From: Desulfobacterales bacterium
Lineage (GTDB): Bacteria; Desulfobacterota; Desulfobacteria; Desulfobacterales; SpSt-501
Direction of reading: 5' to 3'
NCBI GenBank assembly: GCA_035467535.1
Contig: DATITS010000053.1
Location: 395 to 64,394, forward strand
Length of the DNA: 64,000 nt
Positions 1 to 64,000 of this stretch are shown here, one piece after another (the stretch's first letter is position 1; each line of letters starts with the position of its first letter). Made by a program: the position numbers and the translations under genes. The notes beneath the pieces are model-generated. The model was not told the origin of the DNA and did no database searches. It worked only from the letters and a program-made list of their open reading frames with translations.

Positions 1-1
1 G

Positions 2-985
2 CAGAGCAACGTCCTGCGGGTCGCGGCGGCGGACGTGACCGGCAGGCTCCCGCTCATGCGGGTGAGCGACTTTCTCTCGGACATCGCCGAGATCGCCGTC
101 AACGCCGTCGTCGACCTCGCCTGGGACCACCTGGTGGAACGGCACGGAACTCCCGTCTGCCGCCTGGATGGTCGGCCCTGCGAACGGGGCTTCGCCGTCA
201 TCGCCTACGGCAAGTTGGGCGGGCTCGAGCTCGGCTACGGCTCGGACCTGGACCTCGTGTTTCTGCACGCGGGTGTCGACGGGCCGACGCGCGGCGGGCC
301 CCGGCCGATCGACACCGCCCAGTTTTTCAACCGCCTGGGCCAGCGCGTGATCCACATCCTGACCTCCCACACCCGCGCCGGCAAGGTCTACGAGATCGAC
401 ACCCGCCTGCGGCCGAGCGGGATCTCCGGCGTCCTGGTCCGGCACGTCGAGGCCTTCGGCGACTACCAGCTGAACGAGGCCTGGACCTGGGAGCACCAGG
501 CCCTCATCAAGGCGCGGGCCGTGAGCGGGGAGGCGCTGATCACCGCCCGTTTCGATGCCATCCGCGGCCAGACCCTCGCCCGGCGCCGGGATACGGGCCG
601 GCTGCGCTCCGACGTCATCGAGATGCGCGAACGCATGCGCCGGGAGCGCAGCCGGCCCGAAGCCGGCGTTTTCGACCTCAAGCAGGACCCGGGCGGGATG
701 GTCGACATCGAGTTCCTGGTCCAGTACCTGGTCCTGCGCCTCGCGCAGCGCCACCCGGAGCTGGTGCAGTGGACCGACAACGTGCGCCTGATCCAGACCC
801 TGATCGGTGCGACGGTGCTGAACGAGGTCACGGCCCACGTCCTCAAGCACGCCTACCTGATCTACCGTGCGGCCGCCCACCAGTTGAGCCTGCAGGAAAA
901 ACCCGCTACCGTCCCCGCGGAAAAGTTCGACCGCCTGCAGCGGCGCATCCGCCAGATCTGGAGGGCCGTCTTCCGGGAACGCTGA
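2..985 (+). CDS. glnE: glutamine synthetase adenylyltransferase/adenylyl-removing enzyme GlnE, C-terminal part (5' end outside window)
   Basis: The frame is open from the window edge (QSNVLRVAAADV precedes the tracked GTG at 35). Nucleotidyltransferase motif GKLGGLELGYGSDLDLVFL and DTRLRPSG are present. Stop at 983-985. Confidence 0.85.
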   Translation, partial: QSNVLRVAAADVTGRLPLMRVSDFLSDIAEIAVNAVVDLAWDHLVERHGTPVCRLDGRPCERGFAVIAYGKLGGLELGYGSDLDLVFLHAGVDGPTRGGPRPIDTAQFFNRLGQRVIHILTSHTRAGKVYEIDTRLRPSGISGVLVRHVEAFGDYQLNEAWTWEHQALIKARAVSGEALITARFDAIRGQTLARRRDTGRLRSDVIEMRERMRRERSRPEAGVFDLKQDPGGMVDIEFLVQYLVLRLAQRHPELVQWTDNVRLIQTLIGATVLNEVTAHVLKHAYLIYRAAAHQLSLQEKPATVPAEKFDRLQRRIRQIWRAVFRER

Positions 986-1006
986 GCCCACCCCCGCCGA
1001 TTTAAA

Positions 1007-1059
1007 TACAAAAATGTAAGCTTAAATTTTTTATTTTTTACAAAAATGTTATTTATAAT
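1007..1059 (+). promoter_or_regulatory. AT-rich island upstream of glnD with direct repeat TACAAAAATGT (1007-1017 and 1039-1049) and a TATAAT hexamer (1054-1059)
   Basis: Read directly from the sequence. The two 11-nt copies are identical and 32 bp apart. This is the only strongly AT-rich stretch between glnE and glnD. No good -35 element was seen. Confidence 0.3.
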
Positions 1060-1191
1060 TGCTCCCCACCGGGCCCCCTGAAGATAGACAACCAACTGAA
1101 AATATATGTCTTATTATATTCCGGCCGCGTGCTGGCACAGGCTTTGCTCAATGTCGGTAGGCATTTTCGGAAAGGGAAAGGAAGAGTCGGC

Positions 1192-3807
1192 ATGCGCGGC
1201 GTCCACGACCAGGCGACCCAGACCTTGCAGGAAAAAGTGGCGGAACTGACCGACCGCTTTCTGCGGGGCAAGCAGCCCGACTTTTTAAAGCAGCACTCCC
1301 GCGCGCTGGACGACTATTTCGAGCAGGCCTTCGCAACGAGTATGATCGGACCCCGGCTGGAAATCAACAAGAACCCCTACGTCATTATCGCCCTGGGGGG
1401 CTATGGCCGAGAGGAGCAATGCCTCTACTCCGACGTCGACTTGCTGTTTCTCTTCGGCAAGCGCGTTCCGCCCGAGGCCGAAAACCTGATCCGGGAGATG
1501 ATCTACCCGCTCTGGGACATCGGGATGGACGTCGGCTACGCCACCCGCTCCCTCAAGGAGTGCCTGTCCCTGGCCGCCAAGGACCTGAACGTTCTGACAC
1601 CCATCCTGGACGCCCGTTTCATCTGCGGCATGTCGATGCTGTTCTCCGAGCTGATGGCGCAGCTCCGCGAAAAAGTCATCCGCAAGCACTCCGGCCGCAT
1701 TCTCGAAGAGCTGATGGCCTACACGCACGGCCGCCATGCCCACTACGGGGACTCCGCGTATCTGCTGGAGCCGAACCTCAAAGAGGGCCAGGGCGGGCTG
1801 CGGGACTACCACACGATGGTCTGGGTCGCACGCCTCGAACACGACCTGCGCCAGAGCCGGGATCTCGAGTACCTGGGGCTGCTCTCCCACGCCGAATACC
1901 AGACCCTCTGGGAGGCCCTGGATTTCGTGTGGACCGTACGCAACCACCTGCATCATCTCTGCGGCCGGAAGACCGACCAGCTGCACTTCGAAAACCAGAT
2001 CAAGCTCGCCGAGCGGTTCCGGTACCGGGAGGAATCCGGCCAGCAGCCGGTCGAGCGCTTCCTGGGCGATTTGCACGCCCGGATGGATTCGATCAAACAC
2101 CAGCACCTCATGATGCTGCATGAGCTCGGCCTGGAAAACAAACGCAAGCGGCGGCGCCCCGCAACACCCAAGAACCCGATGGAGGGGATCGAGATCGTCG
2201 ACGAGGGGCTGTTGAATTTCGCGCGCCCGGAGGCCATTCTGAAGCGCCCCGAACTGCTCATCCGCATCTTCGAAGAAAGCGTGGTACTCAAGGCGCCGCT
2301 GAGCGCCGAGGCGAAGCGCCTGGTGCGGGAGTTCGCCTATTTAGTGGATCCGGCTTTTTGCGCGGCACCGGAGAGCGTGCGCAGCTTCGAGCGCATCCTG
2401 CTCGCGCCGGCCTCGGCCGCGAGCGCCCTGGACGACATGCTGACCACGGGACTGCTGGTGGCGTTCATCCCGGAGTTTCAGTTCGTCACCAACCGGATTC
2501 AGTACGATGAATACCACCTCTACCCCGTGGACAAGCACCTGCTGCGGACCGTCCAGACCATCACGCAGATCGCCGGGGAGGGCGCCGAGGCGGAGCCGCT
2601 CTGCGCCCGGATTTATCGCGAGCTGAAAAACAAAAACCTGCTGTTCTGGGCGGCCCTGCTGCACGACATCGGCAAGGGCGCAACCGAGGACGATCACGCG
2701 GGCCGGGGCGCCGAATTGACCCGGGAGATCCTTGCGGCCAAAGGCTTCACCCCGGCCGAGGTCGACACGGTGGCATTTCTGGTGCGCGAGCACCTCACCC
2801 TGATCAAAACCGCCACCCGCCGGGACATCCACGACGAGGAGACCGCCATCGTCTGCGCCCGCCGGGTCAGGGACGTCGAGCGGCTGAAAATGCTCTACCT
2901 GCTGACGGTGGCCGATTCCATGGCCACGGGGCCGGCGGCCTGGAACAGCTGGACCTCCCACCTGCTGCGGGAGTTTTTTTTCAAGGTGCTCAACACCCTG
3001 GAGAAGGGCGAACTCGCCTCCGCGGAGGCGGTCGAGGCCGTCGAGCGCAAACGCGCGGCGATCTTCGCCTCGGCATACTCCGCCGCTGAACGTGAGGAAC
3101 AGGAGCGGCTGTTCTCGGTGCTCTCCCCGCGCTATCTCCTGTCGGTCCCGGCCGAGAGCATCGTGGAGCAGTTGCGGCTGTTCGGGCGGCTGGGCGAGCG
3201 CGATTTCATCTGGACCGTTGCGCCCTCGGTCGACGGCAAGACCCGCACCGTGACCATCTGCGCCAAGGACCGCCCGGGGCTCGTGGCGAGCATGGCCGGC
3301 GTCTTCACCCTGAACCGCATCAACATCCTGGACGTGCAGGTGTTCACCTGGAGCAACCGCACGGCCCTGGACGTCTTCGAGGTGACCCCGCCGCCGGACT
3401 TGATTTTCGAGGACGACAAGTGGCGCCGGGCCGAGGAACACCTCAGGGCGGTCCTCGCCGGTGAGCTGGATCTTGCCGCCGCGCTGAAGCCGCACCTTGA
3501 ACTGCCCCGTTTCAGCAAACCGCGCACGGCCAGACGCGCCGATCGCGTACGGATCGACAATACCAGCTCCAGTTTCTTCACCATCGTCGAGGTGTTCGCC
3601 TACGACTTCCCGGGTCTGCTCTTCAGCATCGCGGATGCGCTCTTCCGCTGCGAGCTGGACATATGGGTGGCGAAGATCGCCACCAAGGTCGACCAGGTGG
3701 TGGACGTCTTTTACGTGCGGGACATCACCGGCCAGAAAGTGGATGGCGCCGACCGCGTCGCAGCCGTCAAGGAAGCCGTCATGGCGCGTCTGCCGGACAT
3801 TGCGTAA
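1192..3807 (+). CDS. glnD: [protein-PII] uridylyltransferase/uridylyl-removing enzyme GlnD
   Basis: 892-aa ORF with an N-terminal nucleotidyltransferase (GGYGREEQCLYSDVDLLFLF), an HD domain (LLHDIGKG...HAGRGA) and two C-terminal ACT-like repeats. The ATG at 1192 follows AAGGAAGAG. An alternative upstream start lies at 1129. Confidence 0.9.
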   Translation: MRGVHDQATQTLQEKVAELTDRFLRGKQPDFLKQHSRALDDYFEQAFATSMIGPRLEINKNPYVIIALGGYGREEQCLYSDVDLLFLFGKRVPPEAENLIREMIYPLWDIGMDVGYATRSLKECLSLAAKDLNVLTPILDARFICGMSMLFSELMAQLREKVIRKHSGRILEELMAYTHGRHAHYGDSAYLLEPNLKEGQGGLRDYHTMVWVARLEHDLRQSRDLEYLGLLSHAEYQTLWEALDFVWTVRNHLHHLCGRKTDQLHFENQIKLAERFRYREESGQQPVERFLGDLHARMDSIKHQHLMMLHELGLENKRKRRRPATPKNPMEGIEIVDEGLLNFARPEAILKRPELLIRIFEESVVLKAPLSAEAKRLVREFAYLVDPAFCAAPESVRSFERILLAPASAASALDDMLTTGLLVAFIPEFQFVTNRIQYDEYHLYPVDKHLLRTVQTITQIAGEGAEAEPLCARIYRELKNKNLLFWAALLHDIGKGATEDDHAGRGAELTREILAAKGFTPAEVDTVAFLVREHLTLIKTATRRDIHDEETAIVCARRVRDVERLKMLYLLTVADSMATGPAAWNSWTSHLLREFFFKVLNTLEKGELASAEAVEAVERKRAAIFASAYSAAEREEQERLFSVLSPRYLLSVPAESIVEQLRLFGRLGERDFIWTVAPSVDGKTRTVTICAKDRPGLVASMAGVFTLNRINILDVQVFTWSNRTALDVFEVTPPPDLIFEDDKWRRAEEHLRAVLAGELDLAAALKPHLELPRFSKPRTARRADRVRIDNTSSSFFTIVEVFAYDFPGLLFSIADALFRCELDIWVAKIATKVDQVVDVFYVRDITGQKVDGADRVAAVKEAVMARLPDIA

Positions 3808-3823
3808 AAAAATACTTTAACGA

Positions 3824-3968
3824 CTCAAGCAGTTAGGCTGAAGGCGGAAGGGTAAAAATGATCATCCATGACCCAATCACCTGTCAACGGTTCAAACGAT
3901 TTTGGCCTTGTGTGATCACGCATGGTTTGGCCCTAAAAGCCTTCAGCCTTCAGTCTATCTACCTGAGT
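3824..3968. repeat. palindromic intergenic element, family C copy 1 (arms ...caagcagttaggctgaaggcggaagggtaa... / ...gccttcagccttcagtctatctacctgag)
   Basis: The two ends are mutually complementary (GGCTGAAGGCGGAAG versus CTTCAGCCTTCAG). Both ends recur in inverted orientation at 5704-5904. Confidence 0.7.
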
Positions 3969-3995
3969 ATCAACCAGAGGAGGAATAGACTCACA

Positions 3996-5661
<1,666 letters not shown>

Positions 5662-5703
5662 GACCGTGCCCCCGTTGATTGGCCTTTATCATACGACGAC
5701 ACT

Positions 5704-5904
5704 ACTAAGGTAGATAGACCGAAGGCTGAAGACGGAAGACTCTTTGGTAATGAGGGCCCTCTGTGGGAGTGGCTTCCAGCCACGATACCATCGCGGCAAG
5801 ATGCCGCTCTCATAGAAAAAACTCAACTTCATTGGAAGGTAACGACATGCGCGATCATTATTACCCTTTCGTCTTCAGTCTTCAGCCTAAACACTTGAGC
5901 AGTT
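5704..5904. repeat. palindromic intergenic element, family C copy 2 (inverted relative to copy 1)
   Basis: ctaaggtagatagaccgaaggctgaagacggaag ... ccctttcgtcttcagtcttcagcctaaacacttgagcagtt. Both termini are reverse complements of the termini of the 3824-3968 copy. The internal region is longer and divergent. Confidence 0.7.
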
Positions 5905-6007
5905 ATGCACTTTAGCGTATTTCGCGCATTTCGTAGTTAAAAGCGATTTCAAATAGCGGAGTAGTAACAAACCCCATAACTAAAATTATGAAGAGGAGGA
6001 TTCAAAC

Positions 6008-7420
6008 ATGAAACCCAAAGAGGTATTGGCTTTTGCGAAAGAAAACGGCGCCAAGATGCTTGACATGCGATTCATTGACCTGCCGGGGGTCTGGCAGCAC
6101 TTCTCGGTCCCCATCAACCAGTTGGATGAGGGCAATTTCGAGGACGGGTACGGCTTCGACGGCTCCAGCATCCGCGGCTGGCAGCCGATCAACGCCAGCG
6201 ACATGCTGATCATCCCCGACCCGACGACGGCGAAGATGGACCCCTTCTGCGCCGAGCCGACCTTGAGCATGATCTGCGACATTGCCGACCCCCTTACCCG
6301 CGAGCCCTACTCCCGCGATCCGCGCAACATCGCCAAGAAGGCCGAGGCCTACCTGAAGAGCACCGGGATCGGCGACACGGTGTTCATGGGTCCGGAGGCG
6401 GAGTTCTTCATCTTCGACGACATCCGCTATGCGTCCAATAGCAACGGGGCTTTCTACGAGATCGACTCGGTCGAGGGCTCGTGGAACACGGGCCGGGACG
6501 AAGGGCCTAACCTGGGCTACAAGCCGCGGCCCAAGGAAGGCTATTTCCCGGTGCCCCCCATGGACAAGTTCCAGGACCTGCGCACCGAGATGGTGCTCGT
6601 TCTGGAGAAGCTCGGCATCGAGATCGAGGCCCAGCACCACGAGGTGGCGACCGCCGGGCAGGCCGAGATCGACATGAAATTCCGTCCGCTCGTGCAAATG
6701 GCGGACCAGTTGATGTGGTTCAAATACGTTCTGAAAAACGTCGCCTACCGCAAAAACCACACGGTGACCTTCATGCCCAAGCCCCTGTATGGCGACAACG
6801 GCTCGGGCATGCACATCCACTGCAGCATCTGGAAGGGCGGCAAGCCCCTTTTTGCAGGCGACAAGTACGCCGGGCTCTCCCAGATGGGGCTGCACGCCAT
6901 CGGCGGCATCCTCAAGCACTGCAAGGCGATCTGCGCTATCACCAACCCGACCACCAACTCTTACAAACGGCTGGTGCCCGGCTACGAGGCCCCGGTGAAC
7001 CTGGCCTACTCGAGCCGCAACCGCAGCGCGGCCATCCGTATCCCGATGTACTCCACGTCACCCAAGGCCAAGCGCATCGAGTTCCGGACCCCGGATCCGT
7101 CCTGCAACGGCTACCTCGCGTTCTCCGCCATCCTGATGGCGGTTATAGACGGCATCCAGAACAAGATCGACCCGGGAGACCCGCTGGACAAGAACATCTA
7201 CGACCTGCCGCCCGAGGAACTGGCCAAGGTGCCCTCGGCGCCGGGCTCGCTGGATGAGGCCCTGAACTGCCTGAAGGCCGACCACGAGTTCCTGATGAAA
7301 GGGGGCGTTTTCACCCAGGACGTGCTGGACATGTGGGCCGAGTACAAGACCGCCAACGAGATCGACCCCGTCCGGCTGCGCCCGCACCCGCACGAGTTTT
7401 TCCTGTACTTCGACATTTGA
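6008..7420 (+). CDS. glnA: glutamine synthetase type I
   Basis: 470-aa ORF with RBS GAGGAGGA at 5992-5999. GSI beta-grasp and catalytic-domain motifs ([31 protein letters not shown]). Also contains a region resembling the adenylylation loop (NIYDLPPEE). Confidence 0.95.
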
Positions 7421-7466
7421 TCTGCGTTTTCCGCCCGGGGGAGCCTGCGGGTTCCCCCGCACCGAC

Positions 7467-7514
7467 GGGCATGCGCCTCCCACCCTCCCTCCGGGGGGCG
7501 CATGCCCGTTTTTC
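7467..7514 (+). terminator. rho-independent terminator of glnA
   Basis: An 11-bp perfect stem gggcatgcgcc / ggcgcatgccc (7467-7477 / 7497-7507) followed by GTTTTTCC. Confidence 0.75.
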
Positions 7515-7551
7515 CTGCTTCTCATCTCAATCCCATCACGCCCAATAATAG

Positions 7552-7692
7552 ATTCGACTGAGGGCACCTATCGGTAACAACGATTTATGGATCGCCGCGC
7601 ACGCTAAAGCGGCAGACCTTACGATCGTCACCAACAACGAACGAGAATTTCGACGCATATCGGGTTTGAAGGTGCAGAACTGGGTTGCTTGA
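7552..7692 (+). pseudogene. C-terminal remnant of a PIN-domain (VapC-like) toxin gene
   Basis: The frame from the TAG at 7549 to the TGA at 7690 reads IRLRAPIGNNDLWIAAHAKAADLTIVTNNEREFRRISGLKVQNWVA. This is the typical last ~45 aa of a VapC (NDLWIAA...TNN.REF....GL...NW). There is no start codon, no N-terminal PIN acidic residues and no antitoxin gene. Confidence 0.6.
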
Positions 7693-8040
7693 CGAGTATC
7701 GGCGATTGAGGTCGCCCTTCCAACCAAAAAGAGCGGCTGATTCTAACGAAACTGGCAATTCCCATCGATGACCGAATCGAGCCGAAGCCGGCCAATAAAG
7801 AATCCTTCAATCCCAACGACCCTCTGGTCTACGAGATAACCAAGAACGGCCTCCCATTGATTTAGCGCCCCCATCAGTGGTGCACTTGCGACTTGAATTC
7901 GCCACGGCTTGCTCCTGGCTGCGAATCCCGACGACGAGCTGGCGCGAATGATTGCGCCACGTGCCCGCTTATTTCCCAGGCTGATGATCAATGCCCATCG
8001 GCGGCGTTACGGGATCTTTCGCGTTCTTCGACCGAGAAGC

Positions 8041-8166
8041 GACGGCTGCGCCCGAAGCCCAAGATCAAGGCGCACGACTCCCGCGGCGCGAGGCGTACAC
8101 TGTGTACGCCGCAAGCGCCGGCGGGACGAAGTGCAACGCTGAGATTGGGCTTCCGGCGCAGCCGTC
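8041..8166. repeat. long palindromic intergenic element, family B copy 1
   Basis: gacggctgcgcccgaagccc...ggcgtacactgtgtacgcc...gggcttccggcgcagccgtc. It is self-complementary end to end. Its reverse complement matches the copies at 14351-14473 and 14522-14652. It abuts the stop codon of the NifA-like gene. Confidence 0.75.
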
Positions 8167-9697
8167 AGCGGAAGGTGCGGTAGTCGATGCCGTGCAGCTG
8201 GGCCTTGTAGGCGAACTTGCGCACGGTGGTTTGCAGGATCTTGGCGGCACCGGTGATGTTGCCCCGGGTGTTCTTGAGGGAGTCGATGATCATTTCGCGC
8301 TCGAGGTTGGCGACGGCCTCCTCCAGCGACAGCGCCGGCAGGGTGCCGGACTCCTTGCCGGTCTGCAGCGTCGGCGGCAGGTGGTAGCTGTGGATGACCC
8401 CCTCCTCGCAGACCAGCACGGCCCGCTCGAGGCAGTTCTCGAGCTCCCGCACGTTGCCCGGCCAGTGGTACTGCATCAGCATGTCGATCGCCGGCGTTGA
8501 AAACCGCCTAATGTCCTTGTGGTTTTCCTTGGCGTATTTCTCCAGGAAATAATCGGCCAGCAGCAGGATGTCGGTCTTGCGTTCCCGCAAGGGCGGCATG
8601 TAGATGGGGAACACGTTCAGACGGTAGTAAAGGTCGCCCCGGAAGGTCCCATCCTCCACGGCCTGCTCCAGGTTCTTGTTGGTCGCGATGATGACGCGCA
8701 CGTCGACCTTGATGGTGCGCTGGCCCCCCACGCGGTCGAACTCCTTCTCCTGCAGGATGCGCAGGAGGTTGGCCTGGACGTCCAGGTTGATCGAGCCGAT
8801 CTCGTCGAGGAAGATGGTGCCGCGGTGGGCCAGCTCGAATTTGCCCATCTTCTGCTTGATCGCGCCGGTGAAGGCCCCCTTTTCGTGACCGAACAGCTCG
8901 CTTTCGATGAGGTTGGAGGGCAGCGCGGCGCAGTTGACCTTGATGAACGGGTTGGCCGCCCGCTGGCTGTTGTAGTGGATCGAGTTCGCCACCAGCTCTT
9001 TGCCGGTGCCGCTTTCTCCGCGAATGAGGACGGTGGCGTTGCTGCGGCTCACCTGGGAGACCATCTGGTAGACTTCCCGCATGCGGTTGCTGCTGCCGAT
9101 GATGTTGTTGATGGTGTACTTGCTCTTGAGCTCGGTCTGCAGGCGCCGGTTTTCATCCCGCAGCCGCTCGTGCTCGACCCGGATCGTCTCCAGCTTGATC
9201 ACGTGGCTGGCGACCATGGTGGCGATGACCGAAAGCAGGCGCCGCCCGTTGTCCAGGGAGTAGGACGCCTCGTAGGGCCGGTCCACGCTGAGGGCTCCGA
9301 TCACCTGCGCGCCCTTCTTGATGGGAACGCAGAAGAAGGAGAGGTCCCGGTCCTCCTTTTTCTTGCGGCTGGCGGTGCGGTCCAGGAAGCGCGGCTCATC
9401 GCTGATGTGGGGGATCGCGACCGCCTTGCCGGTTTCGATGACCCGGCCGGTGATGCCTTCGCCGAGCTTGTACCTCACCCGTTCGATCGCGGACCGGGAA
9501 ATTCCGTGGGCGACCTCGATGTTGATCTCGTTGCGCAACGGGTCCAGAAGGGTGATGGTACCCCGCACCATGTTCATGGCGCTGGAAAGAATGTCGAGGA
9601 CCTTGTATAAGGACCGCTTGAGGTCCAGGTGCTCATTGAGCGCTTGGCTGATCTCGTAGAGCAGGCTGGTCTCCTCGATGCGTTCAATCGGTTTCAT
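8165..9697 (-). CDS. sigma-54-dependent transcriptional activator with N-terminal GAF domain (NifA-like, Fis-type HTH)
   Basis: GAF region ([41 protein letters not shown]). AAA+ sigma-54 interaction module ([29 protein letters not shown] loop). C-terminal HTH ([20 protein letters not shown]). Start placed at MKPIERIEE (ATG at 9697); the tracked ORF start at 9805 is less likely. Confidence 0.85.
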
Positions 9698-9834
9698 GTC
9701 GACCCGGATACAATTTTGATATGGTTCATTTCGATTCTTACATTTTTGTGGAACATAGCATTTCCGACCCGGAATGCAACTGAAAACGTGAAACGTTTCC
9801 ACCACCGGCCGGCCTTGCGCCTTGAGCTTCCGTC

Positions 9835-10992
9835 ATGATTCTGCACATCGACATGGATGCCTTCTACGCCGCGGTGGAGCAGTTGGACCAGCCGCAGCTG
9901 CGGGGCAGGTGCGTCATCGTCGGCGGGACGTCCCGGCGAGGGGTCGTCGCGACCGCCAGCTACGAGGCCCGCCGCTTCGGCGTGCACTCCGCCATGCCGA
10001 TCTTCCAGGCCCGGGCGCTTTGCCCGCAGGCGGTCTTCGTGCCCCCGCGCATGGACCGTTACCGGGAGGTGTCACGGCAGATCATGGCGATCCTGCGGGA
10101 GTTCTCCCCCTTGGTCGAGCCGGTATCGATCGATGAGGCCTTCCTGGACGTGACCGGCACCGAACGCCTCCATGGAGCGCCGGTCGAGATGGCGCGAGGG
10201 ATCAAGCGGGAGATCCTCGCGGCGGTGCATCTCACCAGTACGGTCGGGGTGGCGCCGAACCGGTTCCTCGCCAAAATCGCCTCCGATCTGAACAAGCCGA
10301 ACGGTCTGACCGTAATTGCCCCAGACCAGGTGGCGGCGTTCATCGACCGGTTGCCCATCGGCAAGGTCCCGGGCGTGGGGCCCAAAACCCTGGCCAAACT
10401 CGAAGCCATGGGGGTGCGCTATCTGGGTGCGATCCGCAAATTCGAGGAACCGGCGCTTCTGGCGGCGTTCGGCGCCTACGGCAAGCGTCTTCGGGAATTG
10501 GCCCACGGCATCGACCCCACGCCCGTGACACCGTTTGCACCCGGCAAATCGGTCAGCAGCGAGTGCACTCTGGCTGAGGATACCCGCGAGATGGCCGCCC
10601 TCACCCGCTGCCTGCTCGCCCAGGCCGAGGAAGTGGCCGCGGGGCTGCGCAAAGAGGGGGTGAAGGCCCGCACGGTCGTTCTCAAGCTCAAACTCGCCGA
10701 CTTCAAGCTGCTCACGCGCCGAACCACCTTTGCGCCCGCAACCCAATCCTCCCAGGCGATCTTTCAGCATGCCGTTAAGCTTCTTGAAGACCACCGCATC
10801 GTTCAGAAGATACGCCTGATCGGACTCGGCGCCACCGGCTTTGTCAGGGCGGAGGCCCCCACTCAGGAGGAGCTGTTCGGCCGTGAAAAAAAACCCCGGG
10901 AAGGCTGGGAAAAAGTGGTTCGCACGCTGGAAACCATCAAAAGCAGATTCGGGGAGGAGGTGATCAAGCGGGGCACGTTGTCGGAGGAATAA
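9835..10992 (+). CDS. dinB: DNA polymerase IV (Y-family)
   Basis: MILHIDMDAFYAAVEQ...CVIVGG...ASYEARRFGVHSAM, with the little-finger domain following. Confidence 0.93.
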   Translation: MILHIDMDAFYAAVEQLDQPQLRGRCVIVGGTSRRGVVATASYEARRFGVHSAMPIFQARALCPQAVFVPPRMDRYREVSRQIMAILREFSPLVEPVSIDEAFLDVTGTERLHGAPVEMARGIKREILAAVHLTSTVGVAPNRFLAKIASDLNKPNGLTVIAPDQVAAFIDRLPIGKVPGVGPKTLAKLEAMGVRYLGAIRKFEEPALLAAFGAYGKRLRELAHGIDPTPVTPFAPGKSVSSECTLAEDTREMAALTRCLLAQAEEVAAGLRKEGVKARTVVLKLKLADFKLLTRRTTFAPATQSSQAIFQHAVKLLEDHRIVQKIRLIGLGATGFVRAEAPTQEELFGREKKPREGWEKVVRTLETIKSRFGEEVIKRGTLSEE

Positions 10993-11030
10993 ACCATGCC
11001 CGCCGATAGCGGCGGGCATGGTTTATTTCA
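10991..11030. terminator. bidirectional hairpin terminator between convergent dinB and aroK
   Basis: A 14-bp perfect stem aaaccatgcccgcc / ggcgggcatggttt with the 6-nt loop gatagc. A/T runs occur on both sides. Confidence 0.75.
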
Positions 11031-11088
11031 GGTGATATTTTCTTCAGATTTTACCGCAACAAACTACTGGGAATTCGACCTGAGTTAA

Positions 11089-11601
11089 TTACGAAATCGT
11101 CAACGATTGCAGCACGCGGCCGACCACCTGATCCGGTGTCAGCCCGTCGGTCTCGATCGTGGCATCGGCATAGCGGAGGTACAGGGGGCGGCGCTCGGCA
11201 AAAAGGCCTTCGATGGTCTGGCCCGGGGCGATGACGACCCCGCGGGCGTCCACGTCGTCGAGCCGGCGTTTCAACCGTTCGACCGCGATGTCGAGGTGGA
11301 CGGCGATTCCGTTCGCCTTGAGGTGCGTCATGGCCCGGGGGCTGTAGACGGCGCTGCCGCCGGGGGCGATGACATGGCTGGTGAGCGATAAGGAAAGCAG
11401 GTGGTTCTCCTCGATGCGGCAGAACTCCTCGGCCCCGTGCGCCTGGATGAGAGCCTGCAGGCTGCGCCCCTCGCGGACCTGAATCAAGATGTCCGTGTCG
11501 ACGAAGGCCAGCCCCAGGCGCTTGGCCAGGAGCACGCCCACCGTGCTCTTGCCCGCCCCGGGCATGCCGATGAGGATGATGTTCTTCGGAAAGGTCGTCA
11601 T
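11089..11601 (-). CDS. aroK: shikimate kinase
   Basis: 170 aa with NIILIGMPGAGKSTVGVLLAKRLGLAFVDTD (Walker A plus the shikimate-binding D). Confidence 0.9.
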   Translation of the reverse strand: MTTFPKNIILIGMPGAGKSTVGVLLAKRLGLAFVDTDILIQVREGRSLQALIQAHGAEEFCRIEENHLLSLSLTSHVIAPGGSAVYSPRAMTHLKANGIAVHLDIAVERLKRRLDDVDARGVVIAPGQTIEGLFAERRPLYLRYADATIETDGLTPDQVVGRVLQSLTIS

Positions 11602-11695
11602 GTGAGCCGGTCGATTGCGGAGGGATGTCTGCGATACGGGGTCAGGCTATCAGATCCGTCGGCCGTATGTCAAATCACCACCGCCGAAGACCGCT

Positions 11696-11750
11696 TTCGC
11701 AGATATTGCGTAATATTTTTATTGACACACAACATATGGTATGCGATAGT
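11696..11750 (+). promoter_or_regulatory. putative nrdJ promoter (TTGACA 11722-11727, 17-nt spacer, GATAGT 11745-11750) with two NrdR-box-like sites (11696-11711 and 11727-11742)
   Basis: ACACAACATATGGTAT matches the published NrdR box consensus acaCwAtATaTwGtgt at about 13 of 16 positions and lies in the promoter spacer. A weaker half-conserved box (ttcgcAgATATTGcGT) sits 31 bp upstream. Confidence 0.45.
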
Positions 11751-11862
11751 CTAAGCCTGCCGCAGCGAAAGCTACGTCTTCCGTTCATCACCATCCGGTG
11801 AACCAGGAGATTCCTTTACAAGACAACCACCGGCGTTCATGCGCTCACAGGGGGCTGCTTCC

Positions 11863-14352
11863 ATGCGAGAGAAGGAAAAAATAGTGGTAACGAGTGAGGG
11901 GCGTTTGGATCTGGACTCCTTCACGTGGGACGAACAGGTGTTCACCGACATCCTGATTCGGGACAACCCCATCAACAGCGACCAGGCGCTGGGGATCAGC
12001 CGCTTTCTGCGGGATGAGATTTCCAAGATGGAGCCCCAGACCATCACCCTCTCCCTCATCGAAAAGATGATCGAGGACAAGCTCATGGAGTACGGGCTGA
12101 CCAAACCGACGCGGGTGCGGTTGGACAAATCCATCTTCGTCAAGAAGGGGTTGGCCCTTTCCGAAAACGCCGTCACCGTGCTGAAAAGGCGCTACCTCCG
12201 CAAGGACAACCAAGGCAAAGTGATCGAAACCCCGGAAAAGATGTTCCGGCGGGTCGCCCAGCACATCGCCAAGGCCGAGAAAAACTACGGGGCCGATGAC
12301 GAGCGCGTCAAGGCCGTCGAGGAGACCTTCTACGACCTGATGACCCAGGTCGCCTTCCTGCCCAACTCGCCGACGCTGATGAATGCCGGCCGGCGCCTGG
12401 GGCAGCTTGCGGCCTGCTTCGTGCTGCCGGTCGAAGACAGCATGGAGGGCATCTTCGGCGCCCTGCGCAATGCGGCCATGATCCACAAGTCCGGCGGCGG
12501 CACCGGCTTCTCCTTTTCCCGTCTGCGCCCCAAGGACAGCAACGTGGGCACCACCGGCGGCGTGGCCTCGGGCCCGGTCTCGTTCATGAAGATCTTCAAT
12601 ACCGCCACCGAACAGGTCAAGCAAGGAGGCACCCGCCGGGGCGCTAATATGGCCATCCTGCGAGTGGACCATCCGGACGTCATGGAGTTCATTCACAGCA
12701 AGAGCAACGACCGGGAACTCAACAACTTCAACATCTCGGTCGGCGTGACCGACGCCTTCATGGAGGCCGTCGCCGCACAGCAGGAATACGACCTGCTCGA
12801 CCCCCGGGACAGGCAGCCCGCCGGCCGGCTGAACGCCGCCGCGGTCTACGAGGCCCTGGTCACCCAGGCGTGGAAGACGGGGGACCCCGGGATCATCTTC
12901 CTCGACCGCATGAACGCCGACAACCCCACCCCGGCCATCGGCGAGATCGAGTCCACGAACCCGTGCGGCGAACAGCCGCTGCTGCCGATGGAAGCCTGCA
13001 ACCTGGGATCGGTCAACCTGGCGAAGTTCGTCGTCGAATCCGCCAGCGGGCCGGCGGTCGACTACCCCAGGCTCAAGGAGGCCATCGGCTGGTCCGTGCG
13101 CTTCCTGGACAACACCATCGACATGTCCCGCTATCCCCTGCCCGAGATCACCGACATGGTGCGGGGCAACCGCAAGATCGGGCTCGGGGTCATGGGGTTT
13201 GCCGACATGCTCTTCCAGTTGGGCATCCCCTACAACTCCGAGGAGGCGCTGCAGGCGGCCGAGGAGGTGATGCACTTCATCCAGGAGGCCTGCCACGAGA
13301 CCTCCGAGTCGCTGGCGCAGGAGCGGGGGGTGTTTACGAACTGGGAACAGAGCGTTTTCAAGGAAAAGGGCCAGCAGCGCCGCAACGCGACCACCACCAC
13401 CATCGCCCCCACCGGCACCTTGAGCATCATCGCCGGCTGCTCGAGCGGGATCGAGCCTCTGTTTGCCCTGAGCTTCGTGCGCACGGTCATGGACAACGAC
13501 AAGCTCATGGAGGTCAACCCCGTGTTCGAAAAGGCGGCGCGGGAAAGAGGCTTCTACCGCCCGGAGCTCATGGACCAGGTGGCCCGCAAAGGCAGCATCC
13601 ATGAGATCGAGGAGATCCCCGAAGAGGTCCGCCGGGTGTTCGTGACCGCCCACGACGTCTCCTCCGAGTGGCACATCCGCATGCAGGCCGCTTTTCAGAA
13701 GCACACCGACAACGCCGTGTCCAAGACGGTGAACCTGCCCCGGGATGCGACCGTGGAGGACGTGCGCAAGGTCTACGACCTCGCCTACCAGCTGCGCTGC
13801 AAGGGGGTCACGATCTACCGCGACGGCAGCAAGGAAAACCAGGTCCTCTCCTTCGGCCAGAAGAAAGAGGAGGCGGAGCGGCTCATGGGGGCCGTTCTGG
13901 ATCGGCCTGAGACCTTGTTTGGATTCACCACCAAGACCAAGACCGGGTACGGCCACCTGTATGTCACCGTGACTGAATTTGAGGGCCGGCCCTTCGAGGT
14001 GTTCGCCACCATCGGCAAATCCGGGCGTTCCACCACCGCCAAGACCGAGGCCATCGGACGGCTCGTGTCGCTCGCGCTCAGGGCCGGGGTGACGGTGGAC
14101 AAGATCGTGGAGCAGCTCAAGGGCATCGGCGGGGAGCACCCCATCTTCCAGGACGGGGGGCTGGTTCTATCGATACCGGACGCCATCGCCCGGGTGCTCG
14201 AGAAACGCTACATGACCGGCGACAATGCGCCCATGTTCCGCAAGACCGAATACAGCCTGCTCGGGGAAAAATGCCCGGAGTGCGGGCAGGTCGTGAGCTT
14301 CGAGGAGGGGTGCATGATCTGCCACTTCTGTGGCTTCAACAAATGCGGATGA
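11863..14352 (+). CDS. nrdJ: adenosylcobalamin-dependent (class II) ribonucleotide reductase
   Basis: Class II RNR catalytic core (NPCGEQPLLPMEACNLGS, TIAPTGT) and a C-terminal Cys-rich tail (CPECGQVVSFEEGCMICHFCG). The ATG at 11863 is preceded by AGGGGG. The tracked start at 11839 is the alternative. Confidence 0.9.
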   Translation: MREKEKIVVTSEGRLDLDSFTWDEQVFTDILIRDNPINSDQALGISRFLRDEISKMEPQTITLSLIEKMIEDKLMEYGLTKPTRVRLDKSIFVKKGLALSENAVTVLKRRYLRKDNQGKVIETPEKMFRRVAQHIAKAEKNYGADDERVKAVEETFYDLMTQVAFLPNSPTLMNAGRRLGQLAACFVLPVEDSMEGIFGALRNAAMIHKSGGGTGFSFSRLRPKDSNVGTTGGVASGPVSFMKIFNTATEQVKQGGTRRGANMAILRVDHPDVMEFIHSKSNDRELNNFNISVGVTDAFMEAVAAQQEYDLLDPRDRQPAGRLNAAAVYEALVTQAWKTGDPGIIFLDRMNADNPTPAIGEIESTNPCGEQPLLPMEACNLGSVNLAKFVVESASGPAVDYPRLKEAIGWSVRFLDNTIDMSRYPLPEITDMVRGNRKIGLGVMGFADMLFQLGIPYNSEEALQAAEEVMHFIQEACHETSESLAQERGVFTNWEQSVFKEKGQQRRNATTTTIAPTGTLSIIAGCSSGIEPLFALSFVRTVMDNDKLMEVNPVFEKAARERGFYRPELMDQVARKGSIHEIEEIPEEVRRVFVTAHDVSSEWHIRMQAAFQKHTDNAVSKTVNLPRDATVEDVRKVYDLAYQLRCKGVTIYRDGSKENQVLSFGQKKEEAERLMGAVLDRPETLFGFTTKTKTGYGHLYVTVTEFEGRPFEVFATIGKSGRSTTAKTEAIGRLVSLALRAGVTVDKIVEQLKGIGGEHPIFQDGGLVLSIPDAIARVLEKRYMTGDNAPMFRKTEYSLLGEKCPECGQVVSFEEGCMICHFCGFNKCG

Positions 14353-14473
14353 CGGCTTCGCTGAAAGCCCGATTTCGGCGTTGCGCAGCTGCCGTGGTTG
14401 CTGCGGCGTACAAGAGTACGCCTCGCAACACGGCATCTGCGCGCCTTGAACTCGGGCTTTGATCGAAGCCGTC
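14351..14473. repeat. long palindromic intergenic element, family B copy 2
   Basis: gacggcttcgctgaaagcccgatttcggcg...ggcgtacaagagtacgcc...gggctttgatcgaagccgtc. The arms are complementary over roughly 55 bp. It starts at the nrdJ stop codon. Confidence 0.8.
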
Positions 14474-14521
14474 TTCACTATTGTGCGGGACGGCTTCCCC
14501 TAAGACACGATCCAGGGTCTT

Positions 14522-14652
14522 GAAGCCGCTTCTTATTTGCTGAAAGCCCGATTTCGGCGTTGCGCAGCTGCCGTGGTTGCTGCGGCGTACAAGAGTACGC
14601 CTCGCAACACGGCATCTGCGCGCCTTGAAATCGGGCTTCGATCGAAGCCGTC
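14522..14652. repeat. long palindromic intergenic element, family B copy 3 (tandem with copy 2)
   Basis: Nearly identical to copy 2 from gctgaaagccc to cgaagccgtc. It ends at the zur stop codon. Confidence 0.8.
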
Positions 14653-15085
14653 ACGCCCTCTTCAAGCAGTTCTTGCAGATCCCGTCCACCCGGACTTCCA
14701 CGCCCTGAATCTCGCCGGCAAAGGAGCGCTCGATGCCTTGCAGGTCCACTTTCAGGCTGTCCGGCTGCAGGCATTGCAACGCCCCGCAACTGCGGCAGTG
14801 AAAATGAGGGTGGGCCGGGTGGTGTTCGTTGGGCGCCAGGCCGTAGACCAGGCTTCGCCCGCCGCCGCTCAGCCGCTCCACCAGGCCCTTTGCGACCAGC
14901 ATATCAAGGATGCGGTAGACCGTGACGCGGTGGATGGCGGCCGTCCGGCTCACCGTCGCGAAGATGTCCTGGGCGCTCACGGGCGATGAGGTGTTCCCGA
15001 TCACTTCCAGCACCCGCATGCGGCTGGGCGTGGGATCGAGGCCGCCTACGTCAAGCAGCTCGGAATAATTGCAGCTCTGGCACAT
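14651..15085 (-). CDS. zur: Fur-family metalloregulator, probably zinc uptake regulator Zur
   Basis: Winged-helix RMRVLEVIG...VTVYRILDMLV and Cys pairs HCRSCG...CKNC. It is the last gene of the znu operon. The ATG at 15085 is preceded by AGGAAGAG. The tracked GTG at 15112 is the alternative. Confidence 0.8.
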   Translation of the reverse strand: MCQSCNYSELLDVGGLDPTPSRMRVLEVIGNTSSPVSAQDIFATVSRTAAIHRVTVYRILDMLVAKGLVERLSGGGRSLVYGLAPNEHHPAHPHFHCRSCGALQCLQPDSLKVDLQGIERSFAGEIQGVEVRVDGICKNCLKRA

Positions 15086-15098
15086 GGCGTCTCTTCCT

Positions 15099-15944
15099 TC
15101 AGGCCGGCTCACCCGCCGAGACCGATGCGTCTCCCGGATGCCGGGGTTTGAATCGGCCCCACAGGGCGGCGGCGAAGAACCCCACGGCCGCCACGAGGAT
15201 GATCGTTGCCCCGGAGGTCAGGTTTAAAAGGTAGGAAAGCCAGAGACCGCTCACGGTGAAAAAACAGCTGAGCAGGGATGCCACCACCATCATTGCGCGC
15301 AGCGAGCCGGTGAACTTTTCCGCGATGAACGGCGGGATCGTCAGCAGCGCGATCACCAGGATCAGCCCCACCACGCGGATGATCATGACCACCGTCAGGG
15401 CGGTCATCACCAGCAGAAGGCAGTAAAGGAACGTGACCGGGACCCTTCGCAGGCGGGCGAACTCGTCGTCATAGGACATCGCCAGGAAATCGTTGTAGTA
15501 AAAAGAGACGGTGACGACGACCCCCACCGCGATGGCCCCCATCTGCCACAGGTCCGAGGCCGGCACCGCCAGGATGCTGCCGAACAGGTAGCTCATGAGG
15601 TCCGCGTTGTACCCCGGGGTGAGGTCGAGCAGGATCACGCCGATCGCCATCCCCACCGCCCAGATCACCCCCACCACGGCATCCGCCCGGTGCCGGGCCC
15701 TCAAGGTGACGGCGGCCATGATGCCGGCGGAGACGACCGAGACCCCCAACGTCCCGGCCACGTAAGGCCATCCCATAAAAAAGGCCAATCCGATCCCGCC
15801 ATAGGCGGCGTGGGCAATCCCGCCCGCGAGAAACACGATCCGGTTCACCACCACCAGGCTCCCGATCACGCCGCACACCAGACTGACCAGGATGCCTGCC
15901 GCCAAGGCGTTGCGGATGAACTCCAGCTGCAGTGCCTCAATCAT
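15099..15944 (-). CDS. znuB: metal (zinc) ABC transporter permease
   Basis: ABC-3 family multi-TM protein (MIEALQLEFIRNALAAGILVS...). Its start overlaps the znuC stop by 8 nt. Confidence 0.85.
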   Translation of the reverse strand: MIEALQLEFIRNALAAGILVSLVCGVIGSLVVVNRIVFLAGGIAHAAYGGIGLAFFMGWPYVAGTLGVSVVSAGIMAAVTLRARHRADAVVGVIWAVGMAIGVILLDLTPGYNADLMSYLFGSILAVPASDLWQMGAIAVGVVVTVSFYYNDFLAMSYDDEFARLRRVPVTFLYCLLLVMTALTVVMIIRVVGLILVIALLTIPPFIAEKFTGSLRAMMVVASLLSCFFTVSGLWLSYLLNLTSGATIILVAAVGFFAAALWGRFKPRHPGDASVSAGEPA

Positions 15945-16707
15945 GTCCCTTGCCCTCATGCAGGCCCAGCACCCGGTGGGGGATCCCGTGCGCCACCAGA
16001 TCCACCGGGCAGGCGTAGGCCGCGTCGAGCATCGGCTGAGTGATTTCACCGGAGTCGTGATAGTGAAGGTTCCGGTTGACGCAGGCCACGGAGGTGGCGT
16101 GGTGCGACAGGGCCATCATGTCGTGGCTGACGGCCACGATGGTGACGGAGCGGTTCAACTCCTGCAATATTTCGTGGAACTCCCCGCGGGTCTGGGCATC
16201 GATGCTGGCCATGGCTTCGTCCAGGAAAAGAATCTCCGGCTTCGAGACCAGCGCCCGCGCGATGAATACCCGCTGCAGCTGCCCGCCGGAAAGCTCGCCG
16301 ATGCGGCGGCGGCGGTGTTCCCAGACCCGCATTTGATCGAGGGCGGCCTGTGCGGCGAGCTGGTCCTCCCGTGTGTGCCGCGACCATCCCCGGCTGCCCC
16401 GCAGCCGGCCCATCAGGACGACGTCCATGACCGACACCGGGAAGCTCTTGTTGATGTGCACGTTCTGCGGCACATAGCCGATGCGGTGCGCCACCTGGTG
16501 CGGGGGCAGGCCGAAGACGCGCACCGTCCCGCGGCCGGGGTGCAGCAGCCCCAGCATCAGCTTGAGCAGCGTGGTTTTCCCGCCGCCGTTGGGGCCGATG
16601 ACGATCAGAAAATCCCCCGGCGCGACCGCCAGGCTCACCCCCTCGAGGACCGGCTGCCCGCCGAAGGCGAACCACACGTCGCGAACATCGATGACCGGCT
16701 TTGTCAT
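15937..16707 (-). CDS. znuC: metal (zinc) ABC transporter ATP-binding protein
   Basis: Walker A GPNGGGKTT, signature LSGGQLQR, Walker B ILFLDE. Start at MTKPVIDV with an AGGAAAG RBS. Confidence 0.88.
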   Translation of the reverse strand: MTKPVIDVRDVWFAFGGQPVLEGVSLAVAPGDFLIVIGPNGGGKTTLLKLMLGLLHPGRGTVRVFGLPPHQVAHRIGYVPQNVHINKSFPVSVMDVVLMGRLRGSRGWSRHTREDQLAAQAALDQMRVWEHRRRRIGELSGGQLQRVFIARALVSKPEILFLDEAMASIDAQTRGEFHEILQELNRSVTIVAVSHDMMALSHHATSVACVNRNLHYHDSGEITQPMLDAAYACPVDLVAHGIPHRVLGLHEGKGHD

Positions 16708-16718
16708 GTGAGCTTTCC

Positions 16719-17606
16719 TCAGCGCGCGGACGCCTTGAATTTCCGGGCGATCTCGCGCAGGTTGCCGGGCCAATCACCGGCGAGGGGGTCGGCGGATACG
16801 ACCTCGCCCCCCAGGGCCTTGGCGATGGCTGCGGCGGTCTTGGTGGAATGCTGCGGCTGGACGAAGATCGTCCGGATGCCTTTCTGCCTCGCCTGAGCGA
16901 TCACCGCCTGGAGCTCAGCCGGCTTGGGCTCCTTGCCTTCGGCCTCGATGGCCACCTGCTTCAGGCCATAGGCCTGTGCGAAGTAGCCCCAGGCGGGATG
17001 GAACACCAGAAATTGGCTGCCGGACTTTTCCACCAGCAGGCCCTTGAGTTCCGCGTCGAGTTCGTCGAGCTCCTGCACGAACCGATGGTAGTTTTCCGCG
17101 TAGCGGGCGGTCCCGGCCGGGTCTATACGGACAAGCCCATCCCGGATGGCGGCGGCCTGGATCTTGACCGGGCCGGGCGCCAGCCACACATGGGGGTCCG
17201 CTTCACCGTGGGGGGCCTGCCCGGCTTGGCCTGTCTCGTGGGAATGCCGGTCTTCCATGCGGATCTTCGCAATCTTCGCGTCGGTCTGAACGACCACCAT
17301 GGCCGGGTTGGTGGCCCGCATTTTTTTCATCCACACCTTTTCGAAGGGAACGCCCATGGCGAAATAGACCTGCGCCCTTGCGAGCTCGGACATCTGTCGG
17401 GGCTTGGGCTCGTAATACTCCGGGTTGGAACCGGGCGGCACCATCACGGAGACGGCCACGGACTCACCGCCGATTTTTTCGACAAAATACTTCTGGGGCA
17501 GAATGCTGACGACAACCGGCAGCGGCGGCGAATCAACGGCGCGGCCGGATCCGGAGGCCAGGGCGAGCCCGAACAGGACGGCTGCGAACATCAGCCGCGA
17601 TTTCAT
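16719..17606 (-). CDS. znuA: zinc ABC transporter substrate-binding protein with His-rich loop
   Basis: Signal peptide MKSRLMFAAVLFGLALASGSG, a cluster-9 SBP fold and the loop HSHETGQAGQAPHGEADPH that is typical of ZnuA. Confidence 0.85.
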   Translation of the reverse strand: MKSRLMFAAVLFGLALASGSGRAVDSPPLPVVVSILPQKYFVEKIGGESVAVSVMVPPGSNPEYYEPKPRQMSELARAQVYFAMGVPFEKVWMKKMRATNPAMVVVQTDAKIAKIRMEDRHSHETGQAGQAPHGEADPHVWLAPGPVKIQAAAIRDGLVRIDPAGTARYAENYHRFVQELDELDAELKGLLVEKSGSQFLVFHPAWGYFAQAYGLKQVAIEAEGKEPKPAELQAVIAQARQKGIRTIFVQPQHSTKTAAAIAKALGGEVVSADPLAGDWPGNLREIARKFKASAR

Positions 17607-17693
17607 CCGTCCCGATCCGGGTGGGTGCGAAGGCTGTTCACGTTTTATGCAATCCGATTTCATCAGCATATCAAGCAATTTTGTTTTCTTGAG

Positions 17694-17724
17694 GCGACCG
17701 GCAATTGAAATTATTAAGGGTCGC
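17694..17724. promoter_or_regulatory. inverted repeat GCGACC-N19(AT-rich)-GGTCGC upstream of znuA (candidate operator)
   Basis: gcgaccggcaattgaaattattaagggtcgc lies about 90-120 bp upstream of the znuA start. It has not been matched to a defined Zur box. Confidence 0.25.
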
Positions 17725-17759
17725 ATATTTGTATTGACGCGAGCACCCCCTCACCCCGC

Positions 17760-17785
17760 CCTCTCCCCCAGGATTGGGGGAGAGG
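17760..17785. repeat. perfect 10-bp hairpin cctctccccc-aggatt-gggggagagg in the cysS/znuA intergenic region
   Basis: Read directly from the sequence. It is flanked by further C-rich and G-rich runs (caccccctcaccccgcc / ggagaggggg). Confidence 0.5.
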
Positions 17786-17976
17786 ATTAAGGAGAGGGGG
17801 CTGCTCTCAGTCGATACTATTTCGCGACGACTAATAACCCTATGCAACTCTGTTGCACAGGGTAGCACTTGTCAAGACATTTTTCCCGGATGCATGTTCA
17901 GACAGTCACGCGAACTTCGCCGCAGGGACAATGGGGGAGGTTTAAGGCAGAAGCTGAGACGTCTGCAAGGCCGGCC

Positions 17977-19368
17977 TCAGGTCTTGATCAGTTGCATGCC
18001 GTCGCGGGTGTCCTTGACCGTGTACCCCAGCGCCAGGATTTCGTCCCGCAGCCGGTCGGAGCCGGCCCAGTCCTTGGATGCGCGTGCGCGGCCCCTGGCG
18101 TCCACCAGCGCCTGGACTTCCGGCGGAACCTCCTGGGCCTGGTCGACCTGGTCCAGGCTCAAACCCAGCACCCGGTCGAAATCCAGAATGGTGGCATGCT
18201 TTTCGGCGCCGGGCATATCGCTCTTGAGCATCTCCTGGATTGCCGCCATGGCCCGCGGCATGTTCAGATCGTCGTTGATCGCCTCCATGAATTTCTCGCG
18301 GAAGGCGGAATGGGCGCCGCCGGGCGCTGTGCCGCCTTTGGCCACTTCCCGGACCTGGTTGCAGAGATGCTCCAGGCCGTTTTGGGCGGCCTGGATGGAC
18401 TCGTCGGTATACTCCATGGGCTTGCGGTAGTGGGTCTGAAAAGCCGCATAGCGGTAGGCGAGGGGAGGGATGCCGCGCTTGACCAGGGCGTTGTCGAGGG
18501 TGAGAAAATTCTCCTCGCTTTTGGCCATCTTTTTGCCGCCCTGGATGTTCAGGAACGCCCCGTGCATCCAGACGTTGAAGAATTTCTTGCCGGTGGCCGC
18601 CTCGGATTGGGCGATCTCGTTGGTGTGGTGGATGTCGACGTGGTCGATACCGCCGCAGTGGATGTCGAGCTGCTCGCCGAGAAACTGCATGCTCATGGCC
18701 GAGCACTCGATGTGCCACCCTGGGAAGCCGACCCCCCAGGGCGAGTCCCATTCCATCTGGCGCGTGGCGCCGGCCGGTGAAAACTTCCACAAGGCGAAAT
18801 CCGTCGCGTTGCGTTTGGCCGGGTTTTTCTCGACCCGGGCCCCCTCCTGAAGGGCATCGAGGTTCTGGCTCGAGAGCTTGGCGTACCCCGGGAATTTGGC
18901 GGTGTCGAAATAGATGCCGTCGCCGGTCTTATAGGTGAAGCCCTTCTGCTCCAGCACCCGGATGAGGTCGATCTGCTCGGGGATGCTGTCGGTCGCCTTG
19001 CACCAGGTGCTGGGCGCCAGAATGTTCAGCCGCGCGATGTCCTGCTTGAACGCGCGGGTGTAAAACTCGGCGATGTCCCAGGCCGTCCGGCCCTCGCGCA
19101 GGGAGCCCTTCTCCATCTTGTCCTCGCCCATGTCCCGGTCGCCGGTCAGGTGGCCGACGTCGGTGATGTTCATGACGTGGGTCACCGTGTAGCCGTTGAA
19201 GGCGAGCACCCGTTTCAAGACGTCTTCGAAGATGTAGGTGCGCAGGTTGCCGATGTGCGCGAAATTGTAAACCGTCGGACCGCAGGTGTATAAACCGACC
19301 TCGCCGGGCCGGATCGGAACGAATTCCTCTTTCTGCCGCGTCAGGGTGTTGTACAAGTAAAGCTTCAT
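17977..19368 (-). CDS. cysS: cysteine--tRNA ligase
   Basis: [16 protein letters not shown]...[14 protein letters not shown] (HIGH motif) and KMAKSEEN (KMSKS). The ATG at 19368 has a GGAGAGGA RBS. Confidence 0.95.
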
Positions 19369-19451
19369 GGGTCCTCTCCGTAGAAAAGTTACCGGCCTGT
19401 GTAGCACACCCTGACGCCGCGCTCAACCAAGGCGCGCGGGAATCGGCGCCC

Positions 19452-19976
19452 CTAATTTACAATTCCACAGCCGATGCGCGCGCCTCCGCCTCCCAGCGGC
19501 TCCGGTTGATCCGAAAAATTATCCCCGCCCGCGTGCACCATGAGGCTGCGGCCTTTGACGTCAGCCATCTTCAGCCGCGGGGCCAGCACCGGCAGCGTGG
19601 CTTTGCCCTGGGCGTCGGCAAAAAGCGGCGGCAGGTCCCCCAAGTGCCCCTCTCCGTAGGGCCCTAAGTGCTTGCCGGTTTTGGCCGGGTCGTAGTGGCC
19701 TCCGGCGCCGAGCGAGGCAACGGGTTTGCCATCCTTGTCCATGGGAGCGCAGCTTGGGTTTTCATGGACATGGAACCCGTGAATTCCGGGGTTGAGCCCG
19801 CTCAGGTTGGGGGTGAAGAGGGTGCCGGAAGGGGTTGCCGTGATCGTAACGGTGCCAAGCACCGCACCGGGGCCGGAAGGTCCTGCAGCGCGGATTTCGA
19901 CCACCGTTGGTTGCGCCGCAGCGTAACCGACAAATGTCATCAGGGCCAAGAGACTCGAGAGCGCAATCTTTTTCAT
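19452..19976 (-). CDS. sodC: periplasmic Cu/Zn superoxide dismutase
   Basis: Signal peptide MKKIALSSLLALMTFVGYAAA. Motifs GFHVHENPSC, GGHYDP, GDLPPL, HAGGDN and GGGGARIGCGIV. Confidence 0.93.
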   Translation of the reverse strand: MKKIALSSLLALMTFVGYAAAQPTVVEIRAAGPSGPGAVLGTVTITATPSGTLFTPNLSGLNPGIHGFHVHENPSCAPMDKDGKPVASLGAGGHYDPAKTGKHLGPYGEGHLGDLPPLFADAQGKATLPVLAPRLKMADVKGRSLMVHAGGDNFSDQPEPLGGGGARIGCGIVN

Positions 19977-20140
19977 GGAGTGGTTCCTTTCATTTAAGTA
20001 CGACGTTGGGCGACCCACAGCCGGACGAGCCCTTCGAACGCAGCAGTTCATGCAGCAGGGAAGGGCCCGCTACGCCGGCGGACGGAACCAGGGAATTGCA
20101 TGGAGCGCACATGCATGCCGACCGGTCGCTTGTGGCGCAA

Positions 20141-20342
20141 CAGGGTGTTGAAAAACAAGCATCGGGCCGTCAGCCAAGGCAGATATATGCTTGATGCAAG
20201 AGGCTTGAGGCTCGAAGCTAAAAATATTCAGCCGCCGTCAGCCAGGCTTCCAGCTTCGAGCTTCCAGCCGATTGCATGTGAGCATTTACAATAGCCGCAC
20301 AACGCCGGATCACGGCGTGAGGCGCAGTTTTTCAACACCCTG
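20141..20342. mobile_element. MITE-like non-coding element, family A copy 1 (about 200 bp, 16-bp terminal inverted repeats CAGGGTGTTGAAAAAC / GTTTTTCAACACCCTG)
   Basis: The termini are perfect inverted repeats. The interior matches copies at 39873-40067 and 48983-49177, which are in the opposite orientation. There is no credible ORF. Confidence 0.8.
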
Positions 20343-20488
20343 TAAAGAATAATACACAAATCCGGCCTGCAAAGACGGAGGGCGTGATAGCGGTGCGGAG
20401 CATGCCGGCTCAGGTCGGGCCGTTGCGCAGAGCCGCCACAAGCCGCCGGCATAGCCAGGGGCGGGCTGTGTCCAGCGGAGGGTGTGGA

Positions 20489-20529
20489 GTCTACCGGCAA
20501 CGGTGCCGACGGCGCCGTTGCCGGTAGAC
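20489..20529 (-). terminator. 15-bp perfect hairpin immediately downstream of the phasin gene
   Basis: gtctaccggcaacgg-N11-ccgttgccggtagac lies 3 nt after the stop codon at 20532. No U-tract follows. Confidence 0.5.
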
Positions 20530-20531
20530 TG

Positions 20532-20984
20532 CTATGAGGACTTCTTCTGCCGGGGTGCCCTGGGTGCTTTGGACGTCTTGATGGTTTTCGCCGCCGGCGC
20601 CTTGGGCGCTTTGGACACCTTGGTGGTTTTCGCCACCTTGGAAGCCTTGGTTTTGGCCCTTTTCGGCGCCTTCAGGGTCTGGATGTCTTTTTTCAGCGCC
20701 TGAAGCTCCCGTCTGACGGACTTCAAGTCTTCGGCGCTGACCACGTTGGCTTTTTTCAGGACGTCTTTAACTACCTGGCCGACCCTCGTCTCAAACTTTT
20801 TCTGGGTCTGCTCGATAGTCTGCTGGAACCCCTTGAGCAGGCCGGCGGTTTCCTTATCGGGCAGCTTTTCGACGATTTTCTTGCGGCGCGTCTCCACCTC
20901 GTCCCAGGTCTTCTGCGCCAGGTTTACCCCGGCGTCCACGGCCTTCTTCAGCTGCTCGGTCAGCGATTTGTTATCCGCGCTCAT
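20532..20984 (-). CDS. phasin-family protein with Lys/Ala/Pro-rich histone-H1-like C-terminal tail (PhaF-like)
   Basis: The N-terminal coiled-coil region (VNLAQKTWDEVETRRKKIVE..., VSAEDLKSVRRELQALKKDI) resembles phasins. The tail is KAPKRAKTKASKVAKTTKVSKAPKAPAAKTIKTSKAPRAPRQKK. Confidence 0.65.
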   Translation of the reverse strand: MSADNKSLTEQLKKAVDAGVNLAQKTWDEVETRRKKIVEKLPDKETAGLLKGFQQTIEQTQKKFETRVGQVVKDVLKKANVVSAEDLKSVRRELQALKKDIQTLKAPKRAKTKASKVAKTTKVSKAPKAPAAKTIKTSKAPRAPRQKKSS

Positions 20985-21118
20985 GACGATACCCTCCCCG
21001 TTTTAGCCTGTTGCCAGGCTGTTACGCACATCCGACTCGAGCGACTCGGCTTTCCGTCGGTGGCCGGTTCAGGCACCGGCTGTCAATACCCCATGCGACC
21101 CGAATCGCTCACTTCAGC

Positions 21119-22273
21119 CTATTTGAATTTGCCGAGCACGGCGCTCGCGATGGTGTTCTTCTGAATCTCCTTGGTGCCCTCATAGATCTCGGTGATCTTG
21201 GCATCGCGGTAGAAGCGCTCCACCTCGTACTCCGTCATGTAGCCGTAGCCGCCCAAAAGCTGAATGGCCTCGTCGGCCACCTCGACCGCCGTGCGCGCGG
21301 CGTACATCTTGGCCATGGAGGTCAGCTTCGGGTCGATGCGGCCCTGGTCGTAGTTCCAGGCCGCCTTGTAGGTCATCAGGCGGGCCAGCTCGATCTTGGT
21401 GGCCATGTCGGCCAGCTTGTGCTGGGTCACCTGGAAGTCGGCGATCCGCTTGCCGAACTGCTGGCGTTCCTTCACGTAGGCGAGCGCCCGGTCGAACGCC
21501 CCCTGGGCGATCCCCAGGGCTTGGGCGGCGACGAGGATCCGGCTTTCGTCGAAGAACTCGAGCACCTGGTAGAAGCCGCGGCCCTCCTTGCCGATGAGGT
21601 TGGCGGCCGGCACCCGAACATCCTTGTAGTTGACTTCGGCGGTCGCCATCATGTGGATGCCCATTTTCTCGCCGACGTCGGCGGTGGTGAGTCCCGGCCG
21701 GTCGGCCTCCACCAGGATCATGCTGATCCCGCGGTAGGCCGGTTGCGCAGCCGCATCGGTCTGGCAGAGGGTGCAGTAGAAGCCGGCCAGGCCGCCGTTG
21801 GTGATGAACGTCTTGGTGCCGTTGATGATCCACTCGTCGCCGTGCCGCACGGCCAGGGTGTCCAGCGCCGTGATGTCGGAGCCATGACCGGACTCGGTGA
21901 AGGCGCCGGCGGAGAGCATTTTGCCCTCGGCCACCGCCGGGAGGAATTTCTGCTTCAGATCGTCGCTGCCGAAGCGCAGCACGCACTCGGCGGCAAAGCT
22001 CGCTAAAATGACGGCACTGCCGATGCCCGAATCGCGGGCGCAGAACTCCTCGGCGATCAGGATGTTTTCCATGACACCCAACCCCTGCCCCGAATACGCC
22101 TCCGGATAGTGCACGCCGATGAAGCCCAGCTTGGCGGCTTTCTGCCAGATCTTGCGCGGGAATTCGTGTTTTCGGTCGAGCTCGAGGGCAAGCTCCTTGT
22201 CGAATTCGCCTTTGGCAAACTCCCTGGCCGCTTTCTGGATATCTTTCTGCGATTTTCCGATTTCAAAATCCAT
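21119..22273 (-). CDS. acyl-CoA dehydrogenase (short/medium-chain type)
   Basis: 384 aa starting MDFEIGKSQKDIQKAAREFAK. Contains ACAD motifs (GSDITALDT, QLLGGYGYMTEYEVERFYRDAKITEIYEGT). The ATG at 22273 has a GGGGAGGG RBS. Confidence 0.9.
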   Translation of the reverse strand: MDFEIGKSQKDIQKAAREFAKGEFDKELALELDRKHEFPRKIWQKAAKLGFIGVHYPEAYSGQGLGVMENILIAEEFCARDSGIGSAVILASFAAECVLRFGSDDLKQKFLPAVAEGKMLSAGAFTESGHGSDITALDTLAVRHGDEWIINGTKTFITNGGLAGFYCTLCQTDAAAQPAYRGISMILVEADRPGLTTADVGEKMGIHMMATAEVNYKDVRVPAANLIGKEGRGFYQVLEFFDESRILVAAQALGIAQGAFDRALAYVKERQQFGKRIADFQVTQHKLADMATKIELARLMTYKAAWNYDQGRIDPKLTSMAKMYAARTAVEVADEAIQLLGGYGYMTEYEVERFYRDAKITEIYEGTKEIQKNTIASAVLGKFK

Positions 22274-22511
22274 TGCTACCCTCCCCGCGGTTGAGTTGTT
22301 GAACAGACGCCGTGCCGATTCCCCTCTGCGATTAACATAAGGCCAATACCAATTCAAGGAGTTTGCCAGCCCTTCGATCAGTCCAAGGCCCCCCACCCCT
22401 TCGGCCGCGAGTGATGCTCCACCCGCATTCCAGGCCACGTCAAAACAGGGTGATCCAGGACGCGGTTGCGCCGAAGCCAATTTGCTTGACTGTTGGAGCG
22501 ACTTGGCTTAA

Positions 22512-22558
22512 CAGGGTGTTGTAAAATTGCGCCTCAAGGCCGTGATCCGGCGTTGTGC
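22512..22558. repeat. partial (left-end) copy of MITE family A
   Basis: cagggtgttgtaaaattgcgcctcaaggccgtgatccggcgttgtgc matches the first ~47 bp of the copies at 39873 and 48983. Confidence 0.6.
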
Positions 22559-22590
22559 AGCTTTCTGACCTGAAAGGACTGAACGAACCT

Positions 22591-23340
22591 ATGGCGTTTT
22601 CGATTGCGATGGCCGGCAAGGGCGGCACTGGGAAAACCACCCTGGCCGGGCTGCTGGTCAGCTATCTGCTGACACGCGGAAAAACACCGATCCTGGCGGT
22701 GGATGCCGACTGCAACTCCAACCTGAACGAGGTGCTGGGGGTGCCCCTGGGCGACACCCTTGGAAACGCCCGCGAGGACATGCGCAAGGGCGAGGTGCCG
22801 GACGGCATGACCAAGGATGTGTTCATGTCCATGAAGCTCGAGCAGTCGGTGGTTGAATCCGACGGCTTCGACCTCATTGTCATGGGCCGTCCGGAAGGCG
22901 CCGGCTGTTACTGCGCCGCGAACACGCTCCTGACCGGTTTCCTGGAAAAACTGGTCAACAATTATCCCTACATCGTCATGGACAACGAGGCCGGGATGGA
23001 GCACATCAGCCGGCTCACCACCAAGAATGTGAGCGCCCTGCTGCTGGTGTCGGATTCGTCGCGGCGGGGGCTTCAGGCGGCCCTGCGGATCAACGAGCTG
23101 GCCCGGGAGCTCAAGATCGGGGTCGGTCGGAGTTACCTCATCATCAACCGGGTCAAGGAACCGCCCTCCGCGGAAATACTCCAGATGATTCGAGATGCCG
23201 GCGTGGAACTCGCCGGGACCGTGCCCGATGACCGCACGGTCTACGAATTCGACTACCAGGGCCGTCCGACCATCCAGATGCCGGTGAGCAGCCCCTGCGT
23301 CAAGGCCGCGTTCGAGATTTTCGACAAGATCGTTCAGTGA
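22591..23340 (+). CDS. CooC/AcsF-type P-loop NTPase (nickel-insertion accessory ATPase family, MinD/ParA superfamily)
   Basis: MAFSIAMAGKGGTGKTT deviant Walker A. Also DADCNSNL, the CxC-type motif GAGCYCAAN and MDNEAGMEH. Confidence 0.75.
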   Translation: MAFSIAMAGKGGTGKTTLAGLLVSYLLTRGKTPILAVDADCNSNLNEVLGVPLGDTLGNAREDMRKGEVPDGMTKDVFMSMKLEQSVVESDGFDLIVMGRPEGAGCYCAANTLLTGFLEKLVNNYPYIVMDNEAGMEHISRLTTKNVSALLLVSDSSRRGLQAALRINELARELKIGVGRSYLIINRVKEPPSAEILQMIRDAGVELAGTVPDDRTVYEFDYQGRPTIQMPVSSPCVKAAFEIFDKIVQ

Positions 23341-23415
23341 TCAGCGGCGGAGGGTTAAGCGGCGACGCGCCGTTTCGGCGCTCGGAGAACACGTCTTTCG
23401 AGAGGACGCAAGCCG

Positions 23416-24366
23416 ATGAAACGCACAGGTTTTCTCTACGATGACCGCTTCCTGCTCCACAAGACCGGCCCCTATCACCCTGAAGTGCCGGAACGGCTCA
23501 CCGCCGTCTTCCAGGGCATCGAGGAAGGCGGGCTGCTGGACAAGCTCGTCCGCTTCACGGCCAGCCCCGCGGATATGAAGTGGATCCACGCCGTCCACAC
23601 CGCCGACTATGTCAAGCGTTTCGAGGCCGCCTGCCGGACCCACAAGCAGATGTTCGACTCCCCCGACAACCAGATGTGCGCCGAGACCTACGAGATCGCC
23701 CTGCTGGCCGTGGGCGGGATCCTGGAGACCGCCCGGCGGCTCATGGCGGGCGAGTTGGACAACGCCTTCTGCGCCGTCCGTCCGCCCGGCCACCACGCGG
23801 AGGCCAACCAGGCGATGGGGTTCTGCTACTTCAACAACGTCGCCATCGCGGCACGCTACCTGCAGCAGGAATGGGGCCTGCGCCGGGTCGTCATCGTGGA
23901 CTTCGATGTCCATCACGGCAACGGCACCCAGCATATCTTTGAGGAAGAGGCCGGCGTCTACTATTACTCCATCCACCAGCACCCCACCTTCGCATACCCG
24001 GGCACCGGGCGCGAATTCGAATACGGCCGGGGTGCCGGTTACAGTTTCACCAAGAACTCGCCGGTGTTGCCGGGGCAGGGGGACGAGGAGTGGAAGCGGC
24101 TGATCGAGCGGGACCTGTTCCCGGTCTTTGAAGGGTTCAAGCCTGAATTCATCCTCGTCTCCGCGGGATTCGACGGCCACCGCGACGACGACATGTCGGA
24201 CGTCCAGCTGTCGACGGAATGCTATTCCTGGATCATGCAAAAATTGGTCGGGATGGCCAACACCTATACCGGAGGCCGCCTCATCTCCGTGCTCGAGGGG
24301 GGGTATTCCCTGCGGCGGCTGCCGGAGCTGGCCCGCAATCACGTGGAGATCCTACTGAACGGCTGA
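23416..24366 (+). CDS. histone-deacetylase-family Zn-dependent protein deacetylase (AcuC-like)
   Basis: HPEVPERL, RPPGHHA, DFDVHHGNGTQ and EGGY motifs. Confidence 0.88.
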   Translation: MKRTGFLYDDRFLLHKTGPYHPEVPERLTAVFQGIEEGGLLDKLVRFTASPADMKWIHAVHTADYVKRFEAACRTHKQMFDSPDNQMCAETYEIALLAVGGILETARRLMAGELDNAFCAVRPPGHHAEANQAMGFCYFNNVAIAARYLQQEWGLRRVVIVDFDVHHGNGTQHIFEEEAGVYYYSIHQHPTFAYPGTGREFEYGRGAGYSFTKNSPVLPGQGDEEWKRLIERDLFPVFEGFKPEFILVSAGFDGHRDDDMSDVQLSTECYSWIMQKLVGMANTYTGGRLISVLEGGYSLRRLPELARNHVEILLNG

Positions 24367-24403
24367 AGGGGTCAACATTTACCGCATTACCAGAGGGGGA
24401 ATT

Positions 24404-25105
24404 ATGTTTGTCAGCAGATCGATGACCCGCAAGGTCATCACGGTTAATCCGGAGACAACGATCTTCGAAGCCCAGGAGTTGATGGCCACACACCGGATCC
24501 GCCACCTGCCGGTGGTCATCGCGGACAACACGCTCGTCGGCATCGTTACCGACCGGGATATCCGCAGCGCCTTGCCCTACCGTTTCTTCAAGGAAGGCAT
24601 CAGCCCGGCGGAAACGGAAAGCCTGAAGAACCTTCGGGTCAAGGATATCATGACCCAAAAGGTCATCACCATTCCGCCGGCCTACACGATCCAGGATGCG
24701 CTCATGGTGATCCAGAATTCCAGGGTAGGCGCCCTGCCCGTGGTGGACGAAGAGGGGCGGCTGCGGGGGATTATCTCCGTGCGGGACCTGCTGCGGGCCT
24801 TCATCAACGTGCTCGGCATCGGCCAGCCCGGAACCCTGCTCTGCATCCTGGTCGAGGAAAAGGTCGGCCAGCTCAAGCGGATCGTCGACGCCATCACCGA
24901 GATGGGGGTCTCCTTCGGCAGCGTTCTGGTGGCACGCTACTGGGACGAAAACAAGCGCGCCGTGTTCCCGTACCTGCTCACGCAGAACGTGGCCCAGGTG
25001 AAAAAGAAGCTGCAGGCCATGGGCTACACGCTGCTGGATCCGATGCAATGGTATATCGACCAGCTGCCGGAAGAGGAACGGCCCCCGGAAAAGCCGAAGC
25101 CCTGA
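24404..25105 (+). CDS. CBS-pair plus ACT-like domain protein (AcuB-like)
   Basis: Two CBS repeats (MTRKVITVNPETTIFEAQELMATHRIRHLPVV; IMTQKVITIPPAYTIQDALMVIQNSRVGALPVV) followed by a small C-terminal domain. Confidence 0.8.
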   Translation: MFVSRSMTRKVITVNPETTIFEAQELMATHRIRHLPVVIADNTLVGIVTDRDIRSALPYRFFKEGISPAETESLKNLRVKDIMTQKVITIPPAYTIQDALMVIQNSRVGALPVVDEEGRLRGIISVRDLLRAFINVLGIGQPGTLLCILVEEKVGQLKRIVDAITEMGVSFGSVLVARYWDENKRAVFPYLLTQNVAQVKKKLQAMGYTLLDPMQWYIDQLPEEERPPEKPKP

Positions 25106-25113
25106 CCGCCGCA

Positions 25114-25941
25114 ATGCACTGCCCCTACGCCGACCTGTACATCTACCGCATCGAAGGTCGGTGGGACTCCCGTGCCGCCGTCGGCGGGCCGTCTTTTCTC
25201 GGCCACTGGCAGGAAGAGGGGTCGAGCTTCCTCTTTTATTTGGCCCCGGCCGACGCCGAGGTGCGGATGATCCTCAGGGATCAGCCGCAACTCCGTCTCC
25301 TTGACAGCTGCCACATGCCTTACGACCAATGGCAGGGGACGATCTTCACCGCCGAGCCCATCGGCCGTTTTTTCATCGTGCCCGCCTGGCAAGACCCGGT
25401 GCCGGCCGACGCTGCCGCCGAGACCCTCCTGCCCATCGTGCTCGATCCGGGGGTCGTCTTCGGGGCGGGCAATCATCCCACGACCCGAGACTGTCTGCAG
25501 GCGCTGGATCTGTCGGCGGCGGAAGGCCCGGCCGGCACGGTGCTGGACCTCGGGACCGGCACGGGCATCCTGGCGCTGGCCGCGGCCAGGCTCGGAAGCC
25601 CCCGGGTGCTGGCCGTCGACCTCAATCTTCTCGCCGCCCGGACCGCGGCGCGCAATGTCCGGCTGAACCGGCTCACCGACAGCATCCTCGTGGTTCAGGG
25701 CCGGGCCGAGGAGGCCATCGACTGCCCGGCGGAGCTCTTGGTGGCCAATCTCCACGGCGACGTGATGCTGCGTTTGATCGACACCGGCGGCTTCCGGCAG
25801 AAACGGCGATTCATCCTCTCCGGCCTGCTGCGCGGGGACGCCAAGGAGGTCCGGAACCGGCTTACGCGGTCGGGCGCCCGCATCGTCGAGGAGTGGGTGC
25901 GGGACGGCATCTGGCATACGTTTTACGGCATGCGGGCATAG
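25114..25941 (+). CDS. prmA: ribosomal protein L11 methyltransferase
   Basis: FIVPAWQ, LDPGVVFGAGNHPTTRDCL and VLDLGTGTGILALAA (SAM motif I). Start taken at MHCPYADLYIY, just after the upstream stop codon. Confidence 0.85.
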   Translation: MHCPYADLYIYRIEGRWDSRAAVGGPSFLGHWQEEGSSFLFYLAPADAEVRMILRDQPQLRLLDSCHMPYDQWQGTIFTAEPIGRFFIVPAWQDPVPADAAAETLLPIVLDPGVVFGAGNHPTTRDCLQALDLSAAEGPAGTVLDLGTGTGILALAAARLGSPRVLAVDLNLLAARTAARNVRLNRLTDSILVVQGRAEEAIDCPAELLVANLHGDVMLRLIDTGGFRQKRRFILSGLLRGDAKEVRNRLTRSGARIVEEWVRDGIWHTFYGMRA

Positions 25942-25948
25942 GCGCACC

Positions 25949-26695
25949 ATGGACCACCTTATTCAACGCGCGGTCAACCACCTGGCGGCCGCCCGGAATG
26001 CCGTCGCCCTGACCGGGGCCGGCATCTCCATCGAGAGCGGGATCCCGCCCTTCCGGGGCAAGGGCGGTCTCTGGGAGAAGTTCGACCCCATGGAGATCGC
26101 GCATATCGATGCCTTGGTCAGAGATCCGGCCCGGGTCTGGAAGGTCCTCGTCAAGGACCTGAAAGAGATCATGGACCGGGCCGCTCCCAACGACGGCCAC
26201 AAGGGTCTCTCCCGGTTGGAGAAAATGGGTATCCTCAAAACGGTGATCACCCAGAACATCGACGGGCTGCACCAGATGGCCGGCAACACGGATGTGATTG
26301 AATTTCACGGCACGTTTGCCTGGCAGCGCTGCATGACGTGCGACCGGCGCATCGAGACGAACAAGGTCGACGCCTCCGTGCTCCCGCCGCGTTGCGGCTG
26401 CAGCGGCATTTTGCGGCCCGATGCGGTTTTCTTCGGGGAGATGATCCCGCCGGCGGCCCTGTGGCGGTCCCAGGAGGTCACGGCGCGCTGCGATGTCATG
26501 CTCGTGGTCGGCACCTCGGCCCTGGTCCAGCCGGCCGCCTCGATGCCGATCATGGCCAAGAAGGCCGGCGCCGTGGTCATCGAGATCAACCCCGAGCCCA
26601 CGCCCTTGACCGGGGTGATCAGCGATTTTCTGATCCCGGGCGAGGCCGGGAACATCATGAACCGGATCATCTCCGGACTGGAAGCGCGCCGGTGA
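25949..26695 (+). CDS. cobB: NAD-dependent protein deacylase (Sir2 family)
   Basis: GAGISIESGIPPFRG, TQNIDGLH, catalytic HG, and the Zn ribbon CMTCDRR...PPRCGCSG. Confidence 0.9.
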   Translation: MDHLIQRAVNHLAAARNAVALTGAGISIESGIPPFRGKGGLWEKFDPMEIAHIDALVRDPARVWKVLVKDLKEIMDRAAPNDGHKGLSRLEKMGILKTVITQNIDGLHQMAGNTDVIEFHGTFAWQRCMTCDRRIETNKVDASVLPPRCGCSGILRPDAVFFGEMIPPAALWRSQEVTARCDVMLVVGTSALVQPAASMPIMAKKAGAVVIEINPEPTPLTGVISDFLIPGEAGNIMNRIISGLEARR

Positions 26696-28236
26696 GCCCC
26701 TCGCCCTCTGACTGGATCCGGTGCGTCGCCCTGTCGCCGCCGAGCCTCGAAGACAACACCGCCGACCTGGATCGCCTGCTGGCGGCCCTGAAAAAAGAGC
26801 TGGGGGCCGAGGCGATCGACGTCGACCTCGATCTGCTCAGGCAGCTGCCGCCGCTGCTGCGCAGGGCGGACTACCGCATCCGCTGCACCGTGTTCCGCGA
26901 CCGCGGCCGCTGGGTCCTGACCGGCATCGACGCCGCTGACGCACCGCGGCCTGCGGCGGGGGTCGCCGTGGACCTGGGAACGACGCGGGTCGTGCTCCGG
27001 CTGATCGATTTGGCCTCCTGCCGCGTGCTCGGCGAACACGCCTTCGACAACCCGCAGATCACCATCGGCGCCGACGTGCTCGCCCGCATCCACCATGCCG
27101 ACTCCCCCGGCGGCCTTACGGAGCTGAACGGCCTCATCATCCGCGGCCTCAACACGGCCGTCGGCGAGATCTGCCGGACGGCCGGAATCGAGCCGCGCGA
27201 CATCTGCGCCGTGTCGGTCGCCGGCAACACCGCCATGACCCACCTCTTCCTCGGTTTGGAGCCGCGCTGGATCATCCGCGAGCCCTACATTCCCGTGGTC
27301 AACCGGCCGGGCGTGCTCAAGGCGGCCGACCTCGGAATCCAGGTGAGCCCCTTTGCGCGCGTGCTGGTCTTCCCCAGCATCGGGAGCTACTTCGGCGGCG
27401 ATCTCATCGCCGGCATCTTGTTTTCCGGGCTTAACCGCCGCCAGGAGACGGCGATCCTGGTCGACGTCGGCACCAACGCCGAAGTAGTGCTGGGCAATCA
27501 GGACTGGCTCATCGGCTGCGCCGGCGCGGCCGGCCCGGCGCTCGAGGGCGGGGTGACCCGGATGGGCATGCTGGCAGGCCCCGGTGCCATCGACCGCGTG
27601 GCGATCGACCCGGCCAGCCGCCGGTTCGACATCCACACCATCGCGGAGCGGCCCCCCATCGGAATCTGCGGCTCCGGCGTGATCGACCTGGCGGCCCAGC
27701 TTTTCGGCGCGGGCATGATCGACATCCGCGGCAAGCTGGTCCCTGCCGCCTGCGGCGCCCGCCTGCGCGTCGTCGAGGAGCTGCGGCACCTGGTCGTGGT
27801 ACCGGCCGAGCAGTCCGCCACCGGCAAGGATCTCACCATCAGCCAGGCGGACCTCGACAGCCTGATCCGCTCCAAGGCCGCGATGTACACCATCCTCGAA
27901 ACGATCGCCATGACCGTGGGCCTGAACATAGACGAATTGGGCACCTTCTACGTGGCCGGCACCTTCGGATGCTTCATCAACCCGCGCTCGGCCATCGCCA
28001 TCGGCATGCTGCCGGACCTGCCGCTCGAGCGCTACGTGCCCATCGGGAACAGCTCCCTGCAGGGGGCCGCTCTGGCCCTGACCTCCGAAAATGCCCTCGA
28101 GGAGATCGACCGCATCCGCGATCGCATCACCTACCTCGAACTCAACGTCAACCAGGACTTTATGAACCGCTTCAGCGCCGCCAAGTTTCTACCGCACACG
28201 GATGTCGGGCGGTTTCCGTCGGCCCCAACGTTTTGA
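26692..28236 (+). CDS. ASKHA-fold ATPase of the RACo/DUF4445 type, lacking an N-terminal ferredoxin domain
   Basis: VAVDLGTTRVVL (phosphate-1), DVGTNAEVVLG and IGICGSG motifs resemble the ATPase module of corrinoid reductive activators. No Cys cluster occurs in the first 100 aa. The GTG at 26692 overlaps the cobB stop (GTGA). Confidence 0.7.
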   Translation: MSPSPSDWIRCVALSPPSLEDNTADLDRLLAALKKELGAEAIDVDLDLLRQLPPLLRRADYRIRCTVFRDRGRWVLTGIDAADAPRPAAGVAVDLGTTRVVLRLIDLASCRVLGEHAFDNPQITIGADVLARIHHADSPGGLTELNGLIIRGLNTAVGEICRTAGIEPRDICAVSVAGNTAMTHLFLGLEPRWIIREPYIPVVNRPGVLKAADLGIQVSPFARVLVFPSIGSYFGGDLIAGILFSGLNRRQETAILVDVGTNAEVVLGNQDWLIGCAGAAGPALEGGVTRMGMLAGPGAIDRVAIDPASRRFDIHTIAERPPIGICGSGVIDLAAQLFGAGMIDIRGKLVPAACGARLRVVEELRHLVVVPAEQSATGKDLTISQADLDSLIRSKAAMYTILETIAMTVGLNIDELGTFYVAGTFGCFINPRSAIAIGMLPDLPLERYVPIGNSSLQGAALALTSENALEEIDRIRDRITYLELNVNQDFMNRFSAAKFLPHTDVGRFPSAPTF

Positions 28237-28314
28237 CGTCTTGACAGCAACGCATTATAGCGATTAACTATTTCGTATCATCAGGTGCGTTGATCAATCA
28301 GGGAGCACCGCTTC

Positions 28315-28815
28315 ATGCCGGACATGCTTGTCAAACTCTATGACCTGCCCGATCTGCATGAACCGCTTTGCAGAACCAAAGGGATCGGGATCGAGATCCG
28401 CCGGCCGAACCCGTGGGAGAAATCCAGTCTGTTGAAATGGGTGGAGAGCACCTTCAGCAGCACCTGGGCGTTGGAATGTGAAACGGCCTTCGCCGCAAAC
28501 CCGCCATCCTGCTACATCGCAATTGAAAAAGAGACGCTGATCGGGTTTGCCTGCCACGACTGTACCCGCAGGAATTTCTTCGGGCCCACCGGGGTCGCTG
28601 AAAATGCGAGAGGCAAAGGCGTTGGGTTGACGCTGCTGCTGTCGTGTCTGCATGCCATGCGCGCTGACGGCTACGCCTACGCCATCATCGGCGGGGTGGG
28701 CCCGGCGGAGTACTATGCGAAAACGGTCGGTGCAACCCTGATCGAGGGCTCTTCCCCGGGAGTCTACGATTTCGGGCTGACGCGCAAAGCGCCTGCGCCC
28801 GACAGCCGCACCTGA
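28315..28815 (+). CDS. GNAT-family N-acetyltransferase
   Basis: 166 aa with an acetyl-CoA pocket-like motif VAENARGKGVGLTLLL (Q/RxxGxG/A). Confidence 0.75.
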   Translation: MPDMLVKLYDLPDLHEPLCRTKGIGIEIRRPNPWEKSSLLKWVESTFSSTWALECETAFAANPPSCYIAIEKETLIGFACHDCTRRNFFGPTGVAENARGKGVGLTLLLSCLHAMRADGYAYAIIGGVGPAEYYAKTVGATLIEGSSPGVYDFGLTRKAPAPDSRT

Positions 28816-29108
28816 TTTGCGCTCGGCTGAAAATCCCCGGTTGCTGGTCGGCTATCTGAAATCACTTTCGCTGTTAAACAGTATCTTGGCTTGTCTTTTA
28901 GCGCCTTTCGCGTATTTCGCAGTTCCCTCTCCCCCATTCACCATGGCTACCGGAGTCGTTCCCTTTTCCGTTTCACAACCCCCCTCCACCCCGGACCCAG
29001 ATGACTTTTTAATCATTTCCGGGTCATCTTGCCGTGAACTTGCCGGTTTATTGTTGGTCCATCAGTCGAGCCCGCATGGGCCAACATCCAACCAGGAGGT
29101 AACAAACA

Positions 29109-30533
29109 ATGAAACGGAAATTCAGGTTTACATGGGTCATGGCAATGGTGCTGGTGGTGGGGTTGCTCTCCACGGCCGGCCTGCAGGCGGCCAAAACTGC
29201 ACCCCGGATGGTACCGGATAATTTCAGCACCCTGGCCGAACAGGTCGGCCCAGCGGTAGTGAATGTCCAGGTGGAGAAGACGACGAAGGGCGAAGCCGGC
29301 ATGCCGGCGTTTGAAGGCAACCCCTTCGGAAACGGCCCCTTCGGCGGGGACGAGCGTTTCAAGGACTTCTTCGGCAAGCAGATGCCGCCCCAGGAGCGCC
29401 GGCAGGGTGGCGTCGGCACCGGTTTCATCATTGATAAGAGCGGCTACATCATCACCAATAACCACGTGGTGGAAGATGCCGACAAGATCAAGGTGAAGCT
29501 TAAAGACGAGCGCGAGTTCGAGGCCAAGGTCATCGGCCGCGACCCGCAGACCGACGTGGCCCTGATCAAGATCGACGCCAAGGGCGATCTGCCCGTCGCG
29601 AGCCTGGGTCGCTCCGCGGACTTGAAGGTCGGCGAGTGGGTGGTAGCGGTCGGCAGCCCGTTCGGTTTGGAGCAGACCGTCACGGCGGGCATCGTGAGCG
29701 CCAAAGGCCGCGCCATCGGCTCCGGCCCCTACGATGACTTCATCCAAACCGATGCCTCCATCAATCCGGGCAACAGCGGCGGGCCGCTCGTCAACCTGAA
29801 CGGTGAAGTGGTCGGCATCAATACGGCCATTATTGCCCACGGTCAGGGCATCGGGTTTGCCATCCCGATCGACATGGCCACTAAAATTATAGCCCAGCTC
29901 AAGGAGAACGGGGAGGTCACCCGCGGCTGGCTGGGGGTGAGCATTCAGGACCTCAAGGGCGAACTGGCGGAGTACTACGGCGTCAAAGGCACTGAAGGCG
30001 TCCTGGTGACCGACGTGGTGCCGGGCAACCCGGCCGAGAAGGCGGGCATCAAGGCCAAGGACATCATCACCGCGGTCAACGGCGAGAAGGTCAAGAGCAG
30101 CCGCGAGCTGACTGCCAAGGCGGCCACCCTGCCGGTGGGGGAGACCACGAAAATCACGGTCGTCCGCGACGGCCAGGCGAAGACCTTTGACGTGAAGGTG
30201 GCCAAGCGTCCCTTGACGGTCGCCGATGCCGGCAAACCCCAGGTGGAGAAAGAGGGTGAGTACGGGCTGCAAGTGACCGACCTGACCCCGGAGATGGCCC
30301 AGCGGTTGAACACCAATCGTGAGACCGGCGTGGTCGTGGTCGGCGTCCGGCCGGACGGTAAGGCGGCCAAGGCCGGCGTCCAGCAGGGCGACCTGATCCT
30401 GGAGGTCAACCGCCAGAACGTCTCCTCCGCAGGTGAGCTGAAACAGTTGCTCGCCAAGCAAAAGGGCGGCGACGGGGTCATACTGCTCGTTCAGCGCATC
30501 AATGCCGGCATCGTGGTCATCAAGATGGCCTAA
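29109..30533 (+). CDS. periplasmic serine endoprotease DegP/DegQ (HtrA family, two PDZ domains)
   Basis: Signal peptide present. Catalytic motifs TNNHVV, DVALIK and GNSGGPL, followed by two PDZ repeats. RBS is AGGAGG. Confidence 0.92.
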   Translation: MKRKFRFTWVMAMVLVVGLLSTAGLQAAKTAPRMVPDNFSTLAEQVGPAVVNVQVEKTTKGEAGMPAFEGNPFGNGPFGGDERFKDFFGKQMPPQERRQGGVGTGFIIDKSGYIITNNHVVEDADKIKVKLKDEREFEAKVIGRDPQTDVALIKIDAKGDLPVASLGRSADLKVGEWVVAVGSPFGLEQTVTAGIVSAKGRAIGSGPYDDFIQTDASINPGNSGGPLVNLNGEVVGINTAIIAHGQGIGFAIPIDMATKIIAQLKENGEVTRGWLGVSIQDLKGELAEYYGVKGTEGVLVTDVVPGNPAEKAGIKAKDIITAVNGEKVKSSRELTAKAATLPVGETTKITVVRDGQAKTFDVKVAKRPLTVADAGKPQVEKEGEYGLQVTDLTPEMAQRLNTNRETGVVVVGVRPDGKAAKAGVQQGDLILEVNRQNVSSAGELKQLLAKQKGGDGVILLVQRINAGIVVIKMA

Positions 30534-30548
30534 CGCCGTGCACGGATC

Positions 30549-30586
30549 AAACGAAGCGGGGCTGCCGATGCGGTCCCGCTTCGTTT
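30549..30586 (+). terminator. hairpin terminator after degP
   Basis: A 12-bp stem aaacgaagcggg / cccgcttcgttt with a 14-nt loop, 16 nt after the stop codon. Confidence 0.6.
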
Positions 30587-30805
30587 CGTCCTAACCGTCG
30601 CGCAACCAGCTGTTTCCCGCCGACGCACCGCCGACAAACACGGTCGATAATAACGCCGTCCTGTTTTCTTTTTCAATGCAACACGGCAACAAATCCGCGG
30701 ATCCAAACCGACTGTCCAGGCATGGTCCTTGAATCCAGCCGGCATGGCTGCTACAGTTGCGATCTTTAGCTATCCCACCCATCATATGAAAACCAGAAGG
30801 CTGCC

Positions 30806-31363
30806 ATGGACAACTCGACCGCATTGATTCTCGTGGACATCCAGAACGACTATTTTCCCGGCGGAAAAATGGCCCTGGAGGGCATGGACGCGGCGGGCGC
30901 GAAGGCCGCGCGGCTCCTTAGCCGGTTCCGCGAAAAGAGGCGGCCGGTCTTTCACATCCGTCACCTCGCCGCCCAGCCCGGCGCCACGTTTTTTCTGAGA
31001 GATACACCCGGCTCCGAAATCCACTCGTTGGTGGCGCCCATGCCCGGCGAGACCGTGGTGGTGAAGCACTTTCCGAACAGCTTCCGGGAAACCTCTTTGC
31101 TCGATCACTTGAAAAAATCCGGCGTCGCCACGGTTGCCGTCTGCGGGGCCATGAGCCACATGTGCGTCGACGCCGCCGTGCGCGCCGCCTGCGACCTGGG
31201 TTTTCAGTGCCTGGTGGCCGAGGACGCGTGTGCGACGCGCGCGCTGACGTTTGGTCAGGAGGCCGTTCCGGCCGCAAAGGTCCACGCCGCGTTCATGGCG
31301 GCGTTGTCCGCGGCTTACGCCCAAGTGCTGTCGACGGAAGCCTTGATCCGGAAAATAGCGTGA
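30806..31363 (+). CDS. isochorismatase-family cysteine hydrolase
   Basis: ALILVDIQNDYF (Asp), VVVKHFPNSF (Lys) and VAVCGAMSHMCVD (nucleophile Cys). Confidence 0.8.
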   Translation: MDNSTALILVDIQNDYFPGGKMALEGMDAAGAKAARLLSRFREKRRPVFHIRHLAAQPGATFFLRDTPGSEIHSLVAPMPGETVVVKHFPNSFRETSLLDHLKKSGVATVAVCGAMSHMCVDAAVRAACDLGFQCLVAEDACATRALTFGQEAVPAAKVHAAFMAALSAAYAQVLSTEALIRKIA

Positions 31364-31402
31364 GCGCCCACTGAACAGAAACGGCTTGCCGATGACCCGC
31401 TT

Positions 31403-31783
31403 ATGAAGGCGCTGATCCTTATTATCGTCGCAGCGGCCGTTGCCTTATCGGTTGGTTCGGCTGCCTCAAGGGCGGCTGATCTCCCGCCCGCCGAGCAAAA
31501 GCAGATCGAAGCGCTGATCGCCACAATAGAACGGTTGACCGACGCCACTTTTATCCGCAACGGTCGGCCCTACGGTGCCGCCGCCGCCGCCGAGTTTCTG
31601 CGCCGCAAGTGGCGGCACTGCGAGGCAGACGTCCGATCGGTCGACGACTTCATCGGGAAGGTGGCCTCTTTTTCCTCCACGACGGGGCAGCCCTACCTGA
31701 TCCGCTTCAGCGACGGTCGTGAAATCCCATGCGCGGCTTTCCTTCGGAGCGAATTGAGCAGCCTCAGGAAGAAAGAGCCATAG
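31403..31783 (+). CDS. secreted DUF5329-like protein
   Basis: Signal peptide MKALILIIVAAAVALSVGSAAS. Pattern EQKQIEALIATIERL...FIRNGRPYGAAAAAEFLRRKW...PYLIRFSDGREIPCAAFLRSEL. Confidence 0.6.
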   Translation: MKALILIIVAAAVALSVGSAASRAADLPPAEQKQIEALIATIERLTDATFIRNGRPYGAAAAAEFLRRKWRHCEADVRSVDDFIGKVASFSSTTGQPYLIRFSDGREIPCAAFLRSELSSLRKKEP

Positions 31784-31817
31784 CGTTGAGCCTTTGTGGC
31801 GAAGGGAGAGCCAAAAC

Positions 31818-32954
31818 GTGAAACCGATTTACCTCGACTACAACGGCACCACGCCCCATGACCCCGAGGTCATTGCGGCGATGCGGCCCTATTTGGAAGA
31901 GGAGTTCGGCAACCCCTCCAGCGGCCATTCGTATGCGGCCAAGCCGCGGCAGGCCCTGGAAACCGCCCGCCGCCAGGTCGCCGGCCTGTTGAACTGCGAT
32001 GCCGAGGAGGTGGTTTTCACCAGCGGCGGCACCGAGGCCAACAACTGGGCCATCCTTGGCACGGCGCACGCCCTGCGCGGGCGCGGCCGCCACATCGTCA
32101 CCTCCCGCATCGAGCACCCGGCGGTGCTCAACGTGTGCGCGTTTTTGGAAAAAGAGGGCTACGCGGTAACCTGTCTCCCGGTCGATGCGCAGGGCATGGT
32201 GAACATCGCGGATGTCGAATCCGCCCTGCGGCCGGACACGGTCCTGATCTCCATCATGCACGCCAACAACGAGGTGGGCACGATCCAGCCGATCTCCGAG
32301 ATCGCTTCAGTGGCGCGCACCCGCGGCATAAGGCTTCACACGGATGCCGCGCAATCCGCGGGCAAGATCCCGGTGGACGTGGCGGCCATGGGCGTGGACC
32401 TGCTGTCGCTTGCCGGCCACAAACTCTATGCGCCGAAAGGGGTCGGGGCACTTTGCATCCGCAAAGGGACCAGGCTGGAAACGTTCATGCACGGTGCTGC
32501 GCAGGAGACGGGCCGACGGGCCGGGACCGAAAATATCCTGGAAATCGTGGGGCTGGGAAAGGCGTGTGAGATCGCGGCCCGCAAGCTGGAGCCTAATTGC
32601 CGGCACCTGCAGGCCCTGCGCGACCGGCTTCAGGCGGGCATCACCGCCGCGGTGGCCGATGTCCGTATCAACGGCCACCCGGAAAGAAGGCTTCCCAACA
32701 CCCTTAGCCTATCGTTCCGGGACATCGAGGCCAACCGGCTGCTGGAAGCCATCGGCCCGGCCGTCGCCGCTTCGGCCGGTGCCGCCTGCCACGCGGGCAG
32801 CGTAGCGATATCGCACGTGCTCAAGGCCATGGCGGTGCCCGTAGAATGGGCCATGGGGACGCTGCGGCTCACCACCGGCCGGATGACCACCGCGGAAGAG
32901 GTCGAGCGTGCCGCGCAGATTATCGGCGAAGCTGTCGGCAGGCTCAAGAAATAG
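31818..32954 (+). CDS. cysteine desulfurase (NifS/IscS class V aminotransferase)
   Basis: IYLDYNGTTP, TSGGTEANN, SLAGHKLYAPKGVGAL (PLP Lys) and SAGAACH (active-site Cys loop). A GTG at 31818 after GAAGGGAGAG is likely the start. The tracked ATG at 31794 is the alternative. Confidence 0.88.
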   Translation: MKPIYLDYNGTTPHDPEVIAAMRPYLEEEFGNPSSGHSYAAKPRQALETARRQVAGLLNCDAEEVVFTSGGTEANNWAILGTAHALRGRGRHIVTSRIEHPAVLNVCAFLEKEGYAVTCLPVDAQGMVNIADVESALRPDTVLISIMHANNEVGTIQPISEIASVARTRGIRLHTDAAQSAGKIPVDVAAMGVDLLSLAGHKLYAPKGVGALCIRKGTRLETFMHGAAQETGRRAGTENILEIVGLGKACEIAARKLEPNCRHLQALRDRLQAGITAAVADVRINGHPERRLPNTLSLSFRDIEANRLLEAIGPAVAASAGAACHAGSVAISHVLKAMAVPVEWAMGTLRLTTGRMTTAEEVERAAQIIGEAVGRLKK

Positions 32955-33036
32955 GCTCTCCCGGAGCGGGGATATCGTTGACAGGCCCGTCCCGTTTGTG
33001 CTAGTGCTGAAGCACTTAAAAAAATAGGAGGATGGC

Positions 33037-34572
33037 ATGAAAATTCGCAAACATCTGGTTCTGGTTTTGGCCTTGGCCCTGCTGACGAGCTTCACGGCCT
33101 ATCCTGCCGCTGCGGGCAAAAAGGATGACACCCTCAATATCGCCTTGGAAAAAGAGCTCGAAACCCTGGATTGGTATTTCAACACCGCCCGGGAAGGCAT
33201 CGTCCTCTCCCAGCACGCCTACGACTTCCTCATCTACCGCGATCCCGTCACCTTCGAGCACAAGCCGCTCCTGGCCACCTCCTGGAAGTGGTTGAGCGAC
33301 ACGGTGCTCGAGCTCGAGCTGCGCCGGGGCGTCGTCTTCCACAACGGCGCCAAGTTCTCGGCCGATGACGTGGTCTACGTCCTCAACTACGCAGCCAATC
33401 CCGACAACAAGGTCAAGTACTGGACCTACGTCAACTGGATCAAAGAGGTCAAAAAGATAGACGACTACAAAGTCCAGATCATCACCCACAAGCCTTTCCC
33501 GGCGGCCATCGAGTTTCTTTCCTGCGCCATGCCCATCTACCCCAAGGACTACTACGCCCAGGTGGGCTCCAAAGGCTTCGGCGTGAAGCCCATCGGCACG
33601 GGGCCCTACAAGGTCGCCGACGTCGAGCCGGGAAAGAAGATCGTCCTGGAGGCCTTCGACAAGTACTTCGACGGCAGCCCCAAGGGCAAGCCGGCCATCA
33701 AGCGCATCGTTTGGCGCACCATCTCCGAGGTCAACACCAAGTTGGCCGAGCTCATGACCGGCGGATTGGACTGGTGCTGGCTTATCCCGCCCGACCAGGC
33801 CGTGAAGCTGGCTCAGGCGCCCAACATAACGGTGGTGGCCGGCGAGACCATGCGGGTGGGCTTCCTTTACATGGACGCCGCCAACGTCAGCAAGGAGGCC
33901 TTCAAGGAGAACCCCTTCACCAAGCTCAACGTCCGCCAGGCCATGAACTACGCCATCGACGCCGCCACCATGTCCAAGACCCTTGCGGGCGGAGAGTCCA
34001 AGCCGGTGGATTCGGTCTGTTTCCCCACCCAGTTCGGCTGCACCGGCGATGTAGCCAAGTACGCCTACGACCCGGTCAAGGCCAAGCAGCTTCTGACCGA
34101 GGCCGGCTATCCCAACGGCTTCGAGGTTGATTTCTACGTCTACCGTGACCGGCCCTACGCCGAGGCCATCGTCGGCTACCTGGCCAAGGTCGGCATCAAG
34201 GCCAAGCTGGTCCAACTCCAGTACTCCGCCATGCGCGAAAAATTCCAGGGAGGCAAAGTCCAGCTCGCCTTCTGGACCTGGGGCTCCAACTCCATCAATG
34301 ACGTCAGCGCTATCGTCGATTATTGGTTCATGCATACCACCGACGACATCGCCCGCGACCCCAAGGTGCTCGAACTGTTAACGGCCGCCGGCGGTGAAAT
34401 GAACGTCGCAAAGCGCAAAGCCCTCTACAAGGAGGCCCTCCAGATCATCGCAAGCCAGGCCTACACGGTGCCGCTCTTCACCTGGGTGACCAACTACTGC
34501 TTCAGCTCCGAGCTGGATTTCACCCCCAACAGCGACGAGACGCCCCGTTTCTACTCGGCCAAATGGAAGTAG
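33037..34572 (+). CDS. ABC transporter substrate-binding protein, family 5 (peptide/nickel type)
   Basis: Signal peptide. SBP_bac_5-like sequence with WKWLSDTVLELELRRGVVFHNG and GTGPYKV. Confidence 0.88.
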   Translation: MKIRKHLVLVLALALLTSFTAYPAAAGKKDDTLNIALEKELETLDWYFNTAREGIVLSQHAYDFLIYRDPVTFEHKPLLATSWKWLSDTVLELELRRGVVFHNGAKFSADDVVYVLNYAANPDNKVKYWTYVNWIKEVKKIDDYKVQIITHKPFPAAIEFLSCAMPIYPKDYYAQVGSKGFGVKPIGTGPYKVADVEPGKKIVLEAFDKYFDGSPKGKPAIKRIVWRTISEVNTKLAELMTGGLDWCWLIPPDQAVKLAQAPNITVVAGETMRVGFLYMDAANVSKEAFKENPFTKLNVRQAMNYAIDAATMSKTLAGGESKPVDSVCFPTQFGCTGDVAKYAYDPVKAKQLLTEAGYPNGFEVDFYVYRDRPYAEAIVGYLAKVGIKAKLVQLQYSAMREKFQGGKVQLAFWTWGSNSINDVSAIVDYWFMHTTDDIARDPKVLELLTAAGGEMNVAKRKALYKEALQIIASQAYTVPLFTWVTNYCFSSELDFTPNSDETPRFYSAKWK

Positions 34573-34593
34573 ACCCGTTACTGATTTCATGAT

Positions 34594-34624
34594 CGGCGCG
34601 CCCCTCGCCAAACGGGGCGCGCCG
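34594..34624 (+). other. 11-bp GC hairpin after the SBP gene (intra-operon stabiliser or attenuator)
   Basis: cggcgcgcccc-tcgccaaac-ggggcgcgccg lies 22 nt after the stop codon. There is no U-tract and the permease gene follows. Confidence 0.45.
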
Positions 34625-34683
34625 ACCATCCTCAGGGGCCGTGGAGCTCATCGCACTGGTCAATACTTGTCGAAGAGAGCGGT

Positions 34684-35601
34684 ATGATAGTTTACACACT
34701 GAAGCGTCTCGGCCTGGCGTTTCTAGTGGCCGTCACGGTTTCCCTGGTAAGCTTCATGCTCATCCGGGTCTCCGGAGACCCGGCCATCTCCCTGGCAGGG
34801 GAAGCCGCCTCTGCCGAGCAGATTCAACACATCCGCGAGCAGTACGGCTTCGACCGCCCCCTCCTGGTGCAATACCTGGATTGGAGTTGGCGCGCCTTGC
34901 AGGGCGATTTCGGCGAGTCCCCCTACTTCCGCCTGCCGGTGAGCCAGATCATCGGCGACCGAATCGGGGTCACCATGACCCTGGGGGCGTGTTCCCTGGC
35001 GTTCGCGGTGCTGCTGTCCCTGCCCCTGGGTATCCTGGCCGCGGTGCACCCCAACACCTGGGTGGACCGCCTGGCCCTTGGCATTGCGGTCCTGGGACAG
35101 GCCATGCCTTCCTTCTGGTTCGGCCTGATAATGATCATCTTCTTTTCGGTGACGCTGCGCTGGCTTCCGGTCTCGGGCACCGGCTCCTGGCAGCACTTCG
35201 TCATGCCCACCATCGCACTGGGTTACTACGCCACGCCGGCCTTCATGCGCCTCATCCGGTCGGGAATGATCGAAGTGCTCTCCTCGGACTACATCCGCAC
35301 CGCCAGGGCCAAGGGGCTCAGGTGGCCCAAAATTCTCTTCAAGCATGCGCTCAGAAATGCCATCATCCCGGTGGTCTCCTTGGCCGCGGTGCAGTTCGGG
35401 TTCATGCTGGGGGGATCCATCATCATCGAGAGCGTCTTCGCCCTGCACGGCATCGGTTACCTGGCCTGGGAGTCCATCGGCCGCTCGGATTTGCCGGTGG
35501 TGCAGGCCATCGTGCTCATGCTCTCCCTGATCTACGTGGTGTTGACCCTGCTCTCCGACATCCTCAACGCGGTGTTGGATCCCCGCATCCGGGTGCAGTA
35601 G
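34684..35601 (+). CDS. ABC transporter permease (DppB/OppB type)
   Basis: BPD_transp_1 EAA-type loop (SDYIRTARAKGL), six TM segments, N-terminal MIVYTLKRLG. Confidence 0.9.
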   Translation: MIVYTLKRLGLAFLVAVTVSLVSFMLIRVSGDPAISLAGEAASAEQIQHIREQYGFDRPLLVQYLDWSWRALQGDFGESPYFRLPVSQIIGDRIGVTMTLGACSLAFAVLLSLPLGILAAVHPNTWVDRLALGIAVLGQAMPSFWFGLIMIIFFSVTLRWLPVSGTGSWQHFVMPTIALGYYATPAFMRLIRSGMIEVLSSDYIRTARAKGLRWPKILFKHALRNAIIPVVSLAAVQFGFMLGGSIIIESVFALHGIGYLAWESIGRSDLPVVQAIVLMLSLIYVVLTLLSDILNAVLDPRIRVQ

Positions 35602-35602
35602 C

Positions 35603-36523
35603 GTGATGTCATCCCATACGTCGCCAAGTTCGCCGGAAGAGACCGGCCTGGGCCTGGAGGTCGTCTTCCCCTCCCCCCGGCAGATCATGCGTCGCGCCAT
35701 GCTGCGCCACAAAGGCTTTCTCATGGGCCTGGCCGTGATCATCGTGGTTGCCCTGTTGACGATCCTGGCCCCGGTTCTGGCCCCACACGATCCATACGCC
35801 CAGGACCTGGGCCAGCGCCTTATCCCGCCCGTCTGGCAGGCGAAGGGCACCTGGGATCACCCCCTGGGCACCGACAACCTGGGCCGCGACTACCTGAGTC
35901 GCCTCATTTACGGCTCGCGGGTTTCGCTGCTGATCGGGCTCTCGGTCATGCTGATCGCCGGCCTCATCGGAACCACCCTGGGGCTTCTCGCCGGCTATTT
36001 CGGCGGCAAGGTGGACATGTTCGTAAGTTTTCTGGTCATGGTGCGCCTGGCCTTGCCCGCGGTGTTGGTGGGGGTGGCCGTGGTGTCGCTCATTGGCGGC
36101 TCCACGCGCGTCGTCATCCTGGTGCTGGGGCTTCTGGTCTGGGAACGCTTCGCGGTGGTGATACGCGCCTCGGCCCAACAAATCCGCCCCCTCGAGTACG
36201 TGGCCGCGGCCAAGTCCGCGGGCTGCTCTACCTTCCGCATTCTCGCCCGGGAAATCATGCCCAACCTCATGAACAACCTGATCGTCGTGGCCACTTTAGA
36301 GGTGGCCCGCGCCATTCTTCTGGAAGCAGCACTCTCCTTCCTTGGCATGGGAGTCCAGCCCCCCACCCCTTCCTGGGGGCTGATGATCAGCGAGGGCAAG
36401 GAGTTCATGTTTTTTTACCCCTACCTGATCACCATTCCGGGGGTGGCGCTTTTCCTCCTGCTTCTGGGCTTCAATCTTTTGGGTGACGGCATCCGCGACG
36501 TCACCGCGCCGGAGGGGCGCTGA
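35603..36523 (+). CDS. ABC transporter permease (DppC/OppC type)
   Basis: HPLGTDNLGRDYLSRLIYG, EYVAAAKSAGCS. Start codon (GTG 35603 / ATG 35606) lies 2 nt after the upstream stop (35599-35601). Confidence 0.9.
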   Translation: MMSSHTSPSSPEETGLGLEVVFPSPRQIMRRAMLRHKGFLMGLAVIIVVALLTILAPVLAPHDPYAQDLGQRLIPPVWQAKGTWDHPLGTDNLGRDYLSRLIYGSRVSLLIGLSVMLIAGLIGTTLGLLAGYFGGKVDMFVSFLVMVRLALPAVLVGVAVVSLIGGSTRVVILVLGLLVWERFAVVIRASAQQIRPLEYVAAAKSAGCSTFRILAREIMPNLMNNLIVVATLEVARAILLEAALSFLGMGVQPPTPSWGLMISEGKEFMFFYPYLITIPGVALFLLLLGFNLLGDGIRDVTAPEGR

Positions 36524-37503
36524 TGGGGCTGATCCTGGAAGTGGAAGGGCTGCACGTGGACCTGCCGCTGCCCGCCGGGCGGCTGCAGGCGGTACGCAAC
36601 GTGGGCTTCGAGGTGAGCCAAGGGGAGACCCTGAGCCTGGTAGGCGAAAGCGGTTGCGGCAAGTCGCTCACCGCCCTGGCCCTCATGGACCTTCTGCCTC
36701 CCCGGGCCATTCGCCGGGCAGCAAGGCTTGTTTTCGATGGGCGTGACCTGAGCGGGGCTGCGGAGGATACCATGGCCCAGCTGCGGGGCGACCGCATGGC
36801 CATGATCTTCCAGGAACCCATGACCTCGCTCAACCCCTGCTACACCATCGGCAACCAGCTGGTGGAAGCCTACCTCCAACACCGGCGGGCCCCGGAGCGG
36901 GAGGCCCGCGAGCGGGCCGTGTTCCTCCTGGAGAAGGTGGGGATCACGGCGGCGGGCAGCCGGCTCAAGCAGTTCCCGCACCAGCTCTCGGGCGGGCTTC
37001 GTCAGCGGATCATGATCGCCATGGGGCTCATGTGCGGGCCCAGCCTCATCATCGCCGACGAGCCCACCACCGCACTGGACGTGACCATCCAGGCCCAGAT
37101 CCTGGCCCTGTTGGCCGACCTTCAGCGAGAGTTCCGGATGGGACTTATCCTCATCACCCACGATTTGGGAGTGGTGGCCAGGGTGGCTCACCGGCTCTGT
37201 GTGATGTATTGCGGCCAGGTGGTGGAGACCGGCACCACCCGGGAGGTCTTCGACCGGCCCCTGCACCCATACACCCAGGGCCTCTTGCGTTGCATCCCGG
37301 TGCCCGGAAAGGTGGAGCCGGGCAGCGAGTTGGGCTCCATCCCCGGTTTGGTGCCAACCCCTATCGGCGTGCTCAAGGGCTGCACCTTCCGCAACCGTTG
37401 CCCCAAGAGCCGGCCGGAATGCGCTGTCGAGGAGCCGCACCTCCGGGAAATAGGGCCGAACCGGGCCCTGCGCTGCCTGGATACGTCGGCCTCGGCCGCC
37501 TGA
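36523..37503 (+). CDS. ABC transporter ATP-binding protein (DppD/OppD type)
   Basis: GESGCGKS, LSGGLRQR, IIADEPTTALD, and the C-terminal oligopeptide-type extension HPYTQGLL. Confidence 0.9.
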   Translation: MGLILEVEGLHVDLPLPAGRLQAVRNVGFEVSQGETLSLVGESGCGKSLTALALMDLLPPRAIRRAARLVFDGRDLSGAAEDTMAQLRGDRMAMIFQEPMTSLNPCYTIGNQLVEAYLQHRRAPEREARERAVFLLEKVGITAAGSRLKQFPHQLSGGLRQRIMIAMGLMCGPSLIIADEPTTALDVTIQAQILALLADLQREFRMGLILITHDLGVVARVAHRLCVMYCGQVVETGTTREVFDRPLHPYTQGLLRCIPVPGKVEPGSELGSIPGLVPTPIGVLKGCTFRNRCPKSRPECAVEEPHLREIGPNRALRCLDTSASAA

Positions 37504-37522
37504 AAAACCTCTGAGGAACCCC

Positions 37523-38482
37523 ATGCCGGATTTGGTGCTCGAGCTTGAAAACCTGACCAAGACCTATCAGGTCAGCGCCGGGGCCTTCAGGGGCAAGCGC
37601 GCTCTGCACGCCGTGAACGGAATCAGCCTGACCCTGGAAAAGGGCGAGGTGCTGGCTCTGGTGGGTGAGAGCGGCTGCGGCAAGACCACGGTGGCCAAGC
37701 TGGTTTTGTCCCTGGAAGCCCCGACGTCGGGCCGCATCCGCTTGCAGGGCCGTCCGCTGACCGACTGCGACTCCAAGGAGATCGCCCGGCAGGTGCAGCC
37801 GGTCTTTCAGGACCCCTACGCCTCCCTGAACCCCCGCAAAAGCGTGGAATCCATCATTTCGCTCCCCCTGCGCGCGCTTAAGGTGGGCGACCAGGCTTCC
37901 TGGAGCCAGAAGGTCGGCGAGATCATGGAAGTGGTGGGCCTGACCCCCCGCCTGCGCCACAACTACCCCAACCAGCTCTCCGGCGGTCAGCGCCAGCGGG
38001 TGGCCGTGGCCCGGGCGCTTATCATGCGGCCCCAACTGGTGCTCTGCGACGAGCCCACCAGCGCTCTGGACGTCTCGGTGCAGGCCCAGATTCTCAACCT
38101 GCTCATGCGGTTGCGCCGCGAGCTGAGTCTCACCTATCTCTTTATCAGCCACAACCTGGCCGTGGTCGAGCACCTGGCCACCCGGGTGGCCGTGATGTAC
38201 CTGGGCCGCCTGGTCGAGGAGGCCCCTACCCGGGAGCTTTTCCGCAATCCCAGGCACCCCTATACCCAGGCCCTCCTCGCCTCCGTGCTCACCCCCGAGC
38301 CCGGACTGGGCCTTCCCGATACGCAGTTAGGCATCGCCTATCCCAACCCCATCGACCCGCCGTCGGGTTGCACCTTCCATCCGCGCTGCCCCAGGGCCGC
38401 CGAAGCGTGCAAGGAGCAAGCTCCCGTCCCCCGCCGCGAGGGCGGCCGCCTGGTGGAATGTCATTTTCCGGAGGAGTTATGA
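37523..38482 (+). CDS. ABC transporter ATP-binding protein (DppF/OppF type)
   Basis: GESGCGKTT, LSGGQRQR, VLCDEPTSALD, HPYTQALL...GCTFHPRCP. Confidence 0.9.
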   Translation: MPDLVLELENLTKTYQVSAGAFRGKRALHAVNGISLTLEKGEVLALVGESGCGKTTVAKLVLSLEAPTSGRIRLQGRPLTDCDSKEIARQVQPVFQDPYASLNPRKSVESIISLPLRALKVGDQASWSQKVGEIMEVVGLTPRLRHNYPNQLSGGQRQRVAVARALIMRPQLVLCDEPTSALDVSVQAQILNLLMRLRRELSLTYLFISHNLAVVEHLATRVAVMYLGRLVEEAPTRELFRNPRHPYTQALLASVLTPEPGLGLPDTQLGIAYPNPIDPPSGCTFHPRCPRAAEACKEQAPVPRREGGRLVECHFPEEL

Positions 38483-39864
38483 GCAGAGAAAACGCCCTGA
38501 AACGCGCCGAGGAATTTTTCGACCGCGGCGATTTTTTCAACCTGTTGCAGCGCTGGGTGACCTACCGCTCCGAGAGTCAGAACGAGGCCAGCACCCCTCA
38601 GGCCCTGGCCTACCTCACCCAGGAACTTACCCCGTATCTCGAAGGTTTGGGCTTCGCCTGCCGGTTGCTGGACAACCCCGCGGTCGCCCGCCTGCCCCTG
38701 CTTTTTGCCGAGCGCATCGAGGACCCGGCCCTGCCCACCGTCCTTACGTACGGCCACGGCGATACCGTGTTGGGCATGGAGGGCCACTGGCGCCAGGGCC
38801 TCGAACCCTGGACGCTCACGGTCGAGGGCGAGCGCTGGTACGGTCGCGGCGCGGCTGACAACAAGGGACAGCACGCCATCAACCTTGCGGCCCTCGGCCT
38901 GGTCCTAAAGGAGCGGGGGAGCCTGGGCTTCAACGTGAAGGTGCTCATCGAGATCGGCGAGGAGATGGGCTCGCCGGGCCTGCGCGAAGCCTGCGCCGCG
39001 AATAAGGAACTTCTCGCGTCCGATGTGCTCATCGGCAGCGACGGCCCCCGCCTGGCCCCCGCCATGCCCACCATCTTCGGGGGCTCCCGGGGCGTGGTCA
39101 ACTTCGACCTGCGCCTGAAGCTGCGGGAGGGCGGCCACCACTCCGGCAACTGGGGCGGGCTGCTGGCCAACCCGGGCATCATCCTGGCCCACGCCCTGGC
39201 CTGCCTCGTGGATAAAAACGGACGGATCCTCGTGCCGGAGCTGCGTCCCGCTGCCATCCCCCCCTCGGTCAAGCAGGCCCTGGCCGAGCTGGACGTCACC
39301 GGCGAGGGCGGCCCCGCCCTCAACCTGGATTGGGGGGAGCCCGGCCTCACGCCTGCCGAAAAGGTCTTCGGCTGGAACACGCTGGAGGTACTGGCTTTCA
39401 AATGCGGCAACCCCGAGGCGCCGGCCCACGCCATCCCGCCCGAGGCATGGGCCCGCCTGCACATCCGATTCACCGTGGACACCGACCCCACTACCTTCGA
39501 GGCCGCCCTGCGCCGCCGCCTGGACGAGTGCGGTTTCCCTCAAATCGAAGTCATCCACGTGCGGGGCGGCTACTTCACCGCCACCCGCCTGGACCCCGAT
39601 AATCCCTGGGCCCGATTCGCTATCGATTCCCTGCAAAAAACGAGCGGGAAAAAACCCGCCGTCCTGCCCAACCTCGGCGGGTCCCTGCCCAACGATGCCT
39701 TCACCGATGTCCTGGGCCTGCCCACCGTCTGGGTCCCCCACTCCTACGGGGGCTGCTCCCAGCACGCCCCCGACGAGCACGTTCTGGCCCCTCTCATGCG
39801 CGACGCCCTGCGCCTGATGACCGGGCTTTTCCACGACTTGGCCGAGCGAGGTGCACCGGCGTGA
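38479..39864 (+). CDS. M20-family metallopeptidase (dipeptidase-like)
   Basis: YGHGDTV, GRGAADNKGQ, EIGEEMGSPG. The ATG at 38479 overlaps the upstream stop (ATGA). Confidence 0.82.
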   Translation: MSRENALKRAEEFFDRGDFFNLLQRWVTYRSESQNEASTPQALAYLTQELTPYLEGLGFACRLLDNPAVARLPLLFAERIEDPALPTVLTYGHGDTVLGMEGHWRQGLEPWTLTVEGERWYGRGAADNKGQHAINLAALGLVLKERGSLGFNVKVLIEIGEEMGSPGLREACAANKELLASDVLIGSDGPRLAPAMPTIFGGSRGVVNFDLRLKLREGGHHSGNWGGLLANPGIILAHALACLVDKNGRILVPELRPAAIPPSVKQALAELDVTGEGGPALNLDWGEPGLTPAEKVFGWNTLEVLAFKCGNPEAPAHAIPPEAWARLHIRFTVDTDPTTFEAALRRRLDECGFPQIEVIHVRGGYFTATRLDPDNPWARFAIDSLQKTSGKKPAVLPNLGGSLPNDAFTDVLGLPTVWVPHSYGGCSQHAPDEHVLAPLMRDALRLMTGLFHDLAERGAPA

Positions 39865-39872
39865 GGGAGATG

Positions 39873-40067
39873 CAGGGTGTTGAAAAACGGCGCCTCGCGC
39901 CGGGAACCGGCGTTGTGCGGCTATTGTATACGCTCACATGGAATCGGCTGGAAGCTTGAAGCTGGAAGCATGGCTGACCGCGGCTGAATATTTTTAGCTT
40001 CGAGCCTCGAGCCTCAAGCCAATATCCGCCTTGGCTGACGGCCTGATGCTTGTTTTGCAACACCCTG
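39873..40067. mobile_element. MITE-like element, family A copy 2
   Basis: cagggtgttgaaaaacggcgcc ... gcttgttttgcaacaccctg. It fills the gap between the convergent M20 and amidohydrolase genes. It is roughly 85% identical by eye to copy 3. Confidence 0.8.
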
Positions 40068-40141
40068 TTGGAAAACGAAACCTGAATTTTCCGATGCGCT
40101 CGGCAGGGCAGGCGATCGGCGTATTCGCTTCTCAGGCGATG

Positions 40142-41422
40142 TCAACCGGCGGCATGTCGGAAATCGACGGATAACGCCTGCCCGCCCAGATTCAGGCGGC
40201 TGGCAATGGGCGCTGTTTCGGCGATCAGGTCTCCGCGGCGGACGACGAACAGCCGGGCCGGCTTCAGGCGCAGCGCTTCCACCGGGTCGCCGGCTTGCAG
40301 GACGACCAGGTCGGCAAAACACCCCGGTGCGAGTCCGTAGCCTTCCAATCCCATGACCTTGGCGCCGTTGAAGGTGACGGCTTCGAACAGGCGGCGCATC
40401 TCTTCGGTGCCGGTCATCTGGGCCACGTGCAGCCCCATGTGCGCCACCTCCAGCATGTCGTGGGAGCCCAGGGGGTACCAGGGATCCATGACGCAGTCGT
40501 GGCCGAAGGCGACGTTGACGCCGGCCTGCATCAGCTCCTTCACGCGGGTCATGCCCCGGCGCTTGGGGTAGGTGTCGTGGCGGCCCTGCAGGGTGATGTT
40601 GATCAGCGGGTTGGCCACCGCGTGCACCCGGGCTTCGGCCATCAACGGCAGAAGCTTGCTGACATAGTAGTTGTCCATGGAGTGCATGGAGGTCAGGTGC
40701 GAGCCGGTCACGCGCCCCTGCAGGCTCAATCGCTGGGCGTGGTAGGCCAGGGTTTCGATGTGGCGCGACAGAGGGTCGTCGCTTTCATCGCAGTGCATGT
40801 CGACCATCAGGCCGCGTTCGGCGGCAAGCTCGCACAGGGCCGCCACCGACGCGGCACCGTCGGCCATGGTGCGCTCGAAGTGCGGGATGCCGCCCACCAC
40901 CTCGACCCCCAGGTCCAGCGCCCTGATCATGTTTTCCCGGTTGGCCGGCAACCGGAAATAGCCGTCCTGGGGAAAGGCGACCAGCTGCAGGTCGAGAAAG
41001 GGCTTGAACTCCTCGCGGATCTCCAACAGGGCGTGGACGGCGAGCATCTGCGGGTCACCCACGTCGACATGGCTGCGGATGGCGAGCGTGCCGCGGGCGA
41101 TGGACCATTGGCACAGCTTGCGGGCGCGGGCCTTGATGGATTCGACGGTCAGCTGCGGTTTCAGCTCCCCCCAGAGCTGGATCCCCTCCAGCAGCGTGCC
41201 GCTGCGGTTCACGCGCGGCCGGCCGTAGCTCAGGGCCGAGTCCATGTGGAAATGGCTGTCCACGAACGGCGGTGTCACGAGGCACCCGGCGGCATCGATC
41301 TCCCTGCGGGCCGTGGCGCCGATCGCAGGCGATAGTTCCTTGACGCGGCCGTCTTGAACCGCGATGTCGCACCCCTGCCGGCCATCCGGCAGGTTGGCGT
41401 TGCGAATAACGAGGTCCAGCAT
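40142..41422 (-). CDS. cytosine deaminase-like amidohydrolase
   Basis: MLDLVIRNANLPDGR...PPFVDSHFHMDS (HxH metal site), VDMHCDE and FGHDCVMDPWYP. The start overlaps the permease stop (TGATG at 41420-41424). Confidence 0.82.
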   Translation of the reverse strand: MLDLVIRNANLPDGRQGCDIAVQDGRVKELSPAIGATARREIDAAGCLVTPPFVDSHFHMDSALSYGRPRVNRSGTLLEGIQLWGELKPQLTVESIKARARKLCQWSIARGTLAIRSHVDVGDPQMLAVHALLEIREEFKPFLDLQLVAFPQDGYFRLPANRENMIRALDLGVEVVGGIPHFERTMADGAASVAALCELAAERGLMVDMHCDESDDPLSRHIETLAYHAQRLSLQGRVTGSHLTSMHSMDNYYVSKLLPLMAEARVHAVANPLINITLQGRHDTYPKRRGMTRVKELMQAGVNVAFGHDCVMDPWYPLGSHDMLEVAHMGLHVAQMTGTEEMRRLFEAVTFNGAKVMGLEGYGLAPGCFADLVVLQAGDPVEALRLKPARLFVVRRGDLIAETAPIASRLNLGGQALSVDFRHAAG

Positions 41423-42366
41423 CAACGGGCCTCCTTGCGAAAGGGTTTGAGCAGGGCGGCGGGCGCCAGCGCATTGCGGGAGACCAGGGCCATGCCCACG
41501 ATGGTGAGCACAAACGGCAGCATCAGGAACACCTGGTAGGGCAGGTTGATGGCGCTGCTCGCCTGCAGGCGCAGCTGCAGGGCATCGATGCCGGCGAACA
41601 GAACGGCCCCGGCGGCACTTTTCCAGGGATTCCACTGGCCGAAGACGATCAGGGCGATGCAGACCCAACCGCGGCCAGAGATCACCCCGAAGGTGTAGGC
41701 GTTGTACTGGGCCATGCACAGGAAAGCGCCGGCAAGACCCATCAGGGCCCCCGACAGCAGCAGCGCCTGGTAGCGCACGGCGGTCACGCTGACCCCGGCC
41801 GAGTAGGCGGCGTGCGGGTTTTCCCCCACGGTCCGCAGGTTCAAGCCCCACGGGGTGCGGAAGAGCACAAAGGCCGCCGCCGGAACGATCCCCATGGCGA
41901 GATAGACCAGGGCGAACTGGTCGAACAGGATCGGGCCGATGACGGGGATCTCCGAAAGCCAGGGCAGGGCTACCGTTTCAAAGGGTTTGATCGCCGGCAG
42001 CGTGGACGGCTGGCCGAAAATCAGCCGGTAGAAGAAAAACGACAGCCCCGAGCACAGCAGGGTCAGACCGATGCCCGAAACGTGCTGGCTCAGCCCCAGA
42101 CTGACCGTCAGCAGGCCCATCACCGCGCCGGCAGCGACTCCGGTCAGCACGGCGGCCAGCACGCCCAGCCAGAGGCTGCCCGTGAAAAAGGCGGTCGAAA
42201 ACCCGGCCATGGCCGCGAGCATCATGATTCCCTCGATGCCCAGGTTCAGGATGCCGGCCCGCTCGGCAAACAGCTCCCCCAGAGTGCCGAAAATCAGCGG
42301 GGTCGCGATGCGGATCACCGCGGCGAAAAAGCCCACCTGAAAAATCTGCGACAGGATTTCATGCAT
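41422..42366 (-). CDS. ABC transporter permease (BMP/nucleoside-type, second permease)
   Basis: BPD_transp_2-like multi-TM protein with GELFAERAGILNLGIEGIMM. Confidence 0.85.
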   Translation of the reverse strand: MHEILSQIFQVGFFAAVIRIATPLIFGTLGELFAERAGILNLGIEGIMMLAAMAGFSTAFFTGSLWLGVLAAVLTGVAAGAVMGLLTVSLGLSQHVSGIGLTLLCSGLSFFFYRLIFGQPSTLPAIKPFETVALPWLSEIPVIGPILFDQFALVYLAMGIVPAAAFVLFRTPWGLNLRTVGENPHAAYSAGVSVTAVRYQALLLSGALMGLAGAFLCMAQYNAYTFGVISGRGWVCIALIVFGQWNPWKSAAGAVLFAGIDALQLRLQASSAINLPYQVFLMLPFVLTIVGMALVSRNALAPAALLKPFRKEAR

Positions 42367-43426
42367 GGTCGGTCCGATTCACGCGGATACGGTACTGGGT
42401 CAGCATCAGCGCCGCCAGCATGGTGATCAGGGACATGCCCTGAATGACGTCGGCCAGAAAAACCGGGACCCCGGTGGCCCGGGACATGGCCTCGGCGCCG
42501 GTGATGATGACCGCAAAGAAAACGGCCGCCGGCACCACCCCGAGGGGGTTCAGGCGCGCGAGCATGGCGATGACGATGCCGGTGTAGCCGTAGCCCGGAG
42601 ACAGGCCGGCCATGACCTGGAAGTGAATGCCGCCGACCTCCCCCACGCCGGCCAATCCGGCCAGGGCACCGGAGGCGGCGGCCGTCAGCAGGATCACCGC
42701 CCCGATGTTGATGCCGGCATAGCGGGAGGCTTTCAGGTTTTCGCCGACGGCGCTGATTTCAAAGCCCAGGGTGGTGTGGCGCATCATGAGCCAGACCGCC
42801 ACCGTCGCTGCCGCCGCCAGCAGGGCCCCCAGGTGCAGGCGCGTGGCCCGCAGCAGAATCGGAAACTCCGCCGCCGTGCGGATGTCCGGTGAGTCCGGGT
42901 AGCCGCTCAACGGGTCCTTCCAGGGCCCGTCCAGCAGCGCCATCATGCCGTAATAGATGACAAAATTCAGCAGCAGGGTCGTGACGACGTCATCCACCTT
43001 GTAGCGCGTTTTCAGCACCGCCGGCAGCAGTGCCCAGAGCGACCCGGCCAGCGCACCGCTGAGAATCATGAGGGGGACCAGGCTCCAGGCCGGAAGCCCT
43101 TCGCGGGCGCCGATGAAAGCCGCTGCCATGGCGCCCGCCAGGAGCTGGCCCTCCGCCCCGATGTTCCAGAATTTGGCCCGGAACGCCACGGTGACGGCCA
43201 AACCGGTGAAGACCAAAGGGGTGGCCTTGACCACGGTTTCGACCAGGTTGAAGGGCGTGCTCAGGGAGCTGAGAAAGAGCTTCGTGTAGGCCGTAAAGAC
43301 ATTGGCCCCGGCCAGCACGATGAGCCCGCTGCACAGCACCAGCGCCAGAGCGATGGCCGCCAGCGGGAGGAGCAGGTTCAGCCACCAGGGCGTGTGGGTT
43401 CTGAGTTCCAGGCGGATCCCGTTCAT
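42359..43426 (-). CDS. ABC transporter permease (BMP/nucleoside-type, first permease)
   Basis: Multi-TM protein with FRAKFWNIGAEGQLLAG. It overlaps both neighbouring genes. Confidence 0.85.
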   Translation of the reverse strand: MNGIRLELRTHTPWWLNLLLPLAAIALALVLCSGLIVLAGANVFTAYTKLFLSSLSTPFNLVETVVKATPLVFTGLAVTVAFRAKFWNIGAEGQLLAGAMAAAFIGAREGLPAWSLVPLMILSGALAGSLWALLPAVLKTRYKVDDVVTTLLLNFVIYYGMMALLDGPWKDPLSGYPDSPDIRTAAEFPILLRATRLHLGALLAAAATVAVWLMMRHTTLGFEISAVGENLKASRYAGINIGAVILLTAAASGALAGLAGVGEVGGIHFQVMAGLSPGYGYTGIVIAMLARLNPLGVVPAAVFFAVIITGAEAMSRATGVPVFLADVIQGMSLITMLAALMLTQYRIRVNRTDHA

Positions 43427-44937
43427 GCCGCTCCCCCGACGCCGGCCATCAGCAGGCCGATGCTGGCGACGGTCGCCGTCCGGATGTCCAGAGTATCCAT
43501 GATGCGGCCCTCATACATGACGGCGATGCGGTCCGACAACGCAAAAAGCTCCTCCAAATCTTCGCTGATCAGCACAATGGCGCAATCCCGGTCGCGCAGC
43601 TCGAGGAAACGCTGGTGCACGAAGCGGGCGGCGGCCACATCCAGGCCGCGGGTCGGCTGGGCGGCCATCAGCAGCGTCGGGTTCCAGGCCAGTTCGCGGG
43701 CCAGCAGCGCTTTCTGCAGGTTCCCGCCGGACAACGTGCCGGTGCGCACCTGGTTGCCGGCGGCCTTGATCCCGAAACTCTCGATCTGCTGATCGGCAAA
43801 GCGGCGGATCGCCGCATGCTTCAGAAACCCGCAACGGCTGAAGCGCTGATCCTGAATCCGCGGCAGCACCATGCAGCTGCAGAGCGGCAGCGCGGGGATC
43901 AGGCCGGTGCCCATGCGGTCCTCCGGGATCCGACCCACTCCCAATGCCTGCATGCTGCGGGGCGTGAAGCGGTCGACCGGTTTGCCGTTGATCTCCAGGG
44001 TGCCGCCGGCCGGAGGCAGCATGCCGGCAATGACATCCGCCAATTCACTTTGTCCGTTGCCGGAAACACCGGCAATCCCCAGAATCTCGCCTCCGCGGAT
44101 TTTCAGACAGATGCCTTTCAAACTGGGCCGGGTCCCGCCCCGGGTCTGCAGATTTTCCATCCGCAGCCGCACGGCCCCAGGCCTTGCAGACGATCTGGCC
44201 GGTGGTGCGCACTCTTGGCCGCACATCAGGTCGGCCAGCCGCTGCTGGCTGAGGGTGTCGTCGTTGCGCACTTCCGCAGCGACTCTTCCCTGCTGCAGGA
44301 TGACGACCCGGTGGGTGATGGCCATGACTTCATGCAGTTTGTGGCTGATGAAAATGACCCCCATGTTCTGGGACGCCATGGCCCGCAAGGCTGCGAACAA
44401 CCCTTCGGTTTCCTGCGGGGTCAGGGCGGCCGTGGGCTCGTCGAGGATCAGAATGCGGGCGCCGCGGATCAAGGCCTTCACGATCTCCAGGCGCTGCTGC
44501 TCGCCGATCGTCAGATCGCCGACCCGGGCGCCGGGGAGCAGATGCAGTCCGAACCGCTGCTCCATCTCCCGCATGCGCTGCAGAATAAAGGTGCGATCCA
44601 GACGAATCCCGCGGCCGGACTGCCCCACCATCAAGTTTTCCAGAACCGTATGGCGGGCCACCAGGTGGTAGTGCTGGTGCACCATCCCGACGCCGTGCGC
44701 CAGCGCGTCCGCGGAGCTGCGGATGTGCACCGGCCGGCCGGCGATGGCAATCCGCCCGCTGTCCGGCGTGTAAACTCCGAACAGGATGTTCATCAAGGTG
44801 GTTTTCCCGGCCCCGTTTTCCCCGAGCAGACCCAGGATGTCGCCGTCATTGAGGGTCAGATCAACGCCGTCGTTGGCCCGGACGTGGCCGAAACGCTTGC
44901 TGATACCGCGCATCTCCAGCAGTGGCGGGTTTTCCAT
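43423..44937 (-). CDS. ABC transporter ATP-binding protein with duplicated ATPase domains
   Basis: GENGAGKTT, IGEQQRLEI and LILDEPTA in the first half. GVSGNGQSE, LSGGNLQK and LMAAQPTRGLD in the second. Start at MENPPLLEM (44937). Confidence 0.88.
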   Translation of the reverse strand: MENPPLLEMRGISKRFGHVRANDGVDLTLNDGDILGLLGENGAGKTTLMNILFGVYTPDSGRIAIAGRPVHIRSSADALAHGVGMVHQHYHLVARHTVLENLMVGQSGRGIRLDRTFILQRMREMEQRFGLHLLPGARVGDLTIGEQQRLEIVKALIRGARILILDEPTAALTPQETEGLFAALRAMASQNMGVIFISHKLHEVMAITHRVVILQQGRVAAEVRNDDTLSQQRLADLMCGQECAPPARSSARPGAVRLRMENLQTRGGTRPSLKGICLKIRGGEILGIAGVSGNGQSELADVIAGMLPPAGGTLEINGKPVDRFTPRSMQALGVGRIPEDRMGTGLIPALPLCSCMVLPRIQDQRFSRCGFLKHAAIRRFADQQIESFGIKAAGNQVRTGTLSGGNLQKALLARELAWNPTLLMAAQPTRGLDVAAARFVHQRFLELRDRDCAIVLISEDLEELFALSDRIAVMYEGRIMDTLDIRTATVASIGLLMAGVGGAA

Positions 44938-45138
44938 AGTGCGTCTTTCCGGCCGGCAGCAAGCAGAGGGCAAAAATGCGGATGAACAGCGAGGCCGCTC
45001 GGTGCGGGCCATGGGCTGCCCGCCGCCGCCTCGGAACCGGCATCCGGCGGTGCGGATGCCGGCAGCGCACCGCACGGACCCGCACCTCGGACACCGGCTC
45101 CTGTCGCATCATTTCAGGTTGGTGGTTCGACCGACGCC

Positions 45139-46155
45139 TCAGTTGGATTTGGGAATCGATTCGTCGATGTCGACCCGGAAGGTGCCGGCCAGGATCTCTG
45201 CTTTGCGTTTGGCCACCAGTTCCTTGACATCGGCGGGCAGCTTGGCATCAAACTTGTGATACGGCGCCAGGTAGGAGCCGCCCTTGGACATGAAGGAAAA
45301 TCCGCCGAAATCCTGGGCCGTGAACACACCGGCTTTCACCAGGTTGACCATGTAGCTGACCGTCGGCCACATATCCCATACCGGCCCGGTAATGACGGTG
45401 TCCGGCGCAAGACTGGACTGGTCCGACATGTTCGAAATCGCCAGGATCCCTTTCTCCTTGGCAGCCTCGATCACACCGAAGCGTTCGGCGTAGATCACGT
45501 CGACCCCGGCTTCGATCTGGGCCAGAGCGGCTTCCTTGGCCTTGGGCGGGTCGAAGAAGGAACCGATGAAGGAAAACTTGCACTTGACCTTCGGGTTGAC
45601 TTCCTTGGCGCCCGCATAAAAGGCGTTGGCCAGCCGGTTGACTTCCGGTATGGGCATCGCCGCCACGACGCCGATGGTGTTGCTCTTGGTCATCTTGCCG
45701 GCGATCATGCCGGAAAGAAAAGCGGGTTCATGGATCCAGTTGTCGAAGACGCCGAAATTGGGTTCGGCCGGGCCGATGCCGGAGCCGAAAACAAACGCGA
45801 TCTTGGGATAGTCCACGGCCACCCGGCGGGCGATCCGCTCGGCGCCGAAGGCATCGCCCGTGATCAGCTGGTAGCCTTTTTCCGCATATTCCCGCATGAC
45901 CCGGGCAAAGTCAGCGGACTTCACGCTCTCGGACCATTCGTATTGAATCCCCAGGTCCTTCTTGGCCCGCAGCAGGGCGACATGGATCTGGTTCACCCAT
46001 GGCTCTTCGATGGGGGTCTCAAAAACCGCGGCCACTTTAAGCGGGGCGGCGGCGAACAGAGGGGCTGCCAACCCGCTGCCCAGCAGCAGGGCGGCGACGA
46101 CAGACGCGATCAGGATCACTCCGGTCATTCGTGGGAGACGCTTGCTCGAACCCAT
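45139..46155 (-). CDS. BMP-family (basic membrane protein) ABC substrate-binding protein
   Basis: Signal sequence present. Contains PIEEPWVNQ, GYQLITGDAFG and GVFDNWIHEPAFLSG. RBS is GAGGAGGA. Confidence 0.85.
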   Translation of the reverse strand: MGSSKRLPRMTGVILIASVVAALLLGSGLAAPLFAAAPLKVAAVFETPIEEPWVNQIHVALLRAKKDLGIQYEWSESVKSADFARVMREYAEKGYQLITGDAFGAERIARRVAVDYPKIAFVFGSGIGPAEPNFGVFDNWIHEPAFLSGMIAGKMTKSNTIGVVAAMPIPEVNRLANAFYAGAKEVNPKVKCKFSFIGSFFDPPKAKEAALAQIEAGVDVIYAERFGVIEAAKEKGILAISNMSDQSSLAPDTVITGPVWDMWPTVSYMVNLVKAGVFTAQDFGGFSFMSKGGSYLAPYHKFDAKLPADVKELVAKRKAEILAGTFRVDIDESIPKSN

Positions 46156-46581
46156 TTCATTTCCTCCTCTTCCAAGTGGTTGACGGAATTCTACAATTGT
46201 GTAACGTTTTCAGTTTGTTGAAGAAAATAATGCGGGCAACGCAACTGTTGTTTCATCGTTGGCAACCCATATGTGATATGGCGGGCGAATGCAAGCACTC
46301 TTTTGGGCGGCCGGGCGCCATCTGATCGATCCGATTCCGGTCCGAAAAGTTTGCGCGAACGGGTCGCCTTCACGAATGCCAGCACGCGCTCATTGATCGA
46401 GATGGCTTCGAAAAAAAACCAATCGGTGTCCATCCAGAAATGGTGGATTTCGGTTCAGGCCAAGGCCGCAGCGATTTCGCAACCGCAGGCGTAGTCCTTC
46501 TACGCCGAGGATTGCGAAGAGCGAGAACGCCGGCATGGGCCGAAAGATGCCGTTTCATGGATGGACACTTTAAAGATCCTG

Positions 46582-47313
46582 TCACTCGTCGCAGCTGAAC
46601 GTGGCTGCCGTTTGAGGCTTTTCATTTACGCAAAGCTTGAAAACATCCGGCCTGGCATAGTGGCCCGCCACATCGAGATCGTACTTGCCGCACGCAATCT
46701 GTCCGAGGTCGATCTCCGCCGTCAGGATGGTTTCTTCCCCGTAGTGCGGCTCCACGATAAATTCCCCAAGCGGGTTGATGATACAGCTGCCGCCGCGAAT
46801 GAATACGGTTTGAGGATCATTGCCTTGAATCGCAGGATAATCCGCAGGGTATGCTTCCCGTTTGATGTACTGGCAGGCAGAGAGAACAAAACAGCGCCCC
46901 TCAAAGGCAATATGGCGCATGGTGTGAATCCAGCTGTCGCGGTCGTCCACAGTGGAAACGCAATACAGTTGAATCCCCTTGGCATACATGGCCATGCGGA
47001 GCATCGGCATGTAGTTTTCCCAGCAGATCACGCTGCCGACCCGGCCCAAGGGAGTGTCCACCACCGGCAGGGTGGACCCGTCACCGAACCCCCAGATCAG
47101 TCGTTCCATGGCCGTGGGCATGAGCTTGCGGTGCTTGGCCATCAATTCGCCTTGGGGCGAGAAGAAGAGCACCGTGCAGTACAGGGTCCCGCCGGCACGC
47201 TCGATAACGCCGATCAGCAGCGTGATCCGGTTCTTGTCTCTGTTGGATTTTTCTAGAAATTGCAGATGGGGTCGGGCTGCGGGGTGCCCTTGGGCTGACC
47301 GGTCGGTGGCTTT
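46582..47313 (-). pseudogene. 5'-truncated nitrilase (C-N hydrolase superfamily) gene
   Basis: The frame reads ...[38 protein letters not shown]...[11 protein letters not shown]... The catalytic Lys and Cys regions are present. The open frame is closed by a TGA at 47314-47316. Only about 35 bp remain before the neighbouring gene, so the first ~80-90 aa, including the catalytic Glu (FPE) region, are absent. Confidence 0.65.
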
Positions 47314-47350
47314 TCAATCGACCCGCCGATGTCGCTGCAGGCCGGGAGGA

Positions 47351-48328
47351 TCATCCCCCCATGAGAACGGCCGCCGCAGGCCCGGACATCTCGCTGTTCT
47401 GGTGCGCCGCCCCCGGCACGACCTGAATCTGCCAGCCGAGTGTGCACTCCAGTTCCGCGGCGCGCTTCCGGGCTTCCTTGAAGTAGCTCTGGCCGCGCTC
47501 GAACCGGGTTGCGCCCTGGGCCATTGCCTCCGGCGTCTTGCGGAGGTCTTTATGGTTGGGGTCCCTATCCCGGTCGCCGAGCATGAGAACAAATTTTCGT
47601 CCGAGGCTCTGCTTGAGTGACGCTGCGGTAGCGGGCGACCCGTCGAGTCCGTAGGGATACTTCACGTCGAACGTCGGCAAGGTGTACCAGCCCGGATTGG
47701 CGGCCACCGCCCTGGCATAACGCGCCTCGGGCAGAAAGAGCACAAGGCGGTGCACGAACTGGCCTCCCTCGGAATGACCATAGATGAAGTAGGTGGGGTT
47801 CTGATTACCCGTCGAGCGCTTGATGAGGTCGAAGAGATGCTCGATGACGGTGAAAGACCACATCGACGCAGCCCGAGGCTTGCCGTCCTTGGCGATGACG
47901 CTCGCGTAGGAATAATCACCACCGCCCCACTGTTCCCTGTCGAAGAGCGGGACGACGACCATGAATCGGTACTTGTCAGCATGCTCCGTCCAGGTGTCGC
48001 GATAGCCCTGGGCGTTTTTGCCGTGGCCGTGCATGACGAAAACTATCGGTGCGGCGCTCGGCGCGAGCCTCTCGGGCAGGTAGGTGTAGACGGAGATCTG
48101 CCTGGACGGCTCGCCTTGCTCGTCGACGAAGGAGAAGCTGCCCGCACCCGGGGCGATCGTGATCGTGGGACCGGCAGCCGCCGCGATCGGCGACCACGTC
48201 AGCGTCCACACGAAAAGCATTGCCGCCAGCATATGCAGACTCCCGCGATAAAGACTATTTCCGATGGACATCTGATGAATCCCCCAAAAGCCGCGCTTTG
48301 ATAAGTCGGATATTCCCGGCGAAAGCAA
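47351..48328 (-). CDS. secreted alpha/beta hydrolase (esterase-like)
   Basis: Nucleophile elbow GHSEGG and an N-terminal hydrophobic signal (LHMLAAMLFVWTLTWSPIAAAA). The start is uncertain (48328, 48271 or further downstream). Confidence 0.7.
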   Translation of the reverse strand: MLSPGISDLSKRGFWGIHQMSIGNSLYRGSLHMLAAMLFVWTLTWSPIAAAAGPTITIAPGAGSFSFVDEQGEPSRQISVYTYLPERLAPSAAPIVFVMHGHGKNAQGYRDTWTEHADKYRFMVVVPLFDREQWGGGDYSYASVIAKDGKPRAASMWSFTVIEHLFDLIKRSTGNQNPTYFIYGHSEGGQFVHRLVLFLPEARYARAVAANPGWYTLPTFDVKYPYGLDGSPATAASLKQSLGRKFVLMLGDRDRDPNHKDLRKTPEAMAQGATRFERGQSYFKEARKRAAELECTLGWQIQVVPGAAHQNSEMSGPAAAVLMGG

Positions 48329-48342
48329 ACTGGAATTATGGC

Positions 48343-48597
48343 TTAACGTTGGGAAGTTGATAGGGTTCGCTCAAACTCCGGAAGCCAGATACCGGTTTTA
48401 TGTTGGTAGGTCTTGACAACGACTTTATCGGGATACAAGAAAAGCGAATTGGTCCATATCGTCTCACGGTTCATGTCCGTGTTATGAATATTCGTTACCC
48501 GGTTTGCGTAAATATTGATGGGCGCGGCAAAGCTCTCTTCTCTGGGAGGTGTGTGGGTATGGCCGGAAACCCAGAGAAACACCTGCGAATTCTGCAT
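48343..48597 (-). pseudogene. C-terminal fragment of a calcineurin-like metallophosphoesterase
   Basis: Only the last motif is present (VFLWVSGHTHTP). An in-frame TGA lies 9 codons upstream of the ATG, and the N-terminal metal-binding motifs (GDxH, GDxxDRG, GNHE) are missing. Local GC content is lower than the surroundings. Confidence 0.6.
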
Positions 48598-48672
48598 GAT
48601 GATATCACAAGCTGATTTCGCTCAATGCCTATGGCAACGCCTACCGGATTTCATTCTGGCAGGCAAGCCTCT

Positions 48673-48918
48673 TCAGCCGACGATACATAAAACGACAAGG
48701 GGGACCACGTTGAACAGAATGATTCCAATCTTGAAGATCGCCATCCCGGCATAGTGAATCGCATCAAACTGATCGCCGGAAAGATGGAACCATCTGCCAT
48801 GGATGCCCTGAATCCAATCGCGGCCAAGCGCAAAGAACAGGAACCAGACCAGCAGTATTGCGTAGTCGATGACCGTGCACCACAGAAGAAAGTTGCGGGT
48901 GACTTCAGTGCTCAGCAT
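48673..48918 (-). CDS. small hypothetical membrane protein (about 3 TM segments)
   Basis: 81-aa ORF with hydrophobic stretches (FLLWCTVIDYAILLVWFLFFAL; IFKIGIILFNVVPLVVLCIVG). No recognisable motif. Confidence 0.45.
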   Translation of the reverse strand: MLSTEVTRNFLLWCTVIDYAILLVWFLFFALGRDWIQGIHGRWFHLSGDQFDAIHYAGMAIFKIGIILFNVVPLVVLCIVG

Positions 48919-48982
48919 ACACTATCTCCTTTTTCGGCATCCAACTCCACGCATAATCGGCGCGGGAGACTGTTGCCTTTGA

Positions 48983-49177
48983 CAGGGTGTTGAAAAACTG
49001 CGCTTCGCGCCGTGATCCGGCGTTGCGCGGCTATTGCAAATGCTCGCATGCAATCGGCTGGAAGCTGGAAGCCTGGCTGACGGCGGCTGAATATTTTTAG
49101 CTTCGAGCCTCAAGCCTCTTGCCTCAAGCTTATATCTGCCTTGGCTGACGGCCTGATGCTTGTTTTTAAACACTCTG
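48983..49177. mobile_element. MITE-like element, family A copy 3
   Basis: cagggtgttgaaaaactgcgc ... gcttgtttttaaacactctg. It has the same orientation as copy 2, and its right terminal repeat is slightly degenerate. Confidence 0.78.
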
Positions 49178-49376
49178 TCAATAAATTGCGGATACGGTTT
49201 GAGCAGTTGAGATTATCACAGATTTTGCCAAATTCCAGATGCGACAGAAAGGATAGGGATAGAATCGTTCGCTTTTCAGGAGGTCTCAATCGGCAGGCTG
49301 CCGAAAATCAACGGATAGGGTCTGATCGCTCGCGCTGGTGTGTCGATCCCACGCTTGCGTGCTGGCTGCTCTGCAC

Positions 49377-50453
49377 TCAAACATAGAAAATGGGGTCCAG
49401 TTTTTTTCGCAGGCGCACGGCCTCGAGCAACCCCACCGTGCCGGTCATCATGTTGTCGCCCAGGGGGGCGCCCCACACCATCGGGAAGCGGGAACCGGCC
49501 ACCATTTTCCGCTTGGGGCCGGTGGCGATGATGGTGGCGAGGGCTTCCGGGCCGGCACTCTTGCGGATGTAGGCGCCGTGGCCGCCCTCGCCCAGGATGC
49601 CGGCGTGGTCCAGGCGCCCGGCGGCAAGGTCCTGCAGCAGCCTCTCCAGTCGCTCGCAGGTGATGTCCCGCGTGTGATACTCGACGAACCCGGCGAGTTC
49701 GCCCTGCAGCATGGCCGCACAGACCGTGTGCGAGGTGGCGATGTCGAGCACCATGAACCGCTCCCGGTTCCGGGCGGCCATGTCGCAGGCGGCACCGGTG
49801 ATGGCGGCCATCCCGCTGTCCATCACGTAGATCTCGTCGGTCGGCAGCTCGCGTGCGCTTGCTGCCATGGACCGCAGCCGGTTCATTACCGGCGGGATCT
49901 CGCCCGCGGCAAACAGCAGCGTTTGCGGAAGCGGCTGCGTATCCAGGCGTTCGCGATAGATGTGGTGGCGGAAATCGAGGTGAGACACACCTTGCGGCGG
50001 CACCCCGTGGTCCTGGGCGCAGATCGCAACGGCCTCGAACGCATAGGGCACGCCGAAGCCTTCCACGATCTGCCGCAGCCGGTCCGCTTGCACATCCCGC
50101 AGCACCAGATGGGAATACTTTTTCCGCCGTCGCAGGGCTTCGGCTTCTTCGTCGCCGACGACGGTGATTCCCCAGGCGCGGACCCGCTCCGGGTCATGGG
50201 CCAGGGTGGCGGCCGCCGAGGCCGACATGACCACCGCGTGGGTCGCGGCCCGCTCGCGCAGGACCTCCGTCACCGGCCCTCCGCCCATCTCGCAGCCGGT
50301 GACCAGCAGATCGCCCGCCAGCCGCGCGGCCTGCGCCGCAATCGTTCGCACCGGTGAGACCACCACGGCCTTGTAGTGGTGGGCGGATTCGGTGTCGTAC
50401 CAGAGCACGTCGAGCGTGCCGGCGCCGATATCGAGCAGCAGAAAACGGCTCAT
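49377..50453 (-). CDS. DUF1786-like protein with actin/HSP70-type (ASKHA) phosphate-binding start
   Basis: MSRFLLLDIGAGTLDVLWYD (DxGxGT), MVLDIATSHT and GGHGAYI. Confidence 0.6.
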   Translation of the reverse strand: MSRFLLLDIGAGTLDVLWYDTESAHHYKAVVVSPVRTIAAQAARLAGDLLVTGCEMGGGPVTEVLRERAATHAVVMSASAAATLAHDPERVRAWGITVVGDEEAEALRRRKKYSHLVLRDVQADRLRQIVEGFGVPYAFEAVAICAQDHGVPPQGVSHLDFRHHIYRERLDTQPLPQTLLFAAGEIPPVMNRLRSMAASARELPTDEIYVMDSGMAAITGAACDMAARNRERFMVLDIATSHTVCAAMLQGELAGFVEYHTRDITCERLERLLQDLAAGRLDHAGILGEGGHGAYIRKSAGPEALATIIATGPKRKMVAGSRFPMVWGAPLGDNMMTGTVGLLEAVRLRKKLDPIFYV

Positions 50454-50665
50454 CGGTCCTTATCCTTGACGGTGCGGATGAACTCATCGGTGTCGGCCAT
50501 CTGGGGCACGATCGTGGGGTGCACGAAGGAGCCGACCTGCAGCCGCTTGACACCGGCCGCCACGAGCAGCCGGAAGAGGGCCAGCTTGTCTTCCAGCCGC
50601 AACACCTTCGGCTCGAACTGCAGGCCGTCTCGCAAGGATTCGTCTTCCAAAATCACGCAGGCCAT
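50450..50665 (-). pseudogene. N-terminal 71-aa fragment of a DRE-TIM metallolyase (HMG-CoA lyase / pyruvate carboxyltransferase-like)
   Basis: VILEDESLRDGLQFEP...AGVKRLQVGSFVHPTIVPQMAD represents the first ~70 of ~300 residues of this family. The frame ends in a TGA that overlaps the ATG of the next gene. Confidence 0.5.
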
Positions 50666-50687
50666 GGTCGATTCCTCATCGGGTTAA

Positions 50688-51203
50688 CTACTTGCCCTTC
50701 GGGATCTTGTTCAACTCCTCCAGGGAGGTCGAATCGTCCCAGACATCGGCGACCGCCTGATACGCCGTGCCGGGCACCTGCATCATGAAGTTCACCCTGC
50801 GCTGGGTCTTGTCGAGCCCGGGTTTGAGCACCCAGTACTCCACCCAGGCGCCGTTCGGGTTTTCAACCGCCTCGTCGCACAGGCTCAGGATGTAGAGCTT
50901 GCCGGTTTGATGGCATTTGGCCTGGGCGACGTTCAGCCCGATCTCGGCGCTCTTCGGGCCGGGCAGGCAGTAATTCTTCTCGCACTCGGTGGCCCACACG
51001 AAGCTGTCCTTCCAGACGAAACGGCCTTTGGGGTTTTCGAGTTCCTTGAGCCCGCCGGGTGCGGACCGGGAGAGGTATTGCACGGCTTCCACGACCTTTT
51101 GATACGCCTCGCGGGGCGTGGCCTTGCCGGTAACCTGTTCGGACTGTCCGAAGGCCAGGGCCGGGGCCAGCACCATCAGCAGCATTAGACGTTTCATCCT
51201 CAT
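50688..51203 (-). CDS. secreted single-Cache-like domain protein
   Basis: Signal peptide MRMKRLMLLMVLAPALAFG. sCache_2-like pattern (AYQKVVEAVQYL...GRFVWKDSFVWATE...GAWVEYWVLKPG...VNFMMQVPGTAY). Confidence 0.55.
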   Translation of the reverse strand: MRMKRLMLLMVLAPALAFGQSEQVTGKATPREAYQKVVEAVQYLSRSAPGGLKELENPKGRFVWKDSFVWATECEKNYCLPGPKSAEIGLNVAQAKCHQTGKLYILSLCDEAVENPNGAWVEYWVLKPGLDKTQRRVNFMMQVPGTAYQAVADVWDDSTSLEELNKIPKGK

Positions 51204-51278
51204 CCTCCTCAGGCGTGATCCGAGGTTGTGAATCCACTTCTTAATACGCTTTCAAATCATGGTCCCGGCGCGGGCCCG

Positions 51279-51677
51279 TCAATCCGGGTTCGGCGACACG
51301 TCGGGCTCCACCTGGTAGGCATTGGCGATCCGGTTCGTGCCGCAGAAGACGTCCACCACGGCCACGATCTCGCCGATGGCCTCGTTGTCCAATCCGAGCC
51401 GCTTCACGGCGGCGCTGTGGGAGTGGATTCAGTACTCGCAGTTGTTGGTGATCGAGACGGAAAGCGCAATGATTTCCTTGGTCAGCGGGTCCAGCTTGCC
51501 GGGTTTCATGACGACTTTCAGTTTCTGCCAGACCGCCTCGAGATGCATCGGGTTCACCGACAGGGCCTTCCAGAAATTGGGGATGAAGTCGATCTTCTTG
51601 GTGGCCCGGATGTCATCGTAGACGGCCTTGACCGTGCCGGTCGCTTCTGCTTCCGATACCGTGCGAAAGAGTGCCAT
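51279..51677 (-). CDS. AhpD-like / carboxymuconolactone-decarboxylase-family protein with in-frame TGA (candidate selenocysteine, motif C-E-Y-U)
   Basis: The tracked ORF stops at TGA 51429-51431, inside ...SITNNCEY[TGA]IHSH..., which is the position of the second Cys of the family CxxC. The same frame continues for 49 family-like codons to the TGA at 51279-51281. A SECIS-like hairpin follows the first TGA. Confidence 0.65.
51388..51427 (-). other. candidate bacterial SECIS hairpin
   Basis: In the mRNA after the UGA there is a lower stem UCCA/UGGA (+5..+8 with +41..+44) and UCC/GGA. The upper stem is GCCGC/GCGGC (+19..+23 with +30..+34), capped by the loop CGUGAA, which contains a GU. Confidence 0.45.
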
Positions 51678-51698
51678 GAGTTATTCCTCCCTGAAGTT

Positions 51699-52274
51699 TC
51701 AAGCGTTAATTTTTTTGAGCAGCCAGGCCATGTTCTGGCCGAGGGTTCGCATGGTCCGGAGGCCCTCCTCGTCCGAGGCGACCTCGCCCTTCTCCCGGCC
51801 CACCCCCAGGTTCCAGTAGCTGGAGCCCGGGATGACCATCTGGCCGATGGTGAAAAAGTGGTTGATGGAATCCAGGGTGTGCACCGAGCCGGCGCGCCGC
51901 ACGGCGACCACGGCCGCGCCGACCTTGCGCCGGAGCAGTTCGTCGTTGGCCTTGGCGACCAGACCGGCGCGCTCGATCAGCGCCTTGAGATCGGCGCTCA
52001 TGTCGGCGAAGTAGGTGGGCGAGCCCAGGAGGATCCCGTCGGCGGCGATCATTTTTTCCAGGCATGCGTTCAGGATGTCCGTGTCCACTGCGCAGCGCCG
52101 GTTGCGGTTTTCAAAACATTTGTAGCAGGCGAGACACCCGTGAATTTTCTGGCCGCCCACCTGGGCCAGCTCTGTCTGAATGCCTTCGGTTTCGATCTCG
52201 GCCAGCACGTGCCGCATCAGTGTATAGGTGTTGCCGTCTTTTCTCGGGCTGCCGTTGAACGCGACAACTTTCAT
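51699..52274 (-). CDS. iron-sulfur flavoprotein (Isf-like NAD(P)H-dependent FMN reductase family)
   Basis: MKVVAFNGSPRKDGNT (flavodoxin-like FMN site), the compact Cys motif CLACYKCFENRNRRC (CX2CX2CX7C) and GSPTYF. Confidence 0.8.
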   Translation of the reverse strand: MKVVAFNGSPRKDGNTYTLMRHVLAEIETEGIQTELAQVGGQKIHGCLACYKCFENRNRRCAVDTDILNACLEKMIAADGILLGSPTYFADMSADLKALIERAGLVAKANDELLRRKVGAAVVAVRRAGSVHTLDSINHFFTIGQMVIPGSSYWNLGVGREKGEVASDEEGLRTMRTLGQNMAWLLKKINA

Positions 52275-52302
52275 GCGAATAGCCTCCGGGTGCATTGCTT
52301 TT

Positions 52303-53883
52303 TTATTTTACCGCCACCGTTTCCCCCCGGCGCGGCACGACCACGTCGTAGCCTTCGGTTCTCAGCTCCTCTGCAAATGCGAGCGACTGCGTCTCTTCGC
52401 CGTGCACCAGGGCGATCCGCTTGATCCGCAGGTTGGACTGCTTCAAAAAGCGCCGCATCTCGTCCTTGTCCGCATGGGCGCTGAAACCGCCGATCTTAAC
52501 CACGTGGGCCTTGAGCGGGTATTCCTTGTTCAAGAGCTTCACGAGCGGCGCATCTCCCTTTCTGCCGGCCTGCGCGTAGGCCAGGCCGAGGTCTTCGATG
52601 CGCCGGCCCAGGGTGTTCTGGGCCATGTACCCGACGATCAGGACGGTGTTCCGCTCGTTGTGGATTTTAAAGCGCAGGTGGTGCAGGATCCGGCCGGCCT
52701 CGCACATCCCCGAGGCGGCAATAACGATCTGGGGCTTGTCTTGCCGGTTGAGGACCATGGACTCCTGCACCGAGCCGACGAACTTGATCTGGTCGAAGCG
52801 AAACGGGTTTTCCCCCTTGGAGAGGAAGGCCGCGTGCGTCTCCGGGTCGAACACCTCGGGGTGCTCCGCGAACACCCGGGTCAGGTTGGTCGCCAGCGGG
52901 CTGTCCACGTAGATCGGGATGTTGCGCAGGTTGTGCTCGTCCGCCATCTCGTGCAGGATGTAGAGCAGGGCCTGGGTCCGTCCGAAAGCGAACGCCGGGA
53001 TCAACACCGTGCCCCCCCGTTGAAAGGTCTGCTCCAGCACGGTCTGGAGTTGTCCCTTGAGGTCGCCGACGGCCTCGTGCCGGCGGTCGCCGTAGGTGCT
53101 CTCCATGACCAGCAGGTCGACGTCGCGCTCCTCCTCGGCGAAGGCGAGGGTGGGGTCGTTGAGGATCGGTTTGCCGAAACGGCCGATGTCCCCCGTGAAT
53201 GCCATCCGAACGGTGCGCCCGTTCTCGCGGGAAGTGAGCATGCTGATGGCCGAGCCCAGGATGTGCCCGGCGTCGTAGAAGGTGCAGGTCAGACCGTTGC
53301 CGACGGTGACCGTGTCCCGATAGGGGTAGCCGTCGAAGCAGGAGAGCGCCTGGTTGGCGTCGGCCACCGTGTACAAGGGGGTAACGGCTTCGAGGCGCAG
53401 CTGGGCGAGCAGGTCGTTGATGGTGTCCACCTTGAGCTCGTGGCGGCCCTTCTTGAGGAGCTGCTTGACTTCCCCCAGATCCGGGGCGTCGTCGTTTCCG
53501 CCGGCGCGGGTGAAGCGCTTCTGGGTGAGCGCCGAACGCACGGTCTTGTAGTTCAGGTAGTTGGCGTCCGACTCCTGGATGCTGGCCGAATCGAGGAGCA
53601 GATACTCGCACGCCGCGGCCGTGGCGCGCGTGCAGATGACGCGACCGGGGAACCCGTTTTGGGTCAGTACCGGAATCCGCCCGGAGTGGTCGAGGTGCGC
53701 ATGCGACAGCACGACATTGGTGAGCAGGCTGGGGTCGAGGGGCAGAACCCGGTTTTTCTCGGCAGCCTCCCGGCGCCGACCCTGAAAGAGCCCGCAATCC
53801 AGCAGAACGCGGTCGCTGCCCGTGGTGATGAGGTGCATGGAGCCCGTGACTTCGCGCGCCGCGCCCAAAAAAGTGACTTGCAT
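52303..53883 (-). CDS. beta-CASP family metallo-beta-lactamase RNase (RNA-specificity domain)
   Basis: MQVTFLGAAREVTGS, SHAHLDHSG, the beta-CASP region (ESTYG...) and a C-terminal SAHAD motif. Start at 53883. Confidence 0.85.
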   Translation of the reverse strand: MQVTFLGAAREVTGSMHLITTGSDRVLLDCGLFQGRRREAAEKNRVLPLDPSLLTNVVLSHAHLDHSGRIPVLTQNGFPGRVICTRATAAACEYLLLDSASIQESDANYLNYKTVRSALTQKRFTRAGGNDDAPDLGEVKQLLKKGRHELKVDTINDLLAQLRLEAVTPLYTVADANQALSCFDGYPYRDTVTVGNGLTCTFYDAGHILGSAISMLTSRENGRTVRMAFTGDIGRFGKPILNDPTLAFAEEERDVDLLVMESTYGDRRHEAVGDLKGQLQTVLEQTFQRGGTVLIPAFAFGRTQALLYILHEMADEHNLRNIPIYVDSPLATNLTRVFAEHPEVFDPETHAAFLSKGENPFRFDQIKFVGSVQESMVLNRQDKPQIVIAASGMCEAGRILHHLRFKIHNERNTVLIVGYMAQNTLGRRIEDLGLAYAQAGRKGDAPLVKLLNKEYPLKAHVVKIGGFSAHADKDEMRRFLKQSNLRIKRIALVHGEETQSLAFAEELRTEGYDVVVPRRGETVAVK

Positions 53884-54164
53884 GGTGTTTCTCCCTTTGG
53901 TGTGGTCCAAGGCAAATGCCCTGATAGGTAGATAATGATCGCCGGCATGTCAACCCTTATCGAGCGCCAAAACGGGCCAAATCCCGCTGCAATTTCGGGC
54001 GAGCCCCGGGGCGCACGGATTTGATCTATGAAAATGGGCGCACTTGTGGCATATTTTGCCTCCGCATCGGGGTGGCCGCGGGTGGATCCCATAGGCCGCT
54101 CAGGCGCCGGCCGTTGCCGGCCTGCCCCGGGTGCACACCGTCACCGCAAGAGGATCCCGTTCGA

Positions 54165-55031
54165 ATGCAGATGCTGCCCACGGTTCTGCCGGCTGCTGTT
54201 TTGATGATCAGCGCGGGCCTGCTGATCATCTTCTACCGGGCCATCCGGCAGCGCCGGCATAACGCCGCCGCGTCGCCGCCGGCCATGGGGGGCGCGCGCG
54301 TTCCCGGCCAGGCGCTGCTGGAGGGGATCGAGCGGGTCGACCAGGAGATCGGGGACTTCACGGCCGGCAGCCTGGCCTTTCTCGGCCTGTTTGTCGGGGT
54401 GATCATCGCCGATGTGTATTTCGGAGAACTCGAGACACGGGCGTTGTCCGCCGCCGGGTCCGGGGCGGTCGGGATCGTCTTTTACTCGCTCAGCCTCACG
54501 CGGCTCGCCTGCCTGATACGGGAGCGGCGCAATCTGCGCCTCGGCTATGATGGGCGTGTCACGGTCGTGCAGGCGTTGAGGTGCCTCTCCCCGGAAGGCT
54601 ATCGTGTCTATCACGACGTGCCGGGGGAGGGATTCACCATCGATCATGTGGTGGTGGGAAAAAAGGGCGTGTTCGCGCTTTCGACCACGATACGGCCAAA
54701 ACCGGTCCGGGCCGGCGGCGAGCCGGCCACGGCGGCCTACAACGGGCACGTGCTGTTTTTTCCGCGTGCGACCGACGATCACACCGTCGCCCGGGCGGAG
54801 AAACAGGCAGAGTGGCTGTCGGAGTGGCTCGGCCGCGCCACGGGCGAGGAGGTGGCCGTGCGCGCCGTCGTGGTGGCCCCCGGGTGGTTTATCAAGCGCA
54901 CAACACCCGCAGGCATCCCGGTCGTCAACCCGAAACAGATCCCGTCGCTGTTCGAGCACATCCAGCCGAGACCCCTCACCGACGCCCAGATCGAAGGCAT
55001 CGCGTACCAGTTCGAACTATCCATCCGCTGA
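54165..55031 (+). CDS. membrane-anchored NERD (nuclease-related) domain protein
   Basis: Three N-terminal hydrophobic segments, then the NERD core (GYRVYHDVPGEGFTIDHVVVGKKGVFALSTT...VVVAPGWF). Confidence 0.7.
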   Translation: MQMLPTVLPAAVLMISAGLLIIFYRAIRQRRHNAAASPPAMGGARVPGQALLEGIERVDQEIGDFTAGSLAFLGLFVGVIIADVYFGELETRALSAAGSGAVGIVFYSLSLTRLACLIRERRNLRLGYDGRVTVVQALRCLSPEGYRVYHDVPGEGFTIDHVVVGKKGVFALSTTIRPKPVRAGGEPATAAYNGHVLFFPRATDDHTVARAEKQAEWLSEWLGRATGEEVAVRAVVVAPGWFIKRTTPAGIPVVNPKQIPSLFEHIQPRPLTDAQIEGIAYQFELSIR

Positions 55032-55078
55032 GAGGAGCGACTTCGGCCGCTTTCGAATCCACCGCTCCGAGGGGTGCG

Positions 55079-56623
55079 TCAGGCCCGGCGCAGGAACGAG
55101 CTGCGCGTCATCCCTGCGCCGACCGAGTCGTAGAGGATGGTGCGGGCCTGCCGGAGGCGCTCCAGGTTGCGGTTGACGGGGAATTCCTGAATCGTATCGG
55201 GGGCGAGGGCGCCGCGGGCGAGGTCGTAGGGGAGGCGCTGCATGCAGACCACCGAGCAGTTGCCCCGCTCGTGGATGTTTGTCACCATCTTCTCGGCCAG
55301 GAAGCGGGCGACCTCCTCCGGGGCAACGGGCGCGCCATCGGACAGGACCTGCTCCAGGGTGAGGGGGAGCATGGCAAAGTTGGCCTGGTGCTCGATCAGC
55401 AGGTCGATGTCCATGAGGGTGAGCCGATGCTTGGACAACAGCGACGTCAGATGGGCCTTCGCCCCGCGCGTGGCGTAGAGAAACACGCCCTTGCCGTCCA
55501 TTCTGCCGAAGAGCCCGTCGTCATCGAGTATGGCCTCGATGAAACCGGCAACACAGCCGTGGCTGCAGGTGCGGGTGGCGACGACCCCCTTGGAGACGGC
55601 GGGCAGGGCCCCGGGCACACCCTCGATCAGGCTGAGCCTTGCGGGCTGACCCGGGGCCAGGAATACCGCGGCCAGACGGCGATAGCTGCCGGCGGTCGTG
55701 TAGGCAGAAGCGATGCGCTTCACGGTTTCCGGGTTGCCGTCCATGGTCATCACGTCGTAGGCAAACCCGGACCCATAGGTGTCATAGAGTTCGAGGGCCG
55801 CGCGAAAGTTTTTAAACGTCCCCGCAGCGGCCGCTTCCGGGTGGAGGCGCTCCATCAGCGCATGCTGCACCCGGGTCGCACTGGCCGGAATCCGGCATGC
55901 GATCTTCCCCAGTTGATTGTCGATGATGATGCCGTCCAGCCGCCCGGCGCGCGCCCACGGGAGCAGTTGGTCGGCGATGGCGGCGATGAAAGTGTCGCCG
56001 GCATCCACGATCGTCTCGTCAATGACGCGGCCGGTCTGGCAGCCGCCGGCCAGCGCGCCGGTCTCCAGGGCGGTGGCGAGTGCGTCGTCGCCGAAGATGA
56101 TGTTGGCGGTGTCCAGGGGCTTGAAGGCCTTGGCGCGGTGGATGTTTTCGGCGCCGATGATGACGGAGAGATCGCCGGGCTTGAGCGCTCCGGCCAGCGA
56201 AAGCATGAACAGCGCCTCCACCCCCACGTTGAACCCGGGGCAGCCGGCGTAAAGGTCAAACACCAGGGCCTGCGGGCATACGTTGCGAACGAGCTCGTAG
56301 GGGAAGCGGCTGACCGGCCCGGGGTCTTCCTTGTCCTCGCCGATATTGGTGGCGCCGATGATCGCCCGGATGCGCGCGGCGTCGATCCCCGATGTCTCCA
56401 GCAGATCCCGGAACGCTGTGACCCCGATGCGCTCGTCCATGGGGGCGACCATGCGCGTGCGGACCCCCATGCGTTCCTCGATGGATTGGCGGGTGACCGG
56501 GATCCCGCCCTTGAAGACCATGCCCTTGTTTTCGTAGATCGAATTGTCAACGAGCCGGCCGCCGTTCCAGGCCCCCTGGGCGATGATCTCCAGCACTGCA
56601 TCCTGCATCATGGGTGGCTCCAT
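55079..56623 (-). CDS. KAS III (FabH)-like thiolase-fold enzyme with a large internal insertion
   Basis: The Cys-His-Asn triad context is retained (LYAGCPGF, EHQAN, ERGNCS) and so is MDGKGVF. However, roughly 200 aa separate FGDD from MDGK, versus roughly 50 in canonical FabH. Confidence 0.7.
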   Translation of the reverse strand: MEPPMMQDAVLEIIAQGAWNGGRLVDNSIYENKGMVFKGGIPVTRQSIEERMGVRTRMVAPMDERIGVTAFRDLLETSGIDAARIRAIIGATNIGEDKEDPGPVSRFPYELVRNVCPQALVFDLYAGCPGFNVGVEALFMLSLAGALKPGDLSVIIGAENIHRAKAFKPLDTANIIFGDDALATALETGALAGGCQTGRVIDETIVDAGDTFIAAIADQLLPWARAGRLDGIIIDNQLGKIACRIPASATRVQHALMERLHPEAAAAGTFKNFRAALELYDTYGSGFAYDVMTMDGNPETVKRIASAYTTAGSYRRLAAVFLAPGQPARLSLIEGVPGALPAVSKGVVATRTCSHGCVAGFIEAILDDDGLFGRMDGKGVFLYATRGAKAHLTSLLSKHRLTLMDIDLLIEHQANFAMLPLTLEQVLSDGAPVAPEEVARFLAEKMVTNIHERGNCSVVCMQRLPYDLARGALAPDTIQEFPVNRNLERLRQARTILYDSVGAGMTRSSFLRRA

Positions 56624-56753
56624 CGAGAAGGTTCGAGGAAAAAGCCCTGCGATCGGGTTGACGCGGAAACGTCGATCGTCTCACGCTTCTTATCACGTTT
56701 TTCCCTCAAAACCATACCGGTTGTGTCAGGTTCGGACAAGCCCTCCGGCCGGC

Positions 56754-57764
56754 TCACACGTTGAAGCGGAAGTTGATGATGTCCCCATCGGCCACCGCGT
56801 AGGTCTTGCCCTCCAGGCGGAACGTCCCGCGGCGGCGCGCCTCGGCCGTCGAGCCGGCCGCCATGAGATCCGCGTAGGAAATCACCTCGGCCCGGATGAA
56901 GCCCTTCTGGATGTCGCTGTGGATTACGCCGGCGGCCTCCACGGCCGGGGTGCCCCGGCGGATGGTCCAGGCGCGGACCTCGTCGCTGCCGACCGTGAAG
57001 AAGGCGATGAGCCCCATGACCTCGTAGGAGAGCCGGATCATCCGACCCATGGCGGAAGTGCCGATCTGGTATTCCTTGAGGAACTCGGCGGCCTCCTCCT
57101 CGCTCATGCGGGCGAGTTCCTGTTCGAGTTTTCCCTGCAGCACCAGGCATTTTTCATGAACGGCGATCTCCCCGATGTCGGGAAGCGCGGCGTCGCCGTC
57201 CTCGTTGTTGAAGAGCACCAGCATGGGCTTGGCGGTGAGCAGCGCAAAGCCTCTGAGCGACTTGGCGTCGGCAAGCTCGGGTCTGCGGCGCAGCAGGGTT
57301 TCGGCTTCGAGCAGCCGGCGGCACTCGGTGAGGAGCTGCTGTTCCTCGGAATTCATCTTCTTGCCGCGCCGCTGATCGAGCTCGATACGCTCCAGGCGCT
57401 TTTCCACCTGGACGAGGTCCGAGAGGATCAACTCCTGCTCCACTGCGCGGAAATCCGCCGCCGGGGTGCGGTCCGGTCCGTGGTTGCGCACCACCTGGAT
57501 CAGGGCGTCGCAATCCTTCACGGGCAGCCAGGGGTTGGCCTCCTTCTTCTGACTTCCCTGGCCGGCGAGAAAATAGTCCACCTGGGCATAGATGGTCTTC
57601 TGGGGCTCGAACATCCGGCTCAAGCGGTCCACGCGCTCGTCGGGTACGCGCACCACGGCGAGCCGGTCTTCGCCGCGGGAGGCGGTTTCGTTTCCCTGCC
57701 GGGTCAGGGCCTCGAAGGTCGTGGACCGGCCGGAGAGGGGCAGTCCGATGATGCCGATTTTCAT
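56754..57764 (-). CDS. YchF/OLA1-family P-loop protein with TGS-like C-terminus and atypical Walker A (GLPLSGRST)
   Basis: N-terminal MKIGIIGLPLSGRSTTFEALT. The C-terminus RAWTIRRGTPAVEAAGVIHSDIQKGFIRAEVI...GDIINFRFNV is typical of YchF. The P-loop Lys is replaced by Arg. Confidence 0.75.
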   Translation of the reverse strand: MKIGIIGLPLSGRSTTFEALTRQGNETASRGEDRLAVVRVPDERVDRLSRMFEPQKTIYAQVDYFLAGQGSQKKEANPWLPVKDCDALIQVVRNHGPDRTPAADFRAVEQELILSDLVQVEKRLERIELDQRRGKKMNSEEQQLLTECRRLLEAETLLRRRPELADAKSLRGFALLTAKPMLVLFNNEDGDAALPDIGEIAVHEKCLVLQGKLEQELARMSEEEAAEFLKEYQIGTSAMGRMIRLSYEVMGLIAFFTVGSDEVRAWTIRRGTPAVEAAGVIHSDIQKGFIRAEVISYADLMAAGSTAEARRRGTFRLEGKTYAVADGDIINFRFNV

Positions 57765-57831
57765 GGGCGAGCGCCTTTCAGTTCAGGAAAAATGGCTGTT
57801 GCCGATCGCGGGCGGCGTTAACGGGTGGCGA

Positions 57832-58323
57832 TCAGGACGGGCCCCTCCGGCCCGGGACCAGCTCCTTGATCGAAACCGTTCCCTGGGAATCAAACGGCAG
57901 CGTCGACGGCATGAGGCCGCCGCCCGCCATCCGCACCTTGCCTTTGACCCGGTAGCTCAGATCCTCTCGCTGCTGCAGTCCGAACAGGCCTTTGACGATG
58001 TCCAGCACCGAGGAGTAGACCGTGACCGGGATGGTCTCCGACCCGAAGGCCGGCACCGTGACCTGGGTGTTGGAGATACCGTAGGCAAACGGTTTGCCGT
58101 TGATTTCCAGGTCGCATTCCAGGCCCTTGATGTCCAACTCCACGTCGTTCGGGTTCGCCACCCGCAGGTCGACCCGAAACGCCGTTTCCAGCCCCTTGCT
58201 TTCCTGCACCTGGACGTTGGAGAGGGAAATGCGCGGGGTTTCAAGCGGCTTGCCCAAACCCGCACAGCCGGCCATACCCCCCGCCCACAGAAGCAGCGCC
58301 AGGCCTATCGATCGATTTTTCAT
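57832..58323 (-). CDS. LEA type 2 (WHy/LEA14-like) lipoprotein
   Basis: Lipobox LLLWAGGMAGC. LEA_2 pattern (ISLSNVQVQ...FRVDLRVANPNDVELDIKGLECDLEINGKPF). Confidence 0.72.
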   Translation of the reverse strand: MKNRSIGLALLLWAGGMAGCAGLGKPLETPRISLSNVQVQESKGLETAFRVDLRVANPNDVELDIKGLECDLEINGKPFAYGISNTQVTVPAFGSETIPVTVYSSVLDIVKGLFGLQQREDLSYRVKGKVRMAGGGLMPSTLPFDSQGTVSIKELVPGRRGPS

Positions 58324-58386
58324 GGCCGCCTTCTCCCCCTCCATTAGCCCCTTACGAGTGAGATTCTCTGCAAGAGTGGTTTAAAT

Positions 58387-60336
58387 CTACTTTTTCCTGG
58401 GCAGGAGGCCCTTGATCAGGTCGCCCGGCTTGGCCGGCACCCCGCCCGCCCCCGATGGATCGAGGGCTTTTTTGAGCTGGTCTTTCGCCATGCTTTCCAC
58501 GTCGGGCCGGAAAGCGGGATGGGCGAAGCTGCCCGACACGATGATCGGCACTTCCAGGCCGGAGCGGTCCTCTCTGTCCCCCTGACCCTTGATGGTGCCG
58601 ACCAGCTTCGGGTCTAACCGGAAATCGAGCGTCTCCTTCACCAGGTCGGCCTGGCCGGTGGCCAGCAGGCGCAACAGCGGGCTCTTAAGGGAGGTCTCAG
58701 CGGTGTGGAACACGCCGTTTTCGATCGTGAACGGGACGAGGAGTTCGGCAAAATCCGTGCGGGGTTTCGGACCGGACGCAGCCTCTCCGCCCAACGCGGC
58801 CTTCACGTTGCGAGCCATGTGGGCGATGTCCACGCCGATGATGGCGCCGTCTTTGAAGGCGAGGCGGCCCTTGCCGTCCAGACTCTGCTTGATGCGCGCC
58901 GGATCCTCACCCGTGATGGAAAGTGCGACCTGGGTATTGGCGATGCCTTCGATAAAGTCCTGGTCGGCAAGGTCCTTGAGCAGGGGGTGCACCTGCACTT
59001 TGTCCAGATTGAGTCGGACATCCGTTACGGGGCTGGCCCCTTTAACGTTCACTACGGTCTTGCCGGCCGCAGTGCCCTGGTAAAGCTTCATGGTGAGCGG
59101 GTCCAGCGAGAGGACGCCCTCCTTTGCCGCAATTTTCAAATGCACGTCCTCGAGCTTGGCGTTCTTGGCGGTGAGCTTGTCCACGGCGACCGTCCCGTCC
59201 ATGACCAGTCGCCGCAGGGGCGCGTAGTCGGTCTTTTGGGAAGTCGCCTGAGCCGGTTGGGCGCCGGAGGATGCGGCTGCCTTCGGGGGCAGATAACGGT
59301 CGAGGTCAATCTGGTCGAGCCTGAAGTCGAAGGTAAGGTTGGGCTTTGAGAACTCCCCGGCATTGAGAGTGAAGCTCAGTTTGGAATCGTCAATCGCCAG
59401 CAGTCCACCGGATACCGCCACGGCCTTGGCATCGGCCGTGACGTCGGCCTTGAGCGCCAAGCGCTCCAGCACCCTGGGGTCGGCGGTGGCGGGCAGGGAG
59501 TGTCCGATTTCGGCGAAGAGTTTGCGCGGTGAGAACTCGGTCACGTCTACGGTGAGGCGTGCCAGGGGGGCGGCGAGCAGGTTCTCCAGCGAGCCTTTGA
59601 CCTGCAGCTTCAGCTGCCCGAATGCATCCGCCTTCAACTCCAGGGGGATGGCGCCCTGGCCGAGGTTCGCCCCCACCGGCCCGAAGCGGCCTTCCGCGGA
59701 AACCGGCCTCTGGTTGACCGACGCAGATAACGAAAAGCGCACCGGCTTCTCAAGGGAGACATCCTTCAGCGACAGATTCATCCCCGAAATCTCCTGGTGC
59801 GAGCCCTTGCCGTGGTCGATAAGCGTCAGTTGCCCGTTTTGGATGCTCAGTTCCCCGACCATGAACGACTGGATGGGCAACCCCGTTTGCGAGGGGGCCG
59901 TATCGGGTTGGGCCGCGGCTTTGCCCTCTACCGGCTTGGCGCCGAAGTCCCAGCTGACATGTCCGTCTTTGTTCGTTACCAGGAAGAGGCGAGGCTCCTG
60001 CACCACGAGTCGGTCGACCTCCACCTTTTTGAACAGCAGCGGCAGCAGCTTCACGCGAACGTCAAAAGATTTCACCGTCAGGAACTCTTTTTCGGCAAAC
60101 GCCGGGGTGTTGCCCAGTTTAAGGGCGGAAAATGAAACACCCGCCCACGGGAACAGGGAAACCCGCACGTCGTCCCCCACGGACACCGGCCGGCCGCTCA
60201 CCTCGCTCAGGTATTTTTCCAGCGGCGCCTTGAACTGCTTCACGTCCACGAAAGCCGGAATGATCAGGAGGGCGGCGATCACCACCACCACCAAACAGAC
60301 GACTCCCCCCCCCGCCCATTTCAATGTGGTTTTCAT
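58387..60336 (-). CDS. AsmA-family outer-membrane biogenesis protein
   Basis: N-terminal TM anchor (KWAGGGVVCLVVVVIAALLIIPAF), AsmA N-terminal pattern (VSLFPWAGVSFSALKLGN) and C-terminal AsmA_2-like region (GRLAFKDGAIIGVDI...VPFTIENGV). Start at MKTTLK (60336). Confidence 0.85.
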   Translation of the reverse strand: MKTTLKWAGGGVVCLVVVVIAALLIIPAFVDVKQFKAPLEKYLSEVSGRPVSVGDDVRVSLFPWAGVSFSALKLGNTPAFAEKEFLTVKSFDVRVKLLPLLFKKVEVDRLVVQEPRLFLVTNKDGHVSWDFGAKPVEGKAAAQPDTAPSQTGLPIQSFMVGELSIQNGQLTLIDHGKGSHQEISGMNLSLKDVSLEKPVRFSLSASVNQRPVSAEGRFGPVGANLGQGAIPLELKADAFGQLKLQVKGSLENLLAAPLARLTVDVTEFSPRKLFAEIGHSLPATADPRVLERLALKADVTADAKAVAVSGGLLAIDDSKLSFTLNAGEFSKPNLTFDFRLDQIDLDRYLPPKAAASSGAQPAQATSQKTDYAPLRRLVMDGTVAVDKLTAKNAKLEDVHLKIAAKEGVLSLDPLTMKLYQGTAAGKTVVNVKGASPVTDVRLNLDKVQVHPLLKDLADQDFIEGIANTQVALSITGEDPARIKQSLDGKGRLAFKDGAIIGVDIAHMARNVKAALGGEAASGPKPRTDFAELLVPFTIENGVFHTAETSLKSPLLRLLATGQADLVKETLDFRLDPKLVGTIKGQGDREDRSGLEVPIIVSGSFAHPAFRPDVESMAKDQLKKALDPSGAGGVPAKPGDLIKGLLPRKK

Positions 60337-60538
60337 GCCTTTCTCACCTGAAGTTATCCGCTGACCGGTACTGCGCACACGCATCGCATTCCGGTCCCGA
60401 AACTACCTTCAATTTAGGTTAATTGCCGTAATAGTAAGCACCGGTTCACCGGGATTCAATGCAATTTTCGACTCGTGGAGCGCTCGACCTCGGAACCCCG
60501 TTGCGCGGACGTTAATTTCACGCAATGATTACAGATAG

Positions 60539-60594
60539 ATACAATATATTGGGGGTTGCGAGGTATTGACATACAACAGGAAGGGGGGTAGTAT
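60539..60594 (+). promoter_or_regulatory. putative promoter (TTGACA 60566-60571, 17-nt spacer, TAGTAT 60589-60594) with NrdR-box-like sites (60539-60554 and 60571-60586)
   Basis: atACAATATATTGggg contains a perfect CWATATATWG core. The second site, ATACAACAggaagggg, is conserved in one half only, lies 32 bp downstream and overlaps the spacer. The architecture ATTGACAYACAACA is shared with the nrdJ promoter. Confidence 0.5.
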
Positions 60595-60739
60595 GAAAAT
60601 TATTTTCGGAACATGGTAGGTCCGCGGTGCGGCGTGGGCGTTCAGCCTCGATGGCCTCGAATGCGTTCAACCTCGCGCCGGGCGAATCCGCCATTTTCCG
60701 GTACCGGCTAATTTTCAAGTGCAAGGGGAGACACTTTCC

Positions 60740-61075
60740 ATGATGACGGTTGCGCGGTTGCACGAGTTGTTCGAATCCCACCCGGACAAGACCATGCTCG
60801 GGTTTCAGGGCCAATGCCACGACTGCGGCAAGGATGTGAACGTGGCGGTGGCACTCACCCCGGAAGGGTTTGCCATCAGTGGCGGGGCGGTCTACGAGCC
60901 CGAGCCCGACAAGTTCCACAATAAATGCGACGACTGCTACTGCAAGAGTCCGCAGCTGTCCGCCTACCGACGGTGCGAAGTCTACAGCCGGGTGGTCGGA
61001 TACCTGCGGCCGGTGGCGCAGTGGAACGAGGGCAAGCAGGCGGAATTCTCGGACCGCAAGGCCTACCGGGTGTGA
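60740..61075 (+). CDS. stand-alone NrdD C-terminal domain protein (Zn-ribbon plus glycyl-radical motif), 111 aa
   Basis: CHDC...CDDC Cys pairs followed by SRVVGYLRPVAQWNEGKQAEFSDRK. Compare the class III RNR C-terminus RRVCGYLG....FN.GKQ.E...R. RBS AGGGGAG lies 9 nt before the ATG at 60740. Confidence 0.7.
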   Translation: MMTVARLHELFESHPDKTMLGFQGQCHDCGKDVNVAVALTPEGFAISGGAVYEPEPDKFHNKCDDCYCKSPQLSAYRRCEVYSRVVGYLRPVAQWNEGKQAEFSDRKAYRV

Positions 61076-61179
61076 CAAAACCAAAAGGTCCGGGAAGTCG
61101 AGCGTAAACGAAACAGCAACCGGCCGCTGTTCACTTGGATCCTTGACGCGGACCCTTGACCCCTCGGACCCTGCGGTAT

Positions 61180-62622
61180 CTACTTCTTCCGCCCGGCCAG
61201 GGCGTTCTGGAGCTTTTCGGCCAGCGCGCCGAGGGAGCCCCGGGTCGCCGGGCTGAAGCTCTGCCACTCGCTCTCGTCCTCCGAGCTGCCGGGAGCGAGC
61301 GAGATCCGGCGTTTCGGCACGCTGATCTCCTCCACGGCCACCGTGAGCGTGTCCCCTTCCCGGGCCTTTTCCAGCTCTCCGGCGGCCGAAGACCGGCGGA
61401 TGCTCCCCATGGGCAACAGCCCGGTGATGCCGGGGGCCAGGCGCACGAAATAGCCGAATTTCTCTTTTTTCTCGATGACGCCCTCTACCCGTTTGCCCAC
61501 GGGAAAGCGTTCGAGGACCTCGGCCCAGGGGTCGCCCTCGGCATCTCTCAGGCTGAGGGATATGCGCCGCTTTTCCGGCTCCACGGCCTTGACCACCACC
61601 GTGACCGTCTCGCCCGGGGTGACCACCTCCTCCGGTTTCACCACCCGCCGGGTGTAGCTCATCTCGCTGATGTGCACCAGGCCTTCCAGGCCCGGACCGA
61701 TTTCGACAAAGGCGCCGAAGGGCATGCAGCGGGTGACTTGGCCGCGGACCACATCCCCGGCGTGCACGGTCTCCTCCACGCTGAGCCAGGGGTCCTCCTC
61801 GAGCTGCTTGATGGAAAGCCCGATGCGGGTCTGCTTCACACCGGGGGGGGTATCGATCGTGAGGACCTTGACCCGCAGGCGGGCCCCGGGCTGCAGAGTG
61901 TCCTCGGGGGCGGCCGTCCGGGACCAGCCGATTTCGGACACGTGCACCATGCCCTCCACCCCGGGCGATAGCGCCACAAACGCGCCGAACGGCATGATCC
62001 GAGTGACCTGGCCGTCGAGAACATCGCCCGGCTTCAGGGTTTCCATGAACTGCTTCCGGGCGAGTTCCAACTCCTGACTCAGGAGCACGCGCCGGGAGAC
62101 GACGATGTTGCGCCCCTTGTCCTCGAAGCGGGTGATCAGGAACTGGTAGGTCGTCCCCACGTGGACCGAAGGGTCCGGCGCGGCGACGATGTCGATCTGG
62201 CTCGCCGGGCAGAAGGCCCGGTGCTGCATGACCTCCACATGGAAGCCCCCCTTGCAGGGTTCCTTGACCTTGCCCTCCACCGGCACCTTCTTCTGGTAGG
62301 CCTCGCGCAGGGCCTGGGCACCTCCTTCGCCGGAGATGGCCCGGGAGAGGCGGATTTCGCCCTCGCCGACGGCGGCCACGTAAAGTTCGAGCTCATCGCC
62401 CTCGGCGACGGTCAGGTTCTGGTCGGCATCGAGAAGTTCGCCCCTTTCGACCACGGCGTCGATCTTCATGCCGGTGTCGACAAAAACGCTCTCCTTCCCG
62501 ATGGAAATGATGCGGCCTTTCACCCGGTCGCCGATACGCACCTCGGCGCTCTTGCCCGGGCTGAAGGCTTCGAGCATTGCTGCAAAGTTCTCTTCGACAG
62601 GTTCACTGGGTTGATCCATCAT
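61180..62622 (-). CDS. S1 RNA-binding domain protein (multi-S1, ribosomal protein S1-like)
   Basis: At least four S1 repeats (e.g. GDRVKGRIISIGKESVFVD; GDVLDGQVTRIMPFGAFVAL; GDVVRGQVTRCMPFGAFVEI; GKRVEGVIEKKEKFGYFVRL). Confidence 0.85.
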   Translation of the reverse strand: MMDQPSEPVEENFAAMLEAFSPGKSAEVRIGDRVKGRIISIGKESVFVDTGMKIDAVVERGELLDADQNLTVAEGDELELYVAAVGEGEIRLSRAISGEGGAQALREAYQKKVPVEGKVKEPCKGGFHVEVMQHRAFCPASQIDIVAAPDPSVHVGTTYQFLITRFEDKGRNIVVSRRVLLSQELELARKQFMETLKPGDVLDGQVTRIMPFGAFVALSPGVEGMVHVSEIGWSRTAAPEDTLQPGARLRVKVLTIDTPPGVKQTRIGLSIKQLEEDPWLSVEETVHAGDVVRGQVTRCMPFGAFVEIGPGLEGLVHISEMSYTRRVVKPEEVVTPGETVTVVVKAVEPEKRRISLSLRDAEGDPWAEVLERFPVGKRVEGVIEKKEKFGYFVRLAPGITGLLPMGSIRRSSAAGELEKAREGDTLTVAVEEISVPKRRISLAPGSSEDESEWQSFSPATRGSLGALAEKLQNALAGRKK

Positions 62623-62840
62623 GACATGTGCTCCTTCAACATATGATCATCGGCAGTCTGCACCGGCCGATCCCTGCCTAGTTACCAGCACCGGGGGGCG
62701 GTTGCAAGGCGAAATCAGAGATTGAAAGGGCAGGGCGCCTAAAATGGGCCGCTGGAGCAGTTCCCCCGGGGAGAGGGGCCATGGCTGCGTGAAGTTGTCT
62801 GATGGAAAGTGGAACGGACGGAATCCGAGCCGCTGAGGCC

Positions 62841-62907
62841 GGGTCTCCCTGCAAACGGAGACCCCTATCACTGCCGGATGGAAGATCCCTGCAGCAGGCT
62901 GCAGGGA
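62841..62907 (-). terminator. two tandem 8-9-bp hairpins downstream of the 62929 gene
   Basis: tccctgcag-cagg-ctgcaggga (62886-62907) and gggtctcc-N8-ggagaccc (62841-64). There are no clear U-tracts. Confidence 0.3.
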
Positions 62908-62928
62908 ATCTCCGACCGTGCCGAGTTC

Positions 62929-64000
62929 TCAGCCATGTCTCAGGAGGCGGTTGATGTATCGGAAATACGTCTGGCTCTGGCTGTGCATGTGGAAGACCCA
63001 GAGGTTGTAGATCTTTTCCGTTGGCAGTCCGTTTTCCTTGGCGTAGGTCGCGGGGAAGACGAGCGCCGGGACGTGCTCCTGGCCGGTGATGCGGCGGACC
63101 ATCCGGAGTGCGGCGGCGAGCACGTCCGGCGCGAGCCCCTTGGGTTCAAGCACGAGTGCTGTGATGCAGTTCGTCAGGTCCGAGAGGTTGAGCCCGATGT
63201 CGGAGACGTTGGCGATCAGGAATGCCCTGAGCCTGCCGTCTTCCTTCAGCGTGAACAGATGGCGGTCACGTCTGAACCCGCACTTTCGAAACTCTTGGCA
63301 CAGGTTGTCGTCCTGCCACGTCGTTGGCTGCAGGTCCAGGGCCTTCAGCATGGGGCCGCCGTAGTTGCGGTCGTAGAGGTATTCCAGGTCGGCCACATCC
63401 GTGCTCTCGGCCCGGCCAAACTCCCAACGCGTCGGCAGGCTCAAGTCCCCGTCGCCGCCTTCGGGGTGCGCCATATAGGCAAAGGCGTCCACCGAGCAGC
63501 CCTGGCGGTCGTTGATGAACTTGGCCGCCCCCCCGAATACCCGGTTCGGAAATCTGTTCTTGGGCTGGTAGTAGCATACCAGGTAATCCAGGTGCAGCCC
63601 GCGCAAGCGGTAGGTGTCATGGCCGAAACGGCCGATCTGGTCGAGCACGATGAGGCCCGCCCGGTTCAAGGCGGACTTGCGGGCGGCATGATGGTGGATG
63701 AGCCAGGAACTTTTCCAATATCGGATCGTCGCCAGATGGGCAAGGATAGTGCCGTCGTTCTGGTAGACGAAATGCCGGGCGATCTCCGGGCTGCGGGTGT
63801 AAAGCTTTTGGTAGGTCTGCTTGATCTGCTCCTTGTTGGCGTGGATGAGAGCGTATTTCTTGGGGTAGATGAAGCCGGTTTCAAACAGGAAATCCCAAAG
63901 GGCATCCAGGTCCAGATCGTTGCACACATAGGAGTTCCTGTTCTGCACCTGGTGCAGCATCGCCAGTAGCTTGACGTGATCCTGGGCCGTAATGTCGATC
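62929..64000 (-). CDS. hypothetical protein (5' end may lie beyond the window)
   Basis: The frame is open from the window edge (IDITAQDHVKLLAMLHQ...). It is a 343-aa or longer product with coding-like composition and no motif I can name. Confidence 0.6.
   Translation of the reverse strand, partial: IDITAQDHVKLLAMLHQVQNRNSYVCNDLDLDALWDFLFETGFIYPKKYALIHANKEQIKQTYQKLYTRSPEIARHFVYQNDGTILAHLATIRYWKSSWLIHHHAARKSALNRAGLIVLDQIGRFGHDTYRLRGLHLDYLVCYYQPKNRFPNRVFGGAAKFINDRQGCSVDAFAYMAHPEGGDGDLSLPTRWEFGRAESTDVADLEYLYDRNYGGPMLKALDLQPTTWQDDNLCQEFRKCGFRRDRHLFTLKEDGRLRAFLIANVSDIGLNLSDLTNCITALVLEPKGLAPDVLAAALRMVRRITGQEHVPALVFPATYAKENGLPTEKIYNLWVFHMHSQSQTYFRYINRLLRHG

Follow-up and report, generated by a model that had tools for sequence, protein, structure and literature searches.

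A probable AhpD-type selenoprotein gene with an in-frame UGA and a SECIS-like hairpin on a Desulfobacterales contig

A short gene of the AhpD/carboxymuconolactone decarboxylase (CMD) family on a contig assigned to a Desulfobacterales bacterium is interrupted by an in-frame TGA at the position of its second redox-active Cys codon. Sequence comparison indicates that this TGA is very probably a genuine selenocysteine (Sec) codon accompanied by a SECIS element, and that the gene encodes an AhpD-type selenoprotein. The predicted product would be a 132-residue, single-domain AhpD-core (CMD family) thiol/selenol oxidoreductase in which UGA at codon 83 is translated as Sec. The evidence comes from the whole stretch of 64,000 nucleotides that was analysed (the window), from homologues in public databases, species-representative genomes and metagenome contigs, and from structural models.

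Results

A reading frame that continues through TGA

The gene lies on the minus strand, and the features needed to follow its reading frame are as follows.

51279..51677, minus strand: candidate full-length AhpD/CMD-family selenoprotein gene, 132 sense codons plus a TGA stop at 51279-51281, with the ATG at 51675-51677
51429..51431, minus strand: in-frame UGA, codon 83, predicted to be read as Sec, at the second position of C80-x-x-U83
51686..51690, minus strand: Shine-Dalgarno-like GGAGG, 8 nt 5' of the ATG, found by reading the sequence

Translation of the minus strand from 51677 to 51279 gives MALFRT...SITNNCEY-TGA-IHSHSAAVKRLGLDNEAIGEIVAVVDVFCGTNRIANAYQVEPDVSPNPD-TGA, that is, 82 codons, the TGA at codon 83, 49 further open codons and the terminal TGA. 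A previous, sequence-only reading of this DNA had reported an 82-residue open reading frame (ORF) ending at this TGA and had equated the TGA with the second Cys codon of a CxxC motif; translation and the corresponding column in homologues confirm both points. The motif around codon 83 in the conceptual translation is C80-E-Y-U83-I-H-S-H87. Codon-usage log-odds, from a model trained on the long genes of the window, were positive on either side of the TGA (+60.9 bits before and +41.3 bits after). When the 64-kb window was scanned for other such cases, codon 83 was the sole in-frame TGA with coding signal on both flanks.

Profile searches of the full-length product, in which Cys was placed at codon 83, identified a PF02627 (CMD) match that extends over residues 47-122 and across the TGA (E = 1.7e-18; 66.8 bits, cut-off 23). 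Each half of the product alone matches the corresponding half of the PF02627 profile, and the homologue column aligned with the TGA contains Cys or TGA. The AhpD core domain model TIGR00778 was also matched above its cut-off (49.8 versus 27.8 bits). The score for TIGR01926 was below cut-off (66.5 versus 81.8 bits), and the cut-offs of the selenoprotein AhpD models NF041238 (24.8 versus 175), NF041047 (20 versus 110), NF041537 (26.2 versus 510), NF045649 (18 versus 380) and NF053654 (15.3 versus 310) were not reached. To judge from its sequence, the gene would work like the NCBIfam AhpD selenoprotein families, yet it is a member of none of these models.

The active-site helix is encoded from the TGA onward

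The closest solved structure, PDB 2OUW (138 aa), aligns with residues 2-126 of the product, through the TGA (E = 2e-28). An AlphaFold model of P0001, a Cys orthologue with 95% identity, has a pLDDT of 93.3 and six helices, and superimposes on 2OUW with a TM score of 0.90 and an rmsd of 1.4 Å at 43% identity. On the basis of this model, the product is predicted to be a six-helix bundle with the all-helical AhpD fold. C80 and U83 map to the N-terminal end of helix 5 in the model of this Cys orthologue, and the helices encoded from the TGA onward span residues 81-93, which bear CxxU and His87, and residues 98-120. A product of 82 residues would thus stop short of the active-site helix and one further helix of the six, and would have no AhpD fold.

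Residues E68, C80, Y82, C83 and H87 are invariant in 41 homologues. The AhpD proton relay consists of E118/C130/H132/C133/H137 in Mycobacterium tuberculosis AhpD and of E36/C48/Y50/C51/H55 in PA0269 (PMC3141380). The window protein, with E68, C80, Y82, U83 and H87, has the relay spacing E-x11-C-x-[HY]-C-x3-H, with Sec predicted for the second Cys. No AhpC, lipoamide-system or SucB genes were found nearby in a scan of the predicted window proteins.

Homologues carry Cys or TGA at codon 83

The protein search returned hundreds of full-length homologues of ~132 aa. In the best 120 database homologues, the codon-83 column is Cys in 109 and 'W' in nine. The sole 'W' entry checked at the DNA level, P0009 (the locus L007; 81% identical), has TGA at this codon, so its 'W' looks like a code-4 mistranslation, and the public 'W' versions as a group appear to be mistranslated TGA. 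Public 132-aa entries with Trp at the Sec position are P0009, P0010, P0012-P0017 and P0030, and in P0025 the residues around the Sec site are absent altogether.

Species-representative genomes contributed 80 loci, and the column is TGC or TGT in 57 of them and TGA in 22, which bears out the expectation of the sequence-only reading that homologues have Cys or Sec at this position. TGA loci map to metagenome-assembled genomes (MAGs) labelled delta proteobacterium, Desulfobacterales, Desulfobacteraceae, Desulfohalobiaceae, Syntrophomonadaceae and Bacillota, and further to one Olavius Delta 1 symbiont MAG (L026) and two oddly labelled MAGs. Cys loci are mostly from Planctomycetota and Chloroflexi-type genomes, with a few from Desulfobacterales. 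TGA forms make up one clade in a neighbour-joining tree, with the Cys forms L088 and L011 nested within it; the Cys forms L025, L030 and L032 are sister to the TGA clade, and the TGA form L035 is more basal.

A single base separates the TGA from the TGC of the closest Cys orthologue, as would be expected if the TGA were a sequencing or assembly error for TGC or TGT. However, six metagenome contigs, each from a different sample and together from several sequencing projects, carry the 82-aa head ORF with the identical TGA and open tail, which rules out sequencing error, and TGA also occurs in the 22 species-representative loci. The chance that the TGA is an artefact is negligible.

Purifying selection is equal on both sides of TGA

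Selection was estimated as dN/dS by the Nei-Gojobori method from 25 distinct TGA-type sequences, with the downstream range defined as codons 84-131 minus the hairpin codons. Median dN/dS was 0.094 for codons 2-82 and 0.096 for codons 84-131, far from the value of about 1 that the sequence-only reading had set against its own proposal. Together with the PF02627 match across the TGA, the downstream value supports the description of the 49 post-TGA codons as open and family-like, in a frame of 132 codons in total. Equal purifying selection on both sides of the TGA rules out natural termination at this position, which had also been raised for the orthologues, as well as a decaying tail.

These results bear directly on the possibility that the gene is a pseudogene or encodes a naturally truncated 82-residue protein, with the TGA as a true stop and the 49-codon tail as a decaying remnant. 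Genes in the window end in TGA more often than in any other stop codon, and the public, automated gene calls on L001, L003 and L004 split the gene into an 82-aa ORF and a separate 42-aa ORF with a GTG start, two points in favour of truncation. Nevertheless, dN/dS in the tail equals that in the head, about two dozen species, represented by 25 distinct sequences, have preserved the TGA and the open tail, an 82-aa product would be without two of six helices, with the active-site helix and His87 among the losses, and synonymous sites are frozen exactly at the hairpin described below. We therefore regard truncation as highly improbable and a complete, selected 132-codon gene as the better description.

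A SECIS-like hairpin directly 3' of UGA

Two nested features were delineated downstream of the UGA.

51388..51427, minus strand: whole predicted SECIS-like stem-loop, nt +5 to +44 from the U of UGA
51398..51413, minus strand: predicted SECIS core minihelix GCCGC-CGUGAA-GCGGC, nt +19 to +34, the presumed SelB binding site

Folding reproduced the hairpin that had been drawn from the letters alone, with stems UCCA/UGGA and UCC/GGA, a 5-bp upper stem GCCGC/GCGGC and the loop CGUGAA, at a minimum free energy (MFE) of -16.2 kcal/mol. The minihelix loop occupies 51403-51408, with G-U at loop positions 2-3. As a single-sequence fold, the hairpin beats chance only weakly: z was -1.86 for a 47-nt segment (5/200 shuffles as stable) and -0.85 for a 60-nt segment (40/200 shuffles as stable). 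The significance of the hairpin is due to comparative data and not to folding energy.

Codons +6 to +10 after the UGA (GCC GCC GUG AAG CGG) have a third-position entropy of 0 in the 25 distinct TGA-type sequences. Third-position entropy is about 0.5-1.9 bits in the flanking codons of TGA-type genes and 1.4-1.7 bits at codons +6 to +10 of 57 Cys-type sequences. Gene-wide, the nucleotide-invariant codons of the 25 TGA-type sequences are W36, W50, M57, TGA, GCC89, GCC90, GTG91 and CGG93, the last four being the only degenerate codons without variation. Correspondingly, pS is 0.000 in codons 89-93 versus 0.65-0.73 elsewhere. All 27 TGA forms contain the motif GCCGCCGUGNNGCGGC, and none of the 57 Cys species representatives does; at equal G+C the Sec-type segments fold more stably than the Cys-type segments (-14.6 versus -10.4 kcal/mol, P = 6.6e-6).

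Published constraints on bacterial SECIS (bSECIS) elements comprise a loop of 3-9 nt, an upper stem of 4-16 bp, a G in the first two loop positions, a UGA-to-loop distance of 16-37 nt and an MFE ≤ -7.5 (PMC13188914). The hairpin conforms to these constraints: its loop of 6 nt has G at position 2, then U, and lies 20 nt from the UGA, its upper stem is 5 bp long, and its MFE is that given above. Its likeness to bacterial SECIS geometry, first suggested from the sequence alone, therefore stands on the published constraints and on synonymous freezing confined to TGA-carrying orthologues.

Conservation is uneven along the hairpin. Over 20 distinct sequences, the lower helix is 87.9% paired, with some pairs lost and others altered by G-U wobble changes; the lower stems are broken in Asn-for-His variants and dispensable in several orthologues. 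Since the lower stems are only partly conserved, the core of the hairpin is the 16-nt minihelix at 51398-51413. No compensatory (two-sided) covariation was detected in the hairpin over the 20 distinct sequences because the upper stem never varies. Rfam returned no SECIS match at the gathering threshold and, for the locus at E ≤ 10, chance matches only, none of them to SECIS. To our knowledge, Rfam has no bacterial SECIS model and its SECIS families are eukaryotic, so this null result says little.

We note that the most divergent TGA-type orthologue (L035:3247-3300; 63% identical protein), from a MAG with the doubtful label 'uncultured Enterobacteriaceae', has an unchanged GCCGC/GCGGC stem and, in the loop, C-G-U-G followed by UU in place of AA (Val-Leu for Val-Lys). 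What matters in the loop may, to judge from this sequence, be its 5' half.

The closest Cys relative retains the hairpin

The exception to the absence of the hairpin in Cys forms is the closest Cys orthologue, P0001, encoded on two JGI metagenome contigs (L088:788-1186 and L089:643-1041) and sharing 95% protein and 92.5% DNA identity with the window gene. Both loci have TGC for TGA, have the FMN_red neighbour described below, and retain the SECIS hairpin base for base. These sequences suggest that one A-to-C change recently switched Sec to Cys in this relative and left the L088/L089 hairpin behind as a fossil SECIS.

Neighbouring genes and Sec machinery

The gene immediately upstream encodes a flavoprotein.

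51699..52295, minus strand: Isf-type flavoprotein with an FMN reductase fold, upstream neighbour, 21 nt away (PF03358 FMN_red, E = 2.6e-31)

Isf proteins are defined by an FMN reductase-type fold and a compact CX2CX2CX5-7C motif (PMC3164229). The flavoprotein belongs to this group by both its fold and its cysteine motif, C-LA-C-YK-C-FENRNRR-C, that is, C-x2-C-x2-C-x7-C. This FMN_red neighbour is confined to L001-L006, which are same-strain contigs, and to L088/L089, the closest Cys relative; no shared neighbour recurs over the other 81 loci (L007-L087). The sequence-only reading was thus right to place an Isf-type flavoprotein next door, and its suggestion that this protein is a plausible redox partner gains no comparative support from linkage limited to the same or closest strains.

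Upstream of the flavoprotein gene by 7 nt is a gene for a beta-CASP metallo-beta-lactamase nuclease (52303-53910, minus strand), whose best NCBIfam match is the type VII CRISPR Cas14 model; this gene order, too, recurs only in L001-L006 and L088/L089. Membership of the Cas14 family was rejected for this nuclease, as its 392 bits are far under the cut-off of 800.

No tRNA genes, tRNA-Sec included, and no other selenoprotein genes, taken as a proxy for the Sec trait, were found in the 64-kb window, and SelA, SelB and SelD/AIRS domains were absent from the 50 predicted window proteins scanned. We infer that the Sec machinery is present in the source genome.

That Sec machinery was not seen within the window, and that several public predictions give Trp at codon 83, would also fit a UGA recoded as something other than Sec, either by near-cognate Trp/Cys read-through or through genetic code table 4 or 25, with a hairpin that merely slows termination. 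Against this, TGA stops 39/56 predicted window genes, and one TGA alone lies inside coding sequence, so the genome is not on table 4 or 25, in which TGA would be Trp or Gly. The column is the catalytic CxxC Cys, invariant in Cys homologues, where Trp or Gly would kill the redox centre and where read-through without selenium would place a non-redox residue or a Cys supplied by some other route, and the hairpin geometry and G-U loop match SelB-type SECIS elements and would otherwise be unexplained. Moreover, the MAGs with TGA forms are labelled delta proteobacterium, Desulfobacterales, Bacillota or Syntrophomonadaceae, groups that have been reported as selenoprotein-rich (PMC1794560). We consider recoding as anything other than Sec improbable and favour insertion of Sec.

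Other features of the window

Several other loci in the window are partial or rearranged. A 71-aa ORF (50450-50665, minus strand) matches only the first ~60 of 260 HMGL-like profile positions and has a 4-nt overlap with the start of a DUF1786 gene; L004 is arranged alike. An otherwise near-identical contig (L001:11005-13246) encodes a 453-aa GT4 glycosyltransferase and a 279-aa HMGL-like protein at the same place, and the comparison identifies this HMGL-like/GT4 difference as a strain-level rearrangement beside the candidate selenoprotein gene. A carbon-nitrogen hydrolase (nitrilase family) ORF (46582-47172, minus strand) matches profile positions 96-252 of 256 only; its N-terminal third is absent, the upstream gene leaves no space for it, and the ORF is possibly a gene remnant. 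A 118-aa ORF (60719-61075, plus strand) matches only the extreme C-terminus (positions 521-562 of 562) of NrdD, the anaerobic ribonucleotide reductase (RNR); it forms a glycyl-radical-type tail on its own, and no NrdD body lies close to it. The window also encodes a class II-like RNR with a TSCPD domain (11863-14352). A nitrogen-regulation cluster (2-7420, plus strand) comprises a glnE fragment, glnD, and genes for an ammonium transporter, a P-II protein and glutamine synthetase, and a sigma-54 activator with a GAF domain is encoded on the opposite strand (8165-9697).

Discussion

Predicted decoding and function

By analogy with the bacterial Sec pathway, a complex of SelB, GTP and Sec-tRNA(Sec) would bind the minihelix GCCGC-CGUGAA-GCGGC as the ribosome reaches the UGA. 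The minihelix would begin 15 nt past the UGA, with the loop 20 nt downstream presenting G-U, and SelB would deliver Sec in place of termination. In the finished protein, the U83 selenolate may act as the attacking nucleophile, and C80 may resolve the intermediate as a selenenylsulfide. The protein is probably a peroxide or disulfide reductase or a peroxiredoxin adaptor.

Annotation and evolution

Read in this way, the gene calls for annotation as a single selenoprotein of 132 residues and not as two small ORFs or a pseudogene, as do its counterparts in about two dozen MAG species and on many metagenome contigs. It also offers a clean example of a SECIS, one that is defined by synonymous-site freezing, has a built-in control in the Cys forms and is accompanied by an apparent fossil in the nearest Cys orthologue. 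More tentatively, the 132-residue clade with the motif N-N-C-x-Y-U-I-H-S-H might represent an AhpD-core selenoprotein subfamily that lies outside any curated model or catalogue, although we doubt this more than we credit it. If it does, the clade is systematically mis-annotated, either as 82-aa plus 42-aa ORFs or with a code-4 Trp. The 16-nt SECIS core does not differ between MAGs placed in Thermodesulfobacteriota and those placed in Bacillota; under the same reading, either the gene and its SECIS would have spread laterally as a unit, or the sequence that SelB recognizes would be unusually strict.

Comparison with known systems

AhpD-like CxxU selenoproteins have been established since 2005, and the window gene is an ordinary addition to them that involves no new biology. 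Zhang, Gladyshev and co-workers described CxxU AhpD-like proteins as bacterial selenoproteins in the Sargasso Sea data in 2005 (27 sequences; PMC1088965) and, in 2008, in the GOS data, which contain 'AhpD-like 1' (COG2128; 299 sequences) and 'AhpD-like 2' (pfam02627; 70 sequences) (PMC2398784), so that the sequence-only reading was accurate in calling AhpD-like proteins a reported bacterial selenoprotein family. Further reports concern deltaproteobacteria, clostridia and the Olavius delta-1 symbiont (PMC1794560, PMC1976440), the last with five AhpD-like selenoproteins (PMC1976440); the TGA orthologue L026 of the window gene is in an Olavius Delta 1 symbiont MAG. Recent reviews, PMC13188914 among them, list the CxxU families AhpD-like (TIGR01926), CMD-like (PF02627), AhpD-related (NF041238) and distant AhpD (NF041047). 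The window gene resembles these AhpD-like and CMD-like families in its PF02627/COG2128-type domain, predicted Sec in the second position, Cys homologues, a bSECIS-like element directly 3' and occurrence in deltaproteobacteria and clostridia-type lineages. It differs from them in its short, single-domain form of 132 aa, which scores under the TIGR01926 cut-off.

Among solved structures, PDB 2OUW is the 'alkylhydroperoxidase AhpD core' of Rhodospirillum rubrum, a structural genomics target of untested function, and has a similar active-site string, N-S-C-S-Y-C-A-H-S-H. Unlike the window protein, it is alphaproteobacterial and has Cys rather than Sec. M. tuberculosis AhpD (1KNC/1GU9) and Pseudomonas aeruginosa PA0269 have five-residue relay spacing identical to that of the window protein, whose middle relay residue is Tyr, as in PA0269. 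Sequence similarity to M. tuberculosis AhpD is distant (E = 7e-4), and that protein, unlike the window protein, is 177 aa long with the motif in its C-terminal half. The hairpin, for its part, agrees with the bacterial SECIS consensus (bSECISearch; the SelB-binding minihelix of the Escherichia coli fdhF type) in lying inside the coding region shortly past the UGA and in having a small apical loop with G then U on a 5-bp, G+C-rich upper stem. It departs from the commonest bacterial SECIS sub-pattern, in which N1 and N2 are paired, as its loop is C...A.

Follow-up and report, generated by a model that had tools for sequence, protein, structure and literature searches.

A stand-alone glycyl-radical domain of the NrdD type as a candidate spare part for class III ribonucleotide reductase

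Introduction

Can the radical-bearing end of class III ribonucleotide reductase (RNR) exist as a protein of its own, and what would such a protein be for? This question is raised by a gene of 111 codons in a stretch of 64,000 nucleotides of Desulfobacterales DNA (the window), whose product ends like the RNR subunit NrdD and has none of its catalytic part. A first-pass annotation of the window proposed that this product, here called the mini protein, is a spare part for NrdD.

Glycyl-radical enzymes (GREs) are irreversibly destroyed by oxygen. The glycyl-radical domain (GRD) of NrdD is mobile and consists, in order, of a zinc site, a buried loop with the radical glycine and a surface tail (PMC11226230). 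Both NrdD and pyruvate formate-lyase (PFL) are cut by oxygen in the backbone at this glycine (PMC12288474). The damaged domain of PFL can be replaced by YfiD/GrcA, a free GRD protein that is activated by PFL-AE, and a review of June 2026 states that spare parts are known for formate lyases only, the existence of others being 'yet to be determined' (PMC13450708). Neither a spare part for NrdD nor a split NrdD turned up in our literature searches, which also gave nothing useful on the RNR inventories of Desulfatibacillum. The first-pass annotation, too, named no characterised equivalent for NrdD.

Results

The mini gene and its neighbours

An ORF scan delimited the reading frame as 60719..61075, with a GTG at 60719 as its first in-frame start. 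We placed the start at the ATG at 60740, which fits the MMT... N-terminus of all homologues and lies 9 nt after AGGGGAG. Public gene callers gave the same 111-aa product, in agreement with the reading frame first proposed. The mini protein contains SRVVGYLRPVAQWNEGKQAEFSDRK, and its stretch SRVVG87YLRPVAQWNEGKQAEFSDRK includes Gly87, encoded at 60998-61000; this glycine and the CHDC and CDDC pairs are all present as first described. The features of the locus are listed in Table 1.

The gene is flanked by genes for an AsmA-family protein (58387-60384, minus strand), which lies upstream on the other strand, and for a five-S1-domain protein (61180-62622, minus strand), which is convergent. Both neighbours are intact and unrelated to NrdD, as had been claimed, and the order AsmA, mini gene, S1 is kept in relatives. 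A tblastn search with seven NrdD cores and two NrdGs, NrdG being the activase of NrdD, found neither an NrdD core nor an NrdG in the 64-kb window beyond the mini gene, while a class II nrdJ (CDS 11839-14352, with Ribonuc_red_lgC and TSCPD domains) is present; the first-pass annotation had read the window in the same way.

Table 1. Features of the mini gene and of the nrdJ promoter in the window, with the evidence for each.
Feature	Position	Strand	Evidence
NrdR-type box (ACACAACATATGGTAT), class II nrdJ promoter	11727..11742	+	13/16; overlaps the spacer after a TTGACA hexamer
NrdR-type operator box 1 (ATACAATATATTGGGG)	60539..60554	+	13/16 against the consensus acaCwAtATaTwGtgt; conserved upstream of orthologues
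Sigma-70-type promoter, TTGACA-17-TAGTAT	60566..60594	+	10/12 consensus matches; TTGACA conserved in orthologues
NrdR-type operator box 2, weak (ATACAACAGGAAGGGG), between -35 and -10	60571..60586	+	9/16; 32 nt after box 1
5' leader, about 130-140 nt	60595..60723	+	conserved among close relatives alone; distant orthologues have short leaders
Shine-Dalgarno AGGGGAG	60724..60730	+	read from the sequence; GAGG-type motifs conserved in orthologues
CDS, predicted autonomous NrdD-type glycyl-radical domain protein, 111 aa	60740..61075 (stop included)	+	ORF scan, homologue N-termini, domain matches
Cys pair 1, C26-H-D-C29, family-specific putative zinc knuckle	60815..60826	+	C26, D28 and C29 invariant in both subtypes; unaligned in NrdD
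Cys pair 2, C63-D-D-C66, homologous to the zinc-site knuckle CPxC of NrdD	60926..60937	+	invariant; profile-profile alignment
Glycyl-radical loop, E80-V-Y-S-R-V-V-G87-Y-L-R-P91	60977..61012	+	invariant or nearly so in the family; 82-90% identical to full-length NrdD C-termini

Domain identity and predicted structure

The Pfam NRDD profile aligned residues 37-109 with its positions 521-562 of 562, a match with E 2e-11 that exceeds the gathering score. In NCBIfam, TIGR02487 (NrdD) aligned residues 58-108 with positions 538-580 of 581, at 40 bits against a cut-off of 326, and six NrdD models matched with their last ~30-50 positions alone, at scores about ten-fold or more below the full-length cut-offs. 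In both collections, then, it is only the C-terminal region of NrdD that aligns, over the last ~45 profile positions. When the family was compared with NrdD C-termini profile against profile (hhalign), the probability was 99.9% and E 5e-32, over residues 60-111 alone. Within this stretch lie the radical loop, the tail and Cys pair 2, the last of which falls on the CPxC of NrdD. Nothing in NrdD corresponds to the first ~59 residues, which include Cys pair 1 and are specific to the family. Of the four invariant cysteines that precede the loop (C26, C29, C63 and C66), only C63 and C66 align with the NrdD CPxC. The first-pass annotation had assigned both pairs to the zinc ribbon of NrdD, and this holds for the second CxxC but not for the first, nor for the N-terminal domain that carries it.

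Over residues 78-111 the mini protein shares 82-90% identity with full-length NrdD tails of the YSRVVGYLRP subclass, and YSRVVG87YLRPVxQWNxxKxxEF is invariant or nearly so across the family. A Val precedes the Gly and an Arg stands two after it, unlike the classical GRE fingerprint; the full-length NrdDs of the subclass share both. The protein therefore has what marks the GRD of NrdD, a radical Gly in an RVxGY-type loop with a conserved C-terminal tail. The catalytic barrel with the Cys finger loop (about 550-600 aa), which marks NrdD itself, is missing from the 111 residues.

The AF2 model (overall pLDDT 77) has a helix at residues 4-13 and a five-stranded sheet at 19-62, with pLDDT 83-91. 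The loop forms a hairpin of beta-strands in the model and has Gly87 at the tip; the low confidence here (pLDDT 55-60) is what one expects of a segment buried in the barrel of a partner. A Foldseek search of the PDB with this model gave no significant match, and the sole match of the sequence profile to the PDB was the tail of T. maritima NrdD (E 0.06). Judged by sequence, the protein runs from a family-specific N-terminal helix through a four-Cys putative zinc beta-sheet domain to the radical loop of NrdD (YSRVVG87YLRP) and ends in the C-terminal tail; it is a stand-alone copy of the glycyl-radical domain of NrdD.

A family of small proteins under purifying selection

Searching 5.8 billion proteins gave 810 matches, and the best 120 of these are 88-139 aa long and 56-95% identical. 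An exhaustive profile search of 1.84 billion cluster representatives returned 3982 with E<=1e-3, of which 468 reach E<=1e-10; all of the best 150 clusters are 53-159 aa long. The current label of the NCBI pipeline is 'anaerobic ribonucleoside-triphosphate reductase', and JGI mostly gives 'hypothetical protein'.

Pairwise dN/dS among ten orthologues was 0.05-0.23, with the exception of one near-identical pair at 0.46. The mini gene is a real gene under purifying selection, and both the ORF and its synteny are conserved in relatives.

Free Gly-loop ORFs fall into three types. Type A, the kind found in the window, has 111-125 aa with an N-terminal helix (MMTVERLHELFD) and always occurs stand-alone, in GC-rich Desulfobacterota; type B has 87-110 aa, lacks the helix and occurs in low-GC organisms; type C has 45-75 aa and no zinc domain. 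Genome matches assign the subtype of the window to Desulfobacteraceae/Desulfatibacillum-like MAGs, among them CP070697.1, a complete chromosome of 6.8 Mb. Neither nrdD nor nrdG was found within 10 kb of any of ~45 type A loci. One orthologue (L022) adjoins genes for cobalamin uptake and biosynthesis.

C26, D28, C29, C63, C66, E80, Y82-S-R-V-V-G-Y88, R90, P91, K99 and E102 are invariant in both subtypes, and the radical loop is near-identical to NrdD loops despite an overall divergence of >50%. The conserved residues (the four Cys, E80, YSRVVGY, R90, P91, K99 and E102) are exactly those that a substrate of NrdG would need, and they fit the order of elements known from the GRD of NrdD (PMC11226230).

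Promoter and putative NrdR operator

The ribosome-binding site, sigma-70-like promoter and NrdR-like operator that the first-pass annotation had assigned to the gene were all found (AGGGGAG; 10/12 for the promoter; 13/16 for the box). Our scan of the mini-gene region showed three promoter-like sites against 0.3 expected by chance. In the whole 64 kb only two sites reach at least 12/16 against the NrdR-box consensus, and these are the ones at 60539 (mini gene) and 11727 (nrdJ). The nrdJ promoter has a weaker partner box 31 nt upstream, an architecture like that of the mini-gene promoter, where the boxes at 60539 and 60571 flank or overlap the TTGACA hexamer. The two promoters have the core TTGACAyACAAC in common, and their partner boxes are 31-32 nt away.

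Orthologues down to 57% identity have tandem boxes over a TTGACA hexamer. In three of them (L013, L034 and L046) the second box is stronger than that of the window, and L034 and L046 carry textbook pairs, TTAC(A/T)ATATATTGTGG -32- ACACAATATATATAGC. A box of at least 12/16 is present in 18 of 50 unique stand-alone loci, against a background of 3.9% (9-fold enrichment), and a tandem pair with a spacing of 30-33 nt in 15, against 3.5%. Nearly all box-bearing loci are of type A. The mini gene, as far as can be read from its upstream region, fits the design of the NrdR regulon, with putative tandem 16-bp boxes ~31-32 bp apart over the promoter. The gene for NrdR itself is absent from the 64-kb window.

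A structured RNA in the 5' leader was considered and dropped, since Rfam gave no match and an alignment of 5 close relatives showed no covariation.

Members in operons with intact nrdD and nrdG

Five independent metagenome contigs of low GC content (L052, L054, L056, L062 and L066) have a type B gene of 92 aa between an intact nrdD and an nrdG. The operonic nrdD is of a 711-aa type with its own radical tail. In L052, for example, nrdD (8033-10168; 711 aa, with its own tail CPxC...CEVYSRVVGYLRP) is followed by the mini gene (10170-10448) and by nrdG (~10486-11196).

Comparison of each operonic NrdD with the adjacent mini protein showed that from EVYSR onward the two agree in all or nearly all of 31 residues, and that lineage-specific states are common to both, namely GYI in L056 and L066 and QKEFSERK in L066; this sample consists of five loci of the operonic subtype only, three of them near-identical or close relatives. 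Over 32 codons, synonymous differences number 8-13 in L052, L054 and L056, 3 in L066 and 0 in L062. That the proteins agree in spite of synonymous differences indicates that the likeness has been kept by selection or conversion and does not come from a fresh duplication.

Intact nrdD-nrdG pairs are also carried by Desulfobacterales MAGs (L088, L111, L112 and P0551), which are not known to hold the mini gene. A search with a chimeric profile (NrdD pre-tail plus mini tails), which returned mostly contig-end fragments, contributed to this finding. A further full-length NrdD, from locus L101, belongs to Bipolaricaulota. The tails of the Desulfobacterales NrdDs (PVKQWNNGKQAEY...; PVKQWNNGKQAEYSDRKVYRVA) and those of the type A proteins (PVAQWNEGKQAEF...; PVAQWNEGKQAEFSDRKAYRV) are similar but not identical, and co-variation is therefore shown for the operonic subtype alone.

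Split NrdDs and viral copies

One clade of NrdDs, with CPKCDEE[IV]GY, is split just past the zinc site, so that the Gly loop is on an ORF of 45-75 aa, followed by nrdG. We found this clade at 8 independent loci that differ in frame and stop codon, some of them in MAGs of Woesearchaeota and Omnitrophica. Cultured bacteria have the arrangement as well: the megaplasmids of Ralstonia solanacearum encode a 685-aa NrdD, an ORF of 58 aa and then NrdG. The 58-aa 'hypothetical protein' (...RCEVWTRVMGYHRPVSSFNTGKQGEF...) overlaps the stop of the 685-aa 'ribonucleoside triphosphate reductase', and this split tail is matched in 132 Ralstonia records. At the 8 loci and in Ralstonia, the small ORF lacks the zinc domain and always lies directly between nrdD and nrdG. 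The split nrdD loci therefore show that the radical loop of class III RNR can be supplied in trans in nature.

Our searches also showed mini proteins in viruses. The virus ANMV-1 of ANME-1 archaea encodes a protein of 144 aa that shares 41-50% identity with mini proteins over the whole length of the latter; this virus also has genes for a terminase, a prohead protease and for tail fibres, and neither nrdD nor nrdG is annotated in 1-33.9 kb of its 38.5-kb record. Among the best 80 loci in IMG/VR, 67 are stand-alone (52 'mini' and 15 'tiny'), with no NrdD core or NrdG within 6 kb; the viral status of these contigs was weakly checked, by PHROGs and Pfam on the neighbours in three contigs. The neighbours in the three are suggestive and comprise an SbcC-like protein, Mre11-like phosphoesterases, a peptide deformylase and an endolysin-like protein. 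Carriage of the mini gene alone by viruses parallels that of T4 Y06I, the phage counterpart of GrcA.

Discussion

Comparison with known systems

The nearest functional precedents are GrcA/YfiD of E. coli and T4 Y06I, which, like the mini protein, are encoded apart from the parent enzyme and are found in a virus as well. The mini protein, as GrcA/YfiD, is a small free-standing protein made of the parent's GRD, and both would presumably be activated by the activase of the parent; for the mini protein this would be NrdG, with NrdD as the parent. An intact parent accompanied by its activase is seen for the operonic members (L052, L054, L056, L062 and L066); the window and the 10 kb on either side of the orthologous loci have neither gene. 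However, GrcA and PFL have no sequence relation to the mini protein, for which a Pfam scan at E<=10 gave NRDD only and not Gly_radical. The mini protein is therefore analogous to GrcA and is not a member of the GrcA family. The two differ also in that YfiD has a disordered N-terminus, whereas the mini protein has a folded four-Cys putative zinc domain, and NrdR-type boxes at its gene.

With the GRD of full-length NrdD (for example that of P. copri, T4 or T. maritima) the mini protein has in common the second zinc knuckle, the radical loop and the tail. Full-length NrdD has in addition an ATP-cone and a ~600-aa barrel with the catalytic Cys, both of which are wanting in the mini protein, a product of a separate gene. 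The first zinc knuckle of NrdD is C-x2-H, in place of which the mini protein has CHDC in a new beta-sheet domain and an N-terminal helix. In the split NrdDs of Ralstonia solanacearum and several uncultured phyla, the radical loop is on its own polypeptide, as in the mini protein. But there the zinc domain stays on the large subunit and the small ORF is presumably obligatory, whereas the mini protein has a complete GRD, is unlinked, and has operonic relatives that co-exist with intact NrdD. Another split RNR is the class II NrdJa/NrdJb of Pseudomonas aeruginosa, in which the C-terminal Zn-finger part is separate (PMC9669993). That enzyme uses AdoCbl and a Cys-pair reductant shuttle and has no glycyl radical, and its two parts represent one gene that is obligatorily split, rather than a gene and an additional copy.

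Alternative explanations

That the mini gene is a non-functional leftover, either a decayed 3' fragment of nrdD or a spurious ORF, is hardly credible. Homology confined to the NrdD C-terminus is what such a remnant would show, but the dN/dS values of 0.05-0.23 (0.46 in the one near-identical pair), the hundreds of diverged clusters of like size with a family-specific N-terminal domain, the promoter, RBS and operator of its own and the conserved synteny all argue against it, and no remnant of an NrdD core lies upstream. We thus agree with the first-pass annotation that this is no decayed nrdD; selection, family size and synteny together rule out a fragment and a spurious ORF alike. The mini protein might instead be a radical-bearing small subunit that a resident NrdD without a GRD needs at all times and not only after damage. 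Split class III RNRs do exist, at 8 metagenome loci and in Ralstonia, and the mini protein carries a complete GRD with putative zinc site, loop and tail. In every one of those cases, however, the small ORF has 45-75 aa without a zinc domain and sits directly between nrdD and nrdG, while those zinc-type mini members that are linked adjoin an intact NrdD, and the nrdD genes recovered from Desulfobacterales (L088, L111, L112 and P0551) have intact tails. We consider an obligatory subunit improbable.

A little less improbable, though still doubtful, is a zinc-ribbon protein that has been co-opted away from class III RNR, for NrdJ or another radical-SAM partner, in organisms without nrdD and nrdG. 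The absence of both genes within 10 kb of all ~45 type A loci, an nrdJ in the window with a like type of operator and the cobalamin genes beside orthologue L022 are consistent with it. On the other hand, an invariant radical loop is hard to explain without NrdG and an NrdD barrel, the NrdJ of the window has a C-terminal TSCPD domain of its own, and Desulfobacterales MAGs do carry nrdDG. A partner of NrdJ in particular was set aside as unlikely, the conserved part being exactly the radical loop specific to NrdG and NrdD. We would rank slightly above co-option, as unlikely all the same, a regulator or decoy of NrdG and NrdD that competes for NrdG, buffers or stores the radical, or blocks the NrdD barrel. 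Such a protein would tune class III against NrdJ, and viruses would use it to manipulate dNTP synthesis in the host. The features of an NrdG substrate would equally make a competitor, the NrdR-type boxes common to nrdJ and the mini gene can be read as co-regulation, and the family-specific N-terminal domain has no assigned role. But the strict conservation of loop and tail, which in NrdD make contact with barrel and surface, and their co-variation with the cognate NrdD point to productive docking, and a decoy could do with less than an exact copy of its partner's tail. Viral genes usually boost nucleotide supply, which also argues against a decoy.

Proposed function

We lean, somewhat more than evenly, towards the mini protein being an autonomous glycyl-radical cofactor for NrdD, an analogue of GrcA without homology to it. 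By analogy with PFL and GrcA, and in view of the operons, the split NrdDs and the viral copies, we propose the following mechanism. NrdG would place a radical on Gly87 of the free mini protein, as on the C-terminal domain of NrdD. The radical loop would then dock in the barrel of an NrdD whose GRD has been destroyed by O2, by cleavage at the radical Gly, or has become disengaged, and dNTP synthesis would be restored without remaking the ~700-aa enzyme. In the Desulfobacterota lineage of the window, the gene would be monocistronic and under NrdR control, and it would be de-repressed together with nrdJ when the dNTP supply falls. The spare part that the first-pass annotation had suggested has gained comparative support from the operons with intact NrdD, the split NrdDs and a virus with the mini gene only, and it is the function itself that we infer.

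About as probable as not is the broader proposal that this is the first spare-part system outside pyruvate formate-lyase: a widespread, unrecognised family that would be activated by NrdG and re-arm class III RNR damaged by O2. Its genes would be controlled by NrdR in sulfate-reducing Desulfobacterota, lie in nrdD-nrdG operons elsewhere, and be carried by archaeal viruses and phages to sustain anaerobic dNTP synthesis in the host.

The family is a concrete and widespread candidate for a spare part of the enzyme that makes DNA precursors in anaerobes. Whether there are spare parts beyond those of the formate lyases is a question that the 2026 review left open (PMC13450708), and it is made testable here. 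The split NrdD of Ralstonia makes the idea directly testable, as a case of trans-complementation of the radical loop in cultivable bacteria, and the mini protein would give structural biology a small soluble substrate of NrdG. If our reading is true, the mini protein adds a member to the NrdR regulon and a new class of viral auxiliary gene, and it would explain how strict anaerobes recover DNA synthesis after O2 pulses at oxic-anoxic interfaces.

Control regions and gene neighbourhood in the window

Analysis of the mini gene, which encodes the 111-aa stand-alone NrdD-type glycyl-radical domain (GRD) protein, showed that its 5′ leader is well conserved in close relatives (L003–L006 and L028) and is missing from more distant orthologues. 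The leader had no match in Rfam, and no covariation supporting a structure was found. The promoters of the mini gene and of the class II ribonucleotide reductase (RNR) gene nrdJ share a common design, TTGACA with NrdR boxes, and no nrdR gene was detected within the 64-kb window. Two of the window's ORFs, one encoding 343 aa and the other 567 aa, had no Pfam match at E≤1e-3. At one orthologous locus, L022 (GCA_053529275.1), a cobalamin-related gene block precedes the mini gene.

Locations of the features described
Feature	Locus	Position	Detail
Mini-gene 5′ leader, promoter to RBS	window	60595-60723	~130-140 nt
nrdJ promoter region	window	11696-11742	TTGACA, then NrdR box 13/16; weaker box 31 nt upstream
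343-aa ORF	window	62929-63960 (-)	
567-aa ORF	window	52228-53931 (+)	
Cobalamin-related block, then mini gene	L022	2844-9844	CbiK; FecCD/ABC/periplasmic-binding transporter; TP_methylase
Mini GRD gene of ANMV-1	L194	7905-8339	CDS AJP62049.1
Split nrdD / small ORF / nrdG	L014	4262-7217	
Split nrdD / small ORF / nrdG	L017	1704-4571	
Split nrdD / small ORF / nrdG	L079, L083, L085, L092, L098, L103		
Split nrdD / small ORF / nrdG	L196	1887-4826	Ralstonia solanacearum CP047137.1
nrdD called as two ORFs, then nrdG	L112	8569-10561	462 + 186 aa
nrdD - mini GRD - nrdG operon	L052	8033-11196	
Long NrdD	L074/L075		1061 aa
Long NrdD	L090		1139 aa
Long NrdD	L094		1122 aa

Viral carriage

The archaeal virus ANMV-1 (KP703175.1) carries a stand-alone mini GRD gene, and neither nrdD nor nrdG, the activase gene, is annotated within 1-33.9 kb of this record. 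Many stand-alone GRD ORFs, mini or tiny in size, were found at loci L113–L192 of IMG/VR, whose classification assigns these contigs to viruses. Tail matches were also seen in Oceanotoga phage vB_OteS-UFV02 and in one human-gut phage record.

Arrangements of class III RNR genes

Several full-length NrdDs exceed the usual length by 300-400 aa. Their genes are probably intein-containing, because two database relatives (P0438 and P0440) carry intein/LAGLIDADG Pfam domains.

In a class III RNR clade with the signature CPKCDEE[IV]GY (CPKCDAQ in Ralstonia), NrdD stops right behind the zinc site, and the radical loop is encoded by a separate ORF of 45-75 aa immediately 5′ of nrdG. This small ORF is annotated in Ralstonia as ‘hypothetical protein’ or not at all, and the papers searched held no description of a split NrdD with a separate radical-loop ORF. 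At L112, on an ENA contig of 801 kb, a Desulfobacterota-like nrdD was also called as two ORFs; this is possibly a frameshift of the long-read assembly rather than a genuine split.

In low-GC uncultured organisms (L052, L054, L056, L062 and L066), an intact nrdD is followed by a 92-aa mini GRD and then by nrdG. The operonic NrdD and mini GRD have the same or nearly the same radical-loop protein sequence, while their DNA differs at synonymous positions.
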